Virus record (IMG/VR): IMGVR_UViG_3300046536_000804
Source: an uncultured virus (IMG/VR IMGVR_UViG_3300046536_000804)
Taxonomy: Duplodnaviria; Heunggongvirae; Uroviricota; Caudoviricetes
Direction: 5' to 3' (one strand)
Length of the DNA stretch: 64,000 bases
Shown here: positions 1-64,000 of the stretch, one piece after another
How positions within the stretch are numbered: position 1 is the stretch's first letter
How the letters are laid out: the number at the start of each line of letters is the position of its first letter
Translations under genes and position numbers: made by a program
Notes under the pieces: generated by a model
Seen by the model: only the letters and a program-made list of their open reading frames with translations
Told to the model about the DNA's origin: nothing
Database searches by the model: none

Positions 1-207
1 CACCGTCGGAGGCCGGCACAGCCTGCCGGTGCGGAGCAATACATTATTCCGCGCAGTGTACAAATGTCGGGTAGACATAAGTATCTTACGAAGAAAGACC
101 TTGTAATCAAATTGATGACACTTCTCGTCGGTGTATCAGATTGATGACAGTGTACACCCCCACCCTGACGGTGCGGAGCAGGAGGAAGAAGTAAATTCAT
201 GAGGTTG

Positions 208-447
208 TTAACTCTGCTCGCTGTACCAACGGTGACCTTCGTGACACTCCAGCAGCGCGCGCCCACTTTCATCACGATCTGGTCGTTGCGAGTTCCAGTC
301 GACATCGGTGTAGCCGTCATACTCAGCCTCGGCCGCACCTTTCTCCTCAGATTTATCAAAATTTAGCAGCGCGACACCGGTCAGGATCTCACACATGCCG
401 CGCGCAAGCCCGCCGCAGTCCGGACACCTCGGTGTTTCAAAGATCAC
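208..447 (-). CDS. small Zn-binding hypothetical protein
   Basis: 79 aa ORF with CPDC and CHEGH; overlaps the stop of the upstream gene. Confidence 0.55.
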   Translation of the reverse strand: MIFETPRCPDCGGLARGMCEILTGVALLNFDKSEEKGAAEAEYDGYTDVDWNSQRPDRDESGRALLECHEGHRWYSEQS

Positions 448-947
448 GGCGCCTCCTCTTCTAGCCGTTCACAGATCTCCTCGAGACCGTAAACCGTGTC
501 ATCAAAGACCTCAATGCCTAGCTTCGGCAGCTCACGTAACAAAATCCGATCCTCTGAACAGTCGTGATCAAGAACCAACCCTTGGTTTCGATCCAGTCCG
601 ACCTTCCGTAAGTCGATCTCGTGAACGCCTTCGATAGCCAGTGCCTCTGTAAGTCTTTCCTTGCCAAGGAGAAGCATCGCCACCGCCTCAGCTTCATCCT
701 TGGCGCTGAGATGAAAGGTTCGCAGCCAGATCTCGCGAACAGTCGCCTCAAACCGTTTAAGGGGTTTGACTTCCGGCTTATCGAACGATTGAAAGAACTC
801 TTGCTGCGCTGGCCATCTCCGGAACGGGTTTGGCGTTGACGGTGTGGTTGTGTTGTCCACCGGCATCGAGCTGGTGGTCGAACTATCGATCATCGGCTGT
901 CCGTTGCTCGACACGTAGACCTGGAACGTCTCAAAGAACATTGGCAT
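444..947 (-). CDS. hypothetical protein
   Basis: 167 aa ORF with GGAGGAG RBS upstream of the ATG. Confidence 0.6.
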   Translation of the reverse strand: MPMFFETFQVYVSSNGQPMIDSSTTSSMPVDNTTTPSTPNPFRRWPAQQEFFQSFDKPEVKPLKRFEATVREIWLRTFHLSAKDEAEAVAMLLLGKERLTEALAIEGVHEIDLRKVGLDRNQGLVLDHDCSEDRILLRELPKLGIEVFDDTVYGLEEICERLEEEAP

Positions 948-995
948 TGGTCTCCTCCGCTGCCGGGTTTGTTGATTTTGGTTGGGGCGAGGTTG

Positions 996-1064
996 AAAAC
1001 GACAAAAGACCCGTCAAATCCTCCAAGAGGCGTAATCGACGCCCTGGGAGGCCTGACGGGTCTT
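996..1064 (-). terminator. long imperfect hairpin with U-rich tail (terminator or RNase III-type site)
   Basis: AAGACCCGTCA...TGACGGGTCTT outer stem with further inner pairing, then TTGTCGTTTT on the minus strand. Confidence 0.55.
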
Positions 1065-1092
1065 GTGATCGGTATAACTTTATCCTACTTTA

Positions 1093-1953
1093 TCAGTAGT
1101 TAGTGTACAAACACTCCGTCATCACCTTCTTGGTGTCGGCGCCGGACGCGTGGTTGGCGATCGAGCACTCGTGGCGATTCCAACCGCAAGAAGTCGCCCA
1201 TTCGTCGTAGAGGTCGCTGCGATAGCCACTGAGCAGGAATCTGCCTTTGATATTACTCAGCGTGGCGAGCAGCTCAATATGTTGCTGCGCTGTCATCTCG
1301 TGCTCGTACACCTCAGGAGACGCCCTGGTCGATTTGAGGTAGGGCGGATCTAGGTAAAATAGCGTACGAGGACCGTCCTCGTCTTTGATAACGCCGATCG
1401 CGTCTTGCGCGTTCCTGACCACCACCCGCTTCAATCGCTCGTGCACCAGCGGCAAACCCTCTATAGCGTTGAGCCAGGCTGCGACCTGCTCGTTCATACC
1501 TCGGCGGGTTCTCTTCCGTGAGATGCTGGCGAAGTCTTTCATCCGACCGGTGAGAGATTGTCGGCACCGCACAAAGAAACGGTGCGCGACCTTGACTGGA
1601 TCGTCGCTCAGATCTTTGTAGTGGGCGACTGCCTCGTTGAACTCGCCTTCGGAGAACGGCGTCATCACACACAGCCGATGGAATTCTTCGAAACGAGTGG
1701 GCGACTGCAGGACACGCCAGAAGGTGGTCAACTGAGGGTTGATATCACTGACCAGCTCGCTGATTCCTTCCGGGTTGTTGGCCAGAAGAACCTGAAGCCC
1801 ACCAGCATAGGGCTCCACAAAATGCAAATAGCCAGGATCTCCTGGCTTAGGGTTGTTGGGGAGTTTCGCCCGCGGCGGGAAGTGGGCAATGATCCAGTCA
1901 GCTAGGTATTTTTTGCCGCCGTGAAATTTGATGGGACCTTCAGTCTTCGGCAT
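1093..1953 (-). CDS. dam: DNA adenine methyltransferase (Dam/D12 class)
   Basis: KFHGGKK, FVEPYAGG SAM-binding motif, catalytic YLDPPY. Confidence 0.9.
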   Translation of the reverse strand: MPKTEGPIKFHGGKKYLADWIIAHFPPRAKLPNNPKPGDPGYLHFVEPYAGGLQVLLANNPEGISELVSDINPQLTTFWRVLQSPTRFEEFHRLCVMTPFSEGEFNEAVAHYKDLSDDPVKVAHRFFVRCRQSLTGRMKDFASISRKRTRRGMNEQVAAWLNAIEGLPLVHERLKRVVVRNAQDAIGVIKDEDGPRTLFYLDPPYLKSTRASPEVYEHEMTAQQHIELLATLSNIKGRFLLSGYRSDLYDEWATSCGWNRHECSIANHASGADTKKVMTECLYTNY

Positions 1954-2027
1954 GCTTTCCTTTCTTTAGTTTCTGGGCGAGAAGTTTGGTTGGATATCTG
2001 GGTATTGCCGTCGGTCAGCATCTCTGT

Positions 2028-2096
2028 TCTTTGACCCGAACGAGAGGGTTGGCACGCACGCTTCTCGTCGCACTCTTTCACCCGAGGCGGAGGGTT
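2028..2096 (-). repeat. two tandem copies of the 23-nt motif AACCCT-N5-TCGGGT(G/C)AAAGA
   Basis: copies at 2028-2050 and 2074-2096, intergenic; four more copies elsewhere. Confidence 0.85.
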
Positions 2097-2104
2097 GGCT
2101 CAAC

Positions 2105-3592
2105 TCACTGGACGATATAGAGCTGCTTCGCGGCCCGGGTGAAGGCCGTGTAGATCATCCGCCGACGTTCCTGCGCGTTGCGGTTGTTGTAGATGTCGGG
2201 CGTGGCGATGTAAACGCGTTCGAACGTCGAGCCCTGGGCCTTGTGGACGGTACTCCAGTAGCACGGCTTCAGGTCGGCATACCGGTTGATGAACTGGTAG
2301 TACATCCGCCAGCGGCCGCTCCTGCCTTCCTTCGGCGGCCGTAGAGCATTCTGCCGCATCGCGTTGACGCGTTGGTCGTACACCACATGGTGCTTGGGAT
2401 CGATGACGAACAGCGTGCCGATGTCCGGTTCCAGCGAGTCGGTCAGCAGGTCGACCGTCAGGCGCCAGAAGTCCGCGTAGCCAGAGTCGTCGTTGCCGGT
2501 GTATCGCGTCGCCGTGATCACCTTGCACTCGTCCGAGGTGGCCATCAGGATGTCCTTGTCGTCGTTCGGATCGAAGACCGGACTGTTGGCGATAAGCACT
2601 TGCTCCGGCACGAAGGGCTCGGCGTTGTCGCCGTAGAGGTGCCGGTGGACAAGATCGTTGCCCCAGTCGACAGCCTTGTTGGTCCAGGCCAGAGCTCGCA
2701 CGAAGTTCGAATCCTCTTTGAACCTCGCGCTGCGGAAGTCAGTCAGCATCGAGTTGATCATCTGATCGCGGTTAACAAGGAAGACGCCTTCATCAGCAAC
2801 CTGAGTGTCGCCGGTGATGAATGGGTCCGTGTTCTGCTCCACCGAATCACGGATCTTGTTCACGCACTCCTGAATCGCACTGCCGTGCCGAACGATCTCT
2901 CGCAGAGTGACGCCGCCGGACAGATTGATCGTCGGCGAGCTCACCTCTTTGACGGGCGGCAACTGGGCTGGGTCGCCTACCCATACGATGACGTCGGTCT
3001 GGCAGATGCCGCGATCGCGGGTGTGGGCGTACAAATCACGGCCTACCATGGACGACTCGTCCACGATCAGTACGTCCACTGCGATCGGGTGCTTGCGTGT
3101 GTCCGGCTCGAAGATCTCTTCGCCAGTATCCTCGTTGAGCCGTGGCTTCAGGCCCATGAAGCTGTGGAGGGTGCCGAACCAGACCCGGTTATTTTTGGCC
3201 ACGGGCGAGAGCCGCTTCATGGCATGCACCGCCTTGTTGGTCGGCGCCGCACATCCGACAACGATGTCGGGATTCTTCAGCAGCTCCTTCACCAGCCGGC
3301 CAACGAGCCAGGTCTTGCCTGTTCCAGCAAAACCCCTGAGAGACAGCTCAGATTCGGTTTTCTCCTTCGTGATGCTGAGCAGGAGATAGTTGAACGCCAG
3401 CGTCTGGTCATTCGTCATCTTGTGGACGTACGGTTCCGGTACGACCTGGACGACTGCCGGCGCTGGTGCATTCTCCTCGGGTGGCGGTTCAGGCTCGTCC
3501 CAGGGTACTGAGTAGTGCCTCAGCGGCACCTGAAATATGTCAGGCTTCGCTGCTGGTTTCTGATCTTCAGGCGGGGTTGTCGGTTGCTCCAT
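2105..3592 (-). CDS. SF1B helicase (Dda/RecD-like)
   Basis: GFAGTGKT, AAPTNKA, IVDESSM, VGDPAQLPPV, STVHKAQGSTF, YTAFTRA. Confidence 0.92.
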   Translation of the reverse strand: MEQPTTPPEDQKPAAKPDIFQVPLRHYSVPWDEPEPPPEENAPAPAVVQVVPEPYVHKMTNDQTLAFNYLLLSITKEKTESELSLRGFAGTGKTWLVGRLVKELLKNPDIVVGCAAPTNKAVHAMKRLSPVAKNNRVWFGTLHSFMGLKPRLNEDTGEEIFEPDTRKHPIAVDVLIVDESSMVGRDLYAHTRDRGICQTDVIVWVGDPAQLPPVKEVSSPTINLSGGVTLREIVRHGSAIQECVNKIRDSVEQNTDPFITGDTQVADEGVFLVNRDQMINSMLTDFRSARFKEDSNFVRALAWTNKAVDWGNDLVHRHLYGDNAEPFVPEQVLIANSPVFDPNDDKDILMATSDECKVITATRYTGNDDSGYADFWRLTVDLLTDSLEPDIGTLFVIDPKHHVVYDQRVNAMRQNALRPPKEGRSGRWRMYYQFINRYADLKPCYWSTVHKAQGSTFERVYIATPDIYNNRNAQERRRMIYTAFTRAAKQLYIVQ

Positions 3593-3626
3593 CTGGTCCT
3601 CGGAAAAAGAATGGGCGATCGTTTGC

Positions 3627-4220
3627 TCACTTGAGCGGAAAGTCTTTCCACAGCTTCGACGCCTTCGGTCCGCGCTGTCCTTGATACTTGCCGGTGTACG
3701 GCGTCTGCTCGCCGACCAGCATTTCGTAGGCTATCTGGCAGATTGCTACGCCGGCATAGATACGTATCGGGTGAACCACGGTTAGCTCGAGGGTCCAGTC
3801 CCCCATGAATTTGCAGTCTCCGAACCCGGCGGTGAGATGCACCTGTACACCGAGGCGACCCACCGAGCTTCTTCCTTCGATGACCGGTGCAAAGCAGTGA
3901 GTTTCGGTGTATTCCGTCGTGCAACCAAGGAACAACCTGCCCGGATAGAGGATGATGCCGGTGGGAGGAATCTCTATCTCTTGCACCGGATTGTCTTTCG
4001 CCATATCGAGAATCCGGTCCGGATAGTCTGGAGACGGCACCAGCATGCTGTAGATACCGTAAAAACCGAGATTCACTTGCCCGTGTACATAGACGAGCAA
4101 CTTGTTGCTGAGGTGGAAGTTGTACGAATTTGGATTCAGGCATTTCTCGTCGAACGGGTCGATGACGATGTTGCCCAACTCAACCTGCCGCTTGATCTCC
4201 AGACCCGTCAAAATACTCAT
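3627..4220 (-). CDS. dcd: dCTP deaminase
   Basis: MSILTG...IVIDPF, NPNSY, EGRSSVGRLG, TAGFGD, WTLE, YTGKYQGQ. Confidence 0.92.
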   Translation of the reverse strand: MSILTGLEIKRQVELGNIVIDPFDEKCLNPNSYNFHLSNKLLVYVHGQVNLGFYGIYSMLVPSPDYPDRILDMAKDNPVQEIEIPPTGIILYPGRLFLGCTTEYTETHCFAPVIEGRSSVGRLGVQVHLTAGFGDCKFMGDWTLELTVVHPIRIYAGVAICQIAYEMLVGEQTPYTGKYQGQRGPKASKLWKDFPLK

Positions 4221-4866
4221 ACTGTTCGCTCCTTTGCTGTTGGCGTCGTTTTGCTAACTGAGCATCGACGACGAGGTACTTCCAAAACTTCTCGACGAAC
4301 ATCGACGTCAAGTTGGCCAGCCGCCTCAACTCGTTGACCGCCGAGACGTCGCCCGAATCGTCGTCGGATAGTTTAGCGAACCGGGCGGTCAAGCGGCGTT
4401 TGGCTTCTTCAGGATCGTGCAAGTAACGACTCGAGCAGACGTTGAGGATACGCTTCAAGTCTCGCTTGTTAGCCAGCGCGTTCTCCTCCGGGTTCTTCGA
4501 GAAACCCTTCGGCGAGGCCATCCTCAGGCGATTGATAAAATGCCGACGAGACTTGCGTAAAGCCACAGTATTTTCTGGCATTTCTTTTAGCGCCTTGAGG
4601 TGCGCCTTCTTTTGCGTCTCCGTAGCGATACGGTATCGCTTCGCCTTCGTCCGGATCAGATCGCCGCGGGTCACCAGGCCGAACCGGCCCATCAAGCTGG
4701 ACAGGATCTTGTTGGAGTCGGGATACTGGTCCTCGTAGCCTTCCAGGCCGAACAACTTCTGGTTGGCCGACCAAGCTAGTACCACGATCTCCTCCGCAGT
4801 GAAGTTCTGCTCTCGATACGGATCTGCTTCCAGTAGGCACTTCATAATCAGGTCACAGTTGCTCAC
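4180..4866 (-). CDS. hypothetical protein (possible winged-helix N-terminus)
   Basis: 228 aa ORF coupled to its neighbours; EEIVVLAW...FGLEGY...YPDSNK segment. Confidence 0.55.
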   Translation of the reverse strand: MSNCDLIMKCLLEADPYREQNFTAEEIVVLAWSANQKLFGLEGYEDQYPDSNKILSSLMGRFGLVTRGDLIRTKAKRYRIATETQKKAHLKALKEMPENTVALRKSRRHFINRLRMASPKGFSKNPEENALANKRDLKRILNVCSSRYLHDPEEAKRRLTARFAKLSDDDSGDVSAVNELRRLANLTSMFVEKFWKYLVVDAQLAKRRQQQRSEQYEYFDGSGDQAAG

Positions 4867-5477
4867 GGTGGGTCTCCCTGGACAGCCGTTGCCGAGTCAG
4901 TCTCGGTGAAAGTGTCCGTCAGGCCGGGTAACGTAACACCGGCAACGATATCCATGCTCTTCCGGCAGGTGCCGGCCAGATGATCCGCCAGCCGGTTGAG
5001 GCCTAGCACGCTCCGCGGCACCCACCGCCACTCCAGAAGGAAGCCTCGTTCTGCGACGGCTTCGATCATGGCCCAGTAGTAGTTGCCGGTCTTGCGAGAC
5101 GCCAGGCCGGCGCCTTGTTTCGAGAGAAGCTCACTATCTGTGATGGCGCCGATGCGGACCACACTGCTGGCCCGCAGACGCATCTTGGTGGTGAGCCGCT
5201 CGCGGCCTGGCCCTTCGATGTACCACGACAACGCGTGCACGTACGGAATGAGTTCGGCTAGATAGGACGTGCCGAAGTTCATGGCGCCGTAGAGGTGCTT
5301 ACGCTCTCTGCTGTGGAGATCGAGAAAGGTAGCTGCCCAGCCGCACGACTTGGCCCAGGTGGTGCCTGATCCGTCCGAGACGATCAGCGCGTCGCAGGTG
5401 TCCAGGTGAAGCTCAGCCAGCGTACTGGGCAGCAACGGATCGTTGATGCACAGGTCGAGGTCGATGTGCTTGTTCAC
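4863..5477 (-). CDS. ribonuclease H-like protein
   Basis: IVSDGSG, AEL, ITDSE, WVPRS, NRLADHLA; GTG start overlaps the upstream TGA. Confidence 0.8.
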   Translation of the reverse strand: MNKHIDLDLCINDPLLPSTLAELHLDTCDALIVSDGSGTTWAKSCGWAATFLDLHSRERKHLYGAMNFGTSYLAELIPYVHALSWYIEGPGRERLTTKMRLRASSVVRIGAITDSELLSKQGAGLASRKTGNYYWAMIEAVAERGFLLEWRWVPRSVLGLNRLADHLAGTCRKSMDIVAGVTLPGLTDTFTETDSATAVQGDPP

Positions 5478-5716
5478 GTTTTCTCCTCCGCGATCGGATA
5501 CTTCTTCATGGCGGCAGCAATCGCCTCGCGCAGCGTGCTGCCGACTTCGGGCGTCTTGTTCTGCAGCTCCACCTGAAAGGAGCGGGCCGACCAATCCGGT
5601 CGGCCATTGCGTCGGCCGGCAAGGTAGACCTCGACGTAACCGGTGGCCGGTCGCATCAATTCCTCCAGGTAGTCGATCATCTGCTCGTCTGTCGGGTGCG
5701 TGTCATCGTGTTCCAT
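5474..5716 (-). CDS. hypothetical protein
   Basis: 80 aa ORF with AAGGAAG RBS. Confidence 0.55.
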   Translation of the reverse strand: MEHDDTHPTDEQMIDYLEELMRPATGYVEVYLAGRRNGRPDWSARSFQVELQNKTPEVGSTLREAIAAAMKKYPIAEEKT

Positions 5717-5736
5717 ACCCGTCTTCCTTTCCCAAC

Positions 5737-5759
5737 TCTTTCACCGGAGCGGGACGGTT
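5737..5759 (-). repeat. 23-nt motif copy with compensatory change (AACCGT-N5-TCCGGTGAAAGA)
   Basis: same length and consensus as the other copies; ACCG/CGGT replaces ACCC/GGGT. Confidence 0.75.
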
Positions 5760-5973
5760 AGTCGGCCAAGCCGAAGTTGCTTTCATGGGCTGCGAGAGTT
5801 GTTTCGATCTCGTTGGCCAGCCGTAAGGCATAGTGGCGAATGTCTCCAAGCTGAACTAGCTCGTCTTCCGTCCAGTGTTGTTCCTCTGGAAGCTCTGAAA
5901 GTGCCTCGGTCATAGCTGCACAGTCTTCACGAACAGTTCCGAATGCCGGCTTCGTCGGCTTTTTGTTAGCCAT
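5758..5973 (-). CDS. hypothetical protein
   Basis: 71 aa ORF with AGGAG RBS. Confidence 0.55.
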   Translation of the reverse strand: MANKKPTKPAFGTVREDCAAMTEALSELPEEQHWTEDELVQLGDIRHYALRLANEIETTLAAHESNFGLAD

Positions 5974-5976
5974 TGG

Positions 5977-6252
5977 TCACTCCTGATCAGCAGCCAGACG
6001 GATCTCGATCATCTCACGGACACGATCCGTGATGTCAACATCCAGCCGTCGCGAGGGAACATAGGAGATCGCACCATTCTTGCACACCTTGGTCAACGCG
6101 TCTTTGCAGGCGCCGGGCTGCGTCCACGACAATTCGAATCGGTGCAGTACGTCATCAATCTGCAAAAGGTCTTCGACCGGTGTGTCTCGCAGCAACACTG
6201 CGAGCTCGGTTGTCATATTGAGGATCTCAGCGGCTCTCTTGCTGAATTCCAT
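5977..6252 (-). CDS. hypothetical protein
   Basis: 91 aa ORF with GGAG RBS. Confidence 0.55.
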   Translation of the reverse strand: MEFSKRAAEILNMTTELAVLLRDTPVEDLLQIDDVLHRFELSWTQPGACKDALTKVCKNGAISYVPSRRLDVDITDRVREMIEIRLAADQE

Positions 6253-6267
6253 GAATCGGTTCTCCGG

Positions 6268-6747
6268 CTATAGGGTCGAATGTGAAGAATCGAAGATCCT
6301 CGCCGTGTTTTCCATGATCCGCACCAGTTGCGGATTGATGTGGAACCGGGTGGAGTTCACCTCGATGGATTTGAGGATGTTGCCATTGTTGTGGCGTTCG
6401 CTGGCGGCCTTCCAGTCGACGAACATCTCCAGGATGTCGAGCAACGTCATGTCGTCGATACCGTTTTTGTGATGCTCTGGGTGGTGAGCGTTCCTCGCAT
6501 AGTGATGATCCAAGGCAGGCTTCAGCGCTTTGCGGAATCCTTCGTACTCTTCAGAGCCGTACGTACAGGCTGCGAGTTTCGGCGTCCACTCGGTGAACAG
6601 CTCGACTTCGGGGGACTCGAGCTTCGACTGGTCGTGTTCTTCTCCTCGACGGAGGAGGTCGGCGACAAAAAGGTTTAGCAGGTTACGCACCCGCTCGATG
6701 TGCCGCATGGTGGTGTAGTTCGTTGATTGCTGTTCGAGGGTTAGCAC
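6268..6747 (-). CDS. DUF5662-like (HD-related) protein
   Basis: HDQSK, HHYARNAHHPEH, EMFVDWKAA; GTG start after AGGAG. Confidence 0.75.
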   Translation of the reverse strand: MLTLEQQSTNYTTMRHIERVRNLLNLFVADLLRRGEEHDQSKLESPEVELFTEWTPKLAACTYGSEEYEGFRKALKPALDHHYARNAHHPEHHKNGIDDMTLLDILEMFVDWKAASERHNNGNILKSIEVNSTRFHINPQLVRIMENTARIFDSSHSTL

Positions 6748-7154
6748 TGTTTCTCCTGCTTGGTTTCTGGCGGCCGGTAGGAGGTTACTTCGCCCTCTAC
6801 CCCACGCCACGGCTCGGTGACCATCACCTTGCCCTGTTCGTTGATTACTCTCCACCGGTTCGACCGGCGGAAATGAAAGAAGATGGTCCACACCGGACCA
6901 TTCGGTAGCTCCAGACGATGATAGGTCGTTGCTGGCAAGAAGTGAAGAAGACGCCTGATCCTTGGTCTATCTCCATATCGTTGCTCGAGATACGAGCCGA
7001 TGATCAGGCTGATCCCTGACCAGGGATGGTTGTGGTAGACGCCCTTCTCTTCGTCGCAGTGCAACCGGTGAAGGAAGACTGCAAAGCCGAAAAGGGAGAT
7101 CAGGTAGTAGCGGTCACAGGTATCGCGGCGAGAGACTTTGACGGGGCACCACAT
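6741..7154 (-). CDS. cupin-fold protein
   Basis: HNHPW, GSYLE, YHRLEL, WTIFF; TAATG coupling to the upstream gene. Confidence 0.65.
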   Translation of the reverse strand: MWCPVKVSRRDTCDRYYLISLFGFAVFLHRLHCDEEKGVYHNHPWSGISLIIGSYLEQRYGDRPRIRRLLHFLPATTYHRLELPNGPVWTIFFHFRRSNRWRVINEQGKVMVTEPWRGVEGEVTSYRPPETKQEKQC

Positions 7155-7699
7155 TATTCCATCCTTAACGCTTTCATTACACGACGAATGTCGCCTCGGG
7201 TCGGGTCGGCCCACATCGAGTTAATACCACTCAGTGGCGCGATGCACAGACTGTAGGTGGCCGTCTTCGTCTTACCGTCTTTCGATGTCGTCACGAAGCG
7301 GGTACGCCACCATAACGGACCTTTCTCGAGCGATACCCAGTCCTGGTCGGCCAGGTTGACGGGTCGACACTCGGTGAAACCGATATGACGCAGCCATGCT
7401 TCGTCAGCGAGTCGCTCGTCGTCATCGTTTTCATCGACGTAAGCGTTGGCGATCCGCACAAGAGCATTGACCACCTTTGTCAATTCTTCGTCATGGAAGA
7501 CGAACGCGGTTCGGTCTTCCTGCTTGGCGGTCCACTCGCGAAATAGCTTGAGCGATTCTCGGAGTTTGTCCGATTTGTTATTCGGTTCTGCAAGAGCAGC
7601 CCGCTCGCTGCACCGCGGACACGGATAGCCGATGCAGTCCGATCCCATGAACCGGGTGTGACAGATAGGACAGCTTTGCTCGACTGGCATCACCATCAC
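7154..7699 (-). CDS. hypothetical protein with N-terminal Zn ribbon
   Basis: CPIC...CPRC. Confidence 0.55.
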   Translation of the reverse strand: MMVMPVEQSCPICHTRFMGSDCIGYPCPRCSERAALAEPNNKSDKLRESLKLFREWTAKQEDRTAFVFHDEELTKVVNALVRIANAYVDENDDDERLADEAWLRHIGFTECRPVNLADQDWVSLEKGPLWWRTRFVTTSKDGKTKTATYSLCIAPLSGINSMWADPTRGDIRRVMKALRME

Positions 7700-8028
7700 T
7701 TTTTTCCTTTCGTTGTATCAGGGAAAAGTAGCTCTTCGTAGCAGTATTCGAAATTGAAATCGCAATCCTTCGCTGTGCATTCAGCCTCGTAATGAACGAG
7801 AAACTTGGCAGGGTCGCCAAATTCCGCAGGTAAGCATCTGACCGTTATAAACTGTTCTCGCAGCATCTCACTTAGCGCAACCTCCTTGTCAACACTCGGT
7901 TTGGCTGCCAGCCACTCTGCGGCAGGTATTTTACCGTAATCATCCTTGTGCTTCTGCTGTTGCAAAGCTTTCGCTGCCCGTGCCTTCATCAGGCACTTCG
8001 GGCAGACACTCCACCGATCGGCCACCAT
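7696..8028 (-). CDS. hypothetical Zn-binding protein
   Basis: CPKC and CTAKDC; AGGAG RBS before the ATG at 8028. Confidence 0.55.
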   Translation of the reverse strand: MVADRWSVCPKCLMKARAAKALQQQKHKDDYGKIPAAEWLAAKPSVDKEVALSEMLREQFITVRCLPAEFGDPAKFLVHYEAECTAKDCDFNFEYCYEELLFPDTTKGKK

Positions 8029-8218
8029 GATCGTCTCCTGACTTTGAGTTTGCAAGAGCGAGTCGCCTCGCCCAGGCTTTCTTCAGCTTGACAAGACGCC
8101 TTATCTCTTCGGTGATTAGGTTGATCTGTAACGCTGCAAAGGACTTGGCGAGCTTGATCTCGACCGGAGTCTCCGGGCAACGTAGCGTATCTGGGTTGAG
8201 ACTGCTGATCATCGTCAT
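7940..8218 (-). CDS. hypothetical protein
   Basis: ATGA-coupled start, but a long 3' overlap with the next gene. Confidence 0.4.
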   Translation of the reverse strand: MTMISSLNPDTLRCPETPVEIKLAKSFAALQINLITEEIRRLVKLKKAWARRLALANSKSGDDHGGRSVECLPEVPDEGTGSESFATAEAQG

Positions 8219-8490
8219 CCCCTTTGTTGTTTGGCTCGTTTGATCGCACGATCGATCGCATCGCGAATGTTTTTGCCATCGAAGAAGCAGTCCGCCAGAT
8301 TATTACCTGGAGCACCGAGGACGACGACTGATGACTGATCGTGTAGCCAGTCAAGACGTTCGGCATCTTTGGTCAGGCGTTCGTTTTCTTCGATGAGTTG
8401 TTTTACCTGCTTTCGCAAGCAGTTAGGACACGAGCCACCATGGATCGCCGCGGCGATCTTGCTATTCTCGGTGTGTCTGCACTCCTTCAT
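8215..8490 (-). CDS. hypothetical coiled-coil protein
   Basis: ATG at 8490 coupled to the upstream stop; KDAERLDWL...IRDAIDRAI. Confidence 0.55.
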   Translation of the reverse strand: MKECRHTENSKIAAAIHGGSCPNCLRKQVKQLIEENERLTKDAERLDWLHDQSSVVVLGAPGNNLADCFFDGKNIRDAIDRAIKRAKQQRG

Positions 8491-8897
8491 AGATCTCTCC
8501 TCACGCCTTCCAGAGCCGCCTTGAGGATAAGTCGACGCATGATCTCGCCATCCGCAGATGGATGATGACGCCCGACAGCGGCGAGCACGTCCCCTTCTCG
8601 GTTCCTCAGAATGAACGTGCAACTGAACGACTTGCTGGCGAACATGATGAATTCCCAGCCGATGATGCGCATATGATCGATCACCATCCAGCAATCGTCC
8701 CAGCGGTCGATCGGCATGAACAAGTTGAGAACGATTCCCGGTGGCGGCGAACCACCGCATTCGATGAATTTTCGTCCCATCACCGTTCGGTACGATAACA
8801 TCGGCCCCCAGTTCATGACCTCAACTGCGACGTCCTGTACGAGGCTTTCGTCGGCGGCCGTCTGTTCGATGTAACTTTTTCCCGCTTGATTTTCCAC
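8487..8897 (-). CDS. phage ABA-sandwich/NinX-like protein
   Basis: VAVEVMNW...FMPIDRWDDCWMVID...LILKAAL pattern. Confidence 0.55.
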   Translation of the reverse strand: MENQAGKSYIEQTAADESLVQDVAVEVMNWGPMLSYRTVMGRKFIECGGSPPPGIVLNLFMPIDRWDDCWMVIDHMRIIGWEFIMFASKSFSCTFILRNREGDVLAAVGRHHPSADGEIMRRLILKAALEGVRRDL

Positions 8898-9240
8898 GGT
8901 TGACCTTCTTTCTTGTTGCTTCTGCCATTTTGCGGTTGGTTTCCATCACGACCTCGTGCCAGGCAGCCTCCAGCCTTGGCAAGAAATTGCCCGAATCGAT
9001 CAAAGACGCCACGCTTCTGGCGATCCGGAACAGGCGATTCAGTATCTTCAGATTTACCGGAGACACATCGTCCGCGTCGAAGCTGATCGTCGTGGTATCA
9101 CTACCATTCTTTTCGACCTCGATGACGACGTTATCCTGGCTGAGCCAGACTGAGATAAAGCCTTCGTCAGAACAGTGGTCCTCGAGATCGACGTCCTCAG
9201 GGATGATGTCATTGAACTCGTCGTTCATCCATTTGCTCAT
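8821..9240 (-). CDS. hypothetical protein
   Basis: AAGGAG RBS before the ATG at 9240. Confidence 0.55.
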   Translation of the reverse strand: MSKWMNDEFNDIIPEDVDLEDHCSDEGFISVWLSQDNVVIEVEKNGSDTTTISFDADDVSPVNLKILNRLFRIARSVASLIDSGNFLPRLEAAWHEVVMETNRKMAEATRKKVNRGKSSGKKLHRTDGRRRKPRTGRRS

Positions 9241-9254
9241 GTTCGCTCCTTGGG

Positions 9255-9288
9255 AAAATACTCCCCTCGACCGCAAGGCCGAGGGGAG
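9255..9288 (-). terminator. GC-rich hairpin, possible terminator
   Basis: CTCCCCTCG...CGAGGGGAG followed by TATTTT on the minus strand. Confidence 0.5.
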
Positions 9289-9363
9289 TTGCTAATTAGG
9301 GGTCAACAGGACCGGGTCCGGGTCAAAGCTCACCCAGCACGGCGGGAAACGTATCCCACCCCC

Positions 9364-9519
9364 TCAAACTAACCGGGAAAACAGGGTAGGCAAAAACCAG
9401 GTGACGGATACGGTGACCAAGAGGGTCGACCAACCACCGCCAGCAATGCCGACCACAACACCGGTTGCAACGAACAGGAGCGACAGCTTGCTAAGAAGAC
9501 TGTCAGCGAACGGAGGCAT
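9364..9519 (-). CDS. small hydrophobic (membrane) protein
   Basis: about 51 aa with two hydrophobic stretches; start uncertain. Confidence 0.35.
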   Translation of the reverse strand: MPPFADSLLSKLSLLFVATGVVVGIAGGGWSTLLVTVSVTWFLPTLFSRLV

Positions 9520-9554
9520 AGGGATGCCCCTTTCATGAGTCGCGCCGAAGGGCG

Positions 9555-11603
9555 GTGACGCGAAAGCCAACAACACGCCGCCTTCTTGGGCGACGATTTA
9601 CCGAAGAAGGCGTGGCAGACCTACTGCCATTGGGTAGAATGCTTCCGGTATCACTCTTTTCCGGAGGTTTTGTGCTCGTCAAGAAAATCCATCCGAAGTT
9701 GTTGCTCGCTCGACGCACGCTCGAATCGCTCAGCAACGTCGAAGTCTGCAGGTCGGTAACCGATCTGCAGCGTCTCGAAGCGATCCAAGCTCTTGTCGAG
9801 CACGGCAATTTGCAGACTTTCGTACCGCTCTTGCCTGCCTGCTTCAACCTGAACGGCTACCCATTTACTCTGGACGACCACTTTGCTCTCGAACCGGTCT
9901 TCAAGAGATCGATGCCGGAAGTCTTGACGATCAAGGGGGCTCGCCAGTTCGGCAAGTCGACGTTTCAAGCGGCGCGATCGCTGCTCGTCTCGCTAACGAT
10001 GCCTTACTTCTCCACCCTCTTCGTCTTTCCTCTCTTCGAACAAGTTAACCGGTTTTCAACACAGTATGTTGGCAAATTCCTTGAGGAATCGCCGATCAAA
10101 AGCGCCTGGATGGGACCGCGATCCAGCAATAGCGTTCTCACCAAGGCGTTCAGCAATTTCTCCAAGATGACCTTCAGCTTCGCCGGCCTCTCGGCCGAGC
10201 GTATCCGGTCGGTCAGTGCGAACAGCATCATCTTCGACGAGGCCCAGAATCTGGACCGTCGGCAGATGCCGGTCATCTCGGAGGTTATGTCGCATTCGCT
10301 GGTTTACGATCGACGCACCCAGCGTCGAGTCCACGCGAAGTTCACCGTCATCACGGGCACCCCGAAGACGCTCGACAACTTCCTCGAGGTGAAGTGGGCT
10401 GAGTCGAGTATGGCAGAGTGGGTGATCCCATGCGTATGCGGCAAGGAGAATTACCCGGCCAGGGGTATGGACCTGGAGAAGATGATCGGCCCTATGTATC
10501 TGGAGTCCGACAAACGCGAGATCGGCGAGGTGCGAGACAACAAGCGACCCGGCACCATCTGCGCCAAGTGCGGCCGCAGCATCGACCCTCGTATCGGCTT
10601 CTGGCATCACCGCCACCCCGATCGTATCGCTACGAAGCCAGGTCTGCACGTCCCGCAATGCATCATCCCGGTTCACTATGCCCAGCCCAAAGGCTGGGCC
10701 ACCCTGCTGGGCAAGCAGGCCGGCAGCGGCAACTACACGACCGCCAAGCTGTACAACGAGGTTCACGGCGAGTCGTTTGATCTAGGAGCTAAATTGCTTA
10801 CCGAAACCGATCTGAAAGCGGCAGCCGTATTGCCGTGGCATAACAACCCGATGAGTTTTGCGGACCTGGCTCGCAGCATCCGCAGCAAATACGTGTGTCT
10901 GTTCATGGGAGTCGACTGGGGCGGCGGCGGCGAGAGCGAGGTCAGCTTCACCACGGCAGCCGTTCTTGGCATGCTCCCAGACGGTCGCATCGACATCGTC
11001 TACGGTCGCCGACTGTTGCTGTCGCACGATAACCGAGGCGAGAACGAGATCTTGCTCAACATCTACGACACGTTCGGCTGCAGCTACTTCTGTCACGACT
11101 ACAACGGTGCCGGCGCCCTGATCGAGCAGTACCTGGTGCAGAGCGGTCTGCCGATCAACCAGGTGGTGCCGTTCGTTTACTACCGCTCCGCGGCGAAGGA
11201 TATCGTGGTATTCCACCAGGCGGCCGAAGAACATCACCGCAGTTATTATCACCTGGACAAGGCTCGTGCATTGGAACTGGTCTGCGAAATGATCAAGTTG
11301 AAGCAGATTCGGTCTTTCAAGTACGACCACATCTCCGAGGATGAACGAGGTCTGTTGATCGACTTCACCAGCTTGGCTCAAGCAAAAATCGAAACCGCCC
11401 GGGCAGGCGAGGTGCACACAGTGCAACGCGTTGGCTCCTTCCCGGACGATTTCGCACATTCGGTTACGTTTGCTGCTTGCGGTATCTGGCACGCCAACGG
11501 GATATGGCCGGACTTGCCTATGCTGGCGAAGCTTATGATAACGAAGGAGCAGGAGGAAGCCTTGAATCCGTCTAGCAGTCCGTGGGATGTCCAATCGACA
11601 TAG
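9555..11603 (+). CDS. terminase large subunit (GpA-like)
   Basis: KGARQFGKST Walker A, IIFDEAQ Walker B, GTPKT, Zn-finger insert, nuclease motifs MGVDWGGG and PDDFAHS; true start may be the ATG at 9639. Confidence 0.85.
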   Translation: MTRKPTTRRLLGRRFTEEGVADLLPLGRMLPVSLFSGGFVLVKKIHPKLLLARRTLESLSNVEVCRSVTDLQRLEAIQALVEHGNLQTFVPLLPACFNLNGYPFTLDDHFALEPVFKRSMPEVLTIKGARQFGKSTFQAARSLLVSLTMPYFSTLFVFPLFEQVNRFSTQYVGKFLEESPIKSAWMGPRSSNSVLTKAFSNFSKMTFSFAGLSAERIRSVSANSIIFDEAQNLDRRQMPVISEVMSHSLVYDRRTQRRVHAKFTVITGTPKTLDNFLEVKWAESSMAEWVIPCVCGKENYPARGMDLEKMIGPMYLESDKREIGEVRDNKRPGTICAKCGRSIDPRIGFWHHRHPDRIATKPGLHVPQCIIPVHYAQPKGWATLLGKQAGSGNYTTAKLYNEVHGESFDLGAKLLTETDLKAAAVLPWHNNPMSFADLARSIRSKYVCLFMGVDWGGGGESEVSFTTAAVLGMLPDGRIDIVYGRRLLLSHDNRGENEILLNIYDTFGCSYFCHDYNGAGALIEQYLVQSGLPINQVVPFVYYRSAAKDIVVFHQAAEEHHRSYYHLDKARALELVCEMIKLKQIRSFKYDHISEDERGLLIDFTSLAQAKIETARAGEVHTVQRVGSFPDDFAHSVTFAACGIWHANGIWPDLPMLAKLMITKEQEEALNPSSSPWDVQST

Positions 11604-11811
11604 GTGCGCTAGGATCGTAATTGGGGTCCAGGGCGGCAAAGGCTAGAGACAAATTTGCCTGGAACAGCTTGGTGGCAAGCGCCTTCATCTCTACAGATTC
11701 GTACGATGCGTTGGCGATAGCCTGCAGCTCGCTGACTGCTCCTTCCATGAATCTCAACCGTTTCAACTCCTTGCGCAGTTCCTCACTGTCGTGTTTCCTT
11801 GCTGTCGTCAT
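11572..11811 (-). CDS. hypothetical protein
   Basis: 79 aa ORF with GGAG RBS. Confidence 0.5.
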   Translation of the reverse strand: MTTARKHDSEELRKELKRLRFMEGAVSELQAIANASYESVEMKALATKLFQANLSLAFAALDPNYDPSAPMSIGHPTDC

Positions 11812-11825
11812 GATAGCTCTCCAGG

Positions 11826-14432
11826 TTAGTTGGCCAGCTTCAGCATGGCACGTTTGCGAACCGAGTATCTTTGCAGATGCCTTTCAAACCAGTAGTAGCT
11901 GAAGAGCCAGCCCGTCACACCGAACCGCTCTTCCATTCCTTTGATGTGTTTGCTCTTGCGCAGTTTCGCTTCGATCGTCTTCAGGTCGAACCGCGGGTAT
12001 CCCTTGTCGGCCAGCGTCAGGTTTAGATCGTCCATCGGCAGCCAGATCTTCTCGGCTTCCTTGTCCCAGACGATCGTAAACCCTCTCGTGCGGCCCGTGT
12101 TCTGGATCTTCAGTGGAGCAGGTTGCTTCGAGTCAACGACGGTGATACGGCCGTCCTCGTAAAGGTCAGCCAGCGTCCAGCCGACACAGAATGATGCGTA
12201 CTTCGAGTGATGGATCGACCGCCGCATCTCTGCCAGCGGCCTTATGGGGTCGGCGCCGCGGTCGGCCAGATACCCGGTTATCGCTGACGAGCAGCGAGCC
12301 AGCAGGTCTTCCGTCCACAGTCCACCTCGCAGATTGTCTTGTAGTAGGTAATGCAGAAAGTCAGGGATCACGCGTTTAGCGATCCGAGCAACATCCTCGT
12401 CGAGCAGACCTCGGGCAGCAGCCCGGAGAAACGCTGCGTCGCCGTTCGCACAGGCGATCTTGCAGACCGTCTCAGGGGCACGTACGATGACCGCCTGATC
12501 GGCGTGTAGCCACCTCTGCCATTCCGGACGCCAAGCGGTCTTGCCCACCACGGCGATGGGCCAGAGATCGTCACAGCCGTCGGCTTTCGCATCAACGATT
12601 CGGCAGCCGGCACAGGTGGCCGCGTCGATCAGATAGTCAGAGTCGCAGGCAATTGCCAGACGCAGGGGAGGCTGTTGGTGAACTTTGGCCAGGGCTCCGG
12701 TCGCCACGAACGCCAGGATCGGCCAGAGGGGGTGCCCAGACGGTAAACGCGACAGCATCGCGAGTTCGTCTGCAGCCAGTCGCACCGGCTTGCTGAACCC
12801 AATGGGCGCTTCACTGCTCAGAAAACCTTCAGGCAGGTCACGGATTGCACCTCCCATAGCAATAGAAAAATTCGGCAGGAGGAATTGCTGCTGCTTGTCG
12901 TCCCAGCCGCAACCGTCGACGGACTCGACGGTTGCGGGCGACTGGAACAACAACGACAGCTCAAAAGCCCGGGTTTGCCACGATTCCTTGAATCGGGCCA
13001 GCCCTTTACCAGCGTCCAGCAATTTTTGCCTGGCAAACTGGAAGGCTCGCCGCTCGATGTAACGGCCGGGTGATACGAAGGGGATATCCTCACCGTGATA
13101 GATGAGGCGGCCCTGGTAGAAGACCGATTGCGGCTTGTTGCGCTGCGACAGGACCCGATCGACTCGGATCACGACGTCGCTGAGCAGTTCTCCGGTCTTG
13201 TCCAGTTTCCACCCCTCCCTGGTTTCACGGATCGTCACACCGTTCATGCAGGTGGTTCGTTCTTCGCCAAAGTACCCGCTCCGACGCACCTTCTCGATCA
13301 GCGCTGGGTTGGAGTCCGAGATGATCGAGTCCACCACGGTGGGGTCGATGTTGCTGGCTTTCAGCAAGATCGCCGCATCTTGTGTCGGTAGCTGATTCAA
13401 CTCAGACTTCAACGCGTCACGCCAGAGAACCGATTTTCCATCGAGGATGTCGAGCCAGTTGCGGGGATTGCCAGCCAGATGGATGCTGTGCCGCAAGGTG
13501 ATCTCGTACACAGGTACCGCCAGGTGTGCGTTCAGCCTCGACGCCAGCGAGAAAGCTGCAGACGACTTGTCATCCCACCAGACGATCGACTTCCGGGATA
13601 GTCCGGCGTCTCGAACGTAGGCCGGCATCTCGTTGCTCGACATGCAGGCCACCAGCTCCAGGCGTTGAGAGGAGATCAGGAAGCCGCGGAGCTGTAGATA
13701 GGCGACCAGGAGTGGGTCATACGCGATGATCAGCCGCTTGTCCGCAGGCAGCATGCTGAGCACCTCGATGTTGAACGCAGCAGGACCATCAGCACCAAGG
13801 CAGTTACGTCGGACCACCATCTTGCTGCCGTCGACAACCAGCACCAGCAGAAAGGCTGCGATTCGGCCCGGGAGGTCACGCATCGGCAAGACGCACAAAT
13901 CGTCTTTGGAGACGCCCTTCGGCAGAACCGTCTGGAATTCCAGTTCAGTCAGCCGCTCCGCCGTCGTCCACCGGGCCAGGTGGTGCCCGGTCTCCGGCCA
14001 GAGCGTCTTCGAGCCGTCGTGGGAGCCAACCAGGCTTTGCACCCGGCCATCCGCCTCCAGGATGCTCTGCATGCCAGCCCAGGCCGCCTCAGCACGTGCA
14101 CGCATCCTCGGGAAGCCGTCCAGGTACTTCTGGATGTCCTCAACTTCCAGGGTGCCCGATAGCAGCCTCTGATCGGCCATCCATTGCACCGCCGCCGGGA
14201 CGCTGATCTTCCGCATTGCGGCGGCTAGCTGGAAACTATCTCCAGCGAAGCCGCAGCCGTTGCAGAAGTGCCAGTAGCCACCGGTGTAGGTATCATGGTA
14301 AGTTAATAGGGAGACTTGCCGGCAAGTCGTGCAGAGGGCTGCGCACGGCAACGCGGCGCCGGTTGGCGCCAGCGACAGTGTTTTCAGAAGTCCTTGCCAG
14401 TTAACCCTTTTCTCGAGGTCGACCATGAGCAT
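11826..14432 (-). CDS. large primase/helicase-derived protein (N-terminal CHC2-like Zn finger)
   Basis: CTTC...HFCNGCGFAGDSFQLAA; central GWD...FLLPN segment; no clear Walker A. Confidence 0.55.
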   Translation of the reverse strand: MLMVDLEKRVNWQGLLKTLSLAPTGAALPCAALCTTCRQVSLLTYHDTYTGGYWHFCNGCGFAGDSFQLAAAMRKISVPAAVQWMADQRLLSGTLEVEDIQKYLDGFPRMRARAEAAWAGMQSILEADGRVQSLVGSHDGSKTLWPETGHHLARWTTAERLTELEFQTVLPKGVSKDDLCVLPMRDLPGRIAAFLLVLVVDGSKMVVRRNCLGADGPAAFNIEVLSMLPADKRLIIAYDPLLVAYLQLRGFLISSQRLELVACMSSNEMPAYVRDAGLSRKSIVWWDDKSSAAFSLASRLNAHLAVPVYEITLRHSIHLAGNPRNWLDILDGKSVLWRDALKSELNQLPTQDAAILLKASNIDPTVVDSIISDSNPALIEKVRRSGYFGEERTTCMNGVTIRETREGWKLDKTGELLSDVVIRVDRVLSQRNKPQSVFYQGRLIYHGEDIPFVSPGRYIERRAFQFARQKLLDAGKGLARFKESWQTRAFELSLLFQSPATVESVDGCGWDDKQQQFLLPNFSIAMGGAIRDLPEGFLSSEAPIGFSKPVRLAADELAMLSRLPSGHPLWPILAFVATGALAKVHQQPPLRLAIACDSDYLIDAATCAGCRIVDAKADGCDDLWPIAVVGKTAWRPEWQRWLHADQAVIVRAPETVCKIACANGDAAFLRAAARGLLDEDVARIAKRVIPDFLHYLLQDNLRGGLWTEDLLARCSSAITGYLADRGADPIRPLAEMRRSIHHSKYASFCVGWTLADLYEDGRITVVDSKQPAPLKIQNTGRTRGFTIVWDKEAEKIWLPMDDLNLTLADKGYPRFDLKTIEAKLRKSKHIKGMEERFGVTGWLFSYYWFERHLQRYSVRKRAMLKLAN

Positions 14433-15633
14433 GATCCTTGATTCCACCGCCGATGGCAACAACGCCGGATTTCATCGGTTGGTGAAACTGTACGATGCAC
14501 CTGAGTTCGTCAAAGCAGCGATCGCAGAGGACTTGCGGCCAACCAAGGTGTTGCACCCGTCCCACTACGGCGATCCGCGGAACCTAATCTACCCGCTGCA
14601 CACCAAGGAAGCCACCTGGACCAACTACGCGATGTTCCTCGACAACTGCAGCAAGGGCGCCCATCACCCAGCGGACGTTGGCGCCATCGAGGAGCGGATC
14701 CTCCACGCCGGCAACGTGCACGGCATCACCACTTCGCTGCGGCAGCTCAAAGAAGCCGTCGCTAACAACCGGCCGAAGACCATCGACGAACTTCCGGACG
14801 ACTACTTCGCGATCGTCCTCAAACCGTCGAACGCCAAGTTCGGATCGGTTGTCGAGCGGCATCTACCGATGCGGAATCCGGTAGAGGTCGTCAAGGCGGC
14901 CGAGTACATCGAGCAGCACCGGGATCAGCTACCCTACGCGATGCGTCACGACGCTGCGTATCGAATCCTGGCCCGCGGCCAGGAGCTCGGCGCTGCTATC
15001 CCTAGCGAACTGCGTCAGACGATCGAAAAGCAAGCTGGCTTCGGTGTGTGCACCGCCCAGGATGTCATCGCGTTACTCGAGACCCGGGTGCAAGTCAGCC
15101 GGAACGGTCCGGGTCCTCTCTCCCCGCACCAGATCGAACTTCAGAAGCTGGCGGAGGTTCTGAAACGATCTCCGGCGGCGACCCGCAGCAGTGAGACGAG
15201 GATCAAGATCGCCGAAGCGGTCGATGCCTTCGACCGACTCAATGGTCTGACCCGGTCAGTGCAAGAAGGCTCGCTGTCTCGCGTGGAGGACGTCCTGTTC
15301 GGCTTTACCCGCGAGAAGCTGGCGTCTGCGGCCGCTGAACACACCAGCACGATCACTGGTTCGATCTACCGACTCGACTCGATCGAGCAACTCAAGATGG
15401 CCAGCGTGCGTCAGGCTCTCGGTGACGACATCGCTAGGTCTCTGTCCTCGGACGGGTTCCACCTGAGCGGCGAGAAAGCCGCTGCAGTGGTTCCGACGCT
15501 CGACCGATACTCGGCCGGACTGTTCGAACGGCTGATGGAGAGCCACGGCTTCGCCCCGGTCGGCAAGCAGGCCTCGTGCGACGGGTTCAAGATCTCCAAC
15601 GAGATGCTGCACGCGATGGCGAACTCTCAATAA
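14425..15633 (+). CDS. hypothetical phage protein (about 400 aa)
   Basis: long ORF with coding-like composition and two related YPLHT/HLPMRN segments. Confidence 0.7.
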   Translation: MSMILDSTADGNNAGFHRLVKLYDAPEFVKAAIAEDLRPTKVLHPSHYGDPRNLIYPLHTKEATWTNYAMFLDNCSKGAHHPADVGAIEERILHAGNVHGITTSLRQLKEAVANNRPKTIDELPDDYFAIVLKPSNAKFGSVVERHLPMRNPVEVVKAAEYIEQHRDQLPYAMRHDAAYRILARGQELGAAIPSELRQTIEKQAGFGVCTAQDVIALLETRVQVSRNGPGPLSPHQIELQKLAEVLKRSPAATRSSETRIKIAEAVDAFDRLNGLTRSVQEGSLSRVEDVLFGFTREKLASAAAEHTSTITGSIYRLDSIEQLKMASVRQALGDDIARSLSSDGFHLSGEKAAAVVPTLDRYSAGLFERLMESHGFAPVGKQASCDGFKISNEMLHAMANSQ

Positions 15634-15815
15634 TGAACCGGAACACTACGGATTGCCGAGACAACCTCCTGGTCCGTGACCTCTTCGGCGCTGCCGAGAA
15701 ATGACGTATCGTTTGGTTTCATCAGGATCGCGAGGTTGTCCTCGGCGTTGCCTCGCAAGGCTTCAACCAGGTTTTTGCGTTCTTCAACGCTCATCGGTTT
15801 GAACTGTACGGCCAA
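15627..15815 (-). CDS. hypothetical protein
   Basis: 62 aa ORF with GGAGG RBS. Confidence 0.4.
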   Translation of the reverse strand: MAVQFKPMSVEERKNLVEALRGNAEDNLAILMKPNDTSFLGSAEEVTDQEVVSAIRSVPVHY

Positions 15816-15837
15816 GGGACACCTCCACGGTTTGGGG

Positions 15838-16125
15838 TTACAGGATCTTCCTCAGATACTTTACCAACTGTTCGCGGGTCTTGACATCGGGAATTTGCTT
15901 CAGGCAGTGACTGCAATGATAGTCGCGAAGTCGGTGAGCGGGAAAGTCACCGACATGCACTTCAAGAATCTCACCCATCTTCAAATCCCTGTTGCCGTCA
16001 AGACCGATGATCCTAACTTCAACGTCACAATCGCTTGACGTCTCCACCAGGACAGGGTTCTGGCAGTGCGGACACTGCCAGGATTTGGCAACACCTTCTT
16101 CTTCAGTGCGATCGCCCTTTTTCAA
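15838..16125 (-). CDS. Zn-ribbon protein
   Basis: CPHC...CSHC. Confidence 0.55.
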   Translation of the reverse strand: MKKGDRTEEEGVAKSWQCPHCQNPVLVETSSDCDVEVRIIGLDGNRDLKMGEILEVHVGDFPAHRLRDYHCSHCLKQIPDVKTREQLVKYLRKIL

Positions 16126-16429
16126 GTGGCGCTCCTTCCAGAAACTGTTGAAGCCAATCTACTTCGGCGGCCAGAGCCTCATCGCGTCGGCGTGCCGTCG
16201 CGATGATCTGTTCTGGTCCACCTAGTAGCGGCGAAACATCGACCGACCAACCAGACGCTGAGGGCTCGCAATGGCTTGCCCTCGACGTCTTCAGGTTGGG
16301 AAAGGCGGGCTGTAGCACCTCGTGGAGGCTGTCGTCGAAAACGAAGACGATGTCGCCGTTCGCCTCTACGATGATGCTGTGTTCTTCATCACAGTCGTTC
16401 GGTTTGTCGAAGGGTGGTTGATTCTTCAA
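16103..16429 (-). CDS. conserved hypothetical protein of the DUF1257/DUF2997 neighbourhood
   Basis: RASHCEP...WSVDVSP...RDEALAAEVDWL. Confidence 0.6.
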   Translation of the reverse strand: MKNQPPFDKPNDCDEEHSIIVEANGDIVFVFDDSLHEVLQPAFPNLKTSRASHCEPSASGWSVDVSPLLGGPEQIIATARRRDEALAAEVDWLQQFLEGAPLEKGRSH

Positions 16430-16586
16430 CTCGAAACTCCTGTTTCTTGACGTCGCCGACGGTCTCGAAGAGATCCGTATACGGCTGACTCAGCTCGGAA
16501 CACGATGGTCCGATTACATTGAACACCTCGACCGACACCTGCCCTCGAGGATCGAGGGTGATGTGGATTTCTTTCTCCGGATTCAC
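16389..16586 (-). CDS. DUF2997-like protein
   Basis: IHITLDPRGQVSVEV...GPSCSELS. Confidence 0.7.
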   Translation of the reverse strand: MNPEKEIHITLDPRGQVSVEVFNVIGPSCSELSQPYTDLFETVGDVKKQEFRVEESTTLRQTERL

Positions 16587-16622
16587 GCGATCTCCTTTGT
16601 CAGACGAGCCGACTTGCTGGTA

Positions 16623-16645
16623 TCCTTGACCCGACCCAGAGGGTT
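16623..16645 (-). repeat. 23-nt motif copy
   Basis: AACCCTCTGGGTCGGGTCAAGGA, overlapping the TAA of the upstream gene. Confidence 0.75.
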
Positions 16646-17174
16646 AAAGTTCGTCGGTTGGGTGAACGCCGACCACGACCTTGGTTCGACCGCCTCCAAG
16701 GTCGTCGATCCGTTTGACGTAGTGGCCAGGCTGCTTGGCGACCTGCGCAACGACCTTGCTTTGCGAGATCATCTGCATCAGCTTGCCGTAGTCTTTACCG
16801 CCAACCTTGGCGAGAATCTGTTCGACGCCGATACCGTACTCCCACTGGTCGAACACCAGCCCGAAGGTTCCGTCCTTCATCTTCACCAGTCCGATCTCAT
16901 ACGGCCTGGAATCCGGTTTCGCTGAGAAGGTTTCCTCCTCATGAGGCGTGTACGGCAGGCGAATCACGTGATCGCATTTGCCGTAATCCTCAGTCCTTAT
17001 CTCACGATAAGCGGCATTGCCGCCGTTGTAGTCGCCTGCCCATTCACCGTACCACTGGTGCGTGGTGACCCCACGGCAGAACACCAGGCCGAGTGCTTTG
17101 CAGGCATCCTCGACCGCCTGCAGATCGCCAGGAGTATCGTTGATCCTGGCCTTGCTGAGAGTGACGTGACTCAT
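16644..17174 (-). CDS. DUF1257-like protein
   Basis: MSHVT...IND...ACKALGL...YEIGL...LVFDQW. Confidence 0.7.
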   Translation of the reverse strand: MSHVTLSKARINDTPGDLQAVEDACKALGLVFCRGVTTHQWYGEWAGDYNGGNAAYREIRTEDYGKCDHVIRLPYTPHEEETFSAKPDSRPYEIGLVKMKDGTFGLVFDQWEYGIGVEQILAKVGGKDYGKLMQMISQSKVVAQVAKQPGHYVKRIDDLGGGRTKVVVGVHPTDEL

Positions 17175-17213
17175 TGGACTGACCCTCGAGTATTAACAGT
17201 TAAAACGGCAAAT

Positions 17214-17957
17214 TCATTCCATCTTCGCGATGGCTGCACTAAGTGCGGACTCGATGTTCGGCATTTCACTGATCTTGTAGCGTAGGTTGACGAGGTCTTC
17301 GTCAGACACCGGCACTCTTGCATAAATGTCCGGGACGTGAGTGATCAAATGCAGCTTACGAGCTGCCTCGCGTATCATCTCCATACCAATGGCACGATCG
17401 GTCTGCGAGACAGCCGGTGTCGCATCCTCGGCAGGTTCCTCTGCATCGGTAGCCGTACACAGCAGCTCGGCGTGCAACTGTCGAAGGCTGATGATACGAC
17501 CTTCCATGCGACTGACACCTGCCAACGAGGTGGTTGTTTGATCGAAATTGACAGGCTGATCCAGAGAACCTGCCAATTCTTCGAGATCTGACGTCAGCAG
17601 CTCGATGAGCGTGTTCAGCCGATAGAGCTTGCTCTTCTGGACCGGCGGTTCGTCCGTCTCTTTGTCGTCGGGATGGAACTGCGGTTGATCGGCGTAAGCC
17701 GTGGCGAGCCGATTCTCGAGTCCGTCCAGAACCTTCTGCACTCGAGCCATCCTGAACGTTGAGACTGAATTAAACCACTCGGTCACAGCAGCCGCACCCT
17801 TCTTGTCGATCGTAGCAATAACGACCATACGACGGTCGAACTGCTCGGCGATCAGAGAAGCGATAGCGTCGGGAATCGGCGCCAGGATCTCGGTGTCGTT
17901 GTCATCGTCGAGTTCAGAGGTGACTATTTCGTCAGCGAGAACGTGAGGCGTGGTCAT
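17214..17957 (-). CDS. hypothetical protein
   Basis: 247 aa ORF, ATGA-coupled. Confidence 0.6.
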   Translation of the reverse strand: MTTPHVLADEIVTSELDDDNDTEILAPIPDAIASLIAEQFDRRMVVIATIDKKGAAAVTEWFNSVSTFRMARVQKVLDGLENRLATAYADQPQFHPDDKETDEPPVQKSKLYRLNTLIELLTSDLEELAGSLDQPVNFDQTTTSLAGVSRMEGRIISLRQLHAELLCTATDAEEPAEDATPAVSQTDRAIGMEMIREAARKLHLITHVPDIYARVPVSDEDLVNLRYKISEMPNIESALSAAIAKME

Positions 17958-18601
17958 GGTTGTTCCTTGGCTTCAGTTGATGCAGGCTCTGCCTGCTCGG
18001 GTTTTACTTCATTCTCCTCTGTCGGCAGCACGCTGCCGGTGTGGCCGGTGATGTGCCACTCTTGGGATTCCCACACTGGAAAGATTGGGTGACTGAAGAC
18101 CTCCTGAAGCATCCGATGGGCAGCCTGGATGGTCTTGGCCTGAATGACGATGTCATAGGGCAGACTGCTGTGGTAGAAGGTCTCGTGGCTGGCAAACCAG
18201 AAGATCGGCTTCTCTGGCATCGGCTCGATAACCGGGTATCCCCAGTTCGCATCGTTCATAAAGGCCTTCACCACCTTGCCGTTCAACGTCGGCGCCGACA
18301 CGACGGTTCTCATCCCGACTGTGTCTTCCGCCATGCACGAACGGATGATGACGGTTCCAGCCCAGACAGGACGACAATTCGGCTGGAACGCAAGCTCGAC
18401 GGGAAGCACCAACCAACAACCCGCCGGCCGCCTGACGAAGATCATTGGTGCGCCATCGCGCAGCGTCTGTGCAACAATGCATTTTAAGCCGGCAGCGATG
18501 GGATAGGTATCTCGGAACGTAGTGATATACGGAACGTCTCCAATCTTCCGCAAGATGCCCAACTCGAAACCCAACACTTCCGAGTCGTACGGACTACTCA
18601 T
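17954..18601 (-). CDS. hypothetical protein
   Basis: 215 aa ORF, ATGA-coupled. Confidence 0.6.
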   Translation of the reverse strand: MSSPYDSEVLGFELGILRKIGDVPYITTFRDTYPIAAGLKCIVAQTLRDGAPMIFVRRPAGCWLVLPVELAFQPNCRPVWAGTVIIRSCMAEDTVGMRTVVSAPTLNGKVVKAFMNDANWGYPVIEPMPEKPIFWFASHETFYHSSLPYDIVIQAKTIQAAHRMLQEVFSHPIFPVWESQEWHITGHTGSVLPTEENEVKPEQAEPASTEAKEQP

Positions 18602-18792
18602 TTCAGTCCTTTCTGTTCAGCGATCCAGTCGGTGATCTCCATCTCGAGATCGAACATGTCTTCGCTGTAGTTTTCGGGCTCCTTGATCTGCGACTTCGGC
18701 ATCCATTCCGTACCTTCCTCCAGGTGGAGCTTGAAGGCTTTATCGGTTTCCTTCTCGATCAGCAACACGTGAATTTCAAACCACGAGTCCAT
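18598..18792 (-). CDS. small phage protein
   Basis: ETDKA...WMPKSQI...ITDWIA motif. Confidence 0.65.
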   Translation of the reverse strand: MDSWFEIHVLLIEKETDKAFKLHLEEGTEWMPKSQIKEPENYSEDMFDLEMEITDWIAEQKGLK

Positions 18793-18816
18793 GACGATCT
18801 CCCACTCGAGACGAGA

Positions 18817-19755
18817 TCAGTCGACGCTGATCTTTCGTCGGTACCTGCCACCAGCATCTTTCTTGGCCTCTTTGGTAAGGGCCGTGATTGCCTGGCTGAT
18901 CGAACTCACCACCCCGGCGCCGCCTTGACGCACATCGGTGTTGAAGTTGCTGATGAGCTCCTCAGAATCCATCTCCTGCTCGACCTTTTTCAACGCGTTA
19001 AGCGTTGCTTCGTCGGCCAGGAAGGAGAAGTCACGCAGCATCTGAAACTGCTGCCGGATCAGGGTGAAACTGCCTTCGCGGAACATTTGCCCCTTGGCGA
19101 TCTTCTCTGCGATTTTACCGGCTTCTTCCTCCAGGGTCTCCGACACACCGCGTACGATGCTCTCCGCCACCTCCTCGGCCAGGGCACGACCGGCTTCATT
19201 GAGGAAGGTGAACGGCAAGATGACGAACCTAAGGCAAATCGCTGCCCTGAGTTGCGTCGGGCTGGGAATACGGGCCAGCATGAGGTCCCAGGTCGATTTG
19301 CTGGCGATCTGCTGCCGCCGGCTCTCAAGGATTTCAGGAAAGGCGTCACAAAAGGATTCCCTCAATGGGATCAGCTCCTCGTTCATGATGCGATTCACCT
19401 CTGCGGCGATCGTCTCCTTGCGGTGCCCGGCGATCAGGTAACAGCCGTTCGGTAAGGACAGCTCTTTCACCTCCGACTTCGGCGGTGAGGCCGCCTGCAC
19501 GAGTTTCTCCGCCTTGGTGTGGAGCTGGGTGAATTTCTTGCCCCAGTCCGGCGGTATCAGCCTGAGCGTTGGCGCCGACAGCAGTTCCTCTTCGATAAGC
19601 TTGCCGTCGATGGTGGTGGTTGAGTTGGGTACTCTGCGGTTGCCAGGAAGTCCTTGCATCCTGAGCATGACGACCGCGACGCTCGCCTCCAGCACCTGGG
19701 CGAGCCTGTCTTTGCTTGCAGACGCCTGGGCGGCGTCTTGAGTTGTCTCAGCCAT
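18817..19755 (-). CDS. DUF3150-like protein
   Basis: LSAPTLRLIPP...GCYLI...F...P..LRA..CLRF pattern; AGGAG RBS before the ATG at 19755. Confidence 0.55.
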   Translation of the reverse strand: MAETTQDAAQASASKDRLAQVLEASVAVVMLRMQGLPGNRRVPNSTTTIDGKLIEEELLSAPTLRLIPPDWGKKFTQLHTKAEKLVQAASPPKSEVKELSLPNGCYLIAGHRKETIAAEVNRIMNEELIPLRESFCDAFPEILESRRQQIASKSTWDLMLARIPSPTQLRAAICLRFVILPFTFLNEAGRALAEEVAESIVRGVSETLEEEAGKIAEKIAKGQMFREGSFTLIRQQFQMLRDFSFLADEATLNALKKVEQEMDSEELISNFNTDVRQGGAGVVSSISQAITALTKEAKKDAGGRYRRKISVD

Positions 19756-20203
19756 TGGTCTCCTTGGGGTCAAAGTCGCCGATCTTGATTCGGTCGAGTA
19801 AATCATTGAAGTTCGGCTCATCAACTGTCACCTGAATGCTGACGAGATCGTCCAGAAGCAGATTGCTGGCGATTTCGAACGCCTTCCTGAAGGCGTCATC
19901 AAGCATCCAGCCCTCTCGTAACGAGATGCATTTACCAGCCTCATCGGTGTCGACGCAGATGTACGAGTGAGAAGGGCCGATGGTGTACAGGCGGGAATTG
20001 ACAGGCTTGTCGACTATCGTCGCAAGTATCATGCACGGATTGTTTATTCCGGTGAAGGCGACTAGACAAAGCTTTGAGCCGAATCGATTTAACAAGGCGT
20101 TCATCGCAGTGATGTAGATCATTCGAAGAGAATCAGCTTCGATTGGGATATTATCGCCGTCGTCGAACCCTTTCTTGTCGATCATGTTTTCAAAGTGGTA
20201 CAT
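19748..20203 (-). CDS. hypothetical protein
   Basis: 151 aa ORF with GAGGA RBS. Confidence 0.55.
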   Translation of the reverse strand: MYHFENMIDKKGFDDGDNIPIEADSLRMIYITAMNALLNRFGSKLCLVAFTGINNPCMILATIVDKPVNSRLYTIGPSHSYICVDTDEAGKCISLREGWMLDDAFRKAFEIASNLLLDDLVSIQVTVDEPNFNDLLDRIKIGDFDPKETNG

Positions 20204-20210
20204 GTTCCTC

Positions 20211-22073
20211 CTAGTTGCGGTTGGGATCCAGGCGGATCATCTTTTTGCTGGGCGCAACCGTCTGAACCTTGTCACGTTTCTCCCGGTTCGACACGCTGAC
20301 CGCGACGCCGTCCAGATCTCCCATGGCGGTCACTTCCGCCTTGTTGAGCTTCGAGACCGGAGTCACCACCGAACGAGCTTCCTTGAAGTCGTCCAGGGTT
20401 GGCTCCTTGATACCGCTACGAGCAGCGGACAGGGTGATTGCCTCGTTGACCATCTCAGCCAGTTCGGCGCCAACCAGGTCAGCAGTGATCTTGTCAGCAG
20501 CCACGTCCTTGATGTTGGCCGGTACGACAGCTCCCTGTTCGGCCAGCTTCAGACGCAAGATGACCTCCCGGTCAATCGCGTCCGGGATCGGCGTATAGAA
20601 GAACCGGCTGATTCGGCCGGCACGCAACGATTCGATCGGACCTGTGACGCGGTTCATCGTGAGCACGAGGAAGGCCCGACGAGACGGATCGGAGGCGAAA
20701 TCCAGAATCAGGCTGAGCATGCCCGAGCTGGTATTGCCATCGGAGGCACCACCGATGATGCCGCCGGTTTGCTTGTCGAACTCGTCCATCAACACCACGA
20801 CGTCACCCATCGCTCGAATGGTCTCAATCGCATCGGCTGTGTTGCTTTCCGAGGCGCCGACAAAGCTGTCCTTCAGTGTGCCGAGGTTCAGCACACACAG
20901 AGGCACACCGATCCATCGAGCGAACAGCTTCGCACTTATGGTTTTTCCCGTGCCGGGCGGACCAGCGATGGCGAAGCCGCTTGGCGAAACGATTCCCAGT
21001 GCCTTAGCTCTCGCGCTTCGGCAGAACTTGATCCGCTCGGCCAGCTCCTTGACGTTCTCGTAGCCACCCAGGTCACCCAGGCACGACAGCTCAGGATCCG
21101 AAGGATCGATGATCCGCAGGCCCTGACCTGCGGACAACTGCTTCGACCGCATATTGCGGATGGTGGGGATCAGTTGCTTCTTCTTGCCGTCGGGAGCCAG
21201 GATCTCTGGGACGAAGCCGTTGAAGCTGCTCACGCAGTAGGCAAGAGTTCGTTCGATGGTTATCGTGTCGAGACCCTTCAACGAACTGATCAACTCCGAA
21301 CGAATCTCGGGCGGGCAGCCTCGTTTGTCCGGGTTGGAGATGTTCTGCTGGGCGATCGTTACCTCGTTGTCGATCTCCGCTTCACCAGGCAAAGGCAGAT
21401 CAAGACGTACGAGGCAGTGGCGGATGTCCTCATGCACCCGCATGTACGGCTGGAGGAAGATCAGGTGTCGCGACATTTCGCCATTGGCGATCGTGTTCTG
21501 TTCACAACAGTTTCGCAAGGCTCGCCGCCACTCCGGCTTCTCGTGATTGAGATGCGTGTGGCAGTCCTTGAAGACGATGAAGCACTTGTGTTTCATCTGA
21601 TCGGAAACTTCACGGCCGCGTACTCGAAACAGAGCATTACGCAAACTGTCCGCCGTCAGCTTGGTGTCGCTGAAGCCGTCGACCATGTCCCAGGTGATCG
21701 TCGTCGCGCCGAACTGATTGAGGACGTTCAACAGTTCCTTTTGCAAAAGTTCGAGCTCTTTGCCGTCACCGTCGTCACGGCTGATCAGTCGGTTGAGACC
21801 AGCCAAAGCGTCAATGAGATAAGACGTCTGGAAGTTACCAGTCTTTTCGACCTGATCACAGATCTTCGTATCGATACCGCCGCGGAGCATCGCAGTGACG
21901 ATCGTGCCTCGGAAAACCTCGACATCGTCGAGGTTGTTTATCTTCTTGTCGGTCATCCTCCAGCCGGCGACACGCACGGCATCGACCACGCGAGACTCTT
22001 CGCGAGAATTCACATAGAACGCAGCCTGACCTGACCTGGCGTATCGCACCAGTTCTTCGATGAAAGATTCCAC
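20211..22073 (-). CDS. AAA+ ATPase (Ycf46/CDC48-like, degenerate N-terminal AAA domain)
   Basis: GPPGTGKT, VVLMDEFDK, TMN sensor, LRAGR arginine finger, LVGAEL; GTG start after AAGGGG. Confidence 0.88.
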   Translation of the reverse strand: MESFIEELVRYARSGQAAFYVNSREESRVVDAVRVAGWRMTDKKINNLDDVEVFRGTIVTAMLRGGIDTKICDQVEKTGNFQTSYLIDALAGLNRLISRDDGDGKELELLQKELLNVLNQFGATTITWDMVDGFSDTKLTADSLRNALFRVRGREVSDQMKHKCFIVFKDCHTHLNHEKPEWRRALRNCCEQNTIANGEMSRHLIFLQPYMRVHEDIRHCLVRLDLPLPGEAEIDNEVTIAQQNISNPDKRGCPPEIRSELISSLKGLDTITIERTLAYCVSSFNGFVPEILAPDGKKKQLIPTIRNMRSKQLSAGQGLRIIDPSDPELSCLGDLGGYENVKELAERIKFCRSARAKALGIVSPSGFAIAGPPGTGKTISAKLFARWIGVPLCVLNLGTLKDSFVGASESNTADAIETIRAMGDVVVLMDEFDKQTGGIIGGASDGNTSSGMLSLILDFASDPSRRAFLVLTMNRVTGPIESLRAGRISRFFYTPIPDAIDREVILRLKLAEQGAVVPANIKDVAADKITADLVGAELAEMVNEAITLSAARSGIKEPTLDDFKEARSVVTPVSKLNKAEVTAMGDLDGVAVSVSNREKRDKVQTVAPSKKMIRLDPNRN

Positions 22074-22089
22074 AAGCAATCCCCTTACA

Positions 22090-22123
22090 GAGAAGAACCC
22101 GACCGGCACGATGCCGGCCGGGT
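22090..22123 (-). terminator. hairpin between the E1 and AAA genes
   Basis: ACCCGGCCGGCA-TCG-TGCCGGTCGGGT then TCTTCTC. Confidence 0.45.
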
Positions 22124-22135
22124 GGACAGAGATGA

Positions 22136-22873
22136 TCACTCGACGTCGGTCGTCATCTCTGAAGATAACAAATTCAACAACTGGTCCGGCGCCACCGCCA
22201 TATGCCGCAGCCACCGGCTGAACTGGTGCAACATCAGCCCGGCGCTGATCGATGCCGTATAGATGGTGGCCCGCGCCGTGCAGGACCCGGAATACGCGTC
22301 GATGCTGCCGAACAGCGTCGTCTCGTAATACTTGTCGGTGTACGGCTTGTCCACGGCCAGGATGCGCAGCGTCTCGGACGCCATGCGGCCGTCCACGAAG
22401 AAACTGATCTGCTGCTTGACGGCGTCCCAGATCATTTTCCTGGTCTCGATGCTGTCGACGCAGCAGAAGACAGCCAACCGCAAGTCGCCGAGGGCTGACG
22501 CTATGTTCGTAAGATCTCGCATCGACGCGCGGGTGAACTTCTCCGGAAACTCGGTGACTTCACAGTCCGGGTTGATACGGCCACAGAGATCAGCAGTGGC
22601 CTTGACCTTGGGCCAGTTGATATCGTCTGGCCAATAGCCTTGCGGCGCCAGGTTCTCGATTGCGACGATGTCGTGATCGAAAAGGACGATACGTTTGGCC
22701 CCGAGGGCCGCGAGCTGCAAGGCGGTCTGCCGTCCGCCAGCTCCAACGCCGATAACGATCGGCAAGCACTTCTCGAGATTCTCCGGCGGCACCAGGCTGC
22801 GTTGACGAGAGTCACGCTGCAGGGGCGCCTCCTTGACTTCCGCACCAGGCGGATCAAGCGTTGCTTCGAGCAT
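22136..22873 (-). CDS. E1-like activating enzyme (ThiF/MoeB family)
   Basis: RDSRQ, IGVGAGG, FDHDIV..ENL..Q, CVDSIETR, DGRM; candidate catalytic Cys in GSCTAR. Confidence 0.9.
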   Translation of the reverse strand: MLEATLDPPGAEVKEAPLQRDSRQRSLVPPENLEKCLPIVIGVGAGGRQTALQLAALGAKRIVLFDHDIVAIENLAPQGYWPDDINWPKVKATADLCGRINPDCEVTEFPEKFTRASMRDLTNIASALGDLRLAVFCCVDSIETRKMIWDAVKQQISFFVDGRMASETLRILAVDKPYTDKYYETTLFGSIDAYSGSCTARATIYTASISAGLMLHQFSRWLRHMAVAPDQLLNLLSSEMTTDVE

Positions 22874-22901
22874 GGGAATCCTTTGTAAAAGGGGTATGTA
22901 G

Positions 22902-23060
22902 AAAAACAGCCGAACGCAGTGGGCTAGTTCTGTGTTGCCGGTGAGGCAGATAGGCTTTCCCTGTTATCGGCGTAGAGGATTTACCTAGTACGAGCCGCCG
23001 AATATGCCTTCCAGAGCCACATCGACCGCGTCAACACAGATCTAGACCACCGCTGTCGGC
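22902..23060 (-). ncRNA. candidate rod-like structured RNA element
   Basis: nested complementary segments GCCGA/TCGGC, GCGGTGG/CCACTGC, CTAG/CTAG, TCTGTGTTG/CAACACAGA, GGCT/AGCC, TCGGCG/CGCCGA; U-tract at the 3' end. Confidence 0.5.
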
Positions 23061-24272
23061 TCAATCGTTACGAGCCGAGGCGTACCGGAACGACATCTCC
23101 GCATCAGCCATATCGTCACCGCTCGCTGCGAGATCCTGAAGTTCAAAGTCGTCGAGGGAGCTGTAATACGCCTCCATTTGTGCCTCTTCCTCTTCCGCTT
23201 CGAGATCCATATCGATCTCGAGCTGGCGGCGATCTCGTTCTGCCATGATGAGGCGATCCTCCTCGAGGGCAGCTTCCCACTCAGCATCCTCGTCAGCCCG
23301 TTGCTGCCGTCGCTCCTGAGCGAGAGCGGCCTCGATGTCGGCATTTGTCGGCAGACCGTACTGCTCGGCCAGGACTCGGTAGGCCCGAATGTCACCGACA
23401 GCGTATCGAGCACGCAGCTCACCCTCGGTCATCCTCTCGTAGTCGAGAGTCGTGTCAGCCGAGGTGTGCAGCAGATCATTGATCTCGATAGCGGTCGTGC
23501 TGGCCGCTTGAGCCACTGGCGTCGTCAACGTCGTGTCTGGCGACGGCTTCTGCACCATCTCCAGAACTGCTATGGCGTCCTTGTCGCCTTTTGTGGCCCG
23601 GGCGACGAGAGAGTCGAGCGTTTCGGCACCCTCGAACTTCTTGCTGTTGCCGTGACTTTGCCAGCTAGCGTACGACGCCTGTCGCTGGTCGATTGACAGA
23701 TGACCGTAGTGGTCGTAATCGAACTGCCCTTGAGGATTCACGTGCTCGTTGAACTCGTCTTGCCAGTTACAGATTTCGTTGTCGATATCGTACCTATCGA
23801 CGAGAGCGGGAAATCCTGACCAGTCGACCGCGACGGCCAACTCTGTGGAATAACCCGGTCCGATGTTGAACTTCAGCCGAGCATACGTTCGATCGGTGCG
23901 GCTGAGAATGAACATGATCGCCCAGTCGCACGTGCCGAACGCTTCGCGAAAGGTCGTCTCATCTGCGTGGCTCGGCTCCGGGGAAGACCCGGGATGGGTA
24001 TGACACCAGATGCGAAGAAATTCACAAGGCTGAAGCTTGCGATCGACGCATTCGTCGGTGAATTCACCGACCGCGATATCGTCCAGGTCGACGCTGTCGC
24101 TTTCGTTGAGCTGCTTGACGGTGTGGAACTCGTCGATGTAGAGAGGCTGATGCTTCGAGGAGATGGCGAACCCACCGATCTCGGTGTGACCGCGGTGACA
24201 GAACCACTGCAATTTCATCCAAGCAATTGCCGAGAAGGTGAGAACCTTCCCTTTGTTTGAGTAAAAACTCAT
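23061..24272 (-). CDS. JAB/MPN+ metallo-isopeptidase (deubiquitinase-like) with acidic tail
   Basis: TEIGG and HTHPGSSPEPSHAD match E...HxHx7SxxD. Confidence 0.88.
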   Translation of the reverse strand: MSFYSNKGKVLTFSAIAWMKLQWFCHRGHTEIGGFAISSKHQPLYIDEFHTVKQLNESDSVDLDDIAVGEFTDECVDRKLQPCEFLRIWCHTHPGSSPEPSHADETTFREAFGTCDWAIMFILSRTDRTYARLKFNIGPGYSTELAVAVDWSGFPALVDRYDIDNEICNWQDEFNEHVNPQGQFDYDHYGHLSIDQRQASYASWQSHGNSKKFEGAETLDSLVARATKGDKDAIAVLEMVQKPSPDTTLTTPVAQAASTTAIEINDLLHTSADTTLDYERMTEGELRARYAVGDIRAYRVLAEQYGLPTNADIEAALAQERRQQRADEDAEWEAALEEDRLIMAERDRRQLEIDMDLEAEEEEAQMEAYYSSLDDFELQDLAASGDDMADAEMSFRYASARND

Positions 24273-24311
24273 GAGTTCCTCGTTGGTGATGGAAGTTGGT
24301 AAACGCCGGCG

Positions 24312-25469
24312 TCAGAACACCGGGATGGCCTCAACTACTTCATTCATCTCGTTCATCTCATCGACTGTGTCCGTAATTCCGTCGATACAACGGTTGGTAG
24401 CGCACTTGCGGCACACCCGCAACGCATTGAGCTCCTGGATGGTCTCCGTGAGAGTTCTGCAGGTGACGCACGTTTGTCGAGTTACACAATTCGTGCAAAG
24501 ATTGGCATCCCCTGCCGTTACCGTAACACACGCAGGACACCGGACGGCGTTGCAACCGTCACAAACTATTTGACAGTCGTTGCAAGCCACCTTGCGACAA
24601 GAACACCGCATCAGGCAGTTCGAGCATCCGTACTTGTCTTCGCAGTGAGCACAACAACGCGAGCAATCCTCGCAGATTAGGTTATCGCATCCTGTGCAAT
24701 TCTCGAGACAGTGAGTGCTGGCGCAGTTGGAGCAAATGTCGTCACTTGACGACTCCGGTTCGAACCACTGAGAGATTTCGGCGTATACGCTGTCGGGTGC
24801 GTAGTTAATCAGGACTGCTTCCGCCATTTGGAAAACGTCGACGAATCGACCTTCCGCCATGGCTTTATTAACTGGAGCTTGGGCGTCACCCAGGCAGATG
24901 TAGTTGCTATCGACATGTGGATGGGTCACCGACACGTCGCTCGGACAGCGATTCGGACTCACTGCAATTGCCTGCAGACACTTGTGCCAAAAGGCACCAC
25001 TCGTCATGTGTTTCCAACTGATCGTCAGTCGGAAACTGCCGAGGTAGAGATCATTATCACCGTCGCTGAGTTCGATCGGTTCGGTTAGCACCGAGATCGT
25101 ACCATCGCTGAAGTCGATCTTGACGTCGTTGAAGTCCCGCTTGATCTCTTGCAGGTTGTTCCACAGCTCCTTATACAACCACTTACGCCGTTTCGCCCAC
25201 GAGATCGCCTCTGCGATGTTATTCTTGTTCTGGGTGATCATTTCGAGAATGTTCTTCAGCTTCCCGTCCGTGTATAGCCACGGGTCGAACATCCGGTTGC
25301 TGATATTCAGCTTCAGCCTCTCGCCGATGTCTGTGAGATCGTAAGCGAGCTGCGTTATCGCCTCAGCTTCTGGAGCGATTTTGTCCCACGGGTTTTCGCG
25401 AGACTCGTAGGCCTGGTAAAACTTCCGAAACGCCGTTCGGTACGGATTCTTGTTTATGGTGTTAGCCAC
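24312..25469 (-). CDS. prokaryotic E2-like conjugating enzyme with Cys-rich C-terminal tail
   Basis: HPHVDSNYICLG (HPx...C catalytic motif); about 11 CxxC pairs in the tail. Confidence 0.78.
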   Translation of the reverse strand: MANTINKNPYRTAFRKFYQAYESRENPWDKIAPEAEAITQLAYDLTDIGERLKLNISNRMFDPWLYTDGKLKNILEMITQNKNNIAEAISWAKRRKWLYKELWNNLQEIKRDFNDVKIDFSDGTISVLTEPIELSDGDNDLYLGSFRLTISWKHMTSGAFWHKCLQAIAVSPNRCPSDVSVTHPHVDSNYICLGDAQAPVNKAMAEGRFVDVFQMAEAVLINYAPDSVYAEISQWFEPESSSDDICSNCASTHCLENCTGCDNLICEDCSRCCAHCEDKYGCSNCLMRCSCRKVACNDCQIVCDGCNAVRCPACVTVTAGDANLCTNCVTRQTCVTCRTLTETIQELNALRVCRKCATNRCIDGITDTVDEMNEMNEVVEAIPVF

Positions 25470-25490
25470 GGGTTTTCCTGGTTAGATCAA

Positions 25491-25526
25491 CCAACAACGC
25501 CCCGGTCGAAACCGGGGCGTTGTTGG
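25491..25526 (-). terminator. perfect 16-bp hairpin with UUCG loop between Ubl and E2
   Basis: CCAACAACGCCCCGGT-TTCG-ACCGGGGCGTTGTTGG. Confidence 0.7.
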
Positions 25527-25563
25527 AAAGGTTATGTTCTACGATCTACGCGTTTTCCGCGGC

Positions 25564-25857
25564 TTACGAGTTCTGCCCCTCGATCTTGGTGGGCGTCATC
25601 GTGAGACGATCGTTGTTCTGCAACACCTCGGTATCGCCGGCCTGCACGATCTGCCCACAGCGGGTCAGGCGGATCTTGTAGTTCTCCGGCTTGGCCAGCT
25701 TGCCGACCATCTCCTTGAAGACCTGCATCGCCGTCGTACCCTTTGGGTAGTCGACCGCATTGGCGAAACCGGCGCCTTCGTTGTGGATGACCATGACCTT
25801 GATGGTATCGGGGGACTCGCTGCCGCTGCCGATGTCCGGGGTCGTTTCGTCGCTCAT
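25564..25857 (-). CDS. ubiquitin-like beta-grasp protein (Ubl)
   Basis: 97 aa; IKVMVI...KGTT...YKIRL...VLQNNDRLTMTPTKIEG-QNS; first gene before E2, JAB and E1. Confidence 0.82.
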   Translation of the reverse strand: MSDETTPDIGSGSESPDTIKVMVIHNEGAGFANAVDYPKGTTAMQVFKEMVGKLAKPENYKIRLTRCGQIVQAGDTEVLQNNDRLTMTPTKIEGQNS

Positions 25858-25875
25858 TCAACTGACTCCTACGTG

Positions 25876-25907
25876 AAAAGAAAAAGGCAGCCAATTTGGC
25901 TGCCTTT
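25876..25907 (-). terminator. intrinsic terminator upstream of Ubl
   Basis: AAAGGCAGCCA-AAT-TGGCTGCCTTT followed by TTCTTTT. Confidence 0.65.
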
Positions 25908-25928
25908 GAGATTCCGGCTGATATCCGG

Positions 25929-26678
25929 TTATCCGGCTGACGCTGCTTCAAGCTTTGTCAGCATCTTCTGTACGAACGCGGTCTGCCCATTTCGGATCGG
26001 CAACGATTGAAGTTGCCGGAGCAGAGCCATCGTTTTTCCTTTCACGGCTGCATTGATCGCTTCCGTTTTAGCGCCTTCGGCGCTCTGGATCGCGGCGAAC
26101 ATCTCAGGATCGTCTGAGAACTCGAAATTCACGCGATCGACAAGTTGCCGGCCATTGACGGCAATTCTTAACACGTCAGGCGGCTTTAGGATCCCTTCCT
26201 CGGAGAGAGCTTCGCCGATAAATCCGACGATCTCTTTGTCGAAAGGGTTTTCGTCCTCCTCGTCTGGAGGGGAGATCAGCAAAGCTTCGGTAATTCCCCA
26301 GGCAAGTTCTTCGCAGTCAGGCATGATCATCGAGTCGGCCGGTGTCACAGTCCCCGCGAGGGAGACGCAGTCCCTGATAAAGGTTGGCACGCTCGTGAAG
26401 AAGCCATTACTGGTCAGAACGCTGATCGCCGTCATGAGACGGTCATAGTTGCCCGAGGAGATATCGACACCGAAGTCGTCGCGGATCTCCATTTCGATTG
26501 TTTCCGGCGACCAGGCCAGTGCCTCGGCGCCGTAGGTGTCCATGAATGCGGTGAGCAGGTTGAAGGCAAAGGCGTCCGGGTTCAACCAGAACATAGCGAG
26601 GCTGCGATCCGGCTTGTCGGAGCCGACCGTCACCACGTTAGTTTCTGTTCCCAACCTTTGCATTCCCTGATCCGCCAT
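25929..26678 (-). CDS. hypothetical phage protein
   Basis: 249 aa acidic ORF. Confidence 0.7.
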   Translation of the reverse strand: MADQGMQRLGTETNVVTVGSDKPDRSLAMFWLNPDAFAFNLLTAFMDTYGAEALAWSPETIEMEIRDDFGVDISSGNYDRLMTAISVLTSNGFFTSVPTFIRDCVSLAGTVTPADSMIMPDCEELAWGITEALLISPPDEEDENPFDKEIVGFIGEALSEEGILKPPDVLRIAVNGRQLVDRVNFEFSDDPEMFAAIQSAEGAKTEAINAAVKGKTMALLRQLQSLPIRNGQTAFVQKMLTKLEAASAG

Positions 26679-26682
26679 GGCG

Positions 26683-27153
26683 TTATCCTGTCTTGGTTTG
26701 CGGCACGTCGAGCAGCCGCTTCTTGTGGAGGCAGTACATTGCGGTCAGATTGATCGCGGTGATCTCGATCGGTAACTGGGTCGGTCCGTCGATGACGTCG
26801 CCCGACCTCAGATCGAGATACCCTTTGACGCCGCTCATCACGACGAGAGTCGAGTCGAGAATCAGCAACTGCACGGTTGGCAGCGATTCGGCTTCTTGCT
26901 GCAGATACTCTTCCAGGACGTCGATGCTTTGAGCGATCGTTTTGCCGAACGTCGCAGTGATGCAGGCCATCGGTTCATCTGCGACTGGCTTTCGTTTCTT
27001 GAGCCAGTCAACCAGATACAGAACAGCCATTTCACCTGCTGACAGTTCCCACGTCGTGATCGGCCCTTCCCGGGCCGTTACTCCTGCATCCCGCAACGCA
27101 GTCCGCACCTGCAGCGGACTGAGTGCGAGAGTCAACTGGGACAATAAAGGCAC
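26683..27153 (-). CDS. hypothetical protein
   Basis: 156 aa ORF with AAGGAG RBS. Confidence 0.65.
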   Translation of the reverse strand: MPLLSQLTLALSPLQVRTALRDAGVTAREGPITTWELSAGEMAVLYLVDWLKKRKPVADEPMACITATFGKTIAQSIDVLEEYLQQEAESLPTVQLLILDSTLVVMSGVKGYLDLRSGDVIDGPTQLPIEITAINLTAMYCLHKKRLLDVPQTKTG

Positions 27154-27170
27154 GCTTTCTCCCTTTTGAA

Positions 27171-27443
27171 CTACCCGGCCGCGGAGAACTTCAACGTCAG
27201 CGCGTAACCGGCAACTTTGACACGACCCATTGCCAGGTCGACACTGGTCTCGCCGTTCGCATCGACCGGCAGGATCTCACCGATCTTGCTGAATCCTCGA
27301 ATGCCTGGGGCGACTCTGTTGGCTTCTTGAAGGGCGAACTGTTGCACAGGCTTGCCGACCAGCTCTTCGCGTGTCTCGCTGAAGAGCGTGATGGCTCGCT
27401 GGTTGCCTTCATCGGGGACGTTCTTGAGGACTCGTACCGGCAT
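27171..27443 (-). CDS. hypothetical 90-aa protein ending in ...FSAAG
   Basis: AGGAG RBS 6 nt before the ATG at 27443. Confidence 0.65.
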   Translation of the reverse strand: MPVRVLKNVPDEGNQRAITLFSETREELVGKPVQQFALQEANRVAPGIRGFSKIGEILPVDANGETSVDLAMGRVKVAGYALTLKFSAAG

Positions 27444-27492
27444 GGTCTGCTCCTGTTGATCTGGGATACCTAAGAAATTCGTCACGCCGCCG

Positions 27493-27520
27493 ATTATAGC
27501 TACTTACCGCCCTGGCACAA
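27493..27520 (-). promoter_or_regulatory. sigma70-like promoter
   Basis: TTGTGC-N16-TATAAT in the intergenic gap upstream of the 27443 gene. Confidence 0.55.
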
Positions 27521-27773
27521 GCTCAATAGATTGGCCGGTCGTTACATCTAGCGCCGTACTGCGCTGAGACGTGACAAACGGGCCAAGCTAAAGAGCTTGC
27601 GCCAGGGGAGACCGCTGAACGCGGTCCAGACCAAAACACTACGGACGCCGGGCAATCCCGGTCATGAGCGAACACGGACTTCTGCATACGTACTACATTT
27701 CACACCTCGTCTGAAGTGGCAAAGCAAATCCTAAAGGATTTCCAGATGATAATGCCGCGTTTTGGGCAAAATT

Positions 27774-28058
27774 TTAGCCGATCGTGATATCGATCGTTTT
27801 GCCATTTTGACGGTAAATCAACCTAGCCTGGGTGAGCCCAACGACCGCCAGAAGTCGCCGTTGAGCTTCAACGGGAAGTGCCGCGATGGCTGCCTTGATT
27901 GCTGCGTAATCGGGTGACTTGGTCGGCTGAAGGGTCTTCTCACCGCAACAGCCAACCCGTTGAACGCTGGTGGCGGTGAGCGTCAGGAAGGGGAACTCCC
28001 GACTCAGCGGCCCGTGCCCCGCCAGGCGTCGAATGCAAGATGAATCGAAGGCTCGCAT
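27774..28058 (-). CDS. hypothetical protein
   Basis: 94 aa ORF at the end of the virion gene run. Confidence 0.45.
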   Translation of the reverse strand: MRAFDSSCIRRLAGHGPLSREFPFLTLTATSVQRVGCCGEKTLQPTKSPDYAAIKAAIAALPVEAQRRLLAVVGLTQARLIYRQNGKTIDITIG

Positions 28059-28062
28059 TGTG

Positions 28063-28452
28063 TCAACCGGTGATATCGACAGTAGTAGGCGCCATGCCTT
28101 CTGCGTTCAGGATCATAGCGTGGACCAGCGACCTAACGTCTGCCTGGATGGCTAACCAGGCGTCGTCAGCCTCTGCTCGGGTATGAAACACTTGTGAAAG
28201 TGTTGTGGTTCTGAAATAGAAATTGCCCGGCAACGGGTTGTTGATCGGTAAGTTGAGTAGTTCCGCCGGTGTCGCAATATGACTGAGGTTCTCTCTTGTC
28301 GCTCCCGACGGTTGCGACGGATCTCGAGGTGACCGGATTATCACAAAAAGCTCGCTTGGCATGCTAAAGCCAAGCGCCACAATTACCTGCTGAAAGCTTT
28401 GATCACTCTGCAGACTCGGTGTCCTGGTTAGTTGAACATGGATAGTCGGCAT
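28063..28452 (-). CDS. hypothetical (virion-associated?) protein
   Basis: 129 aa ORF. Confidence 0.6.
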   Translation of the reverse strand: MPTIHVQLTRTPSLQSDQSFQQVIVALGFSMPSELFVIIRSPRDPSQPSGATRENLSHIATPAELLNLPINNPLPGNFYFRTTTLSQVFHTRAEADDAWLAIQADVRSLVHAMILNAEGMAPTTVDITG

Positions 28453-28483
28453 GAGATAACTCTCGAAATATACCGATGACTAC

Positions 28484-29413
28484 TTACGAGACAACCTTCA
28501 AAGGAAACCACCGCGGCGGATTGTCCGGACACGTCTGCTCGGCCCAGCTTGTCCGCTTGTCCACTGGGCACCCGCAGATGCCACACTGATCGCAGAACCG
28601 GTGTTCGCACAGCAAACACGATTCTAACCGACTTTCCCAGGTCGCGTCATCGACCAGGTGCATGCCCGATGCCGCATGCTCGGCTAGAGCCTTGCTGAAA
28701 TTGAGAGCCTGCTTCAAAATCCCGGGCGGTTGCTTCTTGTCTCGATCGTCGCGACTCATGATCGTCAGCCCGGGCACCCGCAACGTGACGGTCCATTCTC
28801 GGTTTTTCTTGATAAACTCCCGCACAGCGTGGAGTGGGCCGACGTCGTTGACGTGATCGTTCTTGCCGGTTATGACGATCCACCGCTTTACCTGGCCAGC
28901 GTAACTGCGCAGCAGCGCTATGACGTGACCAGAGCCGTGAGACTCGTCCAGGAAAAGAAGATCCGTCGCCTCGATCCTTGTTTTGGTGTCACGCTTGACG
29001 AAGGTGAATTCACACTTCCCTTGGCGAGACTGCAGGTTGAGCAGGATCGGGTCGTCTGTTGATGTGTACGTAGTGAGCTTCTTCGGCTGACCGGCAAGGA
29101 AGGAAAGCGTGCTGTAGACGGGGCGTATCGCAAGTTCCGTGACGGTTTCGCACTGGCCAGCCATTTCCTTCAGACGCTGCATGTGCTCATTGAGATAGCC
29201 TGGTTGCTGGCGGGTGCCTTCGAACATCTGGTCGAGCGTGATGGAGTCAGGCAGCGCAACGGGTGTTCGCATGGTGGTCGGGCGAGGTTGATGTTGAACG
29301 ACGGCCGGTAGTGGCTGCCCACCGCCGCAACAGCCTTTTGGTTGCTCGACGCGAACCGGGTTGGCTGGATTTTCCATCAGAGTGGCCCATTCTTTTTCCG
29401 AAATCTTCCCCAT
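28484..29413 (-). CDS. class I methyltransferase-like protein with C-terminal Cys-rich domain
   Basis: INEH-like LNEHM, VTELAIR, TDLLFLDESH, GLTIM; tail RLESCLLC...CGICGC...CP. Confidence 0.6.
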   Translation of the reverse strand: MGKISEKEWATLMENPANPVRVEQPKGCCGGGQPLPAVVQHQPRPTTMRTPVALPDSITLDQMFEGTRQQPGYLNEHMQRLKEMAGQCETVTELAIRPVYSTLSFLAGQPKKLTTYTSTDDPILLNLQSRQGKCEFTFVKRDTKTRIEATDLLFLDESHGSGHVIALLRSYAGQVKRWIVITGKNDHVNDVGPLHAVREFIKKNREWTVTLRVPGLTIMSRDDRDKKQPPGILKQALNFSKALAEHAASGMHLVDDATWESRLESCLLCEHRFCDQCGICGCPVDKRTSWAEQTCPDNPPRWFPLKVVS

Positions 29414-29476
29414 GGACGTCTCCTCTGCGAGCTGAGGCCCGAGCACGATTACTCGGGCCTCATTGTCGACACAACA

Positions 29477-30469
29477 CTACTCGTAGGTCTTCAACAGAGC
29501 GTCGATGTCAGCCATGACATCTGCCAAATAGGTGTAATTCTCTGCTGCGAGTTCATTACAACTGGCTACGTCAGCGGCGCACTGACCCATATAGTCTGCC
29601 CAATAAAGTGCGCTTTCATAATCCTCAGAACCGTAATTGGAACTGTAAGCCCCATCGCTGTAATCGTACCAGCCTGCACTGCCCACAACATATGAAGTTA
29701 GATCCGCGATCGAGCCCTGGAAGGCCACGGCTTCTGCCACCAGGTCGAGATACGTACCATAATCTTCGCACGACATAGATACGTTATATTGACGAACTGA
29801 GAAGTCGTAGAGCACATCCGTTATATCAGAATCGACGGTGTCGAGCCAACCGATCGACGTGCCTGATGCAAGAGTAGTAGCTTCACCGTAAGCATCATCC
29901 GCACTGTCTTGGATTGTCGCATTCCCGTTATCACCCAGTTCGTCTGGAGGACAACAAATGTAGTCCTTCACAATTCCCAACATAATGTTGGCTTCAATAC
30001 CGCCGTCAAAAGCTCTGCTGGATGCCTTTCCAGCGGCATCGGTAGCCTCATCAACAAGTCGCAATGCTTGGTCCATACGCCTGTTGGCACTGACAAAATC
30101 AAGAGCTTTAGCCGACTCGGCGGCTAATGAAAGCCAAACTTTGGCCGCAGCGATCTGCCCTTTTGCCAGTGTCAAACTGCTGTCTGCGCTACTTGCAGCG
30201 GAATTTGCGGCGATCTTGTTGAAGGCGTAGTCGTTCTTTTGTTTGTCAGTAAGAAAACCGGCGCCCAATGTATAGCCACCGTCTAAGAGGTACAATCGCT
30301 CACTCAGGGCGGCGCTCTTAGCAGTAGACGCTGTTTGGGTAGTACCAAAAGCAGTCTCTTTGGCCGCATACGTTGTTGCACTCGCCGTGTACTTTTTCTC
30401 CAACGTAGTTTGACCGTTAACGACGCCCGAAACCAGAAACGCGAGACACAGAAACACAAACTTCTTCAT
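29477..30469 (-). CDS. exported protein with Sec signal peptide
   Basis: MKKFVFLCLAFLVSGVVNG; Ala-rich helical body. Confidence 0.65.
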   Translation of the reverse strand: MKKFVFLCLAFLVSGVVNGQTTLEKKYTASATTYAAKETAFGTTQTASTAKSAALSERLYLLDGGYTLGAGFLTDKQKNDYAFNKIAANSAASSADSSLTLAKGQIAAAKVWLSLAAESAKALDFVSANRRMDQALRLVDEATDAAGKASSRAFDGGIEANIMLGIVKDYICCPPDELGDNGNATIQDSADDAYGEATTLASGTSIGWLDTVDSDITDVLYDFSVRQYNVSMSCEDYGTYLDLVAEAVAFQGSIADLTSYVVGSAGWYDYSDGAYSSNYGSEDYESALYWADYMGQCAADVASCNELAAENYTYLADVMADIDALLKTYE

Positions 30470-30503
30470 ATCAGACCCCTAAAAAGGAAACACACAACTT
30501 GCC

Positions 30504-31691
30504 CTACTTCACGACCGCAACCCCATCAACAAAATGGGCTTTGACACGATCAAGAGGTATACCAAGCTCGTTGTGTCCGATCACATAGTTACGAACCTTG
30601 TCGTGAACGTCAAGGCGGTACTTCGGACCGCCTGATCTGCCAAACCGATGCGGCCAGCCTAACCACGGCAGGCACCAACACTTACGACCGGCCTTGCGGA
30701 ATTTCTCGTGGATGTACCACTCCTCGCCACCGAAGCCGCGGAAGTTCTCATTGAAGCCAAGCCAGGCATCCTTTCGGCAGGTGAACAGCCCGAGACCCAT
30801 GGCGCCGATCTCGAACGGTTCGCCCGTGTACTGCATTCGATATTTTGTGAACCCGTGCTCGAGCAATCGGTCATTGGTATCGGAAAGCATGAACGGGAAC
30901 TCTTTCCCGCACCTCGGACAAAGGGAGCCAAACTGGTGATCTTTATCTCGGTCGATCAACGAACCGTCAGGAAGATAGTAGTAGGCGACAGGTGACGGTG
31001 TCGTCGGACATTCCGGTGACCCGCCGTTTCGATTGACCTCAACAGTGAACTCTAATCCGCACGGGCAGTACCAAACTACCCGACCTTTCGAGTTCGGATC
31101 GCCACGATGATCCGTCGCCCATGTGCCCCACATCTCACCACGCCAAACGTTGGCAAAGTGCGTGGCTCGCTGTCGCAGGTCGTCGTAAAGCATCGGTCCC
31201 GAGAAGAGGTCGTCCCGTGACGGCTCGTCGTACGGTGGTGGCGTGGTCGTCGGCCAGCCACTGCGAGGGTCGGGCAGTGAGTCGTAGAAGTCGATCAGCT
31301 TCTTAATAGCCCCCGGCGCGATGAAGATGTGCGGATCGATGCACATTACGTTCTCGCTCGACGCCTCGATAAAGACTTGGTTGCGAGGAGCAGCAGTGCC
31401 GATGATGTCGGTGTAGGGGATGTAGCGGGCCGGTATCGGGTCGTTGCGCATCCAGCCAATGAGATTCTTGGTCAGTTTCCCGTCGGGACTGTCTGGGTTG
31501 TTATCCACGACGATCAGCTCGACGTCCTGCATCACGTCCGCGTGAAACAGCCGCAGACCCTGCACGGTGGCCCAGACTCCGTCGTAATCATCGTAAACTG
31601 CCATACCAATCGTTAGCTTGGGACGGCTAACTTCTCCACAATCATCCGTTTGAGGATCGAGAGAAGCTCCTGGTTGAACGGATTGCACCAT
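30504..31691 (-). CDS. GT2-family glycosyltransferase with inserted Zn ribbon
   Basis: LTIGMAVYDD, LIVVDN, APRN, CIDPH, FRGFGGEE; CPCG...CPRCG insert; start uncertain. Confidence 0.82.
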   Translation of the reverse strand: MVQSVQPGASLDPQTDDCGEVSRPKLTIGMAVYDDYDGVWATVQGLRLFHADVMQDVELIVVDNNPDSPDGKLTKNLIGWMRNDPIPARYIPYTDIIGTAAPRNQVFIEASSENVMCIDPHIFIAPGAIKKLIDFYDSLPDPRSGWPTTTPPPYDEPSRDDLFSGPMLYDDLRQRATHFANVWRGEMWGTWATDHRGDPNSKGRVVWYCPCGLEFTVEVNRNGGSPECPTTPSPVAYYYLPDGSLIDRDKDHQFGSLCPRCGKEFPFMLSDTNDRLLEHGFTKYRMQYTGEPFEIGAMGLGLFTCRKDAWLGFNENFRGFGGEEWYIHEKFRKAGRKCWCLPWLGWPHRFGRSGGPKYRLDVHDKVRNYVIGHNELGIPLDRVKAHFVDGVAVVK

Positions 31692-31924
31692 CGGTCGGGT
31701 CCGATATGAAAGGGGATGATCTTGTCAGCGTGCTCCGATGGTACAGCGCGGTCAGCCACGACGTCAAGGGTCAGAATCTTGTCAGCCCATTCCGCCAGTA
31801 ACGGAATTGCATCGCTGCTAGTTAACCAACCCACTGCCACGGCAGGGTGCCCAGCAGCATGAAGAGTCTTGGCTAGAGCTACGGATCGACAATGTCCATA
31901 CTGGCATATGCAAAGATATTTCAT
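31613..31924 (-). CDS. low-molecular-weight PTP-like phosphatase
   Basis: LCICQYGHCRS (CX5RS P-loop), WADKI, IGPD. Confidence 0.72.
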   Translation of the reverse strand: MKYLCICQYGHCRSVALAKTLHAAGHPAVAVGWLTSSDAIPLLAEWADKILTLDVVADRAVPSEHADKIIPFHIGPDRWCNPFNQELLSILKRMIVEKLAVPS

Positions 31925-31933
31925 GTGCAGCTC

Positions 31934-33574
31934 TCAAGGCGTTGAAATAGTCGCAGTTGAAGTCGGCTCGCACATACCTGTCCAGGCAACGAGATCAAAC
32001 GTGACGGGTAGCGTGCAGTCTGAATTGTAGGGAGGACCTTGATCGTAGATAACGTGAGTACCAACTCCGGTCTGATCCAAATTCAAATACCACCGACTGT
32101 AACCGAAGCCTTGATAGAGACGCCAAACAAATGTGCTCCCGCAGGTAGATATCAAATCGGATTGCCAGAGGCATTGACCATCAATGTTGGAGACGAAATT
32201 TAGTGTGAGAGGCCCAGAAAAAGTACCGCAAGTTATACAAGTAGCGTTGGCAAGAGTCACATCCAGGGTAATGGTGGCCCCACTTACGTCTGGTCCCGCC
32301 AAGCAGCACGGTGTTGGTCCTGCCGTCGTCGTGGTCGTCGTGGTCGTCGTGGTCGTCGTCGTTGTTGTGGTCGTCGTGGTCGTCGTATCACAGCCGCCAG
32401 CGCTGGTCTCGCCGTCAGTCGATCCGTCATAGGACGGCGGGTAGCAAGTACAACCTCCACAACCGCCGCTGCTGATATTAACCCACGTCGATGAGCCAGA
32501 GAACCACTGCCATATACATGTTCCGTCGCAAGGAGGTGGCGTTGTTGTCGAGGTTGTCGTGGTACCGCTACAGGCGGTATCACAGTCGTCGGCTGTGCCA
32601 TACGGTATGGCATCGGTTTGAGCAGTGAAAAAATAACCGCCACCGCAATCCACATCCTTGAGACTTGATCCGAGCACCCCCTGCTCGCAATAGGTAATCC
32701 CCAGCCCCGGACACGGTCCGCAGCCTGGAAATGGGCCTGTGCATTCGATAACATCCCAGCAATAAAACGGGGCTGCGGTCGTTGTCGTCGTGGTCGTGGT
32801 GCTTGTGCACGGGTCTGGTGGGATCGTCCCCTCAGGACAGTGAAAGGCACAGTCTGAAGAGGCGACGGCGCCGCAACTGCAAGGCACCGTGGGCGTATCT
32901 GCATAGCAACCGCCAAACCCGACGCACGGCAAGCCGTCGGCCGAGCAGAAACCGTCCAGGAACTGCCATTCACTGGAATCGTCGCAGAAGTAACGCAACG
33001 TCCCCGTGCAGGTTGGCGGTGGCGGTGGTGGAGGTGGCGGTATTGTGACGCACGGCGTCGAAGCTAGCTCGCACTCGCTACCAGGATCGGCCGGAACATC
33101 ACAAGGGCACGTTAAACCGCACGGATCGTTCTTGAGAACCCAGCCACCCAGAATGGTGAAGTAGACCCACTCGCAACTACCTAAGCAGTCATCTGGAGGG
33201 ATGGTGGTTGGGCAAGGTGTCGAGGTGGTGGTCGTCGTAGTGGTCGTCGTTGTGCCCGGGCAAGGAGGCGTGTCGGGCAGGCCGTCAATGTTGCAACTCG
33301 TCAGGGTGGTCTCGCCCGTGAAGGAGCCGCAATAAGTCGGCGGCTTGCAGATGCAGCCACCTAAACACTCATTATCGATCTCAGTCCAAGTCTTGGCGGT
33401 ATTGTCCCACTCGAAGAAGCAAGTTCCGTCGCACGGCGGTGGTGTTGTCGTGGTAGTGGTCGTTGTCGTTGTCGTGGTGGTGGTCGTTGTGCAGCTTGGA
33501 TCTACAACCTCATCGATCGGTTCCTCTTCGGCGAGGCTGCCGCTCCACTGAGGTTGAATTGGGCACGGATCCAT
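31934..33574 (-). CDS. Cys-rich protein with poly-Thr/poly-Pro linkers (putative virion surface protein)
   Basis: several Thr runs separating repeated C.G.C...W....W...C...C.C modules. Confidence 0.7.
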   Translation of the reverse strand: MDPCPIQPQWSGSLAEEEPIDEVVDPSCTTTTTTTTTTTTTTTTPPPCDGTCFFEWDNTAKTWTEIDNECLGGCICKPPTYCGSFTGETTLTSCNIDGLPDTPPCPGTTTTTTTTTTSTPCPTTIPPDDCLGSCEWVYFTILGGWVLKNDPCGLTCPCDVPADPGSECELASTPCVTIPPPPPPPPPTCTGTLRYFCDDSSEWQFLDGFCSADGLPCVGFGGCYADTPTVPCSCGAVASSDCAFHCPEGTIPPDPCTSTTTTTTTTAAPFYCWDVIECTGPFPGCGPCPGLGITYCEQGVLGSSLKDVDCGGGYFFTAQTDAIPYGTADDCDTACSGTTTTSTTTPPPCDGTCIWQWFSGSSTWVNISSGGCGGCTCYPPSYDGSTDGETSAGGCDTTTTTTTTTTTTTTTTTTTTTAGPTPCCLAGPDVSGATITLDVTLANATCITCGTFSGPLTLNFVSNIDGQCLWQSDLISTCGSTFVWRLYQGFGYSRWYLNLDQTGVGTHVIYDQGPPYNSDCTLPVTFDLVAWTGMCEPTSTATISTP

Positions 33575-33607
33575 GATGACACCACGACATCGCAACTACA
33601 AAAACCA

Positions 33608-33979
33608 TTAGGCAACCAACAGCTCGCCTTCCCCTTCAATCGTCAGACTGGTCGCAGCACTTGCCAGACCAGTCAAGAAGTCGGTCGTGCTGAGAGGCAT
33701 TCGACCGTACCAATCGACCGCGTCGTTTGCAGGGACCGATTTGGCGGTCCCCATGAATTCGGTACCCGCGGCAGAGCCACCGGTGCCGCCGACATAGAGC
33801 GAGAAGGTGATTGCACCTGCCGTCTTGTTGACGATGCGGATGTGCGTCAGGAGGACCATCAGCTTGTCGTTTGGCGCCGCGGTACAGTTGACGCCGCCCG
33901 TAGTGGTGCCAGGGTTGAGAAGGTTGCCCACGGAATTCGCCAGGGCGACGGGACCAAACCGGAACGGTTTTGCTTGCAT
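33608..33979 (-). CDS. small beta-rich virion protein
   Basis: 123 aa, Gly/Thr/Ala-rich, GAGG RBS. Confidence 0.6.
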   Translation of the reverse strand: MQAKPFRFGPVALANSVGNLLNPGTTTGGVNCTAAPNDKLMVLLTHIRIVNKTAGAITFSLYVGGTGGSAAGTEFMGTAKSVPANDAVDWYGRMPLSTTDFLTGLASAATSLTIEGEGELLVA

Positions 33980-34000
33980 GTTCGACCTCGAGGTTAATTG

Positions 34001-34681
34001 TCAAAAAGTTGCACTGCGCCAGTTTGCTTCTCCCGGCTCGCCCTGCGGACCCGGAACGCCTTGAATACCTTGCTGACCGGTCGCACCTGTTGCCCCCGTC
34101 GCCCCTTGTGGACCGGGAAGCATCGAGGCCTCACCTTGCGGTCCGTCATTACCTTGAGGTCCAACCGGACCGATAGGCCCAACGTTATCGGAAACCTGCG
34201 GCGTCGCAATGACACTGTCCGTGGCAAAAGCAATGCAAACCAGCACGCTGTAACCAGCCGGCCGTGTTGCCACCAGGCCACCGGGGGTGGATGCCGACAG
34301 CCAGTATCGTTCGTTGCCTGGCGTGCCGCCTACCGCTGCGGTCAGATCGATATGGGCAAAGCCGGCGACCAGCAGATCGCCTTGCGTTGACCCGGCTTTC
34401 GAGTACACGATGCCTGCGACATTCTGCTTAACCGTCCCGTCAGCCAGGGCCGGCTCGAACCGATTATTGCCGTTGTTCCAGTATACCGGTTGCCCGACGA
34501 CGCTTGTGGAGACCAGGGTAACATCCCGAAGAAACAAGGCAGTCGATTCGGTCATCGCATCGACGCGGTCCTTCAGCCAGAGCGTGTTCTGCAGGAGTTG
34601 TGCGATCGCTCGGTTTGTCACCAATGCATTGACCGATTCGCCATCGCTAACGGTATTCAGCGTTTCGGAGAAATTCGGCAT
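34001..34681 (-). CDS. fibre-like protein with collagen G-X-Y repeats
   Basis: [10 protein letters not shown]...GATGATGATG...GEPGE. Confidence 0.7.
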
Positions 34682-34724
34682 GTCGGTGTCCTGGGTGTTT
34701 CTTCGTCGATTAAGGCCATTATAA

Positions 34725-36089
34725 CTAACTGGTGACGGTCGTCAGTAACCCGGTATGCGGTGAGATGATATGTCGCAGCCAGGACAACGCGGCCAGGCCC
34801 AGATTGTTCGGTCCCAATCGGCTCTCGTTGATCCTCGCGGATATCAGGTTATTCCGTATCGCGTTCTCGACCAGCATCGTTGCCGGGTTGATTGTGATCG
34901 GCAGGTTGAAGGCACTGGGCTGACCGACGGGAGTTTCTCGGATATCGAGCCAGTTGGCCAGCGTCTTGCCGGCGGCGACCCCGCGGGCGTGCATTTCAGT
35001 GAAGAAAGCTGTCACGTCGGCCGAGGCGCCCGTAAGTGGGAAGGTGATCTTGGTGAAGCCGCTCACGTTGGTGGTGACGGTAATGCTCTGCTCGGAATTA
35101 GCAAAGGTAAGGTCACCAGCGATGCCGTCCCAAAGAAACCCGCTATCGAGTGTCACTTCGGTCACGTCGCTCGGCAAGCGACCGTTGAGTCTGGATACGA
35201 TCAGTCCGTCGGTCATGCTCTGACCAGCCACCAGCACGTCTCCAACCGAGACACTGACAAGGCTGGAACTGTCGAACCTGTAAACGTTTAGGTCGGTGAT
35301 GATGATCGTGCCATCAGCATCGGCAGTGATGATTTCGACGGTCTCGCCGCCGACGGCGAGAGGGATGTCGGTGATCGCCACCAAGGCGTTAAGAACATCG
35401 TGATAGGTGCTGCCCTGCACGCTGGCGTCGAGGGTCGCGTTGACGAGCTGTTTGTAATTCGCGGTGGAAGGTCCCTCACCGCCCGAGACGGCGCCCCACA
35501 CGCGCTGGATATACCTCGGATCGAACTCCGCGTCGCCGAGAAACATTCGGATGAATCGCTGACCGTCTTCTTCGTAAGACGTGAACTGCGGATCCTCAAA
35601 GGGATTGCCGATCATGACGAGAATGCCGTTGGCAACGTCGACCTCGAAGCCAGAGCCGATCGTCAGGGCGATCGTCGGATTGGTCAGAGCATTCGTCAGC
35701 AACGAGGCATTCAGAAGGCCGGTCGGCAGAGGGAAGGCTACTGCGTGACCGGTGCGAGCACCGTAAGCGTAGGTCGTACCGTCACCGGGTTGCGGACCGT
35801 ACAGAGCTCCGTCACCGAAGTCTAGGTAACGTCCGATGACCATCTCGCTCTCTGCCAGCACGACCGGGAACCACCGCCAGAAGTTGGTGACCGGGCATTC
35901 GGTCCTGGAGATCGAGGCATACAGTTCATCCGCCCGCTGATCCACCTGACGATCAATCACGACACACGCGCGCAATAGATCCTCGATCAGGCTGCGACCG
36001 TCGTAGATCGACAGCCAGAAGTCTGGGACGGTGGTCGTCAGGAGTGAAACCGTATCAAAACGGTCGACGGGATACGTGAGCATTGGCAC
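34725..36089 (-). CDS. putative baseplate wedge protein
   Basis: 454 aa directly downstream of the baseplate J-like gene. Confidence 0.55.
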
Positions 36090-36090
36090 C

Positions 36091-37710
36091 CTAGCTCTCG
36101 CTGATGGTCAAGGCGATATCGGTCGGTACGACGAAGAAGGTCACCGTTCGAGCGGTCGTCATATCTGCAGGCAGGTCAGGCACCGTCAGGTCACCACTGC
36201 CCGATAGTGCGACGGTGGTGCCGTCTGGCTTGCGGATACGCCCGGTGAAGTTGTAACCAGAGATCGCGCTGAGGCTTGGCACCAGGTTGTGCAACTGCTG
36301 ACTGACATACGACTTAGCGAGGATGCCTGGAAAGTTGAGACGGTTGATCGAGTCAGCCAAACTTGTAGCCACAGCAGTGCTATCCACCACCGTACCAGCC
36401 GGAACGACCAGCGTTGCGGTGATCGTGGTAAAGCACGGCACCGGCGCCTTGACCAGCACGTCCCCTGACGTCGGTGAGTTAGCCACCGAGCCCCAGAAGG
36501 TTTGCAGGGTGTCAATGAGCGGCAATCGACGTACGGTGACCGAATACGATGCGGTTGCACCGACAGTCATAGCTGCTGCGTTGGTGACTGTGTCGGCGAA
36601 CTGAATAACCACAGCCTGGTAACTGCTGTAGACCGCCTCCACTGCGTCAACGATATCGGGCAGCAGTCCATCGCCTGCCACGTCCGCAGATCGAGAATCC
36701 GAAGCCACGGCAAAGACCGTTGCATTGGTCGGCAGCGAGATCGACACCACCTCGTACAGACCGGCAGCCTGCTCGCGATCGAGGCCGAACTGCCAGGTGC
36801 CGATCGTGCCGGCCACGCTGACCAGTGAGGCCGTCTTCGTGATCTGCTCCTCGACGTAGAGCGGAGCGGTCTTGGCGTACATATCGGCACGCCCGCCGCC
36901 GGATACCGGCCACAGCGAGTGTTGATCGCGAAGCATCTCAGCATCGCCATAGCCGATGATCGACATGTTGACCAACGCAAAAAAGGCGGCCTGCTCTCGA
37001 GTGGCAGCCTCAACGGTTCGACGATTTGACCAGGCTCTGGCTGCTGGACCTGAAGTCAATCGCGACACCAGGCTGGCATTCGATTCACCGTCGGCGCCGC
37101 CAGTGAAGTCGGTGGCAGCATAAGAACGTACAAAGGCAAACATGGTGGCGGACGGAACTGCTGAGGCTCCGCGGCGAATATTACCAGCGGCGCCAGCAAT
37201 CTTGGCAACCACATCGATGTCGAAGGCGAAATTGCCACCAGACACTGCTGTAATGAGCTTGTCGGTACTTGTCACAACCGCACCGGCTGACGTGCGGCCG
37301 GTCTGGATGCTTGTCGTCGTAAAGACCTGCGTACCGATAGTAAAGGTACTGCCGTTCGGGATGATCGTGGTGATGAGACGATTGAGCAGGATCGTGACCC
37401 GGCCTTCCGCTTTGGCGGCCGGTTGCCGCGTCATCCGGAAGTTGCCGAGCACGCGATCTACCTCGGCGCTATCGGCGATCGCCGGGTCGGCGACGATCTC
37501 CGTCAAGCTGGTCGAACTCAGCGCCGTATCGACTGCCTGCTCGGTGCTTGCAGTCAGCAAGGCTCTCGGAAAGAGAGCCAGGTCGGCGACGACGCCGCGG
37601 CGAAGATCAATATCGGGGTTGTACTCGACGATCGTCTCGGTCAGCAACGCCTTGAGTGCGGCGAACCGAACCGGATCGAGATCGGCCAGAGCTGGGTAGG
37701 TTAGCGGCAT
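36091..37710 (-). CDS. baseplate J-like protein
   Basis: PDIDLRRG, RQPAAKAEG.V, IPNGSTF, GAAGNI, FTGGADGES. Confidence 0.82.
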   Translation of the reverse strand: MPLTYPALADLDPVRFAALKALLTETIVEYNPDIDLRRGVVADLALFPRALLTASTEQAVDTALSSTSLTEIVADPAIADSAEVDRVLGNFRMTRQPAAKAEGRVTILLNRLITTIIPNGSTFTIGTQVFTTTSIQTGRTSAGAVVTSTDKLITAVSGGNFAFDIDVVAKIAGAAGNIRRGASAVPSATMFAFVRSYAATDFTGGADGESNASLVSRLTSGPAARAWSNRRTVEAATREQAAFFALVNMSIIGYGDAEMLRDQHSLWPVSGGGRADMYAKTAPLYVEEQITKTASLVSVAGTIGTWQFGLDREQAAGLYEVVSISLPTNATVFAVASDSRSADVAGDGLLPDIVDAVEAVYSSYQAVVIQFADTVTNAAAMTVGATASYSVTVRRLPLIDTLQTFWGSVANSPTSGDVLVKAPVPCFTTITATLVVPAGTVVDSTAVATSLADSINRLNFPGILAKSYVSQQLHNLVPSLSAISGYNFTGRIRKPDGTTVALSGSGDLTVPDLPADMTTARTVTFFVVPTDIALTISES

Positions 37711-37712
37711 GG

Positions 37713-38141
37713 TTAATTGAGGACAAAGTTAAGCGGGATGGTCACGACGCTAGTTTGATTCGAGCGGTTTCGCAACCGCAGGTCGAGGCTCATGGTTCCT
37801 GTGGCTAGCGTCAATCGAAGGATCTTGACGCTCAGCAGTCGCTCTTCTGGCGGGTCGCTTGCCAGTGCTGTCGACTCCAACCGCTGCTGGACCAGACTCA
37901 AGGAAGAGCTAAAAATAAGAAAGACGTCGGTCTCGGATGCCACGCCATTCTGCAACCTGGCTACGAAATCACAACCCTGCTTTGACATCGGAACGCCGTC
38001 CTTGAGCGTCATCAATTCGAGCACGAACCGTTGCACCAGCTTGCTCATGCCGTGCACGGCTCGCCCATTGTCGTTCGCGGTTGCCAGAGCCTGCTCGGCA
38101 TAAGGCGAGCCTTGTCGAAATGCTGAAACGTCAACGGTCAT
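37713..38141 (-). CDS. gp25-like baseplate protein
   Basis: GMSKLVQRF..ELMT..G...GCDF; PEERL; size and position. Confidence 0.6.
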   Translation of the reverse strand: MTVDVSAFRQGSPYAEQALATANDNGRAVHGMSKLVQRFVLELMTLKDGVPMSKQGCDFVARLQNGVASETDVFLIFSSSLSLVQQRLESTALASDPPEERLLSVKILRLTLATGTMSLDLRLRNRSNQTSVVTIPLNFVLN

Positions 38142-38551
38142 GGTGCGGCCCCCGCATCAAGGAGCGTCTGGGCGTACGCTCGGACACGAGCAATGCAACC
38201 TGCTGCGTCACCGTGGGCTGTTCTTCGAGCGGAGGCCTGAGCCCTGGCTCGGATCGGTGACATGTGTCGAATCCGGAAGGCTCGCTCCGCCATGGCTAGA
38301 TAGTCTGACTGGAGCTTGGTACTGCCTGCTTCACCGACCGTACCATCATCGGCAATGGCTTCACTGTAGAGCACGCCAACATCTTCGCGATCGAACGCGT
38401 CACTGATCGCGTCGACGTCGAGAACATCACCCGACCACAGTGACAGGTCAGAGAGAAACCAGGCCATCAGCTCTTGGTTGCGCTCTGCATCGCCGTTGGT
38501 TTGGGCGTTGTCGATGAGCTGATCGATCAAGCCTGAAAAAATAGGATCCAC
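38138..38551 (-). CDS. hypothetical protein
   Basis: 137 aa coupled ORF. Confidence 0.55.
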   Translation of the reverse strand: MDPIFSGLIDQLIDNAQTNGDAERNQELMAWFLSDLSLWSGDVLDVDAISDAFDREDVGVLYSEAIADDGTVGEAGSTKLQSDYLAMAERAFRIRHMSPIRARAQASARRTAHGDAAGCIARVRAYAQTLLDAGAAP

Positions 38552-38566
38552 AAGGATTCTCGCTGA

Positions 38567-39352
38567 TTAAAGAATACCGGACTCTTCGTGCTGGTCGATG
38601 ATCTTCTGAATCTTGGCAGCCCGCTGACTGACGGCGCCGGGTGATATCCCTAGTTTACCGGCGATCCTGCCCTTGGGAAGGACCGGTTTACCGTGTAAAC
38701 CAAGCGAGTATTCCATGATCACCTGATCGATCGGATGCAGATCGCCATAGACGAACTGCAGGTAGACATCGCGGTTACGTGGCGCCGTCATCTGCGTATC
38801 GTCGCGGCTCTGGTCACTGTCGAACGACGAGTCGGCAAGCTGTCCTTCGGCGAGCGTCGGACGCAGCTTGTTGATGTGCCCGAGACGACGCAGAGAGATA
38901 CCGACGTGAGAAGCCAGCTCTCGTGCAGACGGTTCTCGACCGAGCTTGTCAATCAGTTCGACCGAGCTGGTATGTAGCTTCTGCCGATCCAGGCGAATCC
39001 GTTCAGGCACGTCGATGATGTTACCCTCTTCGGCCGCTTCTCGCCGCAACGACTGGAGGTTGGTCATCAGATAGGTGCGCAACTTGGTTTGTTTCTGATC
39101 GTACCGGCCCAGACTGTTCAACGCGATGAGCTTGGCCTTGGCCTTGAGGTTGGGGCTCGTATGGCTGACTCCGGTATAGGTGCGTAACGCAGATTGCAGG
39201 ATCGGGTCGACCGTCTTGAGGAGCTGCCCGGCCGTCTCTGGAGTGGGCGACTTCTGCCACGCATTGAAGTGCGGCGCGAACTCCTCCTCCAGGTGCGTTT
39301 CCGGTTGCTTGTCTCCGGCCCGGACACCCAGCATGTTAATGAACTGAGCCAT
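38567..39352 (-). CDS. RNA polymerase sigma factor (sigma70 family, FliA/WhiG-like regions 2-4)
   Basis: RYDQKQTKLRTYL, IDVPER, LGREPSARELA, IAGKLGISPGAVSQR. Confidence 0.8.
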   Translation of the reverse strand: MAQFINMLGVRAGDKQPETHLEEEFAPHFNAWQKSPTPETAGQLLKTVDPILQSALRTYTGVSHTSPNLKAKAKLIALNSLGRYDQKQTKLRTYLMTNLQSLRREAAEEGNIIDVPERIRLDRQKLHTSSVELIDKLGREPSARELASHVGISLRRLGHINKLRPTLAEGQLADSSFDSDQSRDDTQMTAPRNRDVYLQFVYGDLHPIDQVIMEYSLGLHGKPVLPKGRIAGKLGISPGAVSQRAAKIQKIIDQHEESGIL

Positions 39353-39354
39353 GA

Positions 39355-41058
39355 TTAGTCTGCCTCCTCTTCATCTTCGAATATCTGGATCACTTCGGGG
39401 CGAAACTCTTCGTTTTCTGCCAACGGTGCTCCTCGCCATGTTTGCTCGTAGAGCGGATGAACGTCGATCGATGAAGAATCCGCCTCGTTCTCGGCAAACG
39501 TTCGGACGTTCATCAGCTCGAAGACAGTCGAGGCTAACATACTTTCCGCGTCAACGGTGATACCAACTGATTGCACTTCTGCATAGAGCAGGTCACCGTC
39601 TTTACCGGTCAATGAGGAGACAAATTGATCCTCGACGCCTTCAATGGCGATCGTTGAACCAGGAGCGATATCAAAACGCAGGCGTCCCTGCAGAGAACCG
39701 CGACGTCCTCGCAGAGCTTCTCGAATATAAACAGCTCTCGCCAGCCCGTCGCCTATCTCTGTCGCTCCGGCCAATACCGCTGGAATGTCGATCGCATTGA
39801 TAAGCCCTAAGCCTGGAAACATCGCACTGCCACGGGCCGCAAACGGTGCTGCAGCCCCCGGACCGAAGCTAGATGCAGAAACACTGTTCGCGATCCATCG
39901 AGGTGCATTGTCGTAGCGGATCATTCCTTCAGGAAAGTCAGGATTATCATAACGCCCGAAGAATTCTGGCGGCGACGCCGCCGCGTTACCAAAACCTAGC
40001 GAACCGTCGGTCGAGGTGATTCCCGAGAACAGCCGAACACCCTTCACCGGTCGGGACTGTGTCGATTGCACATCGATCATGTTGTATTCTTCGCCGTAGA
40101 TGGTTACCCACGGCTCGCGTTGTCCGTCAACCTGGGGAACCACCAGTGCCGAATTAACCAGAGGAATGACGCTGAACTCGTAGTTCGAGCCGTAGGCGAT
40201 GAGCTTGTCCCACAAAGTTGCCGAGCGGAAGCATTCGAACGTCTCTTGAGCGATCTCCTCCGAGATACCTGTGGAGAGTGCATCGGCACCGACAATCGAT
40301 GCGATCGGTAATTCAAGAGGAACTCCGTAGAGGTAAGTGCCTTCAGGGTTGGCGCCAGTGGCATAAATAAATGGCTCGAAGCGAGATAACGCCGCTAACC
40401 CTTCGCTGTTGTTCTGTAGATCTTCATCTTCGCCATCGTCATCGAGAATGTCCAGATCGCACAATTGCTGCAGCCACGGACCGAGAGCCAGGCCCCAAAA
40501 GTCCTCGTTGATGTTATCTGTGGTGAACAGTTCCGCCGATCCGTCAATGGAGAAGTAGTTGCTCGACGCGCCTTGATTGAGCTGAAACGATGCCAGGTTA
40601 TTCATCTGCTGCGGAGTGATCGTATGCGTGTTACCTATCAGCAGAGACGAACTGTTTGTATTAACCAGCCAGTGAGCGATACCAAGGTTAAAAGAAACCC
40701 GCTCTCGGTCTTTGGTGTAGCCGGTGCTGACCAGGTCGCCGTGGAAGACACGAAAGTAATGCGCAGGCCACAGCTCGACCGGATCGATCGTTGAAGCGGC
40801 CCGCGGAATCACTTTCAGGTAGATCTCGATCGGCAAGGTTACCCGCAGATCGTCCACCAATGTGTGAATTTCAGCTACCTTGCCGTCGACAATGCTACGC
40901 CCGAGGATGACACTAGCATGAGCGGTCGGGATGGTGTTCTTGGCGAAGGTTAACGTGAATCTCGCAAGATCGATTTCGACCGGATCTTCATCGTCTTGCA
41001 TGTCGATCCTGGCGAACGCATTGATTTTGTGAACTTGAAAACCTACCAGATTCGCCAT
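39355..41058 (-). CDS. putative baseplate hub protein
   Basis: 567 aa; RVFHG, TLWDKL, RFDIAPGSTI; position in the tail module. Confidence 0.55.
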   Translation of the reverse strand: MANLVGFQVHKINAFARIDMQDDEDPVEIDLARFTLTFAKNTIPTAHASVILGRSIVDGKVAEIHTLVDDLRVTLPIEIYLKVIPRAASTIDPVELWPAHYFRVFHGDLVSTGYTKDRERVSFNLGIAHWLVNTNSSSLLIGNTHTITPQQMNNLASFQLNQGASSNYFSIDGSAELFTTDNINEDFWGLALGPWLQQLCDLDILDDDGEDEDLQNNSEGLAALSRFEPFIYATGANPEGTYLYGVPLELPIASIVGADALSTGISEEIAQETFECFRSATLWDKLIAYGSNYEFSVIPLVNSALVVPQVDGQREPWVTIYGEEYNMIDVQSTQSRPVKGVRLFSGITSTDGSLGFGNAAASPPEFFGRYDNPDFPEGMIRYDNAPRWIANSVSASSFGPGAAAPFAARGSAMFPGLGLINAIDIPAVLAGATEIGDGLARAVYIREALRGRRGSLQGRLRFDIAPGSTIAIEGVEDQFVSSLTGKDGDLLYAEVQSVGITVDAESMLASTVFELMNVRTFAENEADSSSIDVHPLYEQTWRGAPLAENEEFRPEVIQIFEDEEEAD

Positions 41059-41060
41059 GA

Positions 41061-41855
41061 TTACCCTCCGTTCAATCGATAGATGACGGCCAGCGTCAGA
41101 CCAGCCAGTCGGTTTGGAAGATGTTCATGCTGTTTCCAGAGATTGCCAAAAGTGGCATACGGTTCAGGACTGCCGACGGGAAAGAGTACGTCTTCAAGCT
41201 CTTCCGTCATACCACTCTCAGCGATCGCCAGGACGTCCGTGAGATCGGTGTTAGGCTTCTGCAGCCAGGTGATCTGCCAGTGCGTCGGCCAGACATCGTT
41301 GAACCGGAAGTGGAGCCCGGTGCCAGGAAGATCGATCAGGTCGGACATACCGTCCGTGATGGTGTATTCGAACGGATACTGATTCGTTCGGCCCAGACCG
41401 TTGGTGGTCACCAGCAATCCAGTGTCGCTATCCTGTACGGTCAGCGCCCAGTTATTGTAAATCGATTCAGTGTCGGGGGTCTGCAGCGTATCGCCGACGA
41501 ATATTAGTTGTTGCGAGGTGCCGGACAGTTGCACGGCTCGCGGCCCCATCAACAGTTCCTCGAAGAGCCGCGTCGAATCAAAGCCGTAAGTGATCCGTGG
41601 ATCGAGTGCCGTCAGATAGTCATTGAGCCGGCTGGCGTGAATGCAGACGAGCAATTCCCGCAACCGCCAGTTCAACCCCGCCCGATCTGGTGAGATACCC
41701 ATCAGGAATCGCCGACAGATCGCCAGTTCAGACGGCAGATGCCTGGCGACGAAGTCGGCCGGTACGTACTCCTCGCCAGGGTAGTCTGGCCCGGGCGACA
41801 AACTACCGTCGACATTCAGCAGCAATGTTCTTCCGTGATTAATCATAATTTTCAC
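41061..41855 (-). CDS. hypothetical tail protein
   Basis: 264 aa coupled ORF. Confidence 0.55.
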   Translation of the reverse strand: MKIMINHGRTLLLNVDGSLSPGPDYPGEEYVPADFVARHLPSELAICRRFLMGISPDRAGLNWRLRELLVCIHASRLNDYLTALDPRITYGFDSTRLFEELLMGPRAVQLSGTSQQLIFVGDTLQTPDTESIYNNWALTVQDSDTGLLVTTNGLGRTNQYPFEYTITDGMSDLIDLPGTGLHFRFNDVWPTHWQITWLQKPNTDLTDVLAIAESGMTEELEDVLFPVGSPEPYATFGNLWKQHEHLPNRLAGLTLAVIYRLNGG

Positions 41856-42577
41856 GATCCGGGGTTTTGGATAATATCGGGCGGCGGAGCTGGCGGATTT
41901 TGGATAATACCGGGCGGCGGAGCTGGAGGGTTTTGAATGAAACCGTCCTCACCTTCACCATCATCAAAAGGAATATTGAGATTACCAGGATTGTCGATGA
42001 GGATCGTTGCTGCGTTATTCTCTATGATCTCGAGAATTGTAGTCTGTGAGGTACCCTTAAACTCGAGCGTGAAATTGCAGACCTGTTGACTAGCATCCTG
42101 AAGGCTGATATCGAGATCGGTCAGAAAGCCGTACAGAACGGTGCTGATCCCTAGCACGATCGTCACAGGGGCGCCGAAGGAGGACACCCGCCACACGTCG
42201 TAGTAACTCATCACATACTCAAGGCCGTGATAGTTAGGGAAGAACAGCGATTGTCCTGTGGTGGGGATGTTGATACGCTCATCGGACCTTTCACATACAT
42301 GCGCGAAGGACACACCCGAGATGCTGATAGGTGATATACGCTCACCGAACGTGTAGATCGAAATAAAGTCACGCAACGAATGCATGAACATCGGCCCGGA
42401 GCTGTTGTGTACACGAAAGCCAGTGATGATCGACTTCATAGGCACGTAGCCGTCCCAGGCTCCCAGGTACATCGCCATGGGAATTCCAGGGCTGGGAACA
42501 GCAACTACGGCGCCAGGTTGATTCGAGAAGATATCCACACAGACCTCAGAGGCTGGATACAGATGATGGTGACCCAA
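41852..42577 (-). CDS. putative tail-tube initiator-like protein
   Basis: IYTFGERISPISISG; immediately follows the tape measure gene. Confidence 0.5.
   Translation of the reverse strand: MGHHHLYPASEVCVDIFSNQPGAVVAVPSPGIPMAMYLGAWDGYVPMKSIITGFRVHNSSGPMFMHSLRDFISIYTFGERISPISISGVSFAHVCERSDERINIPTTGQSLFFPNYHGLEYVMSYYDVWRVSSFGAPVTIVLGISTVLYGFLTDLDISLQDASQQVCNFTLEFKGTSQTTILEIIENNAATILIDNPGNLNIPFDDGEGEDGFIQNPPAPPPGIIQNPPAPPPDIIQNPGS
41860..41940. repeat. 33-bp tandem repeat encoding IQNPPAPPP(G/D)I
   Basis: about 2.5 copies at the 3' end of the 41852-42577 gene. Confidence 0.8.
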
Positions 42578-45470
42578 GACGATTCGGGACCGCGTCGATC
42601 TCGGCCGTCATATCATCTTTGATCTTCAGTTCGCCGACCACACGCAGGACACCGCCACCTTCTTGGCGAGCGGTCATATCGCCGAGCGTGATGGCGTTCG
42701 TTCGTGTCGGCGACATCATCATTGGTGTTGAGCTAGCTTGCATGGGCACATCGCCACCCTGCAGTGCGGCTCGTTGCTGTAGCTGCATCGCCCGGTTGGC
42801 GACCGCCACGTCGTTGGCGGACGTCGCACCGGTGCCCAGAGCAGCTCGCTGGATCTGTCGCATCTTTCGGATCGTCGCGTCAGGGTCGCCGCGGACCGAT
42901 GACACGTCCATCGGGACATGCCCGCTCGTCGCATAGTGTCGCCCATCAGGACCGGTTTGCAGATTGTACTGGGGCGGACCTGCGGCATGCGGGCCGGCAG
43001 CCGCAAAGTGGCTCTCTTCCTGAGCCCTTACGGCCATATCACGCTGCTGAAACGCTGCCAGATCGCCGCCTGAGAAACTGCCAGCACTAGACGCTGCCAT
43101 CGGCGCCTCGCCAGAGAACATCTTATTCCACAGCCACATCGTCGAGGCTGCACCCGGGACGGTATCACGAATCGCTGATGATAACGCTCCACCAATTCGG
43201 CTGCCGACTGATGGTCCTTCTACTGCGCCTGCCACCGGTCCGACGAATCCTGGCTCGCCAGGTCTCGGCGGTGTAGACTCCCGATCGGCCTGACTTAAAG
43301 CCAATTGGCTAAAAATCGTAGCCGCTGCCGCCGAATTGTTGCGAAGTCTGGTTGCAGCCGCATCGTCGTGACCGTGCAACAGGGTGTTACGATCGGCCCG
43401 CATCTCCGACATGATCGGCTCAAGTGCTGCAATGATTTGAGGTTGTGGCACGCCACCCAGCACCTGAGAGATCACTTCCCTCAGGTTAGTGTCTGGGCCT
43501 GCCGTGGCGATGGTCTGGAAGAGCCTGGCCGCCATAGGCACCTGACCCAAGCCGGACGTCAAATCTGCGATTCTGGCCTCAGCGGAGGCCCTGCGGACCT
43601 CTTCGTTAGCCTGGGCGACCACCTCGCCGCTGTGCATACTGACAACGCCGGCCAGATTACGGAACCGCCTGAGGCCCGGGTTGCGTTGAATTGACCCTTC
43701 GAGGCCTCGAATGGCTGCCAAGGCCAAATCGCCGATCTTCGCGTCACCAATGCGGGCGTGGAGATCGGGCGGTAGGGCCGAGCCGATTGCTTCAGCGACG
43801 ATACCGCTCTTCCGGTGGACCATTTCAGGTTCTGTACTGGAGAGAAGTTCACCATCCATACCCATCAGCGCCTGGCGGGCGGCCTCGCTGGCCAGGCGCT
43901 GGGCCATAGTAATCTCCGACCGGTTCAGTCCAGCCTCGCGGAGGACGCCACCCATGCCGCTCTGCAGCCCAGATCGCATTAACCTGGCGATGTCGCCTTG
44001 TCCTTGGAGTTGACGCACGAGGTTGTCGATTCCGTGCGCCTGGACGAATGCTTGGTTGGCATCGGTGGCCCGCAGATACTGGCCAGCCAGAGCTGGACTA
44101 ACTCCTGATTCTTCAAGGAGTTGCCGCAGTTGTGGTTGTCGAAGATTGATGACCAGTTCCGAGAGCCTGGTCATATCCCGATTTGCCACCGCTGTGGCGA
44201 TCTGATCGGCCGGGCTACCGGCGGTGATCTTACCCGCGGTCTTCAACGCCATGACGGCGCCGAGCATGTTCGCCATCGGGCTGGCTGCGGCCGCGTGACG
44301 GAGTTGCATGTCCAGCGACTCAGCGTCGTCGCGGGTGAGGCCGCCAGGCCCCTGGCGACCAGCCCGTTGGGCGAAGGCATTGCCGAACGCCATCGACATC
44401 GCCGCTGTCGAGGCGCCAAATGACCGGTCGAGACCGGCTTCCTGGGCCGATCGCCCGCCTTGCCGGAGGAGGTTGATGTACCGGTCGAGACCGCCAGGGA
44501 CATTGCGGGATAACTGGTGAGCCCTGCGGATCATCATCTGCACATGACCCGGATTCATGTTCGTCCCGGCGCCTTGAGTAAGATCTTCGATGAGGTTGAA
44601 GATCTCGGTCATGTTGGCTGCAGGACGGTTGTGGGCCTGTAAGAGGTCCCGTACCGAGGCGACCGCTCCTGACCAGTTCTGGACTTGCTCCGCCGCCCGG
44701 GCGACGTCGGCGCCACGGACGTACGTCTGCAGACTAGGGTCCGAAGCGATGATCTGCTGCATCGTTTCGTTCTGCAGTCGAGAACCGACCGTCTGACCGT
44801 TGGCAGTCTGACGGTTCATGAGCTGCATGGCCATGTCACGCTCGGACTGGCTTCGCAGCAGACCACGGCGAGATAGCTCCTCGAACAGTTGTCCGGCCAT
44901 ATTGCCGCCGAGGCCGTTCATGTCTCGAAGGTTGCCGGCAGAGTTGGCGCCGTATAGCTGCTGATGTAACTCAGTGGAGAAGGCTCCAGCGTCGTGAGGC
45001 GTGGCCGAATAACGAAGACCTTCCGATACACCGCGGGCCAGGTTGACCGCCAGGCCATTGACGCCGCCGATCTGGTCGACCAGTTCGGGCGAGATCATCG
45101 CGGCATTCGTGGTGATCATCTCCACGATCCGACCAGCCCGCTCGGCCGCCTGCTGCTGACTGACACTCACACCGCCATTGCCCGACTGGGCGATCATGTT
45201 GGTCAACATCCGTGTGAGATGCGGTCGATCCAGACGGCCAGCCTCCTGCATGGCTCGAAGCTGGTTGGCGTTGAACTGGTTGCCCTGCATCTGGTCGGAC
45301 AGCGGCATCCCTGGATTGAACTGGCCTGGTGATCCGCCGTGGATCATGGAGCCGAATGCTTGCAAACCCATCTGCGCAAGTGGGTTCGACATCAACGGGT
45401 TGTTGAAGTTGAACTGATTCGATTGCGGGAATGGTGTACCTGAAAACCCGCCTGGTCGGTTCGTCGTCAT
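42546..45470 (-). CDS. tape-measure-like protein with C-terminal SprA-related domain
   Basis: 974 aa, Ala/Gly/Gln-rich and helical, downstream of the chaperones; RDMAVRAQEESH...GPDGRHYA...DPDATIRKM. Confidence 0.7.
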   Translation of the reverse strand: MTTNRPGGFSGTPFPQSNQFNFNNPLMSNPLAQMGLQAFGSMIHGGSPGQFNPGMPLSDQMQGNQFNANQLRAMQEAGRLDRPHLTRMLTNMIAQSGNGGVSVSQQQAAERAGRIVEMITTNAAMISPELVDQIGGVNGLAVNLARGVSEGLRYSATPHDAGAFSTELHQQLYGANSAGNLRDMNGLGGNMAGQLFEELSRRGLLRSQSERDMAMQLMNRQTANGQTVGSRLQNETMQQIIASDPSLQTYVRGADVARAAEQVQNWSGAVASVRDLLQAHNRPAANMTEIFNLIEDLTQGAGTNMNPGHVQMMIRRAHQLSRNVPGGLDRYINLLRQGGRSAQEAGLDRSFGASTAAMSMAFGNAFAQRAGRQGPGGLTRDDAESLDMQLRHAAAASPMANMLGAVMALKTAGKITAGSPADQIATAVANRDMTRLSELVINLRQPQLRQLLEESGVSPALAGQYLRATDANQAFVQAHGIDNLVRQLQGQGDIARLMRSGLQSGMGGVLREAGLNRSEITMAQRLASEAARQALMGMDGELLSSTEPEMVHRKSGIVAEAIGSALPPDLHARIGDAKIGDLALAAIRGLEGSIQRNPGLRRFRNLAGVVSMHSGEVVAQANEEVRRASAEARIADLTSGLGQVPMAARLFQTIATAGPDTNLREVISQVLGGVPQPQIIAALEPIMSEMRADRNTLLHGHDDAAATRLRNNSAAAATIFSQLALSQADRESTPPRPGEPGFVGPVAGAVEGPSVGSRIGGALSSAIRDTVPGAASTMWLWNKMFSGEAPMAASSAGSFSGGDLAAFQQRDMAVRAQEESHFAAAGPHAAGPPQYNLQTGPDGRHYATSGHVPMDVSSVRGDPDATIRKMRQIQRAALGTGATSANDVAVANRAMQLQQRAALQGGDVPMQASSTPMMMSPTRTNAITLGDMTARQEGGGVLRVVGELKIKDDMTAEIDAVPNRLGSPSSVSSL

Positions 45471-45478
45471 GCGTTCGC

Positions 45479-45940
45479 TCAGGATATCCGGGTATTGTGG
45501 GAGGCTCGGTTGTTGCTAGCGGCGCTGTTCTTTGCCCGGTTCAGCAGCCGGGCAGTGGACTCGGCGACTTTCTTCTGGATCTCAGGATCGTCCATGCGAC
45601 CGTAAGCACGCTCCCAGGCCTCGTTGAGGGACCGGTAAGCGTTCTTGGTCTCGGATTCCAGCCACGGGAACAGGCAACTCTTCATCCTCGATTGTAGGGC
45701 AATTGCCTGTTCCCAGTGGGTATCCAGAGTCTTCTGTCCAGCCAGGTAGGTGAGGGCGCCGCAATGCAGGTCGTGCTCGACCGCAGCCAGTTTCTGCCAG
45801 TTGGCCTGTTCAATCCAGGCCATCGTCCACTGCCACTTGCGGCACCAGTCGCGGTCGAGAGGGCGTGCTTCTTCTAGGTTGATTGTCTTTTCGAAGTACG
45901 CCTGCCGCAGCAATGCTAGCTCCCGACCGCTGACCAAAAA
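45479..45940 (-). CDS. tail assembly chaperone extension (GT-like, probably via -1 frameshift)
   Basis: -1 frame ORF overlapping the end of the upstream chaperone at TCT TTT TGG; no ATG or RBS at the overlap. Confidence 0.55.
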   Translation of the reverse strand, partial: FLVSGRELALLRQAYFEKTINLEEARPLDRDWCRKWQWTMAWIEQANWQKLAAVEHDLHCGALTYLAGQKTLDTHWEQAIALQSRMKSCLFPWLESETKNAYRSLNEAWERAYGRMDDPEIQKKVAESTARLLNRAKNSAASNNRASHNTRIS

Positions 45941-47076
45941 GACGGGTCGTCTGCCTTGGCTTCCAGAGCCAACACGAGATCCTGGAATCGACGATTGTTG
46001 CTGTCCAGGATGTTCCAGATGACCTCATTAAGGAACATCGGCTGACTGGCCAGCGCCTCGAGAAGTTCGGGCAGTGGTGTTTCTGTATCGGTGGCGGACG
46101 TCGCATTCAGACGCTCGTCTACCTCCGCGGCGACATTGTACGCGTCGCTATCGAAGATGACCGAATCCAGGCTGACGACCAGACGATAGTTCCACAGGTA
46201 TCGCCAAAACTCGGCCTCGTCGAGCAATCGACCAGCCCGCCGATCTGCACTGATCTGCTTGTAGATCAGATCGGAATCCCTTCTCGAGATGCTTCGATAC
46301 GTGACCTGCATCGACGTACCGAAAAAGGTCTTCGTGCTCTGGAACGGCTTGCCGCCCAGGATCGACATGGCGAAGCGGATGATCTCGTCCGTCGTCGGTT
46401 CTGCCTTCTCAGGAATGGCGAGTGGCCAGTTGCAGTGCTGGCAGCGACTCAGCGCGGCCGAGCCGTCAGAGAAACCTTGCGGATCTTCTTGGTCAGCCGC
46501 AACTGTCGGTGTTTCCACCGGCGGTGCTGCATTCTCGGCCGGTGGCGGCGGAGCTGGGTCGGTTAGCCGCTTGGTCACTGGCTTGCTGCGGAACACTTCC
46601 ACCGGAGCGGCTGCTGCCTTTGCAGCCTCGCGAACCGAAGGAGGTAGCTGAGCCATTGCCGCTCTTGCTGCCTTCTCTTGCTCGAACGCCTCCAGATCCG
46701 CATTCGCTTGCTTCATGGCCGTGCGCAGCTCGGCCTGTTTGGCGGGCGGCAATGACCCGATATCAATGGGCGGAATCACATGGAGAACCTTGCCGTCTCG
46801 TTCGACCTTCTTGAGAGCCTGCTGAAAGTCAGTCGCCTGTACCTTGCGAATAGCACTCAATTTTTCAGCCAGTTCGCCAGGGATCGCATCGCCTTCGACG
46901 TAGCCGAGTGATTCCAGGTCGACGCGTTCCTGATCGGTCATTACAATCGCACCCGGCCGGAGCGGCGGACGGTTAGTCATTTGGATAGGTGGTGCGTCAG
47001 CCGGCGGACCGACAGGCGGTCGCGAGGGATTCGAGATGCTCGGCTTGCGCAGACTGAACTGTTTCTTGAGAACCAT
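45916..47076 (-). CDS. putative tail assembly chaperone
   Basis: AGGAG RBS; CQHCNW; ends DDPSFWSAVGS; upstream of the tape measure gene. Confidence 0.6.
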   Translation of the reverse strand: MVLKKQFSLRKPSISNPSRPPVGPPADAPPIQMTNRPPLRPGAIVMTDQERVDLESLGYVEGDAIPGELAEKLSAIRKVQATDFQQALKKVERDGKVLHVIPPIDIGSLPPAKQAELRTAMKQANADLEAFEQEKAARAAMAQLPPSVREAAKAAAAPVEVFRSKPVTKRLTDPAPPPPAENAAPPVETPTVAADQEDPQGFSDGSAALSRCQHCNWPLAIPEKAEPTTDEIIRFAMSILGGKPFQSTKTFFGTSMQVTYRSISRRDSDLIYKQISADRRAGRLLDEAEFWRYLWNYRLVVSLDSVIFDSDAYNVAAEVDERLNATSATDTETPLPELLEALASQPMFLNEVIWNILDSNNRRFQDLVLALEAKADDPSFWSAVGS

Positions 47077-47099
47077 AGAAACTCCTGAGGATGCGGATC

Positions 47100-49712
47100 T
47101 TACGTAGAGATAGTAGTGATGGGCCAATTACCTTCGAGGGTTACCCATTCCGTGTCCGCGAACGTCGGGTCCTCGTAGTCGGCGCCACGATCAACAGCCT
47201 GCATGCCGGCCGGATCGAACAGGTTCAGATCTTGTAGCCCGTACGAGTCTTGATCTCTCCAGATATCAAGGCCAGGGTACGGTGACGAATCGTCATGCGA
47301 ATCGCCAGTCACCACGTCTTCTTGCCACGTCTCCAGCGCAACATCGTTCAGTCGGGCGATCTGTGCCCAGAACGGTTCGTAAATGGTGAAGTCAGTCGTG
47401 CGAAGACTTAGCTCCGCCCGGAAGTAGAACTCCATCTCAGCCAGGTCACTGTTGTCAGGCAGCCAGGTCACCAGGGCTAGCGAATCTTCGATCTCTGTAG
47501 AGATGTCGCGGCCGTCGATCGTTTCGCCGATCGAGTCGAGCGTATCCTGCTGCTCGGCTGACAGATAGCAATATTCTGTGGCAGTAACAATACCTCCGAA
47601 GACTGCATCACTGTTCGCTGTTACCTGGCCCCAGAAGTAGGTCGGCCCATCGACCACCAGTTGCGTGCTGATTCGGGTGGTCGTGGCCCAATACTCGTTC
47701 ACCACATCGCCATCTGCACCGAAGGCGTCGAGGGCACCGGATATCAGATGCCGCCGGAACTGATTGGAACGTGTGACGATGTCGGCGGTCTCGCCCGCAT
47801 CGATCACGATTGCTCCAGGCTCATCGCCTTCCCAGGCCGCGGTGCTCAGATAGAGCTGCTTGGCCACGGCCACCACAACACTGTTCCTGGCCTTCAGCAT
47901 CACACCGCCGATGGCGTCTTCTTCACCGTCCTCACCGAGTTTGAATACCGGGGTATTCGACTTGCTCTCAATCAGGACGCCACCACAGCCTCCGTTGCCA
48001 CCCATGATCATCACGTTATCGTGAGCTTTGACCCGGACCGATCCTAGGCTTGCTGAGGCGTCGACGTTGTTGTAACCCTTGAGGATCACATCACCGCCGG
48101 CCTGCAGCACAATGTTGCGTCCTGCTGTCATAACGATGTCACCGGGAACATGAAGATATTGAGTCCCGCCGCTGGATCGTTGCTCGGCACCCCAGCCGTC
48201 AACTTGAGCGAACCCGCCATTGGGGAGCATTGCAAAGAAAGACAGGTTGGCATAATACTCGACCATACCGTACCGGTCATCCACTTTCACGGAATATTTC
48301 TGTGCCTGAGGAAGGAAGGTCTGTTGATCCAGATCGGCGAATGGTGGAACCTCCATCAAATCGGCGGCCTCCAATTCGCTTTCCTCGGCCACGTACCAGT
48401 CTTTGGTGTGGTAATGAAACGGATGAAGGCTCTTCCAGTTGAACGCATGAGCCATGAGATCGAGCACGACCGACGGCTCGATGAGGTGGATATCGTCACC
48501 ACCACCAGCCGGAGCGGACTGAACCTTGTGAAGATCCCCGTCACCGAATTGCCCATTGCTGGCGTAGTCGTCGTCGGTACGATCGCCGGTTTGAGACTCT
48601 GGTCGCTGCCCCCGCTTCGGCGCCGGGATCAGTGGCGATTTAACAAAGTAAGCGCCTCGAGCAGTCCGCAGACCGAAAGTGCCATCGATAAGACGGTTCT
48701 CTTCGAGCAAGCCGCTGACCGACAACGCGTCGCTGTCATACGTATGAGGATCAGGCAAGTCCGCGGGAACGATAATCTGGCTCTTGCTGCCTTGGCCAAG
48801 ATAGCCGCGAAAGCATCGATCTCGATAGATACCGAGTTGGCGATCGGAGACCGGTTCAAACCTGGCCCGGTTCTGGGCGTCCTGTTGACAGTCTGCAGCC
48901 GTTTGCTCCTCGAACGCCACACCAGAGGGATCCACCAACCCCATTGCTTCCCATGGATAGAGAGCATACTCTTCGACACTGGAGAATTCACTTTCGTCGT
49001 CGCGATCTTCGCGACAGTAGCCCGATGACCAGATATCCAGATTCAACCCGGTGATGCGCGTGTACTGGTCGAAATAGGAAGCAAAGAAACCGGTCATCTC
49101 ATCTACCGCAAGCTGCACCTGGAAAGAGTCCAGGAAAGCTCGCAGTGCCAGCTCCGAGATGGCGCCCCAGTCACCTGCTTGTAACGAGTCTGTCGGCCGA
49201 CCTGCCGAGAAGTCGATGATGCCGACATCCGGCATTGTGAACGGGAAGTAGTGAGCCGCGTCTGCGTTAAGGCCGACATTGGAACCTTGCCCGATGTAGT
49301 CCGAGAGGGCGTCCTTGGCACTGACCATCCAGTCGGGCACCGAGCAGATGATCACGTGCGTTAACGCTTGCGGGTGGTAGAAGAGCAGGACACCCGTCCC
49401 GACGGGATAGGTATTAAGCTGTCGAGCACCAACCACACCGAGACCGGTCGCCGCACTGTCACAACATCGCAGCGTGCCGAGGCCTCGTTCGCACTGGACC
49501 TTGTAGAGGCGAATATAGGCGATCGAGTCCACGACGCGACCGAAAACGAGAAAGCCGCCTTGATTCAGTGCGTTTCGGCTGCGACCCAGGGAAGATGTCG
49601 GGTCGCGAGCCGATACGGTATTGCTGTTGAAGGCAGGTTGTTCGTTGAGGAGCTGTTGTTCAAGTTCGACCGCCCGGCGGTCAGGCGCCGGACGGGTGAA
49701 GAGTCTTCTCAT
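47100..49712 (-). CDS. VgrG/gp5-like central spike protein
   Basis: N-terminal OB-like GRVVD...YPVGTGVL; beta-helix-like PGDIVMTAGRNIVLQAGGDVILKG. Confidence 0.6.
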   Translation of the reverse strand: MRRLFTRPAPDRRAVELEQQLLNEQPAFNSNTVSARDPTSSLGRSRNALNQGGFLVFGRVVDSIAYIRLYKVQCERGLGTLRCCDSAATGLGVVGARQLNTYPVGTGVLLFYHPQALTHVIICSVPDWMVSAKDALSDYIGQGSNVGLNADAAHYFPFTMPDVGIIDFSAGRPTDSLQAGDWGAISELALRAFLDSFQVQLAVDEMTGFFASYFDQYTRITGLNLDIWSSGYCREDRDDESEFSSVEEYALYPWEAMGLVDPSGVAFEEQTAADCQQDAQNRARFEPVSDRQLGIYRDRCFRGYLGQGSKSQIIVPADLPDPHTYDSDALSVSGLLEENRLIDGTFGLRTARGAYFVKSPLIPAPKRGQRPESQTGDRTDDDYASNGQFGDGDLHKVQSAPAGGGDDIHLIEPSVVLDLMAHAFNWKSLHPFHYHTKDWYVAEESELEAADLMEVPPFADLDQQTFLPQAQKYSVKVDDRYGMVEYYANLSFFAMLPNGGFAQVDGWGAEQRSSGGTQYLHVPGDIVMTAGRNIVLQAGGDVILKGYNNVDASASLGSVRVKAHDNVMIMGGNGGCGGVLIESKSNTPVFKLGEDGEEDAIGGVMLKARNSVVVAVAKQLYLSTAAWEGDEPGAIVIDAGETADIVTRSNQFRRHLISGALDAFGADGDVVNEYWATTTRISTQLVVDGPTYFWGQVTANSDAVFGGIVTATEYCYLSAEQQDTLDSIGETIDGRDISTEIEDSLALVTWLPDNSDLAEMEFYFRAELSLRTTDFTIYEPFWAQIARLNDVALETWQEDVVTGDSHDDSSPYPGLDIWRDQDSYGLQDLNLFDPAGMQAVDRGADYEDPTFADTEWVTLEGNWPITTIST

Positions 49713-49727
49713 GATGTGTTGCCGTTA

Positions 49728-50204
49728 CTACTGCGGCGGAACCATGCTGATGAACATTGCCTGGGCTTGTTCGCTGATGAGCATCTGTTCGGCCTGAACG
49801 CTGAAACCGACGCTCTGCAAGAGTACGCCAACCATGGACAGCGTGTCAAGGTTGCCGGTACCGGTGGGATCATTTGCGTTGCCGCAACCTTGCTGCATCG
49901 ACACGTTGATGGTGTTCCCGGCAGCGTTGCAGGGGTTGCCGTACACCGTGTAGAACGCGAAGGCAAGCGGACGCGGACCGAGAACTCGATTGAGTCCCGC
50001 AGTGCCCTGCGATCGACCAACGATGTAATACTGAAAGTTGGTGCCCACCTCGTAGATGCGCGTGACGCTCTGCTGGTAGTTGAAGTTGATCTGCTGCGTA
50101 ATGAGACCGACGCCGGTGATGCCGGCGAAGGTCAGCAGCGCTGAATCGGCCGAGAAAGCCCCGCCAAAGATGGGCTCTTCACGTCCATAAAGATCGAAAG
50201 CCAT
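49728..50204 (-). CDS. tail tube protein
   Basis: 158 aa directly after the sheath; QQINFNYQQSVTRIYEVG, GRSQG..GLNRV. Confidence 0.72.
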   Translation of the reverse strand: MAFDLYGREEPIFGGAFSADSALLTFAGITGVGLITQQINFNYQQSVTRIYEVGTNFQYYIVGRSQGTAGLNRVLGPRPLAFAFYTVYGNPCNAAGNTINVSMQQGCGNANDPTGTGNLDTLSMVGVLLQSVGFSVQAEQMLISEQAQAMFISMVPPQ

Positions 50205-50249
50205 GTTTCAACTCCAAGCAGAGGTACGTCACTTGATCAGATCGACACC

Positions 50250-53200
50250 TTAGCCGCCCGCAGACGGGCTCTCGAAGGTCATTGTCAGGGTCGTATCGTT
50301 GAGCGGGAAGGATCGAGTGATGCTGGCTGCCAGCACCAACCGATCAGCGAGCGTCAGATGCGGTTCAAAACGCGTGATGACGGCCGACAGGATCATCGGA
50401 CCGATACGGTCGATGTTCGTGTTTGCCACGCCACGCTGGATCGCCGACTGAACCTCGGTACGCAACCGGGCGATCGTCAGGCCGTTCACGTTGGTGCTGC
50501 CTCGGTTGGCGAGCACCGTATTCCAGAACAGGTAGCGGATCGCATCGTCGAGTCGGTTGGTCACCTCTTCGCGAGACTCAATGCTCGTCATATCGGAGGT
50601 TCGAGCGAACAGCGTGTAGACGTCGCCATTGGGCGACTGCGAAGCGATCACGAACCCGGCGTCCGCCAGGGTGTTGAGCTGGGCGTTGTTGAACAGGGCT
50701 GTCGATCGCGGCACTGCGTTGATGCCCGAGAGTGTGATCGACCGCAGGCCTTGCTGAGGAGCAACGGCGCCGGCCATCGCAGCGTAGATGGCGCACAGGT
50801 GGTAGCCTTCCGCCACGTTGCCCTGATCGTCGGTGAACTGGTCGGGCCAGACGTAGAGGAACCGCTGGTTGCTCGCGTCGCCGGTGGTCTGCGAGGCCAG
50901 GTTGGTAGCGACCTGCGACCGACTCAGGTTGCGATGCACCTCGACGCGTTGCGGCTGGGTCACCGCCACCGAATTACCGGTGGTGAAGATCAGCGAATCC
51001 TCGTTGACGACGCTGGCGACCGTGAAGCTGGTGTAGGTCTCGTTGCCGTAGACATCGACCGAGAACAGATAGCGAACCGTGTCGCCGGCCATCACACCGT
51101 TCGTGATGAACTTGCCATTGCCGGTGGTTACCGACAACAGCGTGTATTGCGTGCCCGACACCGACGGGTTATCGCCCAGCGTCGCCAAGACCGTTGCGTG
51201 GTCGGACGAGGTGGTCGTATCGACGATGGCGGACGTGGTGGACGCCGCAATATTGAACCACACATGACGCCACTCGCCACCGACAGAGTCGAGGGATCGA
51301 GCAAGGACGTGCGTGCGGTAGGCATCCCACACCGCAGTGTCTCGAGTGAGGGGGACCAGGTTGAACGTGTTGGTGTAACCCACCAACATCGCAACGACTT
51401 CTTCCCAGTCAGCCAGCGTCAGCGGGTTTGCGACGCCGGAGAACAAAATCTCGCTACCGTTGCCGTTCTGGACGGCCTTCTTGACGCCGTAAGCCAGCAT
51501 GTGGTCGGGAACGATGTTGGCGAACGGAATGCCGAACTCGTCCTCGACATCCGCCTCGGTGACAACCGAATACATACCGCCTGCGTGCGTGGCCTTCCAG
51601 GCTCGGTAGTTGATGTAGATGGTGCCGCCTTCCACAGGCACGGCGAACTGAACACCGCTGTTGGTCAGAGTGGTGTCGTATGCATCGACGGCCGAGTTGA
51701 CCGTGACGCCGTTCGCATCGGCGGTCCAGTTCAGGTCGGGTGGCGAGCTGGCTCGGTGCGCAGGGACGGTGACGTTCTTCTTGAGGTAGAGCTTCAAGCT
51801 GAGGTCGGTGCTGGTCTGCAGAGCCGCCGTCAGGTTGTCGTTCAGGAGGATGGTCTTGTACGCACCCGGAGCCGGGCCAGTCACCTCGACGTAGTAGACG
51901 TCGCCCTTGTCGAGGCCGGTGCCAGCAAACTGAATGAGCGCACCGAGCGTACCGACGGCGACGTTGGTCCCTGCCGTACTGACGGTGGTTGGTCCGCTGC
52001 TGTCGGTGCCTCGATCCGTGGTGACCGTGATCTGCGGCTTGATGCTGTCGGCGTACTTCCCGCCGCGGGAGATCAGCACGATGTACGTGACGCTCTGCTC
52101 ACCGGTGAAGGTGCCGCCGCTGGTCGGCACGGCCTGAGCCCAGGCTTGCCGAACCGTCAACTGCCAGGTCTGTCCCACGACGAACACGTCGCTCGTGTGG
52201 GTGAACGTGACGGTGAGGCCTCGGGCACCAATGGTCGTCGGCGAGGCGAACGCTGCCGGGGTAACATCCGACGCGTTGTCTCGGCCGCTGGCGGAGGTGA
52301 TGAGCAGTCGCGCGGAGGCTGCAATGCCACCCGTAGTGACTTCGATCGTGTAGGTCTCGGTGATGTCGCCCGTGGACAGCCCGTTGTACGAGGTCTCGGT
52401 CACCGTGCTCAGGGCAACATCGTTGACCGTACCCGAGGTCTGGGTGCTGGCCGGCGGATAGGCTGCCCCGGTCACGTAGGCCGTGGTGAGATCGGTGGTC
52501 GTGGTCACAACGCCGGTCTTGTAGAGCGTGCACTGCAGAGCCGTGCCGCCTGGCGGTGACAGGTAGATCTTGGCCGAGGTCGCACCCGTCGGCAGGGCCG
52601 GAATGGTGACACGCGGAATGTTGCCAGCGGACACCGTGAACATGGACGAGGCTGCCGAGGCATACGTCTCGCCGAACGGGCCTGCGAAGGTGTATCGAAC
52701 GAAGAAATTGCCGGCGTCCAGCAGGCCGCCGCTAGAACCGCCGCCGGTGGCCGCCACGGTCGGCGCGATGCCGGGGTTGCTGCTCGGCTGGGCAAACGCA
52801 TTGCCGGTGTCCGAGGTGGCTGCTTCGATGACTGCGGCGGTCTGGTCGGCGATGAGACCCGCCACGGAGGTGAGCTGTTCGTCGGAGCCGTCCTGCAAGT
52901 GCACGATATCGCCGATCGCAACATCACGGTCGAATAGCAGAGCATTGCGTGGATAAGTCGCCCCATTGGCCTTGAAGCCTTGGGAAGCGTCGGTGTTGAT
53001 TCGATTGAGGTAGCCAGCAACCGGCGCGATGGTGGTGCCGCCACCAGACAAGTCCTGGAAATAACGCAGCAGCGCGTCGTCGATGTGGACGGCCACGGAG
53101 GTCAGATCGATCACCGCATCCGCCGACACACTGGGGTAATCGTAGGTCGTATCAACGGTCGCGTCGTAGTCGCCGACGTTGATGTCAGCCTTCTCCGCAG

Positions 53201-53327
53201 CATCCGCATACCGGTGGAGCTCGCCCTCCGGACCAGCAATGTGCGGTCGCAGGGGCGCCATCATGTCTGCCGGCATGATCTTCGACGCTTCGGTAAAGAC
53301 GGTCGCTTGATTCAGAGTCGTAGGCAT
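50250..53327 (-). CDS. tail sheath protein with inserted beta-rich domains
   Basis: 1025 aa; C-terminal LVPLT, AAMAG..PQQGL, QLNTLA..G, EE...R.DD, FPLN; tube gene follows. Confidence 0.8.
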   Translation of the reverse strand: MPTTLNQATVFTEASKIMPADMMAPLRPHIAGPEGELHRYADAAEKADINVGDYDATVDTTYDYPSVSADAVIDLTSVAVHIDDALLRYFQDLSGGGTTIAPVAGYLNRINTDASQGFKANGATYPRNALLFDRDVAIGDIVHLQDGSDEQLTSVAGLIADQTAAVIEAATSDTGNAFAQPSSNPGIAPTVAATGGGSSGGLLDAGNFFVRYTFAGPFGETYASAASSMFTVSAGNIPRVTIPALPTGATSAKIYLSPPGGTALQCTLYKTGVVTTTTDLTTAYVTGAAYPPASTQTSGTVNDVALSTVTETSYNGLSTGDITETYTIEVTTGGIAASARLLITSASGRDNASDVTPAAFASPTTIGARGLTVTFTHTSDVFVVGQTWQLTVRQAWAQAVPTSGGTFTGEQSVTYIVLISRGGKYADSIKPQITVTTDRGTDSSGPTTVSTAGTNVAVGTLGALIQFAGTGLDKGDVYYVEVTGPAPGAYKTILLNDNLTAALQTSTDLSLKLYLKKNVTVPAHRASSPPDLNWTADANGVTVNSAVDAYDTTLTNSGVQFAVPVEGGTIYINYRAWKATHAGGMYSVVTEADVEDEFGIPFANIVPDHMLAYGVKKAVQNGNGSEILFSGVANPLTLADWEEVVAMLVGYTNTFNLVPLTRDTAVWDAYRTHVLARSLDSVGGEWRHVWFNIAASTTSAIVDTTTSSDHATVLATLGDNPSVSGTQYTLLSVTTGNGKFITNGVMAGDTVRYLFSVDVYGNETYTSFTVASVVNEDSLIFTTGNSVAVTQPQRVEVHRNLSRSQVATNLASQTTGDASNQRFLYVWPDQFTDDQGNVAEGYHLCAIYAAMAGAVAPQQGLRSITLSGINAVPRSTALFNNAQLNTLADAGFVIASQSPNGDVYTLFARTSDMTSIESREEVTNRLDDAIRYLFWNTVLANRGSTNVNGLTIARLRTEVQSAIQRGVANTNIDRIGPMILSAVITRFEPHLTLADRLVLAASITRSFPLNDTTLTMTFESPSAGG

Positions 53328-53376
53328 GATTTTTTGCCCTTTTTCACGCTGGTTAGGCCTGGTGGCAGGCTTGAAC

Positions 53377-54015
53377 TCACTCCGGGAACATCAACGACAA
53401 GTCCAGGCTCTTGAGGAACGGCGCTTCCTGCCGCAACGTCCAGGTGTCGGCCAGAACATAGCCGACATTGATCGGCACCACGTAGTTCTTACCGCTTTCT
53501 TCGAGTTTACCATATTCGCCCGCCTCCGCAACCTCCAGGCGGATGAGGTCCATCTTGCGTCGGACGGCTGGTGCAAAGCGGTTCAGGTCTTCAAATACCT
53601 CGGTGGCGAGCCTCTCGACCTCGGCCGGCACGCCGGAAATGCAGAAAAGGGTGTGGGAGCCTTGCCAAAGGTTGACGTAGTATTCGGCGCCGTCTAGCGA
53701 GATCTCGCCCATCCGCATGTTGTTGATACCGATCCGGATACGCTGCCACCCTTGGCGTTTGATGATGATCGCCGGGCGTTTTTCGGTCAGGTCGGTCTTG
53801 TAAGCCGAGTGCGGCTCGATAGAAATCCTGGTCTCTTTCGGATCGGCGTGCCATAGCTTCTCCTTCAAGATGTCATCGATGATGCGGCTGGAATCTCCGA
53901 AATGGTAGGTCATCCAGACACGGAATAACCCGTTCATGGAGAGAAGACGCGGCGCCAGACCGCAGAGCTGCGGTAGAACGGCCGTGTCGATAACGGATTG
54001 ATATGGATAGGGCAT
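53377..54015 (-). CDS. putative tail terminator/neck protein
   Basis: RPAIIIKR; immediately upstream of the sheath. Confidence 0.55.
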   Translation of the reverse strand: MPYPYQSVIDTAVLPQLCGLAPRLLSMNGLFRVWMTYHFGDSSRIIDDILKEKLWHADPKETRISIEPHSAYKTDLTEKRPAIIIKRQGWQRIRIGINNMRMGEISLDGAEYYVNLWQGSHTLFCISGVPAEVERLATEVFEDLNRFAPAVRRKMDLIRLEVAEAGEYGKLEESGKNYVVPINVGYVLADTWTLRQEAPFLKSLDLSLMFPE

Positions 54016-54033
54016 AGGTTACTCGCGGCGCGA

Positions 54034-54429
54034 TCACATACTTGACGCATCGTAGACCAGGATATCGGCCACAAGCCGTGTAGCTTCACCTTTGACCCAT
54101 TCGAGATCATTAGCACGGATCAGGTGATGACTTCCGGCGAGCAACATCCACTCGTCCGGCTCGAACCAGTGATAGCGGTCATTCGGCAAGCTGTTGGAGA
54201 AATAACTTTCAACAATATCGCCTCGTTTCCGCAGGAGCCTCAGATTGAATTGACGACCGTCGACTTCAAGCTGAAACCAGCGTTCGCTCTTGCGAACCCA
54301 GGAATGCCGGTTAAAGCCAATCGCCTTTTGCTGTACCTTCTCGATGACGGCCTTCGCCGTTGTCGGCAAAAAGGCCCAACCGACAATGGCTGAAAGAATC
54401 CCTACAAATTTTCTACGTGTCAAATACAT
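54034..54429 (-). CDS. protein with twin-arginine (Tat)-like signal
   Basis: MYLTRRKFVGILSAIVGWAFLPTTAKA. Confidence 0.6.
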   Translation of the reverse strand: MYLTRRKFVGILSAIVGWAFLPTTAKAVIEKVQQKAIGFNRHSWVRKSERWFQLEVDGRQFNLRLLRKRGDIVESYFSNSLPNDRYHWFEPDEWMLLAGSHHLIRANDLEWVKGEATRLVADILVYDASSM

Positions 54430-54456
54430 TAGTTCTCCTTCGATTGTTGAAGTATG

Positions 54457-54636
54457 TCACTCTTTGGGCTTTGCACGATCACGAAGCTCTGTGAATCGCT
54501 TGTTCAGTTCTTCGAGCTGTTTGGTCGTCTCTTCCTTGCCGCTAGCCTTGTCGCTTCCCCACAACGCTTGATTGAGTGCCTTTTCGCTCGGCTTGTAGGT
54601 CTCCATGCTGATCGTCGGAAGCATCTTGTTGGCCAC
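54457..54636 (-). CDS. small hypothetical protein (59 aa, below the ORF-track cutoff)
   Basis: GGAG RBS then GTG; ANKMLPTISMETYKPSEK...RAKPKE; fills the gap. Confidence 0.4.
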   Translation of the reverse strand: MANKMLPTISMETYKPSEKALNQALWGSDKASGKEETTKQLEELNKRFTELRDRAKPKE

Positions 54637-54640
54637 GGGG

Positions 54641-55654
54641 TTACTCCAGAGGAAGACGGTAGGCCAGATGACTAAAGGGTAGCTGCCACAACTGGCAATA
54701 CAGGGTCAGCGGCACTCCGTTCAGTTGGTTCTCGCACTTGACCGTCTCCACATGATAACGCAAGTCGTTGGCCGCGTTCACCCAGATGTCTCCGGTCGAC
54801 AGCAATGGTGAGCCGATGAACCGTCCTTGAATCGCCGTCTCTGCAGACCAGCCTTCAGGTCCAGCCGTACGCTGCTCGTCGATCGACACAGGCGTGACAC
54901 CGCCAAACTGGCACGGCATGGCTCGATAGTAGCCGACGATATACCCGGTGCCGCTGCAGATCGGGCATTCGCTGTCGGTAACCTCGCCGGTGTACTGATC
55001 GAGACAGCGGGTGCAGGGCGACCCTTTACGTTTCTTCTTGAGTAGAAATCCCTGCAGACCGCCCGGCCCCTTGCGGAAGCTGAGACGGACTTGGCGAATG
55101 ATCTCCCGGGCAGCCAGCCAGTATCTGGCGGTGAGCTGGCCCAGCGCAGTGGCCGGCTGACTGTAGTAGATCTGGTCGTCAGCGTCGGTCAGCTTCACCC
55201 GGTAGTGTGTCGTCAACTGTTTGCCGCGTACTCGCCGAGTCGGGTCAGTCATGGTGAATGCGTCAGTGACAGCGATGCCGACGTCTTCCCAATCGTCCGC
55301 CAACGGGTTACCGGTATCGCCGACCTGGAGCTGGAAGGTGTACGGCGTCGGCGCCAGAAAGTCATCTCGCAGATCCCAGGTGATGCGGCTGACTCCCTCC
55401 ACCATAAAGTCGATCTCCACCCGCGGGAATGGATTGCAGCGTTCGGTGTCGACGCAGATCACACCACACGGTTCTGGTGCCGGTGGATTGACGAGAACTT
55501 CAACATTCCAGAGAATCGTCCGAGACAGGCCGACAAGGCTGTGAACGTTCCAGAGGATGGTCCGATCGATGTGGACCTGGCCCAGACCGCCAGCGGGTGG
55601 GGGGAACACACCGCCCGGGAATACGCCAGCCGAAAATACACCTTTTGGCCACAT
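54641..55654 (-). CDS. putative head-closure/neck protein with Zn finger
   Basis: CTRC...CPICSGTGYIVGY; PLLSTGDIWV...RYHV. Confidence 0.6.
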   Translation of the reverse strand: MWPKGVFSAGVFPGGVFPPPAGGLGQVHIDRTILWNVHSLVGLSRTILWNVEVLVNPPAPEPCGVICVDTERCNPFPRVEIDFMVEGVSRITWDLRDDFLAPTPYTFQLQVGDTGNPLADDWEDVGIAVTDAFTMTDPTRRVRGKQLTTHYRVKLTDADDQIYYSQPATALGQLTARYWLAAREIIRQVRLSFRKGPGGLQGFLLKKKRKGSPCTRCLDQYTGEVTDSECPICSGTGYIVGYYRAMPCQFGGVTPVSIDEQRTAGPEGWSAETAIQGRFIGSPLLSTGDIWVNAANDLRYHVETVKCENQLNGVPLTLYCQLWQLPFSHLAYRLPLE

Positions 55655-55657
55655 GCG

Positions 55658-57061
55658 TCACCAGGTCACGATAGAGCGGTTGCCGACCCCGTCGTTAGTG
55701 ATACTAGCCAGATCGGCAGTATCCGTCAGATTGCGCACAACGTAGGTTTGAGGACCACTGGTCATTGCACCGTTGGTCTTCGCGGCGCCCACCATTGCCA
55801 CGATGAATTCCATCGCTTCGGAGTAGTCTTTACCGTTGGGTAAGGTCAGTGCTTGCCAGGCAGCAGCAGTCGCGGCTGGCAACAGGGTTTGATCCGCAAT
55901 ATTGTTGATCGGCAGCTTGGTGAACACCGTGTTCAGTTTTGTACGATCGGCACTCGTGAAGTCGACCGCAGTAGTGTCGACAATTTGGGTGTAGGCCGGC
56001 ATGCGACGCAGCTTGCCGTTGATCGTGCCGGAGACGTCCCAGTGCAGCCCGTCAATCGCATCCGTCGACGTGTTGGTATACGGCACGACGTACTTGCCCG
56101 TGGCCGGGTTGGTGACCGAACCGAGTCGCGACGAAAGGTCAGTGCCGGCATCATTGACCAGCGTGATGATCGGGTTGCCGCTGTCCAGATTCTTCGCCGT
56201 GCCGGTCTCGTCAGAGAAAACGATGCTGATGTTGATCGTCGCAGAGCCTGTGTCAGGCCGCTCCAGGGTCATCGGTATCGAGGTCGCGATGAACGTATTG
56301 TTCTGGATGTTCTGCGCAGCCGTCAGTAACGCCGCATTGCCGTAGGTGCCGTTGTTGACGATCGCGAAGGCATCACCCGTGAGGAAGTCGACGATCCGTT
56401 TGCCAATACTGCCTACTGTGGTAAGCCCCGAGGACAAAGCCGCCCAGATACCGGCGACCCCGAGTGCGGTTAACGCACGATCATTGTTCGAATTTCCCCA
56501 AACATCTTGGGTGATCGAACTGACCGTATGCACATGGCTGGCGAGGATGTAGACCAGATCGCCATCTACTGGCGGAGTCGACAATCCTTCGCCCAGAACG
56601 ATCGCACCGTTGGTATTGTTGAACGAGGAAATCGGTGCCGACTCAATCCTTGTACCGCTGACGATGACAAAAATCATGTCTCGGAAGCTGTCCGTTGCGT
56701 GCGTCAAACTGGTGTGGCAGGCGTTGGATACCCCGCTATTCCCGACCACAACCCCCGAATCGAGCACGAGGCTGGATCGCGTGTCTTCGTCGTAGAGAGT
56801 CCAGAGGGCAGGAACGGTGAGCAGATCAGCAGTACCAGTGGTGACAAAGGTCGCTACGTAATCGTAGGTCGTCAGATCGGCCGTGGTCAACCGGTAGTAG
56901 TAGACACCACCAGCCAGGTGTGTAGCCGATCCGCCGCTAACCACCGAGGCTGTTGCACCGGTGGAACGATTCACGGAGGAAATGTTGATCGTGACAGTCA
57001 AGCCGGTAGCGCCGTTGCCGCCAGTCGTGAACTGCCCGTAGAAGACCTTTTTTGTAGTCAC
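55658..57061 (-). CDS. virion structural protein
   Basis: 467 aa, Thr/Gly/beta-rich; GATGLTV...GGVYYY. Confidence 0.6.
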   Translation of the reverse strand: MTTKKVFYGQFTTGGNGATGLTVTINISSVNRSTGATASVVSGGSATHLAGGVYYYRLTTADLTTYDYVATFVTTGTADLLTVPALWTLYDEDTRSSLVLDSGVVVGNSGVSNACHTSLTHATDSFRDMIFVIVSGTRIESAPISSFNNTNGAIVLGEGLSTPPVDGDLVYILASHVHTVSSITQDVWGNSNNDRALTALGVAGIWAALSSGLTTVGSIGKRIVDFLTGDAFAIVNNGTYGNAALLTAAQNIQNNTFIATSIPMTLERPDTGSATINISIVFSDETGTAKNLDSGNPIITLVNDAGTDLSSRLGSVTNPATGKYVVPYTNTSTDAIDGLHWDVSGTINGKLRRMPAYTQIVDTTAVDFTSADRTKLNTVFTKLPINNIADQTLLPAATAAAWQALTLPNGKDYSEAMEFIVAMVGAAKTNGAMTSGPQTYVVRNLTDTADLASITNDGVGNRSIVTW

Positions 57062-57062
57062 G

Positions 57063-57296
57063 TTACGTACCTTGAGTTAGTGCCGTATCGATAGCTGCGA
57101 TCTGCGACTGCGTCGACTGAATGTCTGCGTCGGCAGCCGCCGCAGCGACTTGCTTAGCTGCTTGCTTCGCCCCCACAGAGTAAGCAAGCGCATTTCGCTG
57201 CACGAGCAGTCGGCTCGTCTTGAGCATGATCGTCAGTTCCGCTGGATCGGTGAAGCCGGCGTCCGTGACGGCCTGCAAGAGATCGTTGATTGTCAT
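57063..57296 (-). CDS. small hypothetical protein
   Basis: 77 aa with AGGAG RBS. Confidence 0.6.
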   Translation of the reverse strand: MTINDLLQAVTDAGFTDPAELTIMLKTSRLLVQRNALAYSVGAKQAAKQVAAAAADADIQSTQSQIAAIDTALTQGT

Positions 57297-57309
57297 AATA
57301 ACTCCTAAG

Positions 57310-58938
57310 TTAAGGGACGGGTATCACACGAGCCGCTTCGGCGATTAGCGTGCCTGGTCCTGCTCCTACATCGGACACAGTCACCTTGAGTGTACCGCTT
57401 GCGCAGTGAAACGTGCCAAGGTTGTTGAAGGCGGGATCGAGATCGTCAATAATCCAGGTCGAGAGCAGGCTGCCGCCAGTCACACGGATTGCGTCTGCGT
57501 TTACTAGGTTGTCAGCGGCATCGTCAGCGACGGTCACCGTCAAATCACCCGCTGAAATTGTGTAACTGCCGAGGATCTGGAAGTTGACCGTCCTTGCTCC
57601 CGAATCGATCTCGGTCGCTCCACCGGAGGCGGAGATTTTCTGGTTGACGCGTATCGTATCGAGAAGCACGCCATTGTTGTAAATACGGTAGGGAGCATTG
57701 CTGGCGAAAACAGCATTCGCCCGCCAGGACGCTTGAACTTGGTAGGTGCCGGCTTCAAGTCCGTGGAACGAATAGCTGCCGACACCGCCCGAGTTGGCTG
57801 GCGAGTATGAGGACTGACCGTTGTAGATGGACGGGTCGGTGGTGATAGCCCACGGGGTAGAACCGTCAACAAATCGACCGTTTAGCTGGGGATTTTTGAA
57901 GACCGTACCTAGCAGTGTCGTGTCATCGTAGATGCGATAAGGTACGGAAGGAGAACCACCAAGCGGATGCCAAGCAACACTCACCGCATAGTCGCCCACC
58001 GGTAGACCAGGGAATGTCCAGGTTCCAACGCTTGAACCTGTCTGTGTAAGGAGGTAAAAAAAGTGATTGTTGTATCCTCCACTCGGACTTACACCCGTCT
58101 CACCGCCGTCGGTCCAAGAACCAACAAAGGAAAAGCCCGAGTCGACACTGCTGACAATAGTTTCTAACGGCGCAGCCGGACACTGAAGCTGCGTTGGCAC
58201 GTCGACAGACCAGGACGCCTTGCTAAACGTTCCAGTTAGGCCCGCACTGCCGTAGTCCGGCACACTGATCGTGCCCTCATTTCTTCCGCCGTCTAGTTTC
58301 CACCACAGATAGGGATCATTCACTGTCGGATTCTGCCCGAGTGCAATTTTGCCGATATCGGCCGGGCTGAGAATCCGCGTATAAACGCGAACATCATCAA
58401 CGCGACAATGAGCGAAGTCGACACTGGGGAACTCACCCGCGGCAAAATAGTTAGAGTTGCTGATGTTAGGTGTTATTCCGCTTGAGCCTCCCTGAATGAC
58501 ACCGAGAACTCCGTCAAGCCAGAACGCGCCGGTAGTGTTTAGCGCGCCGGGTGTCTTTGTCACAACAACATTATGCCACGCATCAACACTGAATGGCTGA
58601 GCGGTCCAGAAACCGTTGCCAGCGCCGGTCTCAACAGAAAGGATATTGCCAGCTCCGCGAAAGCCATAATAAAGCCCCATTCCGCCGCCGGCCACAGAGG
58701 CTGATCCCCAGCCCAGCAGTCCGTTGCCACTCAAAAGTCTTACCCAGCACGAAAGCGTGAATGTCGGATTGCCGACCAACGGAAACGGCCCAGCCGTTCT
58801 GCAAGACTTAGTGGTGTTGCCGTAGAGCGAGTAACGCGAGCAAGTGTGGGAGACCACACTGGTCGGCATTATCGTCAACGGTCCCAGATTTCGTAAAAGC
58901 GGATACATACTTGATTCAGTCTTTGTGCCTGGCAACAC
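57310..58938 (-). CDS. LamG/ConA-like plus golvesin/Xly-like carbohydrate-binding protein
   Basis: FTLSCWV, WHNVVVT, LDG, VDDVRVY.RILS; two W.F.GL..G.Y.V...W...APYRIY modules; start uncertain (58869, 58908 or 58938). Confidence 0.75.
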   Translation of the reverse strand: MLPGTKTESSMYPLLRNLGPLTIMPTSVVSHTCSRYSLYGNTTKSCRTAGPFPLVGNPTFTLSCWVRLLSGNGLLGWGSASVAGGGMGLYYGFRGAGNILSVETGAGNGFWTAQPFSVDAWHNVVVTKTPGALNTTGAFWLDGVLGVIQGGSSGITPNISNSNYFAAGEFPSVDFAHCRVDDVRVYTRILSPADIGKIALGQNPTVNDPYLWWKLDGGRNEGTISVPDYGSAGLTGTFSKASWSVDVPTQLQCPAAPLETIVSSVDSGFSFVGSWTDGGETGVSPSGGYNNHFFYLLTQTGSSVGTWTFPGLPVGDYAVSVAWHPLGGSPSVPYRIYDDTTLLGTVFKNPQLNGRFVDGSTPWAITTDPSIYNGQSSYSPANSGGVGSYSFHGLEAGTYQVQASWRANAVFASNAPYRIYNNGVLLDTIRVNQKISASGGATEIDSGARTVNFQILGSYTISAGDLTVTVADDAADNLVNADAIRVTGGSLLSTWIIDDLDPAFNNLGTFHCASGTLKVTVSDVGAGPGTLIAEAARVIPVP

Positions 58939-58941
58939 AGT

Positions 58942-59484
58942 TCACGCTTCGGTGTCGCCTTCAACATGAAATACACAGTCGGCGGCATCAACCGCTATCC
59001 CGTTAACGGCTGTTCGACGCAACCAGATTGCCCGGCAGAACCCTGGCGGTATATCTCCAACGGCTACCCCCGACACTTTGAGAATCGGCGTGCTGAAGAT
59101 GACGCTGGCAGGCGGCGTGAAGCGGTCAACCACCATCAAGGCTTGCGGCGTCGTATTGTCTAGCTGGCTCGCGACGGTGGGATCGGCACCGACGGCGAAG
59201 AGCGATGCTTCGTCACTCAGTGTGGTGAACCAGCCCACGACGCTTTGCAAGGTAAGGGTAGCGTGCTTATTGAGGATGAATATGCAGCGGTATTCTGCCT
59301 GCTGAGCAACGTTCTGGTCGCCCGTTACTGCAGAGAACAGGTCGTGGAGCGCACCGCCCAACCAGACTGAGCTGGAGATGTACTTGCCAAGGCTTGCTCC
59401 GGGAGTTCCTTGAGCGAGTTCACCACCTGCGGAGGCTGTCGGCACGGAGAACCGTGTATCGATATCGTCCCCAGTGATCGGCAT
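58942..59484 (-). CDS. virion-associated hypothetical protein
   Basis: SLGKYISS...LFSAV...EYRCIF...AIWLRR. Confidence 0.6.
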   Translation of the reverse strand: MPITGDDIDTRFSVPTASAGGELAQGTPGASLGKYISSSVWLGGALHDLFSAVTGDQNVAQQAEYRCIFILNKHATLTLQSVVGWFTTLSDEASLFAVGADPTVASQLDNTTPQALMVVDRFTPPASVIFSTPILKVSGVAVGDIPPGFCRAIWLRRTAVNGIAVDAADCVFHVEGDTEA

Positions 59485-59491
59485 GATCGCC

Positions 59492-60373
59492 TCAACTCCA
59501 TCCCATAAAGCCCAATGCGTTCTCTCCGACCTTCATCTTCTGCACCCAGGCTGTGTACTCGGCCCACAACTCTTGAGCCTTGCGTTCGTATTCTTGATCC
59601 TTGTTCAGATCGTCAAGCCCGATGCTGCCTTCTGCCTGAAACTTCAGCTTGTTGCGACGGAACCAGTGGGCTGCGGTCAGGTACAGTCGCGACACGATCG
59701 CCTGCATCCAATGATACCGATGCGGAAACGATTGCGTCGTGTATCGGGTGACCGGCGGCAGTGCCTCGTTCCAGTAGAGGATCGGATACTCGATCGCCGC
59801 AGCGATCTCGGCCAGATCAAACTGCACATCCTCGATCAGCGTGTTGTCGGCCGGCGAGGAATCCCGCAAGTGCAGGCGGATCTCCGCGACGGATGGTAGC
59901 CCGGTCACCTGGCTCGGATCGGCCGTGAACAACCCGCGGTTGACGATCAAGTAAAACTGGTTGGCGAATATCAGCTTGTCCGAGGCGTTGAAGACGCCGA
60001 ACTCAGCCAGGTAGATGCCCGCCAGCCGGGTCATGTCCGCGTTGGTGGTGGCTTCGACCCAGCCATTGAGCAGATCGTCGGGATCCAGGTCGCACGTAAC
60101 GTCGAGCGGCGCCGAACAGGTGCCAGGAATGATGAGGGCCTCGCGGACCCGCAACTTCACCGAGCCGGTGAACGGTTCATCGGTTCCCAGGCAGGTGGTC
60201 AGGTCGACCATGACGCCGTGTTGATCCGCCATTTGCCAGCGGATCGTGGCGAGCTGACCCTGCGTGATACTGATGGCTTTGCGGCGTGCGATGGAGTCGC
60301 AGCCAAAGACTTGCGTGGTCGTTGCTGAGACGGTCGACTGATCGCTGCAGGACGCTGGTACGTTGGTTGGCAT
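59492..60373 (-). CDS. putative head-tail adaptor with N-terminal Ig/BppU-like domain
   Basis: AGIYLAEF; EIRLHLRD...NTLIEDVQF...WNEALPP. Confidence 0.6.
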   Translation of the reverse strand: MPTNVPASCSDQSTVSATTTQVFGCDSIARRKAISITQGQLATIRWQMADQHGVMVDLTTCLGTDEPFTGSVKLRVREALIIPGTCSAPLDVTCDLDPDDLLNGWVEATTNADMTRLAGIYLAEFGVFNASDKLIFANQFYLIVNRGLFTADPSQVTGLPSVAEIRLHLRDSSPADNTLIEDVQFDLAEIAAAIEYPILYWNEALPPVTRYTTQSFPHRYHWMQAIVSRLYLTAAHWFRRNKLKFQAEGSIGLDDLNKDQEYERKAQELWAEYTAWVQKMKVGENALGFMGWS

Positions 60374-60424
60374 GGGATATCGTCCAGTGTCGCTGTGCGA
60401 TCAGGCGACCGTTCGCAAGGTTGA

Positions 60425-61150
60425 TTACACACCCGCCTGGACCGTGCTGCCCCAGCTCGGGTCGGTGGTGTCGAGAACGTCGTCGGTCAGGATGACTGCG
60501 CGGGACGTGTGGCCGGCGGTCAGGTTCGCCGTCGGTACCGCAGGAGCCGCGGCGAAAGCCTGTGTGCCTTCGTTCCAGGTGGCCGAACTCATGTCCAGCG
60601 TGGTGCCGGACGTGATTTTGTTGTAATACTTCTTCGCAGCCCCGGCAGTGACGGCGCCGACCGAGGTGTCGCTGAGGTACACCTTGATCCCGGTCGCACC
60701 GGTCGGGATGGCTGGCAGGGTGACACGGGGGATGTTGGTCGCACCAACGGTAAAGTCGGCCGACTCACCTCCGGCCAAGGTTTGACCCCACTCGTTGTAG
60801 AACGTGTAGGAGACACGGTAGTGCCCGGCCACCAGCGATCCGCCGGTGGCACCACCGCCGGTGGGGGCCACGGTGGCCGTGGTGGTTGGATCGGCCAGAG
60901 CCGGGTCGGGCGTGGTGTCGAGAAGGATCGGCACCGGGTTCTTCAAGAACGTGATGGCCCCGGAAAGGATGTCACGCTCGAGCGACGCCTGCTTGCGTTC
61001 GTTCCAGCTTGGCTGCGACTGCAGATTGCCGAAGATGTTATAGATCTCGCCACTGGCCAGTGTGCGGCCGTGACGCGTGACATAGGTGAAGAACCGCGGC
61101 GCACCGGAGGTGTTCTTCAGTCGCGTGTAGAGATCAGAGGTGTCGGACAT
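60425..61150 (-). CDS. putative head decoration protein
   Basis: 241 aa; shares a 69-aa segment with the sheath insert. Confidence 0.55.
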   Translation of the reverse strand: MSDTSDLYTRLKNTSGAPRFFTYVTRHGRTLASGEIYNIFGNLQSQPSWNERKQASLERDILSGAITFLKNPVPILLDTTPDPALADPTTTATVAPTGGGATGGSLVAGHYRVSYTFYNEWGQTLAGGESADFTVGATNIPRVTLPAIPTGATGIKVYLSDTSVGAVTAGAAKKYYNKITSGTTLDMSSATWNEGTQAFAAAPAVPTANLTAGHTSRAVILTDDVLDTTDPSWGSTVQAGV

Positions 61151-61211
61151 GTCGAGATTCCTCGTTCAAGGTTATGCGGGTAGTTCCTGATATCGGGATA
61201 TCGCGGTGAAT

Positions 61212-61607
61212 TTACTTCGCCAGAGCGACTTGCGTCGCTTTGACGGCTTCGGCTTCGAGGTGATCGAGGTACCGCGAGGCGGCCGCCTTGATCGCCGCAT
61301 CGCTCAGGATGTTGTCGGCGGCTTCCTTGAACATGGCCTGCGAGACGACCGGCTGGCCGATCGCCTGGCGGACGGCGCCGATGGTGCGGGTCAGGAAGGG
61401 GTCTTCGCCGACGGAGGCCTTCTTGATGACGTCTTGCTGCTGGGCCGCAACGACGAGGTCGGCCAGTTCCATCAACTGGTCTTCCTGCTCGACCGTGCGG
61501 GCGTGGATGTTCCAGTCGCGAGCGAGCTTCTCCAGAATGACCGGCCGGCTGATGCTCTGAATGAGCAGGGCCTTGTCTTGTTCCTGGGTGGCGGCGGTTG
61601 CGCTCAT
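61212..61607 (-). CDS. hypothetical Ala-rich (head assembly?) protein
   Basis: 131 aa with AAGGA RBS; first gene of the virion run. Confidence 0.6.
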   Translation of the reverse strand: MSATAATQEQDKALLIQSISRPVILEKLARDWNIHARTVEQEDQLMELADLVVAAQQQDVIKKASVGEDPFLTRTIGAVRQAIGQPVVSQAMFKEAADNILSDAAIKAAASRYLDHLEAEAVKATQVALAK

Positions 61608-61653
61608 AGTATTGATCCTTGAGGTTGTACGGGACTGCTATCCGAATAGGTTG

Positions 61654-61682
61654 AGTTTACACGGCAGGAGGTCGGAACGCAA
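61654..61682 (-). promoter_or_regulatory. sigma70-like promoter
   Basis: TTGCGT-N17-TAAACT upstream of the 61607 gene. Confidence 0.5.
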
Positions 61683-61720
61683 GTTGGGGAGCTGCAATAG
61701 CTAAAAGAAAGCCGAAGACA

Positions 61721-61748
61721 CCCCACCCACCTGTCTAGGTGGGTGGGG
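61721..61748 (-). terminator. 12-bp hairpin after the kinase gene
   Basis: CCCCACCCACCT-N4-AGGTGGGTGGGG. Confidence 0.55.
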
Positions 61749-61757
61749 GTCGATTCA

Positions 61758-62288
61758 TTAAGCGTTGCCGACAAACGGCCGGACTGACTCCCAGGTTAGC
61801 GGACCCGTGTTGCGATAGACGTGCAGATCCTTCACGCCAGCCTGCAGTTGTGGCAGGTCGGCCATCCACTCGTCATACAGCATAGCTGCAAGATCCTCGA
61901 ACGTCCTGACGTGGGCGTAGCTGGTCGGCTCGCCGGTGCGAATCGCCTTACGTACCCTTCGAGCCGTACGCCTGGAGACCACTAGCTCTTTCGGCGGCAG
62001 AACAACCAGTACCCGGTGCTCGAAGAGCGACCGTGGCGTAGCCGCAAGCTGACCACCCTCGACGATACCGATGCCCTTGCTCAGGATCAGAGTCTCGCAA
62101 GCGACTTTGACTCGCAACGCCGCGTAGCCGTCCGGCTGACCTTGTCTCAGCAGCTCTTCTGCCGGACGAAGTTTCGGCAACCATTCGGGATGCTTATCGC
62201 ACCGCAATAATGGAAGAGCCATGTTACTGGCGACCAACTCAGCGACCGCCGTCTTCCCTGCCCCTGACGGACCAGTGATGCACAACAT
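61758..62288 (-). CDS. P-loop nucleotide kinase-like protein
   Basis: ITGPSGAGKT, LRCD, IVEG, RRTAR. Confidence 0.7.
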   Translation of the reverse strand: MLCITGPSGAGKTAVAELVASNMALPLLRCDKHPEWLPKLRPAEELLRQGQPDGYAALRVKVACETLILSKGIGIVEGGQLAATPRSLFEHRVLVVLPPKELVVSRRTARRVRKAIRTGEPTSYAHVRTFEDLAAMLYDEWMADLPQLQAGVKDLHVYRNTGPLTWESVRPFVGNA

Positions 62289-62311
62289 ATCCTTACCCCA
62301 GCAAGTGTACG

Positions 62312-62349
62312 AAAAAAGCCCTAAGTTGCACTTGCACAACTTAGAGCTT
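62312..62349 (-). terminator. intrinsic terminator closing the tRNA array
   Basis: AAGCTCTAAGTTG-N8-CAACTTAGGGCTT followed by TTTT. Confidence 0.7.
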
Positions 62350-62446
62350 CGGCAAGTTCAGAATCTGAACTAGCTATGCTGCACCACGATATACTGACAC
62401 ACTTTCGAGGCTAATTTAGCACAAATGGACCCAATGACTTTTGTCG

Positions 62447-62469
62447 TCTTTGACCCGACGCAAAGGGTT
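62447..62469 (-). repeat. 23-nt motif copy just 3' of the tRNA array
   Basis: AACCCTTTGCGTCGGGTCAAAGA. Confidence 0.8.
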
Positions 62470-62476
62470 AGTGAAT

Positions 62477-62549
62477 CGCCCTCGCTCGGATTCGAACCGA
62501 GGTCTCAACCGTTTAGAGCGGTAGTGCGATGCCGCTTCGCCACGAGGGC
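62477..62549 (-). tRNA. tRNA with CUA anticodon (amber suppressor type)
   Basis: acceptor GCCCTCG/CGAGGGC, D arm GCGA/TCGC, ACCG-CT CTA AA-CGGT, T arm CTCGG-TTCGAAT-CCGAG; no encoded CCA. Confidence 0.85.
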
Positions 62550-63140
62550 TTTATTCCTTCCGCAGAATGTTTCTGTCTGCGAGTTGCAGTTTGGGCACAG
62601 CAACCTCAGGTTGCTTACGAGACCATTGCGACGATTTCCGTCTATGTGATCCAAGATAAGTACAAGCGGTTTGCCGAACCAAGACGGTGAATTACCGCAT
62701 TCGTAGCAGTTGTTGTTCAGGATGCCTTCGGCGATCAGTCTTCGTTTTCTACCGCCACCGATGGGGTGGTCACTGTCTGCAACTAACACCTCCGCCCACG
62801 GCGTACGTTGTCTGATTCCTGACGTGCCGTGACTTAACCCTTTCCAGTGGCTGGTATCAAGACCGTGTCTCGCCACTTCGCGTTTCACCCAGCTATAGGC
62901 AGAGCCTACAATAGCTCGATTCATCTTGCGAAGGACTGCTGATATGCTCAAGCTCTCTGCAACAGCCTGTTTGAACGCGTCAACGTCGTATCCTTGCCGT
63001 CGGTTACTTACTAGATGGTCAAGGCGGTGTTTCTTGATCCACCAGCGAACAGTTGATCGCGAACAATCAAAATAATCGGCGATCTCCTGTAGCGATTCGT
63101 CGTGGATCGTCAAACGCTGCTCGAGAATATTTTTGTCCAT
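62505..63140 (-). CDS. HNH homing endonuclease with N-terminal HTH
   Basis: LQEIADYFDCSRSTVRWW; CYECG...LDHIDGN..N..SNLRLLCPNC; 3' end overlaps tRNA-CUA. Confidence 0.88.
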   Translation of the reverse strand: MDKNILEQRLTIHDESLQEIADYFDCSRSTVRWWIKKHRLDHLVSNRRQGYDVDAFKQAVAESLSISAVLRKMNRAIVGSAYSWVKREVARHGLDTSHWKGLSHGTSGIRQRTPWAEVLVADSDHPIGGGRKRRLIAEGILNNNCYECGNSPSWFGKPLVLILDHIDGNRRNGLVSNLRLLCPNCNSQTETFCGRNKALVAKRHRTTALNG

Positions 63141-63147
63141 ACATACT

Positions 63148-63176
63148 ATCGTAGCACAACAGGAGTGGCGGAGCAA
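63148..63176 (-). promoter_or_regulatory. sigma70-like promoter for a probably leaderless HNH mRNA
   Basis: TTGCTC-N17-TACGAT with extended TG; ATG follows after a 7-nt spacer. Confidence 0.55.
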
Positions 63177-63207
63177 TTCGCTGCTCTGCCAATTGAGCTA
63201 CGGCCGC
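63174..63207 (-). pseudogene. tRNA 5' half truncated in the anticodon loop
   Basis: GCGGCCG TA GCTC AATTGGCA GAGC A GCGAA TT G, then the HNH cassette; no matching 3' half seen. Confidence 0.7.
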
Positions 63208-63213
63208 TTACAT

Positions 63214-63287
63214 TGACCTCGCCTGGAGTCGAACCAGGATTACGACCGTTTAACGGGTCGGGAATTAGCCAATTATTCGACGAGGTC
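63214..63287 (-). tRNA. tRNA with 8-nt anticodon loop, probable UUA (ochre) anticodon
   Basis: GACCTCG/CGAGGTC, GAAT/ATTC, CGACC-CGTTAAAC-GGTCG, CCTGG-TTCGACT-CCAGG. Confidence 0.7.
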
Positions 63288-63292
63288 TAAAG

Positions 63293-63464
63293 AGCCGGTG
63301 GCAAGATTCGAACTTGCGTCCAACGGTTTATTAAACCGCTGCTCGAGCAGTGTCAGCTCTGGCGTTCTTCACCGGTTGTACTTCCCGGCTATCACCGCTT
63401 TCGCTTGGCTGCCAGATCATCGCAACGTTAACGCCCGCGACGATCCCCACTGAGCTACACCGGC
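63293..63464 (-). ncRNA. tRNA-like RNA with 107-nt D-loop and AAU anticodon
   Basis: perfect GCCGGTG/CACCGGC, GCTC/GAGC, GCGGT-TTAATAA-ACCGT, GCAAG-TTCGAAT-CTTGC. Confidence 0.75.
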
Positions 63465-63468
63465 ATAG

Positions 63469-63587
63469 CGGCGGTGGCTGGATTCGAACCAACACCTCCC
63501 AGCAAGCTGGGTGCTCACCACCCCGGAAGGGGAGTGCCGATCTTTGCCGGCGAACCGGTTTCGAAGGACACATTGAGCTACACCGCC
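63469..63587 (-). ncRNA. tRNA-like RNA with 58-nt D-loop and CUUG tetraloop instead of an anticodon loop
   Basis: perfect GGCGGTG/CACCGCC, GCTC/GAGC, CCCAG-CTTG-CTGGG, GTTGG-TTCGAAT-CCAGC. Confidence 0.75.
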
Positions 63588-63594
63588 GTTGTCC

Positions 63595-63617
63595 TCTTTC
63601 ACCCGAGGCCAAGGGTT
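63595..63617 (-). repeat. 23-nt motif copy just 5' of the tRNA array
   Basis: AACCCTTGGCCTCGGGTGAAAGA. Confidence 0.8.
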
Positions 63618-63624
63618 ATCTGTC

Positions 63625-63981
63625 TCACGCTGCTGCCAGGGACAAGCCCCGCAGCAACTTCTGCTTACGGAACACCCGCCGCTGCTCGCCCGACACCAAC
63701 TCGGTGGCAAACGCCGTCATCTCGTTGTCGAGATCCTCTTCCCAGAACTCGCTGCAGCGGATGCCGGCAGCTCTCGCAGTCTTCAGCATCTCGACGAGTT
63801 CTTTCTCGTCGGCGACGGTGCAGATGACCAGGTTGGGACTCTCGACGTCTTCAGGGGTGAGATGGTTGCGTGCCGATTTGATGGCAGCATGGCAAGCCTG
63901 GACGGCCTGCTGTGGGACAGAAAGGTCTTCGCGGACGACGCAATAAATGTACTGCGTTGGACTGGAGATCTAGTGAGTCAT
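63625..63981 (-). CDS. Pth2-like peptidyl-tRNA hydrolase with in-frame TAG at codon 4 (absent from the ORF track)
   Basis: AAGGAG-N6-ATG ACT CAC TAG, then 114 open codons: YIYCVVREDLSVPQQAVQACHAA...LVICTVADEKEL...FWEEDLDNEMTAFAT...KLL. Confidence 0.8.
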
Positions 63982-64000
63982 GACTCGCTCCTTGGGGTTG

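What the first reader, a model, noticed from the sequence alone, without database searches (positions are those of the whole stretch)
63625..63993. Amber-gated peptidyl-tRNA hydrolase gene heading an array of stop-codon-reading tRNAs
Seen: the minus strand reads AAGGAG, 6 nt, ATG-ACT-CAC-TAG (TAG at 63970-63972), then 114 uninterrupted codons. These carry the Pth2-fold pattern (Y.VVR.DL...QAVQA.HAA, LV..V.DE.EL, F.E.DL..E.TA.A). No ATG/GTG/TTG lies between the TAG and the conserved N-terminal motif, so an intact protein needs amber readthrough. A CUA tRNA and a probable UUA tRNA lie 0.3-1.1 kb downstream on the same strand, with no terminator evident in between. Known: Pth2 enzymes recycle peptidyl-tRNA; bacterial TAG is read by RF1. 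Inference: this is a self-contained termination-sensing circuit in which Pth2 is made only when amber termination is leaky (suppressor tRNA present, or RF1 depleted or attacked). It may counter translation-targeting host defence or remodel termination late in infection. The frame is also open to the window edge, so the TAG may instead end a longer upstream ORF; readthrough would still be required.
Basis: partly seen in the sequence, partly recalled or inferred. Interest (0 to 1): 0.92.

Follow-up and report, generated by a model that had tools for sequence, protein, structure and literature searches.

The report
Amber-gated hydrolase beside suppressor tRNA
A phage gene for a peptidyl-tRNA-hydrolase-like enzyme can only be read past a stop codon at its fourth codon, most likely by the phage's own stop-reading tRNA, and the same arrangement recurs in many phages and some bacteria.

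Summary
On the minus strand AAGGAG, 6 nt, ATG-ACT-CAC-TAG (TAG 63970-63972) runs in frame into 114 codons. These match Pfam PTH2 above its cut-off and fold like archaeal and human Pth2. A tRNA-CUA lies 1.08 kb downstream on the same strand.

The TAG is neither an error nor a pseudogene mark. Of 77 distinct homologues examined:
- 38 have a 2-12-codon ATG leader ending in an in-frame stop just before the domain (35 TAG, 3 TGA, 0 TAA).
- 16 more keep one internal TAG at a fixed site.
- 22 have no in-frame stop, and 1 is cut by a contig end.

The leader-stop cases include cultured standard-code phages (GAP32, CBB, BF, fHe-Yen9-04, ME3, RsoM2USA, Arash). A suppressor tRNA was found for 25 of the 38, and its anticodon always matches the stop (CUA with TAG; UCA with TGA).

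The window's other genes, including terminase and baseplate, are intact in the standard code, so this is a single gated gene and not a recoded genome.

The 'UUA tRNA' is not confirmed: it has an 8-nt anticodon loop. Two neighbouring tRNA-like elements cannot decode.

What the enzyme does for the suppressor is inferred, not shown. My literature searches found no report of this link.

The parts
63988..63993 (-). Shine-Dalgarno AAGGAG, 6 nt before the leader ATG
   Evidence: Read directly. An SD-like motif 2-9 nt (32 of 33 at 4-9 nt) before the leader ATG is found in 33 of 38 leader-stop homologues.
63970..63981 (-). Mini-leader ATG ACT CAC TAG (M-T-H-amber); the gate is the TAG at 63970-63972, followed by A (+4 purine)
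   Evidence: The identical 12 nt occur in L001, L040/L045 and the 595-kb phage LR756511. Serratia phage BF has ATGACGCACTAG.
63625..63969 (-). Body of the PTH2-like gene: 114 codons plus TGA, with no canonical start before codon 60
   Evidence: Pfam PTH2 28.9 bits. AF2 model pLDDT 87.2. Foldseek hits to Pth2 structures.
63469..63587 (-). tRNA-like element: cloverleaf with a 54-nt two-hairpin insert in the D arm and only a 4-nt loop where the anticodon loop should be; not a decoder
   Evidence: Rfam tRNA 48 bits with the insert. Fold. A 209-nt contig of an unrelated run matches 63432-63640 with 3 differences.
63294..63464 (-). Second tRNA-like element with an insert of about 100 nt after the D-stem 5' strand; 'anticodon' loop UUAAUAA
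   Evidence: Partial Rfam tRNA hit at 63301-63348, 29.1 bits. Fold. Read by eye.
63214..63287 (-). tRNA with an 8-nt anticodon loop CGUUAAAC (ARAGORN anticodon 'ttaa'); what it decodes is unresolved
   Evidence: Not reported by the Rfam tRNA model at E<=1.
63170..63207 (-). 5' fragment of a tRNA gene (acceptor strand plus D arm) abutting the HNH gene
   Evidence: Read by eye. A weak YrlA hit overlaps it (E 0.64, below cut-off).
62505..63176 (-). HNH homing-endonuclease ORF between the tRNA fragment and tRNA-CUA
   Evidence: PHROG 10822 at 1.1e-38. Weak Pfam HTH and HNH matches.
62477..62549 (-). tRNA-CUA, the amber suppressor; its start is 1,076 nt downstream of the PTH2-like stop codon, on the same strand
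   Evidence: ARAGORN anticodon cta. Rfam tRNA 52.7 bits, full length.
62312..62344 (-). Hairpin plus T-run after the tRNA-CUA (possible end of the transcription unit)
   Evidence: Seen by eye. Not flagged by the scan, so this is weak.

Best explanation
This is a suppressor-gated gene. Ribosomes load at the Shine-Dalgarno-served ATG, make Met-Thr-His and meet UAG at codon 4. Without a suppressor, RF1 ends translation after a tripeptide. When the phage's own tRNA-CUA (1.08 kb downstream, same strand) is made and charged, it reads the UAG and the ribosome goes on to make a 117-residue PTH2-fold hydrolase. The stop sits in the unstructured N-terminal leader, so any inserted residue is tolerated and the abortive product costs almost nothing.

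The enzyme and the suppressor tRNA form a portable module found in many phages and some bacterial chromosomes. The in-frame stop ties enzyme output to suppressor activity.

Shown here: the anatomy, the fold, conservation of the gate, and the match between stop type and neighbouring anticodon. Inferred: that the tRNA is expressed and charged, that read-through really occurs, and that the enzyme hydrolyses N-blocked (peptidyl) or other acyl-tRNA species that arise because of, or belong to, the suppressor.
For: (1) Anatomy in the window.

(2) PTH2 family and fold.

(3) Conservation. Of 77 distinct homologues, 38 have an ATG leader of 2-12 codons ending in an in-frame stop within 14-23 codons of the conserved QQAVQACH motif, just upstream of the first strand. 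Thirty-four of the 38 have no ATG/GTG/TTG between the stop and the first strand.

(4) Stop type. The leader stops are 35 TAG, 3 TGA and 0 TAA. The ordinary upstream in-frame stops of 19 of the 22 ungated homologues (those tabulated) are 5 TAG, 11 TGA and 3 TAA (Fisher p = 7e-7, rows not independent).

(5) Cognate tRNA. A suppressor tRNA was found in the same record for 25 of the 38. It is CUA in all 23 TAG cases and UCA in both TGA cases, L004 and L035/L036. With the anticodon masked, the L036 UCA tRNA is 82% identical to the L152 CUA tRNA.

(6) The link is to suppressors, not to tRNA arrays in general. In 70 loci there are 48 suppressor tRNAs and 31 others. By contrast, 3 of the 83 tRNAs in the tRNA regions of three jumbo phages are suppressors.

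(7) A second gate position. Seventeen sequences, down to 35% pairwise identity, all keep TAG at one internal loop site while the flanking residues vary.

(8) Tree. The leader-stop state lies on both halves of the family tree and needs at least 4 changes on well-supported branches.

(9) The window is not recoded. Predicted genes end in TGA 41, TAA 28 and TAG 14. Terminase, baseplate and helicase genes are intact. The only two other TAG junctions with coding signal on both sides are ordinary gene ends.

(10) In GAP32 a whole-genome scan for the leader-stop pattern finds this gene as the only convincing case.

(11) Cultured standard-code phages show the same gate, and the gene is missing or truncated in their GenBank records.
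Against: - No direct evidence exists for the read-through protein, for expression or charging of the tRNA-CUA, or for enzyme activity.
- 22 of 77 homologues have no in-frame stop, yet about half of them still sit beside a tRNA-CUA. The gate is therefore a refinement and not a requirement.
- 4 of 38 leader-stop genes have a canonical start codon after the stop (L003, L004, L042, L046).
- In four long loci (L032, L040, L046, L160) no suppressor tRNA lies within about 4 kb.
- Catalytic residues match canonical Pth2 only in part. The His is kept, Glu stands where Pth2 has Asp, and the Gly-Lys loop is absent.
- The loci were found mostly through one conserved peptide (QQAVQAC), so the sample is a biased part of a family with 1,971 representative clusters at E<=1e-10.
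- The rows are related, so counts overstate independent events.
- The DNA upstream of the window edge was not seen.
Confidence: 0.8

Rival explanations
1. The three-codon ORF is an ordinary upstream ORF. The PTH2-like body is made by termination-reinitiation or by initiation at a non-canonical codon just after the stop (ATC here; ATT or GTT elsewhere), without any suppression.
For: The codon after the stop is ATT in 8 and ATC in 1 of 38, and these are weak start codons. It is ATG in 1 and GTG in 1. Four of 38 have a canonical start after the stop.
Against: - The stop is TAG or TGA in step with the neighbouring anticodon, and never TAA. Reinitiation would not care which stop is used.
- In 27 of 38 the next codon is one not known as a start (GTT, GTA, GTC, AAT, AAC, GGN, GCG).
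- The SD is spaced for the leader ATG, 18 nt from the ATC.
- The internal-TAG class cannot be rescued by reinitiation, because the stop lies inside the fold.
Confidence: 0.08
2. The in-frame TAG is a neutral by-product of genome-wide reassignment of TAG to an amino acid (code 15-like phage), and not a gate.
For: Phages with suppressor tRNAs and recoded late genes are known (Borges et al. preprint 10.1101/2021.08.26.457843, passages read). A few homologous loci gain coding density when TAG is read as sense (L078 0.78 to 0.91; L013, L074). L008 carries a release-factor gene.
Against: - Coding density in the 64-kb window is 0.91 in the standard code and 0.93 with TAG as sense, no more than the controls.
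- 14 of 83 predicted genes end in TAG, and the late genes are intact.
- The same gate occurs in cultured phages annotated and grown in standard-code hosts, and in bacterial chromosomes among cellular genes.
- A freely synonymous codon would not stay TAG in 17 of 17 sequences at 35-49% identity.
Confidence: 0.04
3. The TAG is a sequencing or assembly error, or the gene is a decaying pseudogene.
For: Only the probable source run holds the site, so reads give no independent check. One homologue (L008/L060) does look broken further in.
Against: The identical ATGACTCACTAG leader occurs in independent assemblies at 42-59% protein identity (L001, L040/L045, LR756511) and in isolated phages. The 114 codons after the TAG are uninterrupted, have an in-frame codon-usage score of 0.18 (the in-frame mean of long genes is 0.18 and off-frame is -0.34), and fold confidently.
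Confidence: 0.02
4. The gate reports RF1 activity and not the suppressor. The protein would be made when RF1 is depleted or inactivated (by host defence or by the phage), and the tRNA-CUA is incidental.
For: Any early UAG is read in competition with RF1, so lower RF1 would open the gate.
Against: RF1 does not read UGA, yet the TGA-gated relatives carry tRNA-UCA. The tight physical link is to the cognate tRNA. Without a suppressor, loss of RF1 stalls ribosomes and gives no product.
Confidence: 0.05

Closest known systems
Stop-codon recoding in phages through phage-encoded suppressor tRNAs (Ivanova 2014, recalled; Borges et al. preprint 10.1101/2021.08.26.457843, passages read; theta-ribozyme paper PMC10879173, passages read)
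   Same: A phage-encoded tRNA-CUA or tRNA-UCA reads an in-frame stop, and the stop has been proposed to time gene expression.
   Different: In those phages a quarter to most genes carry in-frame stops, mostly late and lysis genes. Here the phage is otherwise standard-code, and one gene family carries a single stop at a fixed permissive place next to the tRNA. Neither paper mentions a peptidyl-tRNA hydrolase ('peptidyl', 'hydrolase' and 'pth' gave no relevant hit).
prfB (RF2) autoregulation by an early in-frame UGA (established knowledge, recalled)
   Same: A translation-related gene carries an early in-frame stop, and the way that stop is decoded sets how much product is made.
   Different: prfB is rescued by a +1 frameshift and senses its own product. 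Here the body is in the same frame, the rescuer is a tRNA, and feedback of the product on decoding is only a hypothesis.
Canonical Pth2 (PF01981; archaeal Pth2, human PTRH2/Bit1)
   Same: Same fold. The motif around the conserved His and the C-terminal TA motif are shared.
   Different: The phage clade has an invariant QQAVQACHA (VVQSNHAA in the enterobacterial jumbo phages). It lacks the Gly-Lys loop and has Glu where Pth2 has Asp. Its substrate is unknown.
Orphan suppressor tRNAs of standard-code jumbo phages (XacN1 PMC5852040; RsoM2USA PMC8504454; Atu_ph07 PMC6102473; passages read)
   Same: The same kind of phage and the same tRNA-CUA or tRNA-UCA.
   Different: Those papers name no target. 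[quoted passage not shown] Here RsoM2USA turns out to have an unannotated ML-TAG-gated PTH2-like gene. In XacN1 the domain is fused to another domain and is ungated.
Lambda bar minigenes and Pth (established knowledge, recalled)
   Same: A two- or three-codon ORF with a strong SD that ends in a stop. Such ORFs release short peptidyl-tRNAs, which are Pth substrates.
   Different: bar minigenes stand alone and are toxic only in Pth-deficient hosts. Here the mini-ORF is in frame with a hydrolase gene and the stop type tracks a suppressor tRNA.

Membership tests
PTH2 (Pfam PF01981) peptidyl-tRNA hydrolase family | Sequence match above the curated cut-off | tested here: met
   28.9 bits against a cut-off of 23, residues 19-88 on profile positions 4-81 of 115. 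The family profile hits PDB Pth2 chains, E 2e-6 to 0.045.
PTH2 (Pfam PF01981) peptidyl-tRNA hydrolase family | Pth2 alpha/beta fold | tested here: met
   AF2 pLDDT 87.2. Foldseek top 13 hits: 12 are Pth2-family structures (2zv3, 1wn2, 3erj, 1q7s, 1rlk, 1xty, 1rzw) and one is the related 2gax, with E 4e-7 to 9e-4.
PTH2 (Pfam PF01981) peptidyl-tRNA hydrolase family | Catalytic residues of canonical Pth2 (which residues are catalytic is recalled, not taken from a call) | tested here: inconclusive
   The alignment shows the His kept, Glu in place of the Asp of the DAG motif, Thr-Ala kept, and the two-residue Gly-Lys insertion absent.
PTH2 (Pfam PF01981) peptidyl-tRNA hydrolase family | Hydrolysis of peptidyl-tRNA | not testable with these tools
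   Needs an enzyme assay or complementation of a pth(ts) laboratory strain.
Programmed read-through by a cognate suppressor tRNA | The in-frame stop is conserved among homologues | tested here: met
   38 leader stops and 16 internal-only stops among 77 distinct homologues.
Programmed read-through by a cognate suppressor tRNA | A cognate suppressor tRNA is encoded by the same element, and the stop type co-varies with the anticodon | tested here: met
   Window tRNA-CUA. 25 of 38 leader-stop records have a suppressor: 23 TAG with CUA and 2 TGA with UCA, with no mismatch.
Programmed read-through by a cognate suppressor tRNA | No alternative canonical start that gives the whole domain | tested here: met
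   In the window the first start is 60 codons after the TAG. 34 of 38 leader-stop genes have none.
Programmed read-through by a cognate suppressor tRNA | The read-through protein is observed | not testable with these tools
   No RNA run holds the stretch. No proteome data were available.
Genome-wide TAG reassignment (code 15-like phage) | Many genes with in-frame TAG; low coding density in the standard code | tested here: not met
   Density 0.91 in the standard code. 14 of 83 genes end in TAG. Late genes are intact. No other gated junction in 64 kb.
prfB-like autoregulation | The product acts on decoding of the stop that gates it | not tested
   Only the early in-frame stop in a translation-related gene is shared. 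Feedback is a hypothesis.
Ochre suppressor tRNA (anticodon UUA) for 63214-63287 | 7-nt anticodon loop with U33 and UUA at positions 34-36 | tested here: not met
   8-nt loop CGUUAAAC. ARAGORN reads the 4-base anticodon 'ttaa'. No Rfam tRNA hit at E<=1.

The most novel reading that the evidence does not exclude
The PTH2-like enzyme acts on the suppressor tRNA itself, hydrolysing its acyl or peptidyl ester. The in-frame stop then closes a negative feedback loop: more read-through makes more hydrolase, which lowers read-through. The tRNA and the gated enzyme would be a portable 'suppressor plus governor' cassette that holds read-through at a safe set point. That would let standard-code phages and bacteria carry a suppressor, and it would be the first recoded gene on the road to a changed genetic code.
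Probability: 0.2. Interest if true: 0.92.

Novelty: new variant of a known kind. Interest (0 to 1): 0.82.

Why it matters
1. It gives orphan suppressor tRNAs of standard-code jumbo phages a conserved, testable target. The XacN1 authors looked for one and found none (PMC5852040).

2. It is a natural one-codon translational switch, like the amber-codon logic gates built in synthetic biology. It is placed where the failed product is only a di- to dodecapeptide.

3. The strict pairing of a PTH2-fold enzyme with suppressor tRNAs suggests that living with a suppressor needs, or is controlled by, an acyl-tRNA hydrolase. That bears on how genetic codes start to change.

4. Standard annotation misses or truncates the gene in isolated phages (GAP32, CBB, BF, fHe-Yen9-04, RsoM2USA, ME3, Arash) and mislabels some of the tRNAs. 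The module is therefore invisible in current databases.

5. Several of these phages and their hosts are culturable, so the hypothesis can be tested directly.

Tried and rejected
- Whole genome of the window: none is held.
- DNA similarity to known phages: only a 61-nt HNH match.
- A second viral-contig scan with the alignment returned the same 13 loci.
- Reads: only the probable source run holds the TAG site, and no RNA holder is listed.
- Other amber-gated genes in the window: a first scoring scheme was too strict. The second flagged TAG 29477 and TAG 6268, and both are ordinary gene ends followed by a hairpin or by SD plus ATG.
- GAP32 whole-genome leader-stop scan: the second TAG candidate (311457, GAP32_440) has a normal annotated start and no Pfam match, so I dropped it.
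- Amino-acid identity of the suppressor: comparison with the phages' own tRNAs was indecisive, with best matches of 0.69-0.75 to Lys or Met tRNAs.
- Partner ORF between gene and tRNA in relatives: no Pfam match and no Atlas hit, and it is absent from the window.
- Catalytic residues of Pth2 from the literature: PMC4929431 gave none and PMC2253226 is not held.
- Earlier findings of this scan: nothing.
- Literature: eight searches found no paper that links a PTH2-like gene, or an in-frame stop in one, to phage suppressor tRNAs. Subscription journals and supplements were not searched.
- Pyrrolysine: ARAGORN's 'tRNA-Pyl' label reflects only the CUA anticodon. I made no search for pyl genes, and among the neighbouring ORFs scanned with Pfam none matched a pyrrolysine family.
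Full report
WHAT IS THERE

On the minus strand at the right-hand edge of the window the sequence reads AAGGAG (63988-63993), six bases, then ATG ACT CAC TAG (63981-63970). It continues in the same frame for 114 sense codons to a TGA at 63625-63627. The first ATG, GTG or TTG in that frame after the TAG is 60 codons in. The frame is open to the window edge.

Read through the TAG, the product matches Pfam PTH2 at 28.9 bits against a cut-off of 23. It also matches three PHROG families of mostly unknown function.

An AlphaFold2 model built on 12 homologues has a mean pLDDT of 87.2. Its first beta strand starts at residue 17, so the leader and the TAG lie in an unstructured N-terminal tail. Foldseek against the PDB returns Pth2 structures as all of its significant top hits: 2zv3, 1wn2, 3erj, 1q7s, 1rlk and 1xty, with TM about 0.64-0.76.

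A profile alignment to canonical Pth2 keeps the His and the C-terminal Thr-Ala. It has Glu where Pth2 has Asp, and it lacks the Gly-Lys loop. Whether the enzyme has classical Pth activity is therefore open.

THE SETTING

The window is a phage. It has a large terminase (9555-11603, plus strand), a baseplate wedge protein (36091-37710), a tail fibre, a Dda-like helicase, a methyltransferase and an HNH endonuclease.

It uses the standard code:
- A simple gene model gives 83 genes ending in TGA 41, TAA 28 and TAG 14.
- Coding density is 0.91 in the standard code and 0.93 with TAG read as sense, no more than the TGA and TAA controls.
- The only two other TAGs with coding signal on both sides (29477 and 6268) are normal gene ends, followed by a hairpin or by SD plus ATG.

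Downstream of the PTH2-like gene, on the same strand, lie in this order:
- a tRNA-like cloverleaf with a 54-nt insert in its D arm and a 4-nt loop in place of the anticodon loop (63469-63587);
- a second tRNA-like element with an insert of about 100 nt (63294-63464);
- a tRNA with an 8-nt anticodon loop, CGUUAAAC (63214-63287);
- a 5' fragment of a tRNA;
- an HNH homing-endonuclease gene (62505-63176);
- a clean tRNA-CUA (62477-62549).

Only the last is a clear stop-codon reader.

THE COMPARATIVE RESULT

Relatives were collected from viral contigs (13 loci), metagenome contigs (62 loci), prokaryote genomes (4 loci) and GenBank phages (41 records by tblastn, of which 15 were fetched). After removing duplicates, 77 distinct loci were examined, the window included.

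They fall into these classes:
- 38 have a short ATG leader of 2-12 codons that ends in an in-frame stop just before the domain.
- 16 have a normal start but one internal TAG at a fixed place. Two of the 38 leader-stop loci (L002, L161) also carry an internal TAG at or near that place; L002 is counted in the 17 sequences.
- 22 have no in-frame stop. In three of these the domain is fused behind another domain (XacN1, Xoo-sp13, Hallingskeid).
- 1 is cut by a contig end.

The 38 leader stops are 35 TAG, 3 TGA and 0 TAA. The ordinary upstream in-frame stops of 19 of the 22 ungated genes (those tabulated) are 5 TAG, 11 TGA and 3 TAA (Fisher p = 7e-7, with the caveat that rows are related).

Further features of the leader stops:
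- An SD-like motif lies 2-9 nt (32 of 33 at 4-9 nt) before the leader ATG in 33 of 38.
- The base after the stop is a purine in 38 of 38. This is weaker evidence, because it is also a purine in 15 of the 19 ungated controls tabulated (p = 0.01).
- The very same 12 bases, ATGACTCACTAG, head the gene in the window, in L001 (59% identity), in L040/L045 and in a 595-kb uncultured phage. Serratia phage BF has ATGACGCACTAG.
- A second leader type ends in Gly-Phe-Thr, Val, Leu or Ala before the stop.

THE LINK TO SUPPRESSOR tRNAs

In 70 loci scanned together, 43 hold a suppressor tRNA in the DNA held. There are 48 suppressor tRNAs against 31 of all other kinds, and most of the latter are in four loci that lie inside large tRNA arrays. 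For comparison, the tRNA regions of three jumbo phages hold 3 suppressors among 83 tRNAs.

Among the 38 leader-stop genes a suppressor was found in the same record for 25. It is CUA in all 23 TAG cases and UCA in both TGA cases, L004 and L035/L036. The 13 without one break down as follows:
- seven are on short contigs or at contig ends;
- four are long loci with none within about 4 kb (L032, L040, L046, L160);
- one is CBB, where only about 3.5 kb on each side was held;
- one is RsoM2USA, whose paper reports one CUA tRNA elsewhere in the genome.

With the anticodon masked, the UCA tRNA of L036 is 82% identical to the CUA tRNA of L152. The TGA-gated genes form one supported clade, 97/94. Gate and anticodon therefore appear to have changed together.

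On the family tree (64 rows; five short rows and the eight later-fetched records were left out) the leader-stop state lies on both halves and needs at least four changes on well-supported branches. The internal-TAG class is compatible with one origin. In that class 17 sequences, down to 35% pairwise identity (median 49%), all keep TAG while the neighbouring residues vary. A codon freely exchangeable with a sense codon would not behave so.

CULTURED PHAGES

The gate is present in isolated phages of standard-code hosts:
- Cronobacter phage GAP32 and Pectobacterium phage CBB (MAQ-TAG);
- Serratia phage BF (MTH-TAG);
- Yersinia phage fHe-Yen9-04 (MSH-TAG);
- Ralstonia phage RsoM2USA (ML-TAG);
- Acinetobacter phage ME3 (MT-TAG);
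- Salmonella phage Arash (ML-TAG).

In their GenBank records the gene is absent or truncated. GAP32, BF and fHe-Yen9-04 each have one tRNA-CUA, 2.8-3.3 kb downstream on the same strand. ME3 has one 0.4 kb upstream, and Arash has one 1 kb downstream that is annotated as tRNA-Phe. A scan of the whole GAP32 genome for the leader-stop pattern finds this gene as the only convincing case.

The papers on XacN1, RsoM2USA and Atu_ph07 (passages read) note suppressor tRNAs but name no target. The XacN1 authors state that they could not identify one.

Four copies lie in Planctomycetota genomes, one of them a complete chromosome, and three of the four sit among cellular genes (ribonucleotide reductase, a protein kinase, RidA). 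All four have a TAG leader and a tRNA-CUA within 0.5-0.9 kb.

HOW IT MOST LIKELY WORKS

Shown: the anatomy, the fold, the conservation of the gate and its match to the neighbouring anticodon.

Inferred: ribosomes start at the leader ATG and reach UAG after three codons. RF1 ends translation unless charged tRNA-CUA is present. With it, the full enzyme is made. Putting the stop in a disordered leader, or in a surface loop in the internal class, makes the inserted residue unimportant and the failed product cheap.

The pairing is with suppressors specifically and not with tRNA arrays. The enzyme's job therefore most likely concerns the suppressor or the consequences of suppression. One possibility is clearing the peptidyl-tRNAs and stalled complexes that read-through creates. 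Another is acting on the suppressor's own ester, which would make the gate a feedback governor like the early UGA of prfB (recalled). The data do not decide between these two.

That 22 homologues are ungated, about half of them beside a tRNA-CUA, says that the enzyme-tRNA partnership is primary and the gate is a regulatory refinement.

RIVALS

- Reinitiation or non-AUG starts do not explain the stop-anticodon match, the absence of TAA or the internal gate.
- Genome-wide recoding is contradicted for this window and for the cultured phages.
- Error or pseudogene is contradicted by the conservation.
- An RF1-only sensor does not fit the TGA/UCA relatives.

LIMITS

There is no expression, charging, protein or activity data. 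The reads come only from the probable source. The loci were found mainly through one conserved peptide, whereas the family has 1,971 representative clusters at E<=1e-10. About a third of the top 150 called proteins start inside the first strand (my count from the listing), which hints that many more gated genes are hidden by gene callers. The counts are of related sequences. Eight literature searches of the open library found no description of this module, but subscription journals and supplements were not covered.

VERDICT

It is a new, conserved variant of suppressor-tRNA-dependent recoding: a single gated PTH2-like gene coupled to its cognate suppressor in otherwise standard-code phages and some bacteria.

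Noticed in passing
window 63469-63587 (-): tRNA-like cloverleaf with a 54-nt insert of two tetraloop hairpins in the D arm and only a 4-nt loop where the anticodon loop should be. A 209-nt contig from an unrelated run matches 63432-63640 with 3 differences, so the element is conserved elsewhere. Its function is unknown; a decoy or a Y-RNA-like RNA are guesses.
   Followed up: partly
window 63294-63464 (-): Second tRNA-like element, with an insert of about 100 nt after the D-stem 5' strand and a loop UUAAUAA. It matches the Rfam tRNA model only in part (29.1 bits).
   Followed up: partly
window 63170-63207 and 62505-63176 (-): A 5' half of a tRNA gene abuts an HNH homing-endonuclease ORF, whose 3' end overlaps the tRNA-CUA. 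It looks as if an endonuclease insertion has disrupted a tRNA gene.
   Followed up: no
L154:4396-4800, L152:4415-4810, L155:4414-4788, L027, L028, L030, L031, L033, L037, L038, L040/L045, L046, L035/L036, L004, L153: A conserved ORF of about 135 aa (motifs FQSRWG[FY]HPC, WYWQT, DFHRWHRW) with no Pfam or Atlas match sits between the gated PTH2-like gene and the tRNA-CUA in at least 15 leader-stop loci. It is absent from the window. In L040 it is fused to a cytidine/deoxycytidylate deaminase domain.
   Followed up: partly
L005:5583-6512, L006:5775-6716, L041:5601-6137; L005:6635-8341: An ADP-ribosylglycohydrolase gene lies next to the tRNA-CUA in three ungated loci. L005 also has a Ro60/TROVE protein nearby.
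   Followed up: no
L129:18872-18994 (GAP32); similar hits of about 120 nt in fHe-Yen9-04 and BF: tRNA genes of about 120 nt. In the one inspected, 65 nt stand where the model's 15-position anticodon arm should be, about 50 nt extra (an intron-like insert). ARAGORN does not report them.
   Followed up: partly
L158:4804-4878 (Arash); L159:3975-4046 (Myrna); L133:2528-2601 (ME3): GenBank labels these as tRNA-Phe, tRNA-Ser and tRNA-OTHER, but ARAGORN reads the anticodon CUA in all three. Myrna gp84 (PTH2-like, normal GTG start) lies 130 nt upstream of its tRNA-CUA.
   Followed up: partly
L152-L155 (Planctomycetota MAGs and one complete chromosome): The gated gene, partner ORF and tRNA-CUA lie among cellular genes in three of the four loci, so the module is not confined to phages. 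The L064-L080 group (internal TAG) also has bacterial-looking neighbours (sulfite reductase, YndJ).
   Followed up: partly
L008:6752-7387 (-): A release-factor-like protein (PCRF plus RF-1 domains) lies 1.7 kb from the gated gene in a 436-kb phage. The PTH2-like gene itself looks broken there after about 40 residues.
   Followed up: no
GAP32 record 311451-311864 (L130:3452-3865): A second ORF preceded by ATG-CTA-TAG in frame (GAP32_440). The annotated start 26 codons later is plausible and there is no family match, so it is probably not gated.
   Followed up: yes
window 61758-62339 (-): A P-loop (GPSGAGKT) protein with only weak AAA-type Pfam matches lies directly after the tRNA-CUA and a hairpin with a T-run.
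   Followed up: partly
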